Virus record (IMG/VR): IMGVR_UViG_3300048796_000126
Coordinates: 1-28,499 of that record
DNA from: a virus
Taxonomy: Duplodnaviria > Caudoviricetes
Strand: one strand, 5' to 3'
DNA length: 28,499 bases
The notes beneath the pieces were generated by a model that worked only from the letters and a program-made list of their open reading frames with translations, made no database searches and had not been told where the DNA came from. Every line of letters starts with the position of its first letter. The stretch's first letter is position 1. The position numbers were made by a program, and so were the translations under genes. Positions 1 through 28,499 of the stretch are shown here, piece after piece.

Positions 1-141
1 AGTTGGTTATATTATAATGTAAAATGTTACAACTGGAGAATTCATTCTAAAACACAAATGCATAAAAGTAAAAATCATATGCAACATATTGCAGAAATTA
101 ATCAATACTATAATAAAGAATTAGCTAAGGGAAAATCATGA
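1..141 (+). CDS. 3' end of a gene entering the window (possibly a glycosyltransferase C-terminus)
   Basis: Frame 1 is open from base 1 to TGA at 139-141, overlapping the next ATG (ATGA). The YNWRIH stretch loosely resembles GT2 C-terminal motifs. Confidence 0.4.
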   Translation, partial: SWLYYNVKCYNWRIHSKTQMHKSKNHMQHIAEINQYYNKELAKGKS

Positions 142-530
142 CTGAAACCATTACATTATTTGGACACATTTTTAATTTATATGCCATTATTATTTTTATA
201 ATGGGGATAGGATTTCTTTTTGCATTGTATCGCGCTCATAAAGCTAATAATATTAATTGGTTAGATGCAGTTACTGCTATTGATCAAACTTCAGGTGCAA
301 GGGAATTATCTATAGCAAAAATAATTCAAATTGTGGGTGGAGTTACGGCAACCTTTATAGTGATTAAATTATCTTTGCAAAATACTATAACTCCAGAGAT
401 ATTTTTAATGTACTTAGCATATACTGCTGCTATTGATGGATTTACTAAATTTATGTTAGCTAAGTATGGGGTGGTAACTCCACCTACTCCGCCAGTTGCC
501 CCAGTGGCACCTACAACACCAAATCCTTGA
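138..530 (+). CDS. Small membrane protein, about 3 TM segments and a Pro-rich tail (holin-like candidate)
   Basis: Three hydrophobic stretches; AAGGG SD; C-terminal PPTPPVAPVAPTTPNP. Confidence 0.6.
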   Translation: MTETITLFGHIFNLYAIIIFIMGIGFLFALYRAHKANNINWLDAVTAIDQTSGARELSIAKIIQIVGGVTATFIVIKLSLQNTITPEIFLMYLAYTAAIDGFTKFMLAKYGVVTPPTPPVAPVAPTTPNP

Positions 531-554
531 CATTTCTAAAAAGGTTGATATACT
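527..554 (+). promoter_or_regulatory. Sigma70-like promoter
   Basis: TTGACA 527-532, 16 nt spacer, TATACT 549-554. Followed by a tandem 13-nt repeat AAACCTTTTATAG (565-577, 578-590). Confidence 0.7.
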
Positions 555-600
555 ATAGTTATACAAACCTTTTATAGAAACCTTTTATAGAAAGAATAAA

Positions 601-831
601 ATGTATATTACTCAAGACACAAATAAAAACGGTTTTGATATTGATATGTCAATAGATGAAGCACTTTTGATTATTCAGAAACTTGCTTCTGCTATAGCTC
701 ATGCAACTAAGTATGATTCATATGACTGCTTTACTAATGCGGCAATTGGGAGAACAATTTCAATCAATCAGCTTAATATAATTGAACATGAAAAGGTATA
801 CCCTACTCAAATTTCATTTAATGTAATTTAA
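601..831 (+). CDS. Hypothetical protein
   Basis: ORF directly downstream of a promoter, in an operon-like arrangement. Confidence 0.6.
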   Translation: MYITQDTNKNGFDIDMSIDEALLIIQKLASAIAHATKYDSYDCFTNAAIGRTISINQLNIIEHEKVYPTQISFNVI

Positions 832-838
832 TTAAATC

Positions 839-1039
839 ATGTCAATCACCAAGAAATCAATTGAAGATGCATTTAAGATATGTAAGAGTTTGGATGAAAT
901 GGAAACTACATATCAAAGTTTAATGAAAATTCAAGACGATTTATATAATGCTGGTAAAATAACAGCAAGAAAATTAATCACTGTTGATGGTTGGACTTGT
1001 TATGCATATTCAAAAAGAGAAGAAATTTTTAATCTCTAA
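839..1039 (+). CDS. Hypothetical protein
   Basis: ORF tightly packed after the previous gene. Confidence 0.6.
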   Translation: MSITKKSIEDAFKICKSLDEMETTYQSLMKIQDDLYNAGKITARKLITVDGWTCYAYSKREEIFNL

Positions 1040-1049
1040 ATAAAATTCG

Positions 1050-1077
1050 TTGACATTTTTAAAAATTATGATATAAT
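1050..1077 (+). promoter_or_regulatory. Sigma70-like promoter
   Basis: TTGACA 1050-1055, 16 nt spacer, TG at 1069-1070, TATAAT 1072-1077. Architecture similar to the 527 promoter. Confidence 0.8.
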
Positions 1078-1109
1078 GGTTTTACACAAACTATTTTAGA
1101 AAGTCTATC

Positions 1110-2678
1110 ATGTTGAAAGCAAAATTTAATGCTGAAGAATGGTCTTACTTATCTCCTCAACAAGCAACTGCAATTCAATGGGTTTTAGAAGGTACGGGTT
1201 CTTTGGAATTGATGGCCCGCGCTGGCTGTGGGAAGACCTTTTTTTTGATGGAAGCTATCAAAGCTATTGTAAAAGCCAATTATGGTAATATGGCTCTCAT
1301 GGCTTATAACTCCAAAATTGCAGGTGAGCTTAAAGACAAAATTGCAAAAGCTGGCTATGATTGGAAAATCGCTCAAGCTGGTACATGTCATTCATTTGGA
1401 CTTAGTGTATGGAAACAAGTCGCTGGTAAAGACATTCCCATTGATGCTAATAAATTACATAATATTATCGACAATCTTATAAAGAATGGTGATGAAATCA
1501 TTGGAGATTATGCAGAAGTTGTAGCTAAATTATGCTCTCTTGGAAAACAACGTGCTATAGGTCATCTTTGCAGTATTGACGATGATCAAGAATGGTATAG
1601 TATCTGGGAACATTTTAATTTGGAAAATGATGTATCAGAAGATACTGATCCCTCTACTATTATTTCTCTAGCTAAAAAGTTATATCGTATTTCTTTGGAT
1701 CAATGTAAACAAGTAATTGATTTTGATGATATGATTCTTGCCCCATTGTATTTCCGTGCTCGTTTTTGGCCGAAAGATTGGGTTATGCTTGATGAATCTC
1801 AAGATACTAATCCTGCACGTAGGGCATTGGCTTTAGCAATGTTGAAACCAAAAACAGGTCGTATGATTTTTGTTGGTGATATTAAACAAGCCATTTATGG
1901 CTTTACTGGTGCAGATTCCGATTCAATGGAACAGTTGAAAAAAGCAACTAATGCTATTACATTACCTTTGAATGAAACACGCCGTTGCCCTAAGAATGTA
2001 GTTAAAGAAGCGCAAAAGTATGTACCAGATATCACTGCTTATTCAGAAAATATTGGTGGTGAAGTTCGTACATTGGATGTCAACTTTATTCAATATGAAA
2101 AATTAGGTAAAGATGATGCAATTCTGTGCCGTAATACTGCTCCATTAATTACTATGGCATATACATTAATTTCAAATGGTATTGCATGTAAAGTGGAAGG
2201 TCGGGAAATTGGTACTAATTTAATCAAACTTGCAACCCGTTGGAAAATTAAAACTCTTGATGCTTTGATTAATAAATTGGATGATTTTCAAGCACGTCAA
2301 ACTGCTAAATTCATGAGTAAAAATCAGGAAGAAAAAGTAGAAGGCTTGGTTGATCAAATTGATTGTTTGCGTGTTGTTATCAATAAATGTTTGTTGGCTA
2401 AAAAATATACTATTGCAGATTTGATTGCCGATGTTGAAAATATGTTTGGTAATACTCCAGAAGGTGAACAGCCAAAAGTATTAACTTTGTCTACTGTTCA
2501 TCGTAGTAAAGGTCGTGAATGGTTACGTGTTTATATTTTGGATATGGATAAATATATGCCAAGTCCGTATGCCAAGAAACAATGGCAACAGGAACAAGAA
2601 GTTAATTTGATCTATGTGGCTATTACTCGTGCAATGAGAGAATTGATTTATGTTTATACTCCAGAAGTGAAAGGGTAA
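1110..2678 (+). CDS. Superfamily 1 (UvrD/Rep-like) DNA helicase
   Basis: Walker A ARAGCGKT, Walker B MLDESQD, motif III VGDIKQAIYGF, motif V STVHRSKGREW, motif VI YVAITRA. Confidence 0.93.
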   Translation: MLKAKFNAEEWSYLSPQQATAIQWVLEGTGSLELMARAGCGKTFFLMEAIKAIVKANYGNMALMAYNSKIAGELKDKIAKAGYDWKIAQAGTCHSFGLSVWKQVAGKDIPIDANKLHNIIDNLIKNGDEIIGDYAEVVAKLCSLGKQRAIGHLCSIDDDQEWYSIWEHFNLENDVSEDTDPSTIISLAKKLYRISLDQCKQVIDFDDMILAPLYFRARFWPKDWVMLDESQDTNPARRALALAMLKPKTGRMIFVGDIKQAIYGFTGADSDSMEQLKKATNAITLPLNETRRCPKNVVKEAQKYVPDITAYSENIGGEVRTLDVNFIQYEKLGKDDAILCRNTAPLITMAYTLISNGIACKVEGREIGTNLIKLATRWKIKTLDALINKLDDFQARQTAKFMSKNQEEKVEGLVDQIDCLRVVINKCLLAKKYTIADLIADVENMFGNTPEGEQPKVLTLSTVHRSKGREWLRVYILDMDKYMPSPYAKKQWQQEQEVNLIYVAITRAMRELIYVYTPEVKG

Positions 2679-2682
2679 TATC

Positions 2683-2970
2683 ATGTTTGCATTTCCGCCA
2701 GAATTTGTACCAATTAAATATCCCGGATATTTTTGGAATGTGAAAACTAAAAAATTATATTCCATTAAGGGAACTGGAGTATTAAAACCACTTAAAGCAA
2801 GAATGAAACCAGTGACAATTCGTCCAAGTAGTTGTTATTCTTTTATAATCCCACCCGGATATACAGTGTCAGTCAATGGTAATAATTACCACTTAACATT
2901 TGAGGAACTTGAAAAAATGAATGTAATACCCTTGCTTAAATCTGTACAGATGTGTATGGTGTTTGAATGA
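2683..2970 (+). CDS. Hypothetical phage protein
   Basis: Packed ORF with AAGGG SD and ATGA overlap with the next gene. Confidence 0.7.
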   Translation: MFAFPPEFVPIKYPGYFWNVKTKKLYSIKGTGVLKPLKARMKPVTIRPSSCYSFIIPPGYTVSVNGNNYHLTFEELEKMNVIPLLKSVQMCMVFE

Positions 2971-3332
2971 CTATACTTCTTCTAATCACTCTTCTTTTCA
3001 TCAAACATTTCATTGTTGATTTTCCACTTCAGAAAGAATATCAATGGAAAAACAAAGGTACATATGGACATTTTGGTGGTATTCTACATGCTGGAACCCA
3101 TGGTATTTTTACACTTTTAATTTTGCTATATTTTACATCTGATACTACATTACTTTGGTTGGCATATGTAGATTTCTGGTTGCACTATCATATTGATTGG
3201 GCAAAAATGAATCTCAATAAAAAGCTAGGATATACACCAACCAATAGTGAAGGATTTTGGATTTTACTAGGTGTAGATCAATTACTTCATGCTTTAACCT
3301 ACATTTTAATTACAGGAGTTGTTTTGTTATGA
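2967..3332 (+). CDS. DUF3307-like His-rich membrane protein
   Basis: KHFIVDFPLQ, LHAGTHG, HYHIDW and GVDQLLH motifs with TM segments. Confidence 0.8.
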   Translation: MTILLLITLLFIKHFIVDFPLQKEYQWKNKGTYGHFGGILHAGTHGIFTLLILLYFTSDTTLLWLAYVDFWLHYHIDWAKMNLNKKLGYTPTNSEGFWILLGVDQLLHALTYILITGVVLL

Positions 3333-3763
3333 TTGGTACTTATGTTGCAGTAAAAGTTCTAAAACCTTGTTCGTCTTATTTATATAAATTCTGCCAAGAT
3401 AAAGGCATTCCTACTGATCAACATATGTTTGAACATGACTTACATACTACTTTAATTTACAGTAGAAAACCATGTCCAGATATTATCACTATGCCAAATT
3501 TAGTACATGAAGCATACTTCAATGGATTTGATATGTTTTCTAATAGTCATGGTGAGAAATGTGTTCTGGTAATGAAATTGAATGCTCCTACATTGGTACA
3601 GAGACATTTACTTTTGATGGAACAGCATCAAGCTACTTATGATTTCGAATCATATGTACCGCATATCACATTAAGTTATGATTTCATGGGAGATATTTCG
3701 ACCTTACTTCCTTACACTAAAGAAATTTTATTGAGTAATGAATGGATTGAAGAATTAGAGTAG
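3329..3763 (+). CDS. acb1: Anti-CBASS Acb1-type 2H phosphodiesterase (T4 gp57B-like)
   Basis: Two HxT motifs, LHTTLIYSR and ATYDFESYVPHITLSY, plus N-terminal GTYVAVK; colinear with T4 57B as I recall it. Start moved to the ATGA overlap at 3329. Confidence 0.85.
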   Translation: MIGTYVAVKVLKPCSSYLYKFCQDKGIPTDQHMFEHDLHTTLIYSRKPCPDIITMPNLVHEAYFNGFDMFSNSHGEKCVLVMKLNAPTLVQRHLLLMEQHQATYDFESYVPHITLSYDFMGDISTLLPYTKEILLSNEWIEELE

Positions 3764-3946
3764 TTTATATTTGTAACATTTTATGGTATAATATTACATT
3801 ATCAACCAACCATGTTTTACCTATGAACTACTCAGACACATTAAATAATTTTATGTCTGCTGTTAATTTCTCCGATGTTAAAATCATAAAACTAAGAATT
3901 AAAGATAAAAGAGTCACAAAAATAACGCATTTAAAAAGGAAAACCA

Positions 3947-4294
3947 ATGAAACACTTCAAAAATGATGCTAAACACGATGAAATTATTGAACACTTAGCA
4001 ACAGTTATTGATCCTATTGGTGAAGTAATATCAGATAAAAGCGAATCGGATATGTATGGTCTGTTGGTATTGGGTTGTAAACTCACTAAAGATAAAAGTA
4101 AAGAGGGTGGTCATATTGAATCCTTCATTGAGGTATCTGGGTTGTATGAAGCCATTGTAGAAGGATTATTGGCAGAAATATCTGTTCAATGTGAAAATCA
4201 GGAATACACTTTATATTCTATTTTGTGTGAAGTGGTTGACACACTGAGAAAGGATTTAAAAATGAATCCGACTCAGGGTAATTTATTACATTAA
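3947..4294 (+). CDS. Hypothetical protein
   Basis: AAGGA SD; packed ORF. Confidence 0.7.
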   Translation: MKHFKNDAKHDEIIEHLATVIDPIGEVISDKSESDMYGLLVLGCKLTKDKSKEGGHIESFIEVSGLYEAIVEGLLAEISVQCENQEYTLYSILCEVVDTLRKDLKMNPTQGNLLH

Positions 4295-4295
4295 T

Positions 4296-4742
4296 ATGCC
4301 TTCACAATCATATTTAGATAAATTTTATATTGATATTACTGATAGAATTGCTCAACGTTCTCATGCTGTGAGAGCTAAAGTTGGTTCTGTCTTAGTAAAG
4401 GATGACAACATTATTTCTTATGGATATAATGGAACTCCTAAAGGATATCATACCAATGTATGTGAAATTACTAATGAAGATGGAAGTTTAATTACTTCTC
4501 CTTCAGTAATCCATGCAGAGGCTAATTGTTTAGTTACTTTGGCTAGAACCGGGAATGGTTCTAGTCTTGGTTCTACTATGTATGTAACTTATTCTCCATG
4601 TATGGAATGTGCTAAACTCATTACTCAAAGTGGTATTGCTAAGGTGGTTTATAAAAAAGTATATAGAGAAAATTGCACTGATGGAATAGTTTTTTTATTG
4701 GATAATGATATTATTGTTGAAAAATTTGAGGAGATAGAATGA
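4296..4742 (+). CDS. dCMP deaminase
   Basis: KVGSVLV, GYNGTP, HAEAN and SPCMEC zinc motifs. Confidence 0.92.
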   Translation: MPSQSYLDKFYIDITDRIAQRSHAVRAKVGSVLVKDDNIISYGYNGTPKGYHTNVCEITNEDGSLITSPSVIHAEANCLVTLARTGNGSSLGSTMYVTYSPCMECAKLITQSGIAKVVYKKVYRENCTDGIVFLLDNDIIVEKFEEIE

Positions 4743-4993
4743 CTTATTTAAATGATGCTAGTAACAATTTAACAATCGACCACTTACAATCTAAAATTTT
4801 AATTGGCTCTAGGATTAAACGGGAAAGTTTTGATCCAGAAAATAAAGATCATTTAAAAAGTTACTTAAAATATATTAATTCTGGGAATTGGGGAGAAGTA
4901 CACTTCTTTTCAGAAGCTCCATTTGTAACTGTTCCTGCAACAGTCAATCATCGTTATGCATTACATACACTGAAAGAAAAGTTGATTAAGTGA
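4739..4993 (+). CDS. Hypothetical protein
   Basis: ATGA/GTGA overlaps on both sides; GAGG SD. Confidence 0.7.
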   Translation: MTYLNDASNNLTIDHLQSKILIGSRIKRESFDPENKDHLKSYLKYINSGNWGEVHFFSEAPFVTVPATVNHRYALHTLKEKLIK

Positions 4994-5508
4994 AATCTGT
5001 TTTAAATGATAGAATTCTTTGGTATGATGGAACTAATCAGGTTATTCCTGAATTGGTTCCTGATTTATTGATGCAAGGAATCCCACCAAATCAAATATTT
5101 GTCACAGAAGAAAATGAAGATATTAAACAATTCAATTTGTTATGTGATGAACAAATATTATCAAATAAACAAGATAATAATTTCCCGGAAAGAGAATGGC
5201 AAATACCAGAAGAATATTTAAATTTAGACATTGATACTTATATAGATCAATTACTGAAGGTACAATTTCCTGATAATATGTTTTATCAAGAAAGAATAAA
5301 TTCTGAGATGGAACAAATACATTCTAGAAAATTAGAAAGTCTAATAAAAACATTGATATACATTGTAGATACATTTAAAAAAAGCAATCAAGTATTTGGA
5401 GTAGGTAGGGGATCATCCTGTGCTTCTTTGGTATTATTTTTAATAGGAATACATAAAGTAGACCCGGTAAAATATAATATATCTATGTACGAATTCTTCC
5501 ACAATTAG
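4990..5508 (+). CDS. DnaE (Pol III alpha)-like polymerase, N-terminal piece
   Basis: YQERINSE...GVGRGSSCASLVLFLIGIHKVDPVKY...EFF corresponds to DnaE GPGRGSxAGSLVAYxLGITxxDP...FERFL. Confidence 0.85.
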   Translation: MKSVLNDRILWYDGTNQVIPELVPDLLMQGIPPNQIFVTEENEDIKQFNLLCDEQILSNKQDNNFPEREWQIPEEYLNLDIDTYIDQLLKVQFPDNMFYQERINSEMEQIHSRKLESLIKTLIYIVDTFKKSNQVFGVGRGSSCASLVLFLIGIHKVDPVKYNISMYEFFHN

Positions 5509-5526
5509 CACTTTCAATCAAAAACA

Positions 5527-5534
5527 TATAAATA
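5527..5534 (+). promoter_or_regulatory. T4-type late promoter box TATAAATA
   Basis: Exact TATAAATA in the intergenic gap upstream of 5576. Confidence 0.5.
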
Positions 5535-5575
5535 AATGGCATCACTATATTTATCACATCTCAAATGGAGTAAAC

Positions 5576-5842
5576 ATGTCAAGAAAAGCTAGATCAGCAA
5601 AAGGTAAAATGGTTGACTTTGATTTATTAAAAATAAAACAACAGTTATCTACTACCCCAGTCACCGTTGATGTAAGTAATCGTAGAAAATTCATTGATAC
5701 AAAAGACGGTATTAAACGTACTGAAAATTATATTGTATCACCTACCCCCGTAATACCACAAAATGATGACATGGCAGATATGCTTGCGGTTGGTAAAGAA
5801 GCTGCCGAAGTTACTGCTAATGCCCACAAGGTCAAAAAATGA
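5576..5842 (+). CDS. Hypothetical protein upstream of the GroES-like gene
   Basis: GGAG SD; N-terminus RSAKGKMVDFDLL. Confidence 0.75.
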   Translation: MSRKARSAKGKMVDFDLLKIKQQLSTTPVTVDVSNRRKFIDTKDGIKRTENYIVSPTPVIPQNDDMADMLAVGKEAAEVTANAHKVKK

Positions 5843-6177
5843 GTAAATTAGTTCCTCTAGGGAATACATTTTTGTTTCAATTTTTATCAGAAACAAAAAA
5901 TGGGTTATTCACTCAAAAAAATAAAGGATTGATCTACATTCCAAATGCCGCACCTGAGATTGATAATCAAGGTATATTATGCAGGTATGGTAAAATTACT
6001 GCCATTGGCGAAGATGTCAAAGAATTTGGTATTGGGGATGTAGTTTTAATTGGTGCTGGTAGATGGACAGTTGGTTTTGTCATAAATAAGAAGACTTATT
6101 GGAAATCAGATGAAGACAATGTATTGGCTGTTCATACATGTCCAGATTCCGATACTTCATTAGGATATGATTATTGA
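5839..6177 (+). CDS. GroES-like co-chaperonin
   Basis: N-terminal LVPLGN, mobile-loop-like KGLIYIP, and GKITAIG...GDVVL. Confidence 0.75.
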   Translation: MSKLVPLGNTFLFQFLSETKNGLFTQKNKGLIYIPNAAPEIDNQGILCRYGKITAIGEDVKEFGIGDVVLIGAGRWTVGFVINKKTYWKSDEDNVLAVHTCPDSDTSLGYDY

Positions 6178-6193
6178 ATTTAGGAGATTTTTA

Positions 6194-7270
6194 ATGTTTT
6201 TTGCATTACTTGTTTTTATTGCTGCATTTTTATTAGAAGGAATCGGTACATATATTTCAACAGTCGGACTTAGTTTAATTTTTGCTAGTTCTCCAATTAT
6301 TATTGCATTGGCAGTAGTATTAGATTTTGCTAAAGTGATCACTGTCAGTTTTTTATATAAGTATTTTGATAAAGTAAATTTAGTCATGAAATCATACATG
6401 ACAATAGCTGCAATGGTGTTAATGATTATTACATCAGCAGGTGCATTTGGATTTATGAGTGCTGCCTTTCAACAAAGTATATCTGGCACAAATCAAGATT
6501 CTGTATTGCTTCAATCTATGACAGATGAGCAAGTTAAATTACAATCGCGTAAAGAAGAAATAGATAAACAAATTGCTAATTTACCAAGTAATACGGTGAG
6601 GGGCAGAGCTACATTGATGAAGCAATTTGCTCCAGAAGTAGATAAAATCAATTCAAGATTATTAGAAATAGATAAGCAATTACCGGAATTGAAAGTCTCT
6701 TCTATCAAGAAAAATGTAGAAGTGGGTCCAATCATTTACATTGCTCAAGCCTTTAATACTGATCCAGAACATGCGGTGAAGTATGTAATTTTAATCATTA
6801 TCTTTGTGTTTGATCCATTAGCTATTGCATTGTTAATAGCTGGCAATTTTTTATTGGCATTGAAAAAAGATGAACCAATTCCAGTAGAACCATTACTTCC
6901 TGTTGAAAAAGTAATTAAATCACCAATAGATAAAATTCCAGAGGCTGAACAAGAAATAAAAGTTGATAAAAATTTAGATATAAATTTACCAGAAATAACA
7001 TATTATGATACACCAGATGATAAAGTACCTTTTCATATGCCAGAAATTCAACCAGAATATGTTGATCCACATCAGGAACTAAAATCTTTGGATAGAGACT
7101 CACTACATCAATCACTTGGTAGAGAACGATTTAAAGAATTGGTAAAAGTAGATGATATTACTTTAGAACAACTTCAACCAACTAAATCTTCTTTGGATAC
7201 TTTGCAACCATATAAAGAACCATTTTTCAATAGAGAACAAGGTGGAATGATTCGTTATCCGAAAGTATAA
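6194..7270 (+). CDS. Multi-TM membrane protein with a coiled-coil and an acidic/Pro-rich tail
   Basis: Three N-terminal TM segments, a coiled-coil, and a further TM (IIIFVFDPLAIALL). Start at 6194 supported by AGGAG SD; 6167 is an alternative. Confidence 0.8.
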   Translation: MFFALLVFIAAFLLEGIGTYISTVGLSLIFASSPIIIALAVVLDFAKVITVSFLYKYFDKVNLVMKSYMTIAAMVLMIITSAGAFGFMSAAFQQSISGTNQDSVLLQSMTDEQVKLQSRKEEIDKQIANLPSNTVRGRATLMKQFAPEVDKINSRLLEIDKQLPELKVSSIKKNVEVGPIIYIAQAFNTDPEHAVKYVILIIIFVFDPLAIALLIAGNFLLALKKDEPIPVEPLLPVEKVIKSPIDKIPEAEQEIKVDKNLDINLPEITYYDTPDDKVPFHMPEIQPEYVDPHQELKSLDRDSLHQSLGRERFKELVKVDDITLEQLQPTKSSLDTLQPYKEPFFNREQGGMIRYPKV

Positions 7271-7328
7271 GATTACTTTCCTAATTTTGTAGTATATAAT
7301 TTTATTTATTTATTTAACAGGAATCACT

Positions 7329-8231
7329 ATGAATTCTAATTGGGAATTACTTTACCGTCCAAAAACTCTTGATGATGTTATCTTTCAAGATGAAAATCAA
7401 TCCGCAAAATTTAAATCATTTATCACGAATGATCATTTACCAAATATTCTGTTATCCGGTATAAGAGGAACAGGTAAAACTTCTATTATCAAGGCACTAG
7501 TAAAAGGATTTAATATAAGTCATGGCGATTATATGTCTCTTAATTGTTCTGATAAAAATATTGATACACTAAGAAATGAAGCAAATGATTTCTCCATGAC
7601 AATGCCTATGGGTAAATTCAAAGTGTTGGTATTAGAAGAATTTAATCGATTGTCTAAAGGAGCACAGGATTTACTTAAAAAGCAAATGGATGATACCGGT
7701 TTGAGTTGTAAATGGTTAGCTACGTGTAATAATGAAAGCTTACTTACTCCAGAAATTAAAGATAGATTTCAAATTTTTAACTTTAAAGCTCCAGATAAAG
7801 AACAAGTTGCAGTAAGAATGGTACATATTTTAGATACTGAAAAAATAAATTTTGATATAGAACATTTGCTAACTTATATTGATATTGGTTATCCAAGTAT
7901 TCGAAAAATAATTCAATTATTAGAAGCAAATTCTATTAATGGAGTATTACAAAATCCAAAAAATGCTACTCAAATCCAAGATTGGAAAGCTGACTTACTA
8001 CCATTATTATCTAAGAGTGATTGGAGAGGTGCTAGGTATTTAATATGTTCCGCCGCATCCAAAGAAGACTATGAAGAAGTATATACATTCTTATATCAAA
8101 ATATTGATAAGGTAACAGAAAATCAAGATGAAGCTATTTTGATTATTAGTGAATATTTAAATAATCATGGTAATGTAGTTGATCCAGAAATCAATATGGC
8201 AGCAATGTTTATTTCACTAAGTAAATTATGA
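7329..8231 (+). CDS. Clamp loader AAA+ subunit (RFC-small/gp44-like)
   Basis: WELLYRPKTLDDV, Walker A GIRGTGKT, LNCSD, KVLVLEE, ATCN. Confidence 0.9.
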   Translation: MNSNWELLYRPKTLDDVIFQDENQSAKFKSFITNDHLPNILLSGIRGTGKTSIIKALVKGFNISHGDYMSLNCSDKNIDTLRNEANDFSMTMPMGKFKVLVLEEFNRLSKGAQDLLKKQMDDTGLSCKWLATCNNESLLTPEIKDRFQIFNFKAPDKEQVAVRMVHILDTEKINFDIEHLLTYIDIGYPSIRKIIQLLEANSINGVLQNPKNATQIQDWKADLLPLLSKSDWRGARYLICSAASKEDYEEVYTFLYQNIDKVTENQDEAILIISEYLNNHGNVVDPEINMAAMFISLSKL

Positions 8232-8683
8232 AAGAACGTAAATTAAATATTTTTACATTACTATCAAAAATAGATAGTAGTAAAGATGATATTTATTTAA
8301 CGTTATCAGATGAAGAGAAAAAGGAATTTTTTCCATTAGTGGTAATGCGCTGGATGACAGGAACAAATGACGAAAGACAAATTATGATGTTAAATGAATT
8401 TGTTAATCCATACATATATTCTTTATCAAAGCATCCTCATTTATTAATGAAATTATTACAAATCTGTTCATCTAAAACTAAGAAGAAATATAATTGGATA
8501 GGTCTTAAAAAAGAAGTATCAAATAAACTTTACTTAAAAGTTGTGACAGAGTATTATGATATTACTGAGAGGGAAGTGTTAATATTGAATCCTCCTATCT
8601 CAAAAGAAAAAGTATTATCTCATGCAGAGTCATTGGGTTGGGATAAACCGGAGATGGCAGCACTTAAAAAGGAGTTGGGATAA
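8228..8683 (+). CDS. Probable clamp loader small subunit (gp62-like)
   Basis: Overlaps the stop of the AAA+ subunit; motifs FFPLVVMRW and NEFVN...HP; size fits. Confidence 0.65.
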   Translation: MKERKLNIFTLLSKIDSSKDDIYLTLSDEEKKEFFPLVVMRWMTGTNDERQIMMLNEFVNPYIYSLSKHPHLLMKLLQICSSKTKKKYNWIGLKKEVSNKLYLKVVTEYYDITEREVLILNPPISKEKVLSHAESLGWDKPEMAALKKELG

Positions 8684-9015
8684 TGGGACTAGGATTATTT
8701 TCAGGAAGTCATAAAGTAATATCATATTCTCCTACTATGATTTATAGTACAGTAAATCCTGATCCAAAGAATTTCACTATTTTAGAAGAACGATTTCATA
8801 ATGGGTACTTGATATTACTTGTTAAATATCCTGACTGTACCAATTATGAAGGAAAGAAACTGATGATTTATACTGGATTTAATAATAGCAAAGAACTACT
8901 TGAATATAACAAAGGAAATCTTGATCCACATTTTTCAAAAGATAAAGGTGCTCCTATCATACGCTTTAAACCAGATGAAAATTCAATGGAGTTAATAGAA
9001 AAACTAATAATTTAA
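8683..9015 (+). CDS. Hypothetical phage protein
   Basis: Packed ORF; motifs VKYPDCTNYEGKK and LDPHF. Confidence 0.75.
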   Translation: MGLGLFSGSHKVISYSPTMIYSTVNPDPKNFTILEERFHNGYLILLVKYPDCTNYEGKKLMIYTGFNNSKELLEYNKGNLDPHFSKDKGAPIIRFKPDENSMELIEKLII

Positions 9016-9017
9016 AG

Positions 9018-9785
9018 ATGAAAACTAAACCAACTCAGCTAAAAATTCTAAATGATGAAGAAATAGAATTACGTAGAATTCCACTAGAAGATGCTGAAAT
9101 TACTTTATCTAAAAAAAGTAATTGGATTTGTACATATTGTGAAAAGAGATATCAAACAGAATATGCTTTCATGCGTCATAATTGTGAAATTAAAAAACGT
9201 CATGATGAAATGAATTCTCCTATTGGTGAATCTGCTTATAGCTATTATACAATCTGGATGAAATTAAAGAAGTTTTCCACTCCTCCAAAAACAGCTTTTA
9301 TAGAATCTAAATATTATCGTTCATTTATTAAATTTTCTAAATTAGTAATTTCTGCCAATATTGGTAGACCAGAAACATACATTCAGCTTATGATTAATGC
9401 ACAACTTCTTCCCTCTTTATGGGATTGTGCAGGTGCATATACGTTATATACTCAATACATTGATAATTTACAAGACCCGATTATGCAAGTAGCAGATTCA
9501 ATTTCTTGTTTGATGGATATTTGCGAAAAAGAAAATGTACAATTGAATGACATTTTTAATTATATTGGTGCTAATAAAACTATTAATTTAGTTCATCAAA
9601 GAAGATTAAGTCCATGGTTTTTATTTTGTAGTCCGAAGTTCGGAGAAATGTTACACAGTTTGGATCAAGGACAATTGAAAGCTTTTAATAATGTGGTGAA
9701 TTCTGCTTATTGGGGTCCTAAGTTTCAAGACAATAAACATTTGGTAGATCAAATTAAAGAACTAATAAAAGAAGTCGGATTATAA
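9018..9785 (+). CDS. Zinc-finger (CxxC...HxC) protein of unknown function
   Basis: WICTYCEKRYQTEYAFMRHNCE. Confidence 0.75.
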   Translation: MKTKPTQLKILNDEEIELRRIPLEDAEITLSKKSNWICTYCEKRYQTEYAFMRHNCEIKKRHDEMNSPIGESAYSYYTIWMKLKKFSTPPKTAFIESKYYRSFIKFSKLVISANIGRPETYIQLMINAQLLPSLWDCAGAYTLYTQYIDNLQDPIMQVADSISCLMDICEKENVQLNDIFNYIGANKTINLVHQRRLSPWFLFCSPKFGEMLHSLDQGQLKAFNNVVNSAYWGPKFQDNKHLVDQIKELIKEVGL

Positions 9786-9866
9786 ATCATTGTAGATACT
9801 TGAAACTTAAGTATTTTAAATTAACCTGATACTTTATGTATCACAAATATTAAATAAAATGGAAAT

Positions 9867-10532
9867 ATGAAATTAGAAGAATTAAAACCAATAAAAGGAA
9901 TAAGAACAGATTTTAATGAGTCTTGGCTTTCTGAAATGCCTTCTGGATTAGGATCATATAGTTCTTTCGATGGAGTTGAAAGAACTATAAAAGAGTTCAA
10001 GAAATCCGGTCTTGAAATTAAGAACTTGGGTAACAACTTAAATAAAATTGATGCCGATACAGTAATTATTTATTGGTATGAAAAGGATGGCGAAATACAA
10101 CTTGGTACTGAATTGGGAATAAAAAATCAATGCTTAATGGTAAATATGACAGGTAAAAATCCAAAATTCAAAGGTAAACCTCCATATGCCAGCGATTTAT
10201 ATAATGCCATATTAAAAGATACAAATGAAAACCTTCGATTAACAAGTGATAAAACTTTGAGTGATGAAGGATATGGAATATGGAAAAAATTATTTAAATT
10301 GGGGCATACAATTTCTTTGTATAACACTTCTGATGATGCAAAAATTGGATCATCGTTAATTACATTGATATCTATTGAAGACATGGATAAATATTTTAAA
10401 GATAATGATAGTAATTATGAAAAATATCAATATGTATTATCTGAAAATTCTGTTTCATTAGCACTTGTTCGAAGTCAATTTATACTTCGTGAATATTGGG
10501 AATCAGTTCCCGGAATGCCATTAACAGATTAA
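9867..10532 (+). CDS. Hypothetical protein, possible virion-internal protein
   Basis: Preceded by ATTAAATA; N-terminus MKLEEL...WLSE. Confidence 0.7.
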   Translation: MKLEELKPIKGIRTDFNESWLSEMPSGLGSYSSFDGVERTIKEFKKSGLEIKNLGNNLNKIDADTVIIYWYEKDGEIQLGTELGIKNQCLMVNMTGKNPKFKGKPPYASDLYNAILKDTNENLRLTSDKTLSDEGYGIWKKLFKLGHTISLYNTSDDAKIGSSLITLISIEDMDKYFKDNDSNYEKYQYVLSENSVSLALVRSQFILREYWESVPGMPLTD

Positions 10533-10538
10533 GTAAAA

Positions 10539-11117
10539 ATGAATGCTGCTGATATTGATATAGATACCCCTACCACATTTAATCCAAAGGATTATTTTCC
10601 ATGGACTAAGGCATCTATTTTAAGAAGTAATGATTTATTTCCTCATCCGTGCGGTTTTTATCCTGAGAATATTCCAGAGGATAATGTAACAGGATTAGCA
10701 GCTATACCTTATGAAGATGCAGAGAATCTTGGATATTCTAAAATAGACTTTTTACATTTAAGTATTTATGATCACTTTAAAACTAGAGATGAAATTGATA
10801 CATTACTTACTATTGAACCTGATTGGGGATTGTTAGTTATTCCATCAGAACAAAAGAAATTATTTCAATTGGCAAATCATGGTGATGTATTATCAGCAGT
10901 TAAACCAAAAGATATTATGACCTTGGCAGATGTATTAGCATTGATCAGACCGGGTAAAAAGAAATTACTTAAATTATATTTGGCACAGAAAGAAACTACT
11001 AGAAAAATATTATATCAAAAAGATGAGACTGGATATTCATTTAAGAAAAGTCACGCTATATCTTATGCACATGTGATATGGTTACAACTACATCTAATCG
11101 AAATGGGACTTATATGA
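10539..11117 (+). CDS. DnaE (Pol III alpha)-like polymerase, catalytic piece
   Basis: DIDID at the N-terminus, HPCG (DnaE HAAG), GYSKIDFL (third catalytic Asp), LALIRPG, and GYSFKKSHAISYA. Confidence 0.88.
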   Translation: MNAADIDIDTPTTFNPKDYFPWTKASILRSNDLFPHPCGFYPENIPEDNVTGLAAIPYEDAENLGYSKIDFLHLSIYDHFKTRDEIDTLLTIEPDWGLLVIPSEQKKLFQLANHGDVLSAVKPKDIMTLADVLALIRPGKKKLLKLYLAQKETTRKILYQKDETGYSFKKSHAISYAHVIWLQLHLIEMGLI

Positions 11118-11434
11118 AAATATTTAATAAAATCAAGGGTTTGTTTTCTAAGAAAACGAATGATCATTTTGTGGTGGCTCCTGATGAGTTTGAAAAATTA
11201 GTACATAAGCGAGGTGATATTGTAGTATGTGAAAATGGTTGTAATGTAGCTACATTAAATTCTGCTATTTACAGAGGTGAATTAGGATATAGTACAAAGC
11301 TAGATTATTTTGAAGGACAAGCAGTAGCGAAGTCAGGTGATAAATTACCACTACATTGCAAGTGTGGAGGAGTTTATTTTGGTTTCAGAGGTTCAGAGTT
11401 TGGAGGAAAATTTAAAATTAAAGGAGCAGAATGA
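11114..11434 (+). CDS. Hypothetical protein with two Cys pairs (possible Zn ribbon)
   Basis: CENGC and CKCG; start placed at the ATGA overlap at 11114. Confidence 0.65.
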   Translation: MKIFNKIKGLFSKKTNDHFVVAPDEFEKLVHKRGDIVVCENGCNVATLNSAIYRGELGYSTKLDYFEGQAVAKSGDKLPLHCKCGGVYFGFRGSEFGGKFKIKGAE

Positions 11435-11736
11435 GTTTATCAAATTTGGAAGCGCAGTTATTGGGATTGATTACTGAAGAAGCAGCAGAGGTAATACAAA
11501 TAGTATCAAAGATTCAAAGGTTTGGATTGACATCGTATCACCCAAGAGACCCGGATAAGGTGCAGAATAGATATTTGTTAATGCAAGAATTAGGTGATTT
11601 ACAAGCAGTATTAGACATGCTATATGATACAGTAAATGAATCTTTAGGAAGAAATTCCATTATTGTTGAAGAGCAAATTAACGGGTATGCAGCATTGAAG
11701 AAAGAGAAACTAAAATTAATGTTTAAAGGAGAATAA
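11431..11736 (+). CDS. MazG-like NTP pyrophosphohydrolase
   Basis: EEAAE...QELGDL (ExxE...ExxD). Confidence 0.8.
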   Translation: MSLSNLEAQLLGLITEEAAEVIQIVSKIQRFGLTSYHPRDPDKVQNRYLLMQELGDLQAVLDMLYDTVNESLGRNSIIVEEQINGYAALKKEKLKLMFKGE

Positions 11737-11738
11737 AA

Positions 11739-12275
11739 ATGACTGCAATTGTTGGCGTAGAATTTAATGGCAAAGTATACATGGCTGGTGATCTTCAGGG
11801 TACTGGAGGCAATAATAAAATTATTCATACACAGCCAAAATTATTCAATAAAAAGGGTGTATTGTTTGGATTTACTACAAGTTACAGATTTGGTCAAATT
11901 TTAGATCATCTTCTACCTGATCCAGTAGTACCAGAGAATCCAGAAGAGGTTTATCGATGGTTGATTACTGTATTGATTCCAGATATCAAAAAAGCAATGA
12001 AAGATGCAGAATGGACTACCGGAGGCTCTTGTTTGATTGGTGTTAAGGGTCAACTATGGGAGCTTCAAAATGATTGGAGTGTTCTTAGATCAGTATCGGG
12101 GTATGCAGCAGTAGGAGCTGGCACAGAATATGGAAATGCAAGTATGATGACAAATTTGAAAATTAAACCCCCTAAAAATGGAGCAGATGTAATATTAATA
12201 TTACAAAACACTATGGAAGTAATTAGTCAATTTTGTCCATCTGTAGGACAAGAAGCATTTATTCTTGAAAGTTAA
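11739..12275 (+). CDS. HslV/proteasome-beta-like Ntn-hydrolase peptidase
   Basis: N-terminal Thr after Met (MTAIVG), MAGD, PKLF, and YAAVGAG. Confidence 0.75.
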   Translation: MTAIVGVEFNGKVYMAGDLQGTGGNNKIIHTQPKLFNKKGVLFGFTTSYRFGQILDHLLPDPVVPENPEEVYRWLITVLIPDIKKAMKDAEWTTGGSCLIGVKGQLWELQNDWSVLRSVSGYAAVGAGTEYGNASMMTNLKIKPPKNGADVILILQNTMEVISQFCPSVGQEAFILES

Positions 12276-12293
12276 TAATTTATATAGTATAAT
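12265..12293 (+). promoter_or_regulatory. Sigma70-like promoter for the CCA/NTase pair
   Basis: TTGAAA 12265-12270, 17 nt spacer, TATAAT 12288-12293. Confidence 0.65.
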
Positions 12294-12322
12294 CAAATTT
12301 ATTTATTTAGATTGGATTTAAA

Positions 12323-13477
12323 ATGATCAAAATTTACGCTGTGGGTGGAAGTGTCAGGGATTCATTACTTGGTATTGAATCTTATGACCGTGATTATGTG
12401 GTTGTAGGAGCCACAGAACAGGATATGCTCAATCTTGGATATACCAAGGTAGGAGCAGACTTCCCTGTGTTCATGGCTCCTAATGGTGATCAATATGCTT
12501 TGGCAAGGAAAGAACGTAAAACCGGTAAAGGCTATAATGGTTTTACCGTAGAATTTGATCCATCTGTTACATTGAAAGAAGACTTAGAACGGCGTGATTT
12601 AACCATTAATAGTATTGCTCAAGATTTAGAAACTGGAGAAATCATTGATTACTTTGGTGGATTGGATGATTTGAAAAATAAAGTGCTTAGACATACATCA
12701 GATGCATTTTCAGAAGACCCATTACGTGTTATTAGATTGGCAAGATTTAGTTCTAAATTTCCTGAATTTACCATTGCAGAAGATACAAAAAAACTATGTA
12801 TTGATTTAGTACAATCTGGTACATTGAATGAATTGCATGATAATCGCATCATGGTAGAAATTACAAAAGTATTTACTTATGATAATTTTATTAACTTTTT
12901 TCTTACCTTGGAAAAGTTTAGTGCATTTAATAAAGTGAATTTTTTTAAAGATTTATTTGGATATGATCAAGAATATAATATTTTTGTAATTGAGGATATA
13001 CATATTACTATTGCCAACATAATTTCTTCTATGGATATTAATCTTGTACAAAAAATAAAATATTTCACTGTTTTGTTTAGAGATGCTTATGCTGATATGA
13101 GTTCAAAATGTATTCCTAAAAACATTAAGAAATTGGCTGAACACTTTGATATAATGATAGATTTGGGATTATACGGAGGATATTATAATTTAGAGTTTTA
13201 TGAAAATATTTACGGATTTTTAAAAACAATCAAAGCATATTCAGATGTAGAAGAAGATGTTCAGGATATTGTTAATATTTTGTATATTATGGAGGAGTGT
13301 GATATTGAATGGATTTTTACCAGTGAAGATTTTGTTGATTTCCTCAATGAAGCAGTATATAATAATCCTGTTATAGCTTCTCAATTTCCAAATCTAACTG
13401 GAAAAGCTCTTGGTGAAGCTATTGAAAATAAACGCATTGAAAATGTCAAGTTGGCATTTATAAAAGTAAAGGATTAA
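12323..13477 (+). CDS. cca: Class II tRNA nucleotidyltransferase (CCA-adding enzyme), no HD domain
   Basis: YAVGGSVRD, DRDYVV, ALARKERKTGKGYNGF loop, RRDLTIN, EDPLRVIRLARF. Confidence 0.92.
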   Translation: MIKIYAVGGSVRDSLLGIESYDRDYVVVGATEQDMLNLGYTKVGADFPVFMAPNGDQYALARKERKTGKGYNGFTVEFDPSVTLKEDLERRDLTINSIAQDLETGEIIDYFGGLDDLKNKVLRHTSDAFSEDPLRVIRLARFSSKFPEFTIAEDTKKLCIDLVQSGTLNELHDNRIMVEITKVFTYDNFINFFLTLEKFSAFNKVNFFKDLFGYDQEYNIFVIEDIHITIANIISSMDINLVQKIKYFTVLFRDAYADMSSKCIPKNIKKLAEHFDIMIDLGLYGGYYNLEFYENIYGFLKTIKAYSDVEEDVQDIVNILYIMEECDIEWIFTSEDFVDFLNEAVYNNPVIASQFPNLTGKALGEAIENKRIENVKLAFIKVKD

Positions 13478-13479
13478 TA

Positions 13480-14721
13480 ATGAATCAGCTATTTAAAATT
13501 TTAACAGGTTCAAGACTATATGGTACATTTACGGATACATCCGATTATGACTATAAAGTAATTACTTTGCCTCCATTGGAAGATGTTTTGCTTGGTAAAA
13601 AATTAGTCAATTATAAAGAAGTACCTGAAGGTAAAGGTGCTCATGATTCTATGCCAGATAATGGTATTGAAACAGAATATATTCCATTACAGGTTTTCTT
13701 TAATGATTTCTTTGCTGGTCAAACTTATGCTGTAGAATTAGCTTTTGCTATTTTACAAGGTAAGTATGATTCACAGTATAATTATCAAAGCACCATTGAT
13801 AAAATTCTGTATATTTTGGAGAATCTGAATAAAGATGATTTATTGTGTGATCATACTCAGGCTATTGAAGAAATTAAAAAAATTGAAGGAGTTAGGTTTT
13901 CTGAAGAAGAATACCATAGTGATAGTTTTGATATTAATCTAATTAGGCCGGTTTTCACCATTGCACCTTTTACTGAACCAATTAAATTTCGAACTGAAGT
14001 TGGTATGCTTAAATATCATCTTAATAATTTGAAATGTGGTGATTATTCAGAAATTTATTTCTTAACTGAAATGATTCAAGATTTAGTTGAGAACTTTCTT
14101 ACTAAAGATGTAAAGAAAATGATGGGATATGCAGTATCTCAGGCTAAAGTATATGGTGCTAAAACAGATCGTTATGTTACTGTAGTATCTGCAATAGATA
14201 TTCTTAGTTCAGAAAATGGCAAATGTATTCTTAATGAAATGCCTAAATTAATAGAAGCACTTCTTAAATTACCATTTACGAATATTAATTCTACAGAAGT
14301 TAATAATGTAGTTAATAATACAATTGTCATTAATCATAAGCAATACCCTTTGTCCTGTCAATTGGATTATATTGTTAATTCACTGAAAGCTACTGAACAT
14401 ACCTATGGAGACCGGGTTAAATCTTTTCAAGGAACAGGTGCTGATTGGAAAGCAATGGCACATGCTGTTAGGATTGTAAAACAGATTCAGGAATTATCTA
14501 CTACTGGAACAATTTTATTTCCATCAAAAGATATTGATCAAATTAAATCGATCAGAAATGGCTTAATGGAAGTAGAAGATGCAACCAATTTATTGAATGA
14601 TTCGATTGTAAAAGCCGAAGAATCTATTATGAATTCGATTCTTCCAGCTAAAACTCCAGAAATGATTGAAATGTTTAATCACTGGAAAATAAATGTATTG
14701 AAATCTTTATACTACATTTGA
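13480..14721 (+). CDS. Pol-beta-superfamily nucleotidyltransferase
   Basis: GSRLYGT...SDYDYK signature; C-terminal DWKAMAHAVR. Confidence 0.85.
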   Translation: MNQLFKILTGSRLYGTFTDTSDYDYKVITLPPLEDVLLGKKLVNYKEVPEGKGAHDSMPDNGIETEYIPLQVFFNDFFAGQTYAVELAFAILQGKYDSQYNYQSTIDKILYILENLNKDDLLCDHTQAIEEIKKIEGVRFSEEEYHSDSFDINLIRPVFTIAPFTEPIKFRTEVGMLKYHLNNLKCGDYSEIYFLTEMIQDLVENFLTKDVKKMMGYAVSQAKVYGAKTDRYVTVVSAIDILSSENGKCILNEMPKLIEALLKLPFTNINSTEVNNVVNNTIVINHKQYPLSCQLDYIVNSLKATEHTYGDRVKSFQGTGADWKAMAHAVRIVKQIQELSTTGTILFPSKDIDQIKSIRNGLMEVEDATNLLNDSIVKAEESIMNSILPAKTPEMIEMFNHWKINVLKSLYYI

Positions 14722-15144
14722 TTTTTTAAATTTGATTTCCTCATGTTCCTGTGGGGAAATTACTCTGCGTCTTCTTACTTTTGAAGTATTCATTTTACTA
14801 TAGGAAAATGCATGTCCTATGATTCTTGATACATATAATGCTTCAAATGTTTTATAGATAGGAGAAAAAGTTTGAGTTAATCCAAGAGTACTAAGTTCAA
14901 TACTTAATGGATGCTTTTCAGAATTAGAATAGAACCAATTGGTAACAAGTGTTAAAAAGTCAGGAACAAAGATATTAGATTGTTCTGCAAAATCTAATAC
15001 ATAAGCACCGATTTCTGTTTCTGAAATGTTATCAATAATACATAAGTATTGTTCTCTACGATATTCTAACAGGGAAATAAATTTGTAATTTGCACTAGAA
15101 TTAACCATTTCAATTTTAAGTTCTGGTATTTTTTTCTTTGCCAT
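14707..15144 (-). CDS. Hypothetical protein
   Basis: ATG at 15144 with AAAGG SD and TATAAATA (15176-15183, minus strand) upstream. Confidence 0.75.
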   Translation of the reverse strand: MAKKKIPELKIEMVNSSANYKFISLLEYRREQYLCIIDNISETEIGAYVLDFAEQSNIFVPDFLTLVTNWFYSNSEKHPLSIELSTLGLTQTFSPIYKTFEALYVSRIIGHAFSYSKMNTSKVRRRRVISPQEHEEIKFKKSNVV

Positions 15145-15214
15145 TGTAAGACCTTTATAAAAGTTGTTATACAAGTATTTATATTATTTTGATGCTAAAA
15201 AATTGGAGATGATT

Positions 15215-15610
15215 ATGTGGAATAAAATTTTAAAATGGATTGGGATAGAAGACGTTGATGTCATAGTTACCCCAAAAAATATTGAAGAAAGGGCAAATGA
15301 TTTATATAAAAACATCTATGGAAATGGTGGTATGACAATACATAAACCATTATATGAAAATAAAGATGCCAAAATGGTTGCCTTTACTGGAGGGAAATAT
15401 GGTATTAGGAAAATGAAATCAGGCTGTTTACAATCAGCTCAGAATTTACGTTGTGACATTCCTATGTACTATAGTTTGATAAGTTTATCTAGTCCTATTA
15501 GAAAGGATTGTATGTGGTATACCCTTGGAAATGGGAATTTTGCAAATTGTTTAGGAACACATGAAGAAATTTTAAAATTATTTAATACATATTTTCCATG
15601 TGAAGTTTAG
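15215..15610 (+). CDS. Hypothetical protein
   Basis: GGAG SD before ATG 15215. Confidence 0.6.
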   Translation: MWNKILKWIGIEDVDVIVTPKNIEERANDLYKNIYGNGGMTIHKPLYENKDAKMVAFTGGKYGIRKMKSGCLQSAQNLRCDIPMYYSLISLSSPIRKDCMWYTLGNGNFANCLGTHEEILKLFNTYFPCEV

Positions 15611-15670
15611 TATTAGTTAAATCCATGGTATAATGTTTCTACTTAAGACCATTTGAAATTATAAGAGAAT

Positions 15671-16408
15671 ATGAAGATTACTAAAAAACAAGCTGCAACG
15701 ATTTCAATTCCAAGGTGGCCACAGATGTTGGTAACTGGCAAACCGGTATCCACTGAACAAGCAAAAGAAATCATTTTTGCTACCGATAGTTATTTAAATA
15801 GTATCTATGATGGTTATGGAAATTATCATAATTATAGTAACTGGTTTCAAAAAATAACTGGATATGAAAAAATAAATAATCTTGGTAATGCCAGATGGGA
15901 TATGATGGAAGTGTTTAGAAAGATTAATAATTCTCTTGAATTAGAATACTTGAGTAACAATTGGGTTATGTCCTCTTACATATATGGTCCTCATGGGTGG
16001 TGTCATCCAGATGGTACAATTTCTTATGAAGATAATGTAGGGAAATGGCCTTCCTTTGAAGAATTATTTAATGAATGGTCTCTTATTGCTACCAAATTTA
16101 CTTTTTTGGATTTGTGGGTTACATTTGTATGTATAGGTGATGACAATCTTCAAGCTGTAGATGAACCAGATACACCATTGTTTAGTTTATATGTACATAA
16201 TGGTAAAGTTACTTGTCATCAGCCAAATATGAATGTGCATAAAGATATGCATAAGCGTGATCCAGACAAAGCATTTGAAGAAATTATGTCTGATTCTTAT
16301 GAATCTGAACATGGGCTATCTGAAGAATGGGTTGTAGAATTTGCTAATCGTGTTTATCCTCTTGTAGAACAAGTATTAGGCACAGAAATAAGTGGTATTG
16401 AAGTTTAA
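15671..16408 (+). CDS. Hypothetical phage protein
   Basis: TATAAT at 15629-15634 upstream; Trp-rich motifs GPHGWCHPDG and NVGKWPS. Confidence 0.8.
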   Translation: MKITKKQAATISIPRWPQMLVTGKPVSTEQAKEIIFATDSYLNSIYDGYGNYHNYSNWFQKITGYEKINNLGNARWDMMEVFRKINNSLELEYLSNNWVMSSYIYGPHGWCHPDGTISYEDNVGKWPSFEELFNEWSLIATKFTFLDLWVTFVCIGDDNLQAVDEPDTPLFSLYVHNGKVTCHQPNMNVHKDMHKRDPDKAFEEIMSDSYESEHGLSEEWVVEFANRVYPLVEQVLGTEISGIEV

Positions 16409-16436
16409 GAAACTTACTCAGATAAAAAGGAAAAAC

Positions 16437-17747
16437 ATGCAATCTAATTTCAAAGAAATTATCCATACTTGTGAAAATACAACTGGATCAGGCTCTAAAA
16501 AGATTATTCAGGAAGTATTAGCTAAATCTGATCCAATTGCTCAACGATTGATTTATGAGGCTTTGAATTCATATCGGGTATTTGGTATTAAAAAATGGAA
16601 TGAACCAGTTCATCAGCATACTACATCTGTAAATGCTTATGATTTATTTTTTGATACACTAGATAAATTGGCTAACCGGGAATATACTGGGAATAATGCA
16701 GTAGAAATGGTTGAATTTGCTTTGTCTCATTTCTCTAAAAGTGAAGCTAAATATATTGAACGTGTTTTAGATAAAGATTTGAAATGTGGCTTTAGTGCTG
16801 ATACTTTCAATAAAGTATTTAAAAATGCCATCCCAGTATTTGACTGTATGCTGGCCGATAAGCCAGATGCAGATGATGACGAATGGTTTGATAAATACAT
16901 CAATTTTAAAGATGGTATTTATGCTGATCAGAAATTAGATGGACAACGAATTATTGCTGTGGTTAAAAAGCATGAAATTGTTTATTATTCAAGGGAAGGT
17001 AAAATTGCCTTTCAATGGAATGGAATCTTTGATCAAGATTTATATAAAATTCATCTTCATATCGGACATGATTTTGTATTAGATGGTGAAGCATATGCTT
17101 CTAATTTCACAGAAACCATGAATGCTAAAAAGAAAGATAATGCTGCTGCTAAAGCAAATTTGAATTTCAATGCATTTTTCTTTATGCCATTGGAAGATTG
17201 GTTGAACCAAAGTACTAAAATTACCATGGGATTGAATATTGATCATCTTCCTAAAATTCTTAAACATAGTAATGTCACTAAAATTGTCATGCCAAAAGGA
17301 AGAAAGGTTACTGATTATACTGACATGATGAACTTCTGCAATGAATCTATTGACGTAGATAAGGTAGAAGGGCTTATATTAAAGAATATGAATGCGGTGT
17401 ATGAATGGGATAGGAAACGTTCTTGGACTAAGGTAAAGCGGTTCTATGACATTGATGCCAAGATTGTAGGTATGTATAAAGGTAAGGCTAAAAGTAGATT
17501 TGAACATACTTTTGGTGGATTTAACTGTATTGGTTTTCTTGAAGATGGAACTCGCGTAGAATTTAATTGTGGTGGTGGATTCACAGATGCAATGAGAGAT
17601 GATATTTGGAATAATCCAGATAAGTACATTAATAAAACCGGAGTATTCAAGTATCAAGAAGTATCAAAAGGTAAGAATAAAGAATTTGCATCATTGAGAT
17701 TTAATACTTTTGTACATTTGCGGGATGATAAATTGATTGAAATTTAA
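16437..17747 (+). CDS. ATP-dependent DNA ligase
   Basis: Motif I KLDGQR, VLDGE, EGLILK, WTKVK, and an OB domain (CGGGFTD). Start at 16437 with AAGGA SD. Confidence 0.93.
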   Translation: MQSNFKEIIHTCENTTGSGSKKIIQEVLAKSDPIAQRLIYEALNSYRVFGIKKWNEPVHQHTTSVNAYDLFFDTLDKLANREYTGNNAVEMVEFALSHFSKSEAKYIERVLDKDLKCGFSADTFNKVFKNAIPVFDCMLADKPDADDDEWFDKYINFKDGIYADQKLDGQRIIAVVKKHEIVYYSREGKIAFQWNGIFDQDLYKIHLHIGHDFVLDGEAYASNFTETMNAKKKDNAAAKANLNFNAFFFMPLEDWLNQSTKITMGLNIDHLPKILKHSNVTKIVMPKGRKVTDYTDMMNFCNESIDVDKVEGLILKNMNAVYEWDRKRSWTKVKRFYDIDAKIVGMYKGKAKSRFEHTFGGFNCIGFLEDGTRVEFNCGGGFTDAMRDDIWNNPDKYINKTGVFKYQEVSKGKNKEFASLRFNTFVHLRDDKLIEI

Positions 17748-17757
17748 GAGGTAATTT

Positions 17758-17937
17758 ATGGACTTCGTTACACTTTTGTTACATATGTTTTATTTGATTA
17801 TGATTAGTATGTTTGTCGGTGGAAGTTTAGGTTATTTTGTAAAGAAATATGAAGTGTCAAAGAATAATAAAATTATTGCTTTTATAATTATAGGTTTATT
17901 TATGAGTTTTGTGGGTTATCTTTTAGGAGTATTTTAA
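17758..17937 (+). CDS. Small 2-TM membrane protein (59 aa, not in the ORF track)
   Basis: GAGG SD; MDFVTLLLHMFYLIMISMFVGG...GYLLGVF. Confidence 0.65.
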   Translation: MDFVTLLLHMFYLIMISMFVGGSLGYFVKKYEVSKNNKIIAFIIIGLFMSFVGYLLGVF

Positions 17938-18045
17938 AGAATTTATTTTTGCGGTTGTGGTGGATGTCAAAGAACTGGAACTTGGCTTATTTTAAATCAG
18001 ATTGATGTATCTGAATCTTGTTGATAATTTATGATAGGATTCACT

Positions 18046-18270
18046 ATGTCACAATCTAAAAAAGGTTCTTTAATAGAAGCCATGTCAAGTTTATTAGTAG
18101 GCATGGTTATATCAGCTTTGCTCAATTATTATGTACTTCCATTAATTGGTGTTCCAGTTTCTGGTTCTCAAAATGTCATGATGATCATTCTATTTACTTC
18201 AACTTCGTTCGTTAGAAGCTATGGCATGAGAAGATTATTTAATTGGATACACTCCAAATTTAACTTCTAA
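18046..18270 (+). CDS. Small membrane protein
   Basis: MSQSKKGSLIEA...SFVRSYGMRRLFN with two TM segments; AGGA SD. Confidence 0.75.
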   Translation: MSQSKKGSLIEAMSSLLVGMVISALLNYYVLPLIGVPVSGSQNVMMIILFTSTSFVRSYGMRRLFNWIHSKFNF

Positions 18271-18309
18271 CTGTAATTTTTTAATAAATATAGTTAAAGA
18301 AGGATATTT

Positions 18310-18468
18310 ATGAAAGTTATTGATTTACAACCATATATTAAAAAGAGAGAACTCAAAAAACTTGAAGAGCAAGTAGCTATTCTTGCTTTGGATCATGAAC
18401 ATAAAGAATGTAATACTGCTGGAAATATAAAAATTAAATTTAAGGAATGGCTTTTGCTAAGTGCTTAA
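18310..18468 (+). CDS. Hypothetical 52-aa protein (not in the ORF track)
   Basis: AAGGA SD; AATAAATA upstream; MKVIDLQPYIKKRELKKLE. Confidence 0.55.
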   Translation: MKVIDLQPYIKKRELKKLEEQVAILALDHEHKECNTAGNIKIKFKEWLLLSA

Positions 18469-18492
18469 GTTGATGAATAAGGAATAATAAAA

Positions 18493-19332
18493 ATGTTAAA
18501 AATTCGTGAAGGATCAGACTTCCATATTGGCTATCAATTTGATCAAATAAATGTAGATAGCAAAACTATTGTTAATCAAATTCTCCCTCCATTAGACGGT
18601 GATAAAGAAACCGTACTGCTTTTATGTGGGGATATCGGTGTTGCTAAACAAGTTAAAAGAATTGTAAATTTCTTGGATATAGTAGTTCCCAGATTTAAAC
18701 ACGTCATTTATTTGTTTGGAAATCATGAACATTATCACTCAAAATTAAATAATACTTTTTCTATTATTGATAATGCAGTAGCTTCTCATCTTGGTTATAC
18801 TCCAAATCTAACTATTGTTGGTAATGAACCTCAATGTATATCCATTGATGGAGTAAGATTTTTATGTAGTACTATGTGGACAGATTATGGTAATGGTGAT
18901 CCTCATGTGCATGAATTAGTTAAGAGACATATTAATGATCATCATTACATTACTAATGATGATAATTCTTTAGTTCAACCTGATGATTTATCTAAAATAT
19001 TTCATCACACTATTCAAAAATTTGAATGTCTATTAGATGGATATGACAATTCCAGAACAGTTATAGCAACACATCACATGCCATCTTTTGATGCGGTTGA
19101 TCCTATGTACATGGTTGATCCAACTACTAGAGTGTTGAATCATGCATTTGCATCTAATTTGAATGAATTTATTATTAAGCATAAACCTGCTGTTTGGTGC
19201 TTTGGTCATACTCATAACAAATATAATGATTTTATTGGTTCTACAAATTTAAAATGTAATCCATTTGGATATGCTAAAGAAATGAATTTGTATCATAAAG
19301 TATATAATCCGAGATTTAGTTTTGAGGTATAA
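18493..19332 (+). CDS. Calcineurin-like metallophosphoesterase
   Basis: SDFH, CGDIG, GNHEHY, THHMP, GHTH. Confidence 0.9.
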   Translation: MLKIREGSDFHIGYQFDQINVDSKTIVNQILPPLDGDKETVLLLCGDIGVAKQVKRIVNFLDIVVPRFKHVIYLFGNHEHYHSKLNNTFSIIDNAVASHLGYTPNLTIVGNEPQCISIDGVRFLCSTMWTDYGNGDPHVHELVKRHINDHHYITNDDNSLVQPDDLSKIFHHTIQKFECLLDGYDNSRTVIATHHMPSFDAVDPMYMVDPTTRVLNHAFASNLNEFIIKHKPAVWCFGHTHNKYNDFIGSTNLKCNPFGYAKEMNLYHKVYNPRFSFEV

Positions 19333-20961
19333 ATGCAACCAAAATATGAGCTAGTTCAACCGGCAACACAAAAGCATATTTACACTAGTGCTGGTATTAT
19401 TTATTGTGATGTATACAGAATTAAAGCATTACAAGATTTTGGACAAATAAAAATTGGGGATATCGGTGGATATGTTGAATCAGAGAAAAATTTATCTCAA
19501 GTAGGAACTTGTTGGATAGATTTTGATTCTATTGTAGTAGAACATGCCATCATTGGAGAATCTGCTTTTATTAAAAACAGTTTAATTTATGAATTAGCTT
19601 ATGTTGGTGGTGCATCATTTATAGAAGACTCTATTATTTTTGGATGTTCTACTATTCATAGTTCTGATGTTACAGATTCTGAAATTTTTGATAATGCAGA
19701 TGTTTGTTTAGCAGATATTGCTCATTCTAAAATTTATGGAAATGCAGATATCAATACGTTTACTTATAATGCCCCATGTACATTTATTAGAAATTCACAT
19801 ATTTATGATAATGTAAGTTTATCAAAAGATTTAAATATTGATGGGTTAATCATAAATGAAAATGTATCTCTTATAGGACCACAAACGTTAAATATACATA
19901 ATGTAACAGGTGGGATTATTGGTGATAGTATTATGCAGTCTATTGTGGTTATTTGGCCTTTTCCAGCATCCATTAAAAATCCAAAATATAAATTAACAAC
20001 CATTAGCAAAAATATAAATTTCAGTGTAGTTTATCAAATTGAAGCATTGAGAAATTTCAGTGATGTAAAAGCTGGAGATTTAGGTGGATGGATCGAAAGT
20101 GACCACAACTTATCCCATGAAGATGATTGTTGGGTATATGATAATTCTGTGGTATATGACCAAGCTCAAGTTTTAAATGATGCTAAAATTAAAAATAATT
20201 CTGAAATTTCTGAACGAGCAATTGTTAAAGGAAATTGTATCATTGATAATTATTTGGTATATGGAAAAGCTTTTATTAATGGAGATAAAACATTATTAAC
20301 TATTTCTGGAAATCCACATTCTCTTGATAATGCGATTTTTGGTAAAGCTAATATTACTGGTAATACTAATCTTATTGATACTAGTGTACAAGATAGAGCT
20401 TGTATTAATATTTATCATTGTATATTATCTAAATGTACATTATATGGCTATGCTACTATAGATGGAAATGTAACTTTAACAGGCTGTAGTGTGGGTGACT
20501 ATGTTTATATTACTTTGCCATCACCTCTTGTCCAACCCGGACATTTTAATGCTGAAAATTGTATGTTTGTTGGTATTTTAAATTTGGTTAAACCGATACA
20601 AATTTTAGGATCAAATAAATCCAATCCTATAGTGGTTGATCAAGAATATATTGATATTAATTTTACTAATAATGGAAATAATCAGACCCAAAGTAGTACG
20701 GTTTCTGCCACTTGGTCTAAAGGATTAAACAACATTGAAATTGAATATAGTAATTCAAATGTTGTTTGGGAGTTTGAAATTCCAGAAAATACTACTTACT
20801 TTGAATACTTAAATTTGGTGATTAATAAATTACTTTCTGAAAATATTAAAATTGATACTAAAGGAAGTGAATATCATTTTACATATAATGGAAAAGATCA
20901 TATACTTACTAATACAACTTTCCAAGATAACCTAGACACGTTGAAATATATTAAAATATGA
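19333..20961 (+). CDS. Beta-helix (LbH-like) repeat protein, paralog 1
   Basis: Two copies of IxALxxF...GDxGGxxES..NLS....CW, each followed by short hexapeptide-like repeats. Confidence 0.8.
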   Translation: MQPKYELVQPATQKHIYTSAGIIYCDVYRIKALQDFGQIKIGDIGGYVESEKNLSQVGTCWIDFDSIVVEHAIIGESAFIKNSLIYELAYVGGASFIEDSIIFGCSTIHSSDVTDSEIFDNADVCLADIAHSKIYGNADINTFTYNAPCTFIRNSHIYDNVSLSKDLNIDGLIINENVSLIGPQTLNIHNVTGGIIGDSIMQSIVVIWPFPASIKNPKYKLTTISKNINFSVVYQIEALRNFSDVKAGDLGGWIESDHNLSHEDDCWVYDNSVVYDQAQVLNDAKIKNNSEISERAIVKGNCIIDNYLVYGKAFINGDKTLLTISGNPHSLDNAIFGKANITGNTNLIDTSVQDRACINIYHCILSKCTLYGYATIDGNVTLTGCSVGDYVYITLPSPLVQPGHFNAENCMFVGILNLVKPIQILGSNKSNPIVVDQEYIDINFTNNGNNQTQSSTVSATWSKGLNNIEIEYSNSNVVWEFEIPENTTYFEYLNLVINKLLSENIKIDTKGSEYHFTYNGKDHILTNTTFQDNLDTLKYIKI

Positions 20962-22457
20962 AAAAATATGAATTAGTAAACCCTACAACAAAGATAATCG
21001 ATGGACTCTCTTATGATTTATTTCAGATTAAAGCATTAAAAAATTTTACTATTTCTTGGTATAATACTGATATTTTGGCTGGTGATTTAGGAGGATTTGT
21101 ACAATCAGAAAATAATTTATCACAAGAAGGAAGTTGCTGGTTGTTTAATGATTCTGTAGTCATTAATAATGCAAAAGTTTTAAATGAATCTGTAGTTAAA
21201 AATTCTACAATTTATAATGATGCTACAATAAAAGGAAGTTCCAATATTAATACTAGTGTTATTTATTTATGTAGTGAAGTAAATAATTCCGCTATCTACG
21301 ATTCCACTATATATGATAATTCAACTGTTGAAGATTCTTTTGTTAAAAAATCCTCTGTTTATGAAAATTCATTTATATGTAAATGTAAAATAGATTTCAG
21401 TGCGATATCTGGATGCGTGTGTCTTAACAATATAAAACTTAACGATATGAAAATGTTTGGGAATTATGATCTTGATGCCAAAATGTTTAATGGATCACCA
21501 ACTTTATCTAATCATACTTTAGGTGATATTGAATTTGCTAAAGTATTCATAAAAAATAGTAATCCTAACCCTACCAAATATCATTTGGTAAATGGAACTA
21601 TTTTTCATAATTCGAATGGCGCTAATCCCGTTTTTCAAATTCAAGCATTAAAAGATTTTGACAATATTAAAGCTGGAGATTTAGGTGGTTTTATTTCCGG
21701 CTATCATAATCTTTCTCAATTTGGAAATTGTTGGGTAGCTGTAAATAGCTATGTATTAGATAATGCTAAAGTATTGGGAAACTCTAAAATTGTAAATAGT
21801 ATCATAATGGAAAAGGCTAATGTTGATGGATATGACACAATAATAGAAGGTTCTACCATTTCTGGTTGTGCTCTGGTAGGATCATCAAATTTTAATAGCA
21901 TGGGAGTGCATATTGAATGTTCACAAATTTCTGGAAAATCTGACATTTCTGGATATGTAAAAATCATCGATTGTAATATTGGGAATAAAAGTCTTATAAT
22001 CACTAGAAATCCCCTTAACCTTGCAAATTCTAAAATAAATATTATTGAAAGTTGTATTATGTCTGATTTAAGTAATATTATATTAGGTGAAAAAGATAGC
22101 GAAATTAAATATTGTAAATTTTATAATAGAAGTTTTATTAATGGTAGTACAGTATTATTAAATAGTATGACTTATTTATTTAATGATATCGTGACCGTTA
22201 ATCCAACCACTATTATTGTTTATAATATGGAAGCATCTGATGAAGAATTAAAAATTAAAGAATTTGTTATTCCAAAAAATACAACATATCTAGAATATTT
22301 AAATTTGATAATTAATAAATTAATATCTCTTGGTATAAACATTTCTATTATTGGTAGTAACTATAATTTTACATATCAACAAAATTCCTACTCTCTTACC
22401 AATTCTACATACGAAGATAATTTGGGTTCTTTATCTATCCTCCAAACTATATTCTAA
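20958..22457 (+). CDS. Beta-helix (LbH-like) repeat protein, paralog 2
   Basis: Same two-module architecture and a shared C-terminal domain (EFxIPxNTTYxEYLNL). Confidence 0.8.
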   Translation: MKKYELVNPTTKIIDGLSYDLFQIKALKNFTISWYNTDILAGDLGGFVQSENNLSQEGSCWLFNDSVVINNAKVLNESVVKNSTIYNDATIKGSSNINTSVIYLCSEVNNSAIYDSTIYDNSTVEDSFVKKSSVYENSFICKCKIDFSAISGCVCLNNIKLNDMKMFGNYDLDAKMFNGSPTLSNHTLGDIEFAKVFIKNSNPNPTKYHLVNGTIFHNSNGANPVFQIQALKDFDNIKAGDLGGFISGYHNLSQFGNCWVAVNSYVLDNAKVLGNSKIVNSIIMEKANVDGYDTIIEGSTISGCALVGSSNFNSMGVHIECSQISGKSDISGYVKIIDCNIGNKSLIITRNPLNLANSKINIIESCIMSDLSNIILGEKDSEIKYCKFYNRSFINGSTVLLNSMTYLFNDIVTVNPTTIIVYNMEASDEELKIKEFVIPKNTTYLEYLNLIINKLISLGINISIIGSNYNFTYQQNSYSLTNSTYEDNLGSLSILQTIF

Positions 22458-22495
22458 AAGTAGTTTTCTAAAATCAATATTTATCATATAATTAC

Positions 22496-22927
22496 ATGTC
22501 AGCCGAAATTTTAGAATTCAAAAGAAAGAAAAAAGAAAGTAAGCCAAAGCCAGATATCACCTTACTATCCAATCAGGAATTACACACTAATATTTTAACT
22601 GATGTACTTTTAGATTGGCAACAAGCTGCTGTTAAAAATAAACTTAATGACTATGTACTTTCCATACTTCCTAAAGCTATTAAAAATTCAAAGTATGACT
22701 ACATCAATTGTCTAAACACAATTTCAGAAGTAGAAGAGCACCTCAAAATTTTAGTATTCTCTTGTTCACCAGAATATTTAACAAATATTGGATGGCAAGC
22801 AGGATTTAAATATAACAAAGAAGTTTTTGTTACCCCACCTGACTTGAGCACAGAAGCTCATGCTAGGGCATTAAATGTAGTACTGTTTTTAAAATTTGAT
22901 TTAACCATGAAAACCCTTAACAAATAA
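22496..22927 (+). CDS. Hypothetical protein
   Basis: Packed ORF. Confidence 0.7.
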   Translation: MSAEILEFKRKKKESKPKPDITLLSNQELHTNILTDVLLDWQQAAVKNKLNDYVLSILPKAIKNSKYDYINCLNTISEVEEHLKILVFSCSPEYLTNIGWQAGFKYNKEVFVTPPDLSTEAHARALNVVLFLKFDLTMKTLNK

Positions 22928-22936
22928 GAGAATAAG

Positions 22937-23194
22937 ATGACAACTAATAATAGCAATACCGTATCCTTGTATGTAGTAAAAAATTCAAATGGAAAATATT
23001 TTGCTGGATTTGATTCACAAAAGAGTCAAACCAATTTTGCTGATAATCCAATCCATGCTAAGAAATTTACGAATAAAAATGATATTAAACTTAGACCAGA
23101 AGAACAGGTTGTAGAATTGACTGTGACTCTGACAGCAGATAATGTAGTAGTGTCTGAGCCATTTAGACCACATCGCAAATTTCCTCAAAAATAA
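22937..23194 (+). CDS. Hypothetical protein
   Basis: Packed ORF; YVVKNSNGKYF. Confidence 0.7.
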   Translation: MTTNNSNTVSLYVVKNSNGKYFAGFDSQKSQTNFADNPIHAKKFTNKNDIKLRPEEQVVELTVTLTADNVVVSEPFRPHRKFPQK

Positions 23195-23205
23195 TTAAAA
23201 AGATA

Positions 23206-23261
23206 TTGCAATCCCTTAAAAGTTAGAGTATAATTTACTTATTCAAAACTTTTAAGGGATT
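23206..23261 (+). promoter_or_regulatory. Sigma70-like promoter inside a perfect 15-bp inverted repeat
   Basis: TTGCAA 23206-23211, 17 nt spacer, TATAAT 23229-23234. Arms are AATCCCTTAAAAGTT 23210-23224 and AACTTTTAAGGGATT 23247-23261. Confidence 0.8.
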
Positions 23262-23267
23262 TTTATC

Positions 23268-23369
23268 ATGGCTAATTTGATTAAATGGGTAGTTCAACCA
23301 AAAGAAGAATATTATCATCGCGGTTGGCCAATTGCTTATTATATTATAGATAAAAACTGTAAATTCTAA
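23268..23369 (+). pseudogene. Probably truncated gene (33 codons) left of tnpB
   Basis: Strong promoter and SD, MANLIKWVVQPKEEYYHRGWPIAYY..., ending just before tnpB. Confidence 0.5.
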
Positions 23370-24492
23370 AATTATAGATAAAACATTAATTAATACATGA
23401 TAATAACTAAAAAGTTCCGATTAAAAGACAAACATGCTTCGCATTTAAATTCGATGGCACGTGAGGTCAATTATATCTGGAATTTTGCTAATGAAACAAG
23501 AGCTAAAGCAGCTAGTCCTCAGTATGTTGGGAAACGAAAATTTCTTAGTGGGTTTGATTTGATTAATCTTACTTCTGGATATGTTAAAGAATATGATAGT
23601 AAATTAAATGCACAAAGTGTACAAGCTATTTGTGAAGAAGTAGCACTTCGTGGAAAGCAATTTAAAAAGACAAAATTGAAATGGAGAACCAACAATCCTA
23701 AGTCATCTAAGAAGTCACTTGGTTGGATTCCATTTAAAAGCAGTGCGATTAAATTTGTTAATGGACAAATCCGATATAATGGTCATTTCTTTAATTTTTG
23801 GGATTCGTATGATTTACCCAAAGATACAAAAATATTATGTGGGTCATTCAATCAAGATGCAAGAGGTAGGTGGTATATTAATCTTGTTATTGACGAACCT
23901 ATAAAACAATCTTCTGGAACTGGGTCTATTGCATTGGATTTCGGTGTAAAAGATATTGCTGGATTAAGTGATGGAACAATAATTGAAGCACAGATGTTTT
24001 ATAAGAAATCAGAAGAAAAGCTTGCTAAATCACAACGTGCTAGAACCAAGAAAAAAACAAGAAGTATCCATGCTAAAATAGCAAATCAACGCAAGGATTA
24101 TTTACATAAATTTAGTAGTAAATTAATAGCTGAAAACGCAGCTATATTTGTTGGAAATGTCAGTCTTAACTTCCTTTTATCAGGAAACTCTGGTAAGAAA
24201 ACCAGAGACCACGGAATAGGAATGTTTAAAGATATGCTCAAGTACAAAAGCCATCAGGCAGGAGTCATATACGAAGTGATTGATGAAAAGTATTCAACCC
24301 AAACCTGCTCGTGCTGTGGGGTAATACCCATAAGTAGTCCGAAAGGTAGTGCAGGACTTTGGATAAGAGAATGGACTTGTTGTGAATGCAACACAACGCA
24401 TGACAGAGATGTTAATGCGGCAAAAGTCATTCTTGCGCGAGGACATTCGCGTCTGAGAGGAATCTCCTGCAAGCAAGGGGAGTAGATGTCAA
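23340..24492 (+). mobile_element. Non-autonomous IS200/IS605-family element (tnpB only)
   Basis: Right end GGAATCTCC...GGGGAGTAGATGTCAA ends in TCAA at 24489-24492; no tnpA; left boundary approximate. Confidence 0.7.
23397..24485 (+). CDS. tnpB: TnpB RNA-guided endonuclease
   Basis: N-terminal KFRL...NYIWN, RuvC-I ALDFG, zinc finger TCSCC...CCEC, RuvC-III HDRDVNAA. Confidence 0.93.
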   Translation: MIITKKFRLKDKHASHLNSMAREVNYIWNFANETRAKAASPQYVGKRKFLSGFDLINLTSGYVKEYDSKLNAQSVQAICEEVALRGKQFKKTKLKWRTNNPKSSKKSLGWIPFKSSAIKFVNGQIRYNGHFFNFWDSYDLPKDTKILCGSFNQDARGRWYINLVIDEPIKQSSGTGSIALDFGVKDIAGLSDGTIIEAQMFYKKSEEKLAKSQRARTKKKTRSIHAKIANQRKDYLHKFSSKLIAENAAIFVGNVSLNFLLSGNSGKKTRDHGIGMFKDMLKYKSHQAGVIYEVIDEKYSTQTCSCCGVIPISSPKGSAGLWIREWTCCECNTTHDRDVNAAKVILARGHSRLRGISCKQGE

Positions 24493-24512
24493 AAGCAAAT
24501 TTAACAAGTGAT
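24300..24512 (+). ncRNA. Predicted omegaRNA (reRNA) overlapping the tnpB 3' end; guide starts at about 24493
   Basis: Inferred from established TnpB architecture and the visible right-end hairpin plus TCAA. The 5' boundary is a guess. Confidence 0.5.
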
Positions 24513-24729
24513 TGAAGCTGTCAGGGATAATTTTGAGAATGGACAACGTAAACAGATTGATGTAATGTGTCAATATAAACAATCTTTGGGTTCATTTTGG
24601 CAGGGACAATTTATGCGACTTGCTGGATATCCAAAAATCAATTTTGCAGACTTTGCTATTGTTTCTACTGATAGGGCAGATGATGCTTTTAAAAATCATA
24701 AAGAAGATGGAATAATTAAACTTCGTTAA
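24493..24729 (+). pseudogene. 3' fragment of a phage gene right of the element
   Basis: Frame reads KQI*QVIEAVRDNFEN...LAGYPKI... from the junction; the GTG at 24508 has no SD. Confidence 0.6.
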
Positions 24730-24756
24730 GATAATTATTTCATTGCTAATGTAAAT

Positions 24757-24778
24757 AAAGGGGAACTTATTCCCCTTT
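24757..24778. terminator. Bidirectional intrinsic terminator
   Basis: AAAGGGGAA-CTTA-TTCCCCTTT between convergent genes, A/T-rich on both sides. Confidence 0.8.
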
Positions 24779-24782
24779 TATT

Positions 24783-25082
24783 TTATGAATGTTGCTTGAT
24801 CCAATCTAATTCTGCTTGTTTAGCATTGCCTAAATTGTTTTTATCTGGTTTGCTACCAGCTATTCTAGGAGGGACAGGGAATCTTTGACCACCAGCTTCT
24901 GCCTTTGCTTTAGCTGCTGCCCATTGTGCATCTTTTGTAGTTTTTAACTTATCTTTAGCTTGTTGTAATTTATCTTTGACATCATCTTTTTTACTTCCAA
25001 AGACACCAAATATTTCATCCAATTGTTCTTCGGATAATTGATCAGATACATAAGAATTGAACTGCTTAAATGAAATGCCCAT
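24783..25082 (-). CDS. Small Lys/Ala-rich protein, possible capsid-internal protein
   Basis: TATAAATA (25113-25120, minus strand) upstream; N-terminus SFKQF...LSEEQLDE. Confidence 0.75.
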   Translation of the reverse strand: MGISFKQFNSYVSDQLSEEQLDEIFGVFGSKKDDVKDKLQQAKDKLKTTKDAQWAAAKAKAEAGGQRFPVPPRIAGSKPDKNNLGNAKQAELDWIKQHS

Positions 25083-25160
25083 TTTTAATCCGTTAGAGTT
25101 TAATATACATATTATTTATATTACTTTTTCAAATTTCCATAAATATTAAGGAGTTTACCA

Positions 25161-25370
25161 ATGCAAACAGATATTCCATACCAAAATATTGAAATTATTA
25201 CTGTTTCGGCATCAGATTTTAATATAAATCATACTAAAAAGTCTGTTGTTGTTAAAGGTAGGCTAATTGAGAGCCTTGAATCTTTTGATGATCATCATTT
25301 CAAGGGTATTGAAAATCTACTTACGGAATGTGGCTGGAATAAAATAACAGTTCATATAAAAATAAATTAA
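25161..25370 (+). CDS. Hypothetical protein (possibly the 5' half of a frameshifted gene)
   Basis: AAGGAG SD and CATAAATA upstream. Confidence 0.6.
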   Translation: MQTDIPYQNIEIITVSASDFNINHTKKSVVVKGRLIESLESFDDHHFKGIENLLTECGWNKITVHIKIN

Positions 25371-25443
25371 TATCGACAAAAAATATGATGTATTATTTGA
25401 CAGTGAATTAAATATTCTTTGGTATGGCTTTACCAAATTAGAT

Positions 25444-25674
25444 ATGACTGCTATAGAAGAATTAAGTATTATCTTTGAATTTACTGATGTTGTAGTCAGA
25501 CCATTATTGTTATCCGGTGGGATATATAATAAATTGAAAACTTGTTTTTCCATCACAGAATCGGGAGATATATTAATAGTTCCAGAAGGGTTTAGTAACC
25601 ATAGTGCAGCAATTTTAGCATTGTGGTATCCAACAGCAAATGAATTTACCAATACTATTTTTGATATGGCTTAA
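25444..25674 (+). CDS. Hypothetical protein (possibly the 3' half of a frameshifted gene)
   Basis: Frame is open from 25366; the ATG at 25444 has no SD. Confidence 0.5.
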   Translation: MTAIEELSIIFEFTDVVVRPLLLSGGIYNKLKTCFSITESGDILIVPEGFSNHSAAILALWYPTANEFTNTIFDMA

Positions 25675-25676
25675 AA

Positions 25677-26255
25677 ATGAACATGACATTAGCACAGAAA
25701 CAAGCAATGCAAACTTTTTTACAAGCAGGACATTTCATATTTGAAGTAGCCTATAATCCAACTACAACTACTGATTCTCCTAACCCGGAAACTGAAGCTA
25801 TTGATAATGGATATATTTTGTATATTGATCCTGTTACTAGTGCATCCATGAGACAAGTATCTGCTGAATTGATTGAAAATTTATATTACTTGGTAGCACC
25901 AGATGGAACAAATGTTGGGAATAGTCAATTTAATGGATTTCCTCCAAGTGCACCTCCACAATTACCAACTACCCCGGATGGATCAACAGGTCCTGCTGCT
26001 ATTGGTTCACCAAATTATCAAGGGCTACCACCATCATATCCACCACAATTACCAACTACCCCGGATGGATCAACAGGTCCTGCTGCTATTGGTTCACCAA
26101 ATTATCAAGGTCTGCCTCCCTCATATCCACCACAATTACCAGTTGCAACTGATGGATCAAGTGGTCCAGCATCTATTGGCACAGATACTTACACAGGATT
26201 TCCACAAAGTTATCCTGCCTCAATACCGGGAACTGGTACAGATAATTCCCCATAA
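25677..26255 (+). CDS. Pro/Gly/Thr-rich repeat protein
   Basis: 29-aa repeat PPQLPTTPDGSTGPAAIGSPNYQGLPPSY. Confidence 0.8.
   Translation: MNMTLAQKQAMQTFLQAGHFIFEVAYNPTTTTDSPNPETEAIDNGYILYIDPVTSASMRQVSAELIENLYYLVAPDGTNVGNSQFNGFPPSAPPQLPTTPDGSTGPAAIGSPNYQGLPPSYPPQLPTTPDGSTGPAAIGSPNYQGLPPSYPPQLPVATDGSSGPASIGTDTYTGFPQSYPASIPGTGTDNSP
25953..26213 (+). repeat. 87-bp in-frame tandem repeat, 3 copies
   Basis: Units start at 25953, 26040 and 26127; the first two are nearly identical and the third is diverged. Confidence 0.9.
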
Positions 26256-26308
26256 AATATATTTTGTAAGAAGTTTTAGTTTTTAGATTTTTAGTATATA
26301 ATTTTAAG

Positions 26309-26599
26309 TAGTAAGAACAGCGTAAAGTTAAATTGAGAAAAGTTGGAATGGACTCCGGGGCAGTGCCGGACATCTCCAAATATATATTAAAAATAGTATA
26401 TATTTGGAGGGGGTGAAACAGAATCGACATACAAAAGAGTAACTTTTTGATCGCTAGTCAGGCGAATGACTTTAATATAGCAAAAACCTTAAATGCAAAT
26501 GATACATTCGCATATGCTCTTGCTGCTTAATCTTAGGATTAAGTAACTAAATAGAGCGGAGTTTTCGGTGGATTTTCTTAGCAACAGGATAAACCCACC
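26309..26599 (+). ncRNA. ssrA: Circularly permuted (two-piece) tmRNA
   Basis: The 3' tRNA-like half comes first: GAC, T-stem TCCGG/CCGGA, loop GGCAGTG, CATCTCC-A at 26371-26378. After a 30-nt spacer comes the 5' half GGGGGTGAAACAGAATCGAC from 26409, giving a G3:U pair. The tag ORF 26495-26530 is ANDTFAYALAA*. TATAAT at 26297-26302; outer ends approximate. Confidence 0.92.
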
Positions 26600-26630
26600 A
26601 CCTATTCATGATGAAACAGGAGAAGATGAT

Positions 26631-26858
26631 ATGCAGAAACTTTCAAACTTTGCTACTAATTTACTTGTAATATTCTATAATTTTTCTGATCAATTTGGAA
26701 AAGTGGATATGCAGACAGTAACTAAATATCTCAAAGAGAAACATAATATTTCTATTCCACTATCTCCTGTTACTATAACACAAGACCATATTGATTATTT
26801 AGTTTCTATCAATAAGTTACCAGATGTGAAAAATTTTCTATTAGAAATACATAAATAA
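26631..26858 (+). CDS. Hypothetical protein
   Basis: AGGAG SD before ATG 26631; the listed start at 26568 lies inside the tmRNA. Confidence 0.6.
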   Translation: MQKLSNFATNLLVIFYNFSDQFGKVDMQTVTKYLKEKHNISIPLSPVTITQDHIDYLVSINKLPDVKNFLLEIHK

Positions 26859-26897
26859 AAGTAGTACTTATCATACCATAACATCTGGATAAATATC

Positions 26898-27392
26898 ATG
26901 AAAATTAAAGAAGTATCAGTAGTCAAGGTCGTCCTATGTCTTATATTGACATTTGTTTTAGGGATTGAATTTGGTAATACGATGCTTCGAAGTTACATGA
27001 ATAATAAAATTCCAGATGTAGTCTTCTCTCCAATGTTTTTCTCTGATTCACTTTCTATTCAATATTCTATTTTGAATAATGATGCATCTGTTACAGCTTG
27101 GATTAGAGTTGATACATCCGATGGATTGGAAGCTAAAAATTTAAAAGGTAATACTGAATTTGTAAAAGCACAGGTGCTATGTGATGTACCGATGATTAGA
27201 CTACATGAAATACGTATGTATGATAGTCAAATGAATTTAGTAGGTGTAAGTACAGATTTTGATGATAATTATAAAACTCCAGCTTCTATGCTCAGTGCAA
27301 TTTCAGTAGTTGGAATATGTAGTGCAGCTAAAAACGTGGATGTATCAAATAAAGTTTTCAAAGAAAAAGATGATCCAAAATCAAACACATAA
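26898..27392 (+). CDS. Membrane-anchored or exported protein (adhesin-E-like fold possible)
   Basis: N-terminal hydrophobic segment; beta-rich domain with two Cys. Confidence 0.65.
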   Translation: MKIKEVSVVKVVLCLILTFVLGIEFGNTMLRSYMNNKIPDVVFSPMFFSDSLSIQYSILNNDASVTAWIRVDTSDGLEAKNLKGNTEFVKAQVLCDVPMIRLHEIRMYDSQMNLVGVSTDFDDNYKTPASMLSAISVVGICSAAKNVDVSNKVFKEKDDPKSNT

Positions 27393-27410
27393 AATATAAG
27401 GAATAGTAAA

Positions 27411-27647
27411 ATGACAACATATTTAGATTGGGAAATAACCAAAGTAATTGAAGAATTAGAAATTGTAGCATATGAAAAAGGACAAGAAGTCAACACTGAG
27501 CGAAGACAAAAAGGGGAACCTATTGATCCACGTGCACATGAAAAATTCTTAGTTCATCATGCTGCACAAATCATTAAACAGTATCAAGCAATGCCTGTCA
27601 GAAAGAAACCGGGTAAAAAACCAACACCTAAGCCAGAAAATAAATAA
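27411..27647 (+). CDS. Hypothetical protein
   Basis: AAGGA SD; basic Pro-rich tail. Confidence 0.7.
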   Translation: MTTYLDWEITKVIEELEIVAYEKGQEVNTERRQKGEPIDPRAHEKFLVHHAAQIIKQYQAMPVRKKPGKKPTPKPENK

Positions 27648-27728
27648 TAGTTTTACTTTTGATAGATTTAGTCTATAATATTAAGTTCTGGAATTTCCCA
27701 GATTAATTTTACTTATAGGAATTTAAAA

Positions 27729-28325
27729 ATGAAAAAACTAATTATGTTGGTAGCATTTATTTGTAGTACTTCAGCATTTGCTGGAGATTTCTCTGTATCA
27801 GAAGCATATAATTATGATCAAGTTACAGGTAATAGTACATTGGCATCTATTCATCGTTCTGATACTACGTTGAATTACGCAACTGATTTAGGGACTGTAT
27901 ACGGTGGTGCTCAAATTGATCAAGCAGTTACACAAGCACGTACATCTGGTTATGGTGGTATTGTTGGTTATAGTAATGGTACACATTTTGGCAATTTCGG
28001 TGTGAATGGTCATGTTAGTTATGAAAAGGTTCGTTTTGGATCAGATGGTGATATGGGTACTGTACGCTATGGAGTAGAAGGCACATATCAATTTTATTCC
28101 TTGACACCTTTTGTTGGAGCAGAACATGCTGATACATCAAGTGGATATTCAGTTATTACTTCTGATTTAGGAACGAACTACTTTACACAAAAGTCAAATC
28201 GTTATACACTAGGTACAGATGTAGCATTGTCTAAACGTGTTAATGTACGTTTTGGTTATGCATATACAGATGGCTATTCTCATAGTTCAATTGGATTGAC
28301 ATCAGCAGTAACATTAAAGTTTTAA
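27729..28325 (+). CDS. Outer-membrane beta-barrel protein
   Basis: Sec signal MKKLIMLVAFICSTSAFA, alternating Gly/Tyr strands, C-terminal Phe (AVTLKF); own promoter TTTACT-16-TATAAT at 27652-27679. Confidence 0.8.
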   Translation: MKKLIMLVAFICSTSAFAGDFSVSEAYNYDQVTGNSTLASIHRSDTTLNYATDLGTVYGGAQIDQAVTQARTSGYGGIVGYSNGTHFGNFGVNGHVSYEKVRFGSDGDMGTVRYGVEGTYQFYSLTPFVGAEHADTSSGYSVITSDLGTNYFTQKSNRYTLGTDVALSKRVNVRFGYAYTDGYSHSSIGLTSAVTLKF

Positions 28326-28337
28326 TAGTTTCAAATC

Positions 28338-28452
28338 ACCCTTTAAGAAGGGTCTCCTCCTAAGACTAAATTAATTTTTGTCTTAGATCAAAATAATAAT
28401 TATTTTGATTTTTAAAAGAGGTGGTTAATTTTTACGAGAATTTCCACCTCTT
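28338..28452. other. Four consecutive inverted repeats; the last is terminator-like
   Basis: ACCCTT/AAGGGT, CTAAGAC/GTCTTAG, ATCAAAATAAT/ATTATTTTGAT, and AAGAGGTGG/CCACCTCTT followed by a T-rich run. Confidence 0.7.
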
Positions 28453-28481
28453 ATTTTTATTTTTAAATTTTAGGAATATAC

Positions 28482-28499
28482 ATGATTATTGATAAACAA
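28482..28499 (+). CDS. Start of a gene leaving the window
   Basis: AGGA SD, then ATG ATT ATT GAT AAA CAA. Confidence 0.5.

Follow-up and report, generated by a model that had tools for sequence, protein, structure and literature searches.

Two-piece tmRNAs, encoded by circularly permuted genes, have been described in Alphaproteobacteria (the Caulobacter type; Keiler et al. 2000, as cited in PMC9004378) and in Betaproteobacteria (Sharkady and Williams 2004, as cited in PMC9004378), and the available sections of Buchholz et al. (2022, PMC9004378) already report them for phages, namely the OM43 phage Melnitz, pelagimyophages and cyanophages. The gene examined here lies on a 28,499-nt IMG/VR virus record (the window, analysed over its whole length; CheckV completeness 8%). 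As in the phages described in those sections, it is a permuted ssrA gene with alpha-type features, placed among replication and transcription genes of a lytic-type phage, and here, too, a phage SmpB was not found: neither the window (about 8% of the genome) nor the related genomes G402 and G403 (98% complete) have a match to PF01668. In contrast to the ~140-kb marine T4-like phages of the Melnitz type, the window phage belongs to a ~350-kb jumbo clade, which is seen in peat and freshwater runs. Moreover, the gene has no encoded CCA, an Rfam scan of the window gave no glutamine riboswitch at E ≤ 1, and blastn of the gene returned no match among 50,697 deposited phage records. In the available part of the supplement of PMC11915505, we found no phage entries.

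Compared with the bacterial families, the gene agrees with the alphaproteobacterial type (RF01849) in gene order, GGCNGUN T-loop, P2 joining helices, UAAAU-GCA, an AND...AA tag and the GCAACAG loop of the terminal hairpin, but it is phage-borne, it does not encode the CCA (the Rfam consensus has ACCA), and its leader, P2a and PK1 loop are common to phage relatives that score as beta-type. The Caulobacter tag ends in ...FAVAA, whereas that of the window ends in YALAA. With the beta-type genes (RF01850) of G402, G403, G406, G407 and other relatives, the window gene has in common the locus, the flanking genes, the permuted architecture and a homologous P2a/PK1 region; however, its T-loop is GGCAGTG and not of the UUCGAUU type, and it has the alpha-type terminal hairpin where beta-type genes have a CCUUGU...AACGG hairpin and a GC-rich terminal stem-loop. 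A phage two-piece tmRNA is an already published kind of gene, and the tag of the window is a common one; what is newly found is a clade that keeps its tmRNA at one locus, the mosaic build of the gene within this clade, and a window copy that lacks the CCA and has a competing 17-bp hairpin.

Identification of the permuted tmRNA gene

The window was scored with Rfam covariance models. The tmRNA_permuted model (RF04321) matches positions 26319-26530 over its full length (1-213) with 115.1 bits (gathering threshold 47, E = 4.3e-22), and alpha_tmRNA (RF01849) matches 26270-26599 with 82.1 bits (gathering threshold 50), the best score within the clan, while the beta type (RF01850) gives 40.7 bits, under its gathering threshold of 84. 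The match to the permuted-tmRNA models is far above chance expectation, and it bears out an earlier reading made from the letters and their open reading frames (the sequence-only reading), which had described a circularly permuted tmRNA on a phage contig and had named Infernal with these models as a check. Of the 31 base pairs modelled in the RF04321 alignment, 28 are canonical, and the elements follow one another in permuted order: 26319-26378 (one P2 strand, T arm and acceptor 3′ strand) stands ahead of 26409-26599 (acceptor 5′ strand, the other P2 strand, PK1 and tag frame). ARAGORN, a further check named by that reading, reported nothing in the window; since ARAGORN -m (scripted) likewise passes over 54 of 120 viral permuted tmRNA loci, its silence is uninformative. 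The elements of the gene are as follows.

26319..26322, + strand: P2a 5′ strand AGCG, pairing with CGCT at 26452-55 and helping to join the two pieces (RF04321 alignment)
26337..26344, + strand: P2b 5′ strand GAAAAGTT, pairing with AACTTTTT at 26441-48 (8 contiguous pairs in the sequence)
26354..26370, + strand: T arm, stem TCCGG (26354-58)/CCGGA (26366-70) with alpha-type T-loop GGCAGTG (26359-65) (Rfam alignment)
26371..26378, + strand: acceptor 3′ strand CATCTCC (26371-77) and discriminator A26378, then AAT, with no encoded CCA (sequence, Rfam alignment)
26379..26408, + strand: intervening segment of 30 nt, predicted to be removed (folding)
26409..26428, + strand: acceptor 5′ strand GGGGGTG (26409-15; G1 = 26409, G3 = 26411) and D-loop analogue AAACAGAATCGAC (Rfam alignment)
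26441..26455, + strand: P2b 3′ strand AACTTTTT (26441-48) and P2a 3′ strand CGCT (26452-55) (sequence, RF04321 alignment, relatives)
26456..26471, + strand: PK1 hairpin AGTCA-GGCGAA-TGACT with the conserved AGGCGA loop (Rfam alignment)
26495..26530, + strand: tag frame GCA...TAA for ANDTFAYALAA, predicted resume codon at 26495, stop TAA at 26528-30 (sequence, Rfam alignment)
26524..26545, + strand: 9-bp hairpin containing the stop codon (folding)
26567..26599, + strand: 3′-terminal hairpin GGTGG (26567-71)/CCACC (26595-99), whose loop AGCAACAGGA (26580-89) fits the alpha-type consensus GGCAACAGAA (Rfam alignment, folding)

Judged from these alignments, the window gene bears every sequence determinant of such an RNA: a 7-bp acceptor stem with G3:U70 and discriminator A, the T arm, the D-loop analogue, the P2 helices, the PK1 hairpin, UAAAU-GCA, a tag with an ...ALAA-stop end and the terminal hairpin. 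The acceptor stem has 7 of 7 pairs, among them G3:U70 (26411:26375) and a second wobble, G5:U68, and the T arm and acceptor 3′ strand precede GGGGGTG just as the sequence-only reading had placed them. Conservation and covariation across relatives, another of its checks, point the same way: among 89 unique sequences (the window and viral homologues), the acceptor stem is complete (7/7) in 88, G3:U70, the AlaRS determinant, is present in 88, and the T-stem positions left unconstrained by the search pattern are paired in all 89, showing 4 and 2 pair types. In this set, covariation is seen at T-stem pairs 1 and 3 and at acceptor pair 5.

The strands that had been proposed to join the two pieces are complementary over 8 bp (P2b) and sit at the P2 position of the covariance model, whose own register there pairs only 3 of 4. 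Relatives carry compensatory pair sets in P2a (AGCG/CGCT, TGTTG/CAACA, TGTCG/CGACA and TGCCG/CGGCA), and the pieces are predicted to be held together by base pairing. The duplex energy of P2 differs little between matched (median −14.5 kcal/mol) and mismatched (−12.75 kcal/mol) acceptor and coding partners, so this test does not discriminate. The pseudoknot suggested earlier (TCGCT/GGCGA plus AGTCA/TGACT) is not supported: the complementarity exists, but the TCGCT strand is assigned to P2a, which covaries in relatives, the connecting loops would have to be 0, 1 and 1 nt long, and relatives that share the loop retain no more than 2-3 of the 5 pairs, whereas P2a is kept by compensatory changes. 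The PK1 stem itself covaries (CGTC/GACG, CGCC/GGCG and CGGC/GCCG in relatives; an automated helix finder put the hairpin in the wrong place for roughly half of them, and only unambiguous cases and Rfam alignments were used), and a second pseudoknot stem of about 3 bp, AGG 26460-62 with CCT 26487-89, is possible.

The resume context TAAAT-GCA (26490-97), the tag with its stop and the terminal GGTGG/CCACC hairpin are present as first read, with an in-frame GCA at 26480 as a possible alternative resume codon. The window has both marks of the alpha-type family in the Rfam consensus, the GGCNGUN T-loop and a terminal loop of the GGCAACAGAA type. The combination of such a T-loop with a YALAA tag, although present, is not the sign of a distinct lineage that it had been suggested to be, since [Y/F/L]ALAA endings are common among viral tmRNAs with alpha-type T-loops: among 76 readable tags from unique permuted sequences of this kind, the ending is YALAA in 21, FALAA in 17 and LALAA in 12 (together 50), and TAAAT-GCA is their commonest resume context (17/76). 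Nor is the RNA compact, as had been thought: its TCGAC motif lies 152 nt from the GCAACAG loop motif, compared to a median of 130 nt.

A conserved locus in a clade of jumbo phages

PHROG matches in the window are to a helicase, a clamp loader, pieces of DNA polymerase, a ligase and a CCA-adding enzyme, and the gene order agrees with that of G402, G403, G427, G447 and G449. In a tree of the ligase, a single gene, the clade has support of 100/100 and its inner branches are unresolved. By gene order and phylogeny, the window is a fragment of an uncultured phage in a clade of ~340-370-kb (~350-kb) jumbo phages, one of them a 100%-complete genome with terminal repeats, that keeps the tmRNA between the same two genes.

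25677..26255, + strand: upstream flanking gene, kept beside the tmRNA in relatives (homologues adjoin the tmRNA in G402, G406 and G449)
26631..26858, + strand: downstream flanking gene with ribosome-binding site GGAGAAG, kept next to the tmRNA in relatives (12 viral loci with homologues)

A permuted tmRNA lies directly upstream of the downstream-gene homologue in 8 of these 12 viral loci. Neither the upstream neighbour protein, used as a single query, nor the DNA polymerase piece found relatives.

Mosaic build of the gene within the clade

Most clade members combine a standard T-loop with a beta-type 3′ domain, and the syntenic beta-type relatives score 89.8-130.9 bits with RF01850; with RF04321, the 115.1 bits of the window fall among the 75-143 bits of its relatives. 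The alpha/beta scores differ from genome to genome (window 82.1/40.7 bits, G447 89.3/75.9, G449 80.1/113.5, G448 46.5/48.6, G402 58.3/94.8 and G403 50.3/130.4), as do the parts. The alpha-type T-loop GGCAGTG occurs in the window and in G447, together with the alpha-type 3′ hairpin; G449 has this hairpin with a standard T-loop; in G448, an acceptor piece of the window type is combined with a beta-type 3′ end, and the T-loop is standard; in G402, G403 and others, the whole gene is beta-type. Since alpha and beta parts are differently combined in the window, G447, G448 and G449, the tmRNA gene of the clade is, in terms of its sequence, a mosaic.

Pairwise identities follow the same lines, bearing in mind that the mosaic rests on short segments and on a single-gene tree with unresolved inner branches: in the acceptor piece without the T-loop, the window is closest to G448 (76%) and G447 (73%), which are 87% identical to each other, and G449 groups with G402 and G403 (79-83%), while in the 3′ domain the window groups with G449 (67%) and G448 with G402 (62%). 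Both the acceptor piece and the PK1 region of the window are nearest to phage relatives with standard T-loops. Modules may have been reassorted or converted between related phage tmRNA genes, with convergent change as another possible source of the pattern. Tentatively, and with more doubt than confidence, we propose that at one fixed locus the tmRNA of this clade reassorts its acceptor piece, its T-loop/D-loop "elbow" and its 3′ domain between the alpha- and betaproteobacterial two-piece types, and that the elbow would be switched to suit the SmpB and ribosome of a new host.

A simpler history, in which an alpha-type tmRNA from an alphaproteobacterial host or its phage recently displaced the whole ancestral beta-type gene when the host class changed, would account for the alpha-leaning scores of the window amid mostly beta-type syntenic relatives, and its GC content of 30.6%, against 38-56% in the relatives compared, could be seen in the same light (backbone GC across related phages is 27-56%). 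There is also a precedent, as the available sections of PMC9004378 describe phage tmRNA types that mismatch or track the host, in Melnitz. However, we consider such a replacement unlikely, given that the 5′ leader with P2a (AACAGCGTAAA), the acceptor strand and the PK1 loop AGGCGA are common to the standard-T-loop members G448, G427, G449 and G416, and that the acceptor piece is 76% identical to that of G448 compared to 64% to an unrelated alpha-type gene. A close bacterial or viral alpha-type donor was not found either, by blastn of the phage records or by pattern scans of viral contigs, metagenome contigs and bacterial genomes. An exact 21-nt coding-piece pattern had no matches in viral contigs, and a pattern for the CCA-less acceptor end gave 10 viral loci, none like the window gene (local score ≤50) and several of them tRNA-like ends or integration remnants. 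The T-arm pattern gave 14 loci in metagenome contigs, 12 with CCA and none close (score ≤58), and its exact form had one match in bacterial genomes, in a Paramagnetospirillum; when 401 genomes sampled from that class were searched with the gene by BLAST, the yield was 18 short matches (21-55 nt), for the most part AT-rich and spurious.

A CCA-less acceptor end and a competing hairpin

Of 120 viral permuted loci, 117 encode CCA directly behind the discriminator, as do all 15 others of the 16 tmRNAs from the clade and from relatives found through the CCA-adding enzyme; the window copy is the only one of the 16 without it. The AAT in its place is confirmed by another study, in contigs of two freshwater runs. 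With CCA not encoded, it would need to be added after transcription, and the phage enzyme is a candidate for supplying it.

12323..13477, + strand: phage CCA-adding enzyme (tRNA nucleotidyltransferase; phrog_2244, E = 4e-91; PF01743, 73 bits)

Homologues of this enzyme are found in G402 and G403, whose tmRNAs encode CCA, so the link between enzyme and tmRNA is not specific, and the idea of a phage enzyme dedicated to a CCA-less tmRNA is weakened.

The intervening segment and its flanking bases (26373-26410) can form a perfect 17-bp hairpin that competes with the acceptor stem. In the isolated segment, this slipped hairpin (−18.5 kcal/mol) is preferred by 3.3 kcal/mol over the acceptor-stem conformer (−15.2 kcal/mol), and in only 3 of the 89 sequences, the window among them, does the local minimum-energy fold omit the acceptor stem. 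When the two pieces were cofolded, the minimum-energy structure contained the acceptor stem, but neither the T arm nor P2.

The missing CCA and the G5:U68 wobble, both peculiar to the window copy, could be early signs of decay, and together with the competing hairpin they would fit a once functional gene that has lost its encoded CCA, has a weakened acceptor stem and is out of use; the sole metatranscriptome run that holds part of the window covers 26697-26871 only, outside the tmRNA, and so is silent on its expression. Set against such a pseudogene, which we regard as improbable, are the canonical state of 28 of 31 modelled pairs, an RF04321 score as high as in relatives, the intact tag frame, and pieces of 151 and 180 nt that are identical in two freshwater runs, barring one 1-nt gap, which fits a maintained sequence. 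Furthermore, tmRNA genes do not always encode the CCA at the acceptor end (PMC11915505, in the part available).

The rarity of a CCA-less end and the energetic preference for the slipped hairpin would also be expected of a decoy, an RNA with a sequestered acceptor strand that binds host SmpB uncharged and inhibits host trans-translation, and the available parts of PMC4131195 and PMC11915505 report inhibition of tmRNA by an RNA that consists of the tRNA-like domain (TLD) only, that of mycobacteriophage DS6A or a similar one. Such a decoy would have no need of a whole tag frame, a canonical resume context, a ...YALAA end, a stop-codon hairpin or a 3′ hairpin, all of which are present, and G3:U70 and the discriminator A are retained in an RNA for which CCA-adding activity could come from the phage and, presumably, the host, so we give this explanation little weight. 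Finally, although tmRNA genes are common integration sites and several of the pattern-scan loci look like remnants of integration, a bacterial tmRNA at a prophage or assembly junction is hardly credible here, with same-strand flanks on both sides conserved beside the tmRNAs of 340-370-kb phages (the complete genome included), no integrase in the PHROG annotation of the window and one contig of the likely source run crossing 26100-26900 unbroken.

Predicted expression and processing

A candidate promoter precedes the gene.

26297..26302, + strand: −10-like TATAAT, within 36 nt resembling the element at 7269-7304

This TATAAT is likely to be the promoter of the tmRNA precursor: the 36 nt around it are 75% identical to the element at 7269-7304, upstream of the clamp-loader gene (family D20), and (A/G)GTATAAT is found in many intergenic regions. 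A consensus promoter scan did not call the TATAAT at 26297. A separate internal promoter for the coding piece was considered on the basis of TAGTATATA, found at 26292 and 26394, yet this motif is not enriched (30 matches with ≤1 mismatch compared to 22.4 ± 4.8 expected). A −10-like hexamer does occur in 41 of 82 homologues with an intervening segment of at least 20 nt (30.7 ± 3.9 in shuffles), but in 19 of the 41 it abuts G1 as a conserved TATGAT leader. This spacing does not suit a promoter, and the internal promoter was rejected.

We consider it likely that the locus is a phage-borne permuted tmRNA gene in working order. It would be transcribed as a single precursor, in which RNase P would cleave at G26409 and a 3′ endo- or exonuclease would trim after A26378, giving two pieces, acceptor and coding, that remain base-paired to each other. 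CCA would then be added by the phage or host CCA-adding enzyme, and the acceptor piece charged with alanine. With host SmpB, AlaRS and proteases, on which the RNA probably relies, it would likely rescue stalled ribosomes and mark the proteins made on them for proteolysis by adding A-ANDTFAYALAA, and the gain for the phage may be that ribosomes are kept free during infection.

Implications

Taken alone, the gene adds another case to the phage two-piece tmRNAs and alters little; it gains its worth from the comparison. The clade forms a natural series in which T-loop type, 3′ domain, encoded CCA and GC content differ, and from which one may learn which parts of a tmRNA must suit the SmpB, AlaRS, RNase P and proteases of the host. 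A CCA-less copy in a phage with its own CCA-adding enzyme is, in addition, a simple test case for the maturation of a phage tmRNA by a phage enzyme. With the clade, one may further ask if the "three independent" permuted lineages swap parts. If the reassortment of modules that we tentatively propose is true, the alpha and beta subtypes do not correspond to clean lineages, and the exchange of parts between two-piece tmRNAs may take place in phages, which are possibly also the route of these parts between bacterial classes.

Identity of the tmRNA

The gene at 26309-26599 does encode a phage two-piece tmRNA, as a further case of an already published kind of gene. All the elements named by an earlier, sequence-only reading are present where it had placed them:

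Elements of the tmRNA (positions in the window)
26337-44: GAAAAGTT, complementary to AACTTTTT (26441-48)
26354-58 and 26366-70: T stem TCCGG/CCGGA, read from the sequence
26359-65: T-loop GGCAGTG, read from the sequence
26371-77: acceptor 3′ strand CATCTCC, discriminator A26378
26409-15: acceptor 5′ strand GGGGGTG, 7/7 pairs, with G3:U70 and a second wobble at pair 5
26495-26530: TAAAT-GCA, then the tag ANDTFAYALAA-stop
26567-99: terminal hairpin GGTGG/CCACC

The Rfam check which that reading had proposed matched the window to tmRNA_permuted (RF04321) over the full model at 115.1 bits (gathering threshold 47) and to alpha_tmRNA (RF01849) over 26270-26599 at 82.1 bits (gathering threshold 50), scores that place the tmRNA beyond chance; of the 31 pairs that RF04321 models, 28 are canonical in the window's alignment to it. 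ARAGORN reported no tmRNA in the window, a silence that carries little weight since, in a control with ARAGORN -m, 54 of 120 viral permuted-tmRNA loci were missed too.

The alpha-type T-arm pattern occurs at at least 120 loci in viral contigs (about 260 estimated in the collection). Among the matches listed, removal of duplicates left 104 sequences, with a 5′ strand identifiable in 89, the window included; several of the other 15 are cut by contig ends. Among these 89 listed sequences, 7/7 acceptor-stem pairing is found in 88 and G3:U70 in 88, and the T-stem positions not fixed by the search pattern are paired in all 89, with four and two pair types. At the fifth acceptor pair, 51 have G:C, 30 C:G, 7 A:U and one, the window, G:U.

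The combination of this T-loop with a YALAA tag in a compact RNA had been proposed as the mark of a distinct phage lineage. Tags were readable in 76 alpha-T-loop viral tmRNAs among the matches listed, and 21 of them end in YALAA, 17 in FALAA and 12 in LALAA, so that, judged from these sequences, the combination is not distinctive; the commonest resume context is TAAATGCA (17/76). Nor is the RNA compact, as TCGAC and the GCAACAG loop motif lie 152 nt apart in the window versus a median of 130 nt over the 32 listed sequences with the exact motif. Phage two-piece tmRNAs as such are already in print: Buchholz et al. 2022 (PMC9004378) describe one in the OM43 phage Melnitz and report 133 unique tmRNAs, 53 of them two-piece, from 18,146 phage genomes, and a 2025 tmRNA database paper (PMC11915505) gives 79 bacteriophage sequences.

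A TATGAT-like hexamer ending exactly at G1 is found in 19 of the 82 alpha-T-loop viral tmRNAs (L002-L121, among the matches listed) whose intervening segment is 20 nt or longer; it is a conserved 5′ leader motif, possibly linked to RNase P recognition. Separately, a Paramagnetospirillum record (G001) holds two permuted tmRNA matches above threshold (L133 and L134, 152 and 137.8 bits), the second of which may lie on a prophage or island.

A Conserved Locus in Related Phages

A ligase query returned three related viral records, namely G402 (56 kb, GC 53%), G403 (336 kb, 98% complete, GC 46%) and a 7-kb fragment. A permuted tmRNA lies downstream of the ligase gene in both G402 and G403, whose gene order agrees with that of the window over a dozen genes, and the G402 tmRNA is flanked by homologues of both genes flanking that of the window. 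Searching with an alignment of the downstream flanking protein gave 12 viral loci, with a permuted tmRNA directly upstream of its gene in eight and none there in four (L259, L264, L268, L269). The related genomes G447 and G449 are syntenic with the window across the ligase region. In a ligase tree of eight rows, none dropped, the window, G402, G403, G427, G447 and G449 are united (100/100) against two distant outgroups; G447 joins G449 (85/95), not the window, and the inner branching is without resolution. Complete or near-complete clade members, G403 and G448 (with terminal repeats), measure 336-368 kb.

A search with the CCA-adding enzyme found a permuted tmRNA in 12 of 42 records. Eight are beta-type, from phages of an estimated full size of about 350 kb; two, from phages of about 200 kb, are alpha-type and lack the window's flanking genes within 1.5 kb either side of the tmRNA; and the remaining two, the low-GC records G426 and G427 (27% GC), score best with the beta model but reach only 62 bits there, short of the threshold.

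P2 Helices and PK1

In the covariance model, CGCT (26452-55) pairs with AGCG (26319-22) as P2a, a helix joining the acceptor piece to the coding piece, and AGTC...GACT forms a plain hairpin, PK1, before the tag. P2a is maintained by compensatory changes among relatives, with AGCG/CGCT in the window, G447, G448 and G427, TGTTG/CAACA in G449, TGTCG/CGACA in L265, G406 and G402, and TGCCG/CGGCA in G403. The PK1 stem also covaries (AGTCA/TGACT, CGTC/GACG, CGCC/GGCG, CGGC/GCCG), and its AGGCGA loop is conserved; the covariation check suggested earlier thus yields compensatory pair sets for both helices.

The pseudoknot proposed from the sequence, TCGCT/GGCGA plus AGTCA/TGACT, is not supported by this comparison. 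On general structural grounds, the connecting loops of 0, 1 and 1 nt that it would need could not span the grooves of 5-bp stems; model and relatives put CGCT 26452-55 into P2a instead, and its first stem, 5/5 in the window only, decays to 2-3/5 in G449, L265 and G406 despite a loop identical to that of the window (counting only the six sequences in which the script placed the hairpin unambiguously). A canonical second stem (AGG 26460-62/CCT 26487-89) may form but would have only 3 bp, so that PK1 is at most a putative pseudoknot. The other proposed joining helix, GAAAAGTT/AACTTTTT, is a plausible P2b and pairs better than the model's register there, which has only 3/4 pairs.

A Mosaic of Alpha and Beta Parts

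The Rfam subtypes, alpha (RF01849, threshold 50 bits) and beta (RF01850, threshold 84 bits), give no clean partition of these phage tmRNA genes.

Subtype scores (bits)
Window: alpha 82.1, beta 40.7
G447: alpha 89.3, beta 75.9
G449: alpha 80.1, beta 113.5
G448: alpha 46.5, beta 48.6
G402: alpha 58.3, beta 94.8
G403: alpha 50.3, beta 130.4

The G449 gene passes both thresholds, and that of G448 (L260, a 368-kb phage; locus 1110-1391) misses both and passes RF04321 at 75.1 bits.

Common to the window and G447 are the T-loop GGCAGTG, the D-loop analogue CAG(A/G)ATCGAC and the CTTAGCAACAG loop of the terminal hairpin. In G449 a standard T-loop, TTCAAAT, is combined with an alpha-like terminal hairpin (CTTGGCAACAGAA); G448, whose acceptor piece is 87% identical to that of G447 outside the T-loop, has the T-loop TTCGAAT and a beta-type 3′ end; every part is beta-type in G402, G403 and the others. 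The identities by segment are incongruent: in the acceptor piece the window is nearest G448 (76%), then G447 (73%), and G449 clusters with G402 and G403 (79-83%), while in the 3′ domain the window is nearest G449 (67%) and G448 nearest G402 (62%). As a side observation, G427 (L254, 1490-1510) has 18/19 nt of leader and P2a in common with window 26306-26327 (GTAGTAA.AACAGCGTAAA), and its tmRNA is otherwise of the standard-T-loop kind.

Because of the subtype scores, the discrete characters and the incongruent identities, the window gene is best read as having descended within the clade, at any rate for its leader, P2a, acceptor strand and PK1, with an elbow (T-loop/D-loop) and 3′ domain of the alpha kind. 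Recombination between tmRNA genes of phages, conversion from a host copy and convergence are each possible origins of such a mosaic, the segments being short and the phage tree without inner resolution. That a host alpha-type gene replaced the whole gene is less likely, as none of the searches turned up a close donor.

Missing CCA and a Competing Hairpin

No CCA is encoded in the window's gene, which has AAT after the discriminator; CCA is present at 117 of 120 viral loci with an alpha-type T arm (among the matches listed) and in 15 of 15 other tmRNAs from the clade and relatives found via the CCA-adding enzyme. Two freshwater-run contigs from another study align to 26287-26437 and 26321-26501 free of substitutions, the only difference being a 1-nt gap (26482), confirming the base calls. 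The CCA-adding enzyme of the window was rejected as a dedicated partner of the CCA-less tmRNA and is a lineage gene, because G402 and G403, whose tmRNAs encode CCA, also have it.

The 30-nt intervening segment and adjoining acceptor bases form a perfect 17-bp hairpin (26373-89/26394-26410), in which CUCC pairs with GGAG in a register shifted by three nucleotides from that of the acceptor stem. The isolated segment is predicted to fold into this hairpin at -18.5 kcal/mol, versus -15.2 with the acceptor stem enforced. Among the matches listed, 86 of 89 sequences have the full acceptor stem in the local minimum-energy fold, the window being one of the three exceptions; on cofolding after removal of the intervening segment, the 7-bp acceptor stem returns.

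Genomic Context and Expression

The window is an entire IMG/VR record with a CheckV completeness estimate of 8%, hence a genome near 350 kb; its GC is 30.6% and nearly all its genes lie on the + strand. PHROG/Pfam matches include a helicase, clamp loader, dCMP deaminase and ATP-dependent DNA ligase.

Further genes of the window
3257-3760: RNA-ligase-like protein (phrog_755)
4990-5505: DNA polymerase piece (phrog_11127 or phrog_11778, the families of the two-ORF pair)
10539-11114: DNA polymerase piece (same pair of families; 63% identical to a G403 protein)
11739-12272: HslV-like peptidase (phrog_1040)
12323-13477: CCA-adding enzyme (PHROG/Pfam)
13480-14718: RlaP-like nucleotidyltransferase (phrog_388, weak PF10127)
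14707-15144, minus strand: ORF with no family assignment (44-55% identity in G403, G427, G447)
18493-19329: metallophosphoesterase (phrog_1649)
19333-20958 and 20958-22454: two paralogous hexapeptide-repeat proteins (phrog_5070/7964, internal repeats)
23397-24482: TnpB/IS605-type transposase (PF07282, PF01385, phrog_506)

The RNA-ligase-like protein, peptidase, nucleotidyltransferase and metallophosphoesterase, with the CCA-adding enzyme, look like an RNA-repair and translation-maintenance set. The two polymerase ORFs match different parts of their families, which suggests a polymerase split in pieces. The TnpB-type gene looks like an insertion, since the syntenic G402 stretch is without it, as does the hexapeptide-repeat pair, which is lineage-specific since its flanking genes are adjacent in G402; the minus-strand ORF, one of few, is a real gene because it is conserved in G403, G427 and G447. 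Three tandem 87-nt (29-codon) repeats (94% and 68% identity, 25953-26213) lie within the gene that immediately precedes the tmRNA, and a 53-nt intergenic repeat (521-573, 1044-1096) carries near-consensus sigma-70 elements (TTGACA-17 nt-TATACT or TATAAT) that are likely early promoters.

A TATAAT at 26297-302, in 36-nt surroundings like those 5′ of the clamp-loader gene, may mark a promoter located about 16 nt ahead of the first helix of the tmRNA; a consensus promoter scan of the window did not call it. Scanning the window found no intrinsic terminator 3′ of the tmRNA, and the Rfam search of the window no riboswitch or other RNA family near it; the next gene starts at 26631, preceded by the ribosome-binding site GGAGAAG. 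One metatranscriptome run shares words with the window, its contig spanning only 26697-26871, outside the tmRNA. The gene is present in DNA runs labelled peat, from which the record possibly comes, and freshwater.

Proposed Mechanism

The gene, its determinants and its conserved locus are established; from established tmRNA biology we infer the steps that would follow. Transcription would start from the upstream -10 element and possibly run on into the next gene, RNase P would cut 5′ of G26409, and 3′ processing after A26378 would be followed by CCA addition and by alanylation via G3:U70. The RNA would then bind host SmpB, which would serve since neither the window nor the 98%-complete G403 has an SmpB gene, and EF-Tu, and enter stalled ribosomes. 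Translation would resume at GCA 26495 and add A-ANDTFAYALAA, whose LAA end is a classical ClpXP-type degron. We conjecture that the phage would benefit by keeping ribosomes available while host messages are destroyed. The alpha/beta mosaic at one conserved jumbo-phage locus, and a CCA-less copy with a competing hairpin, are each modestly interesting and testable.
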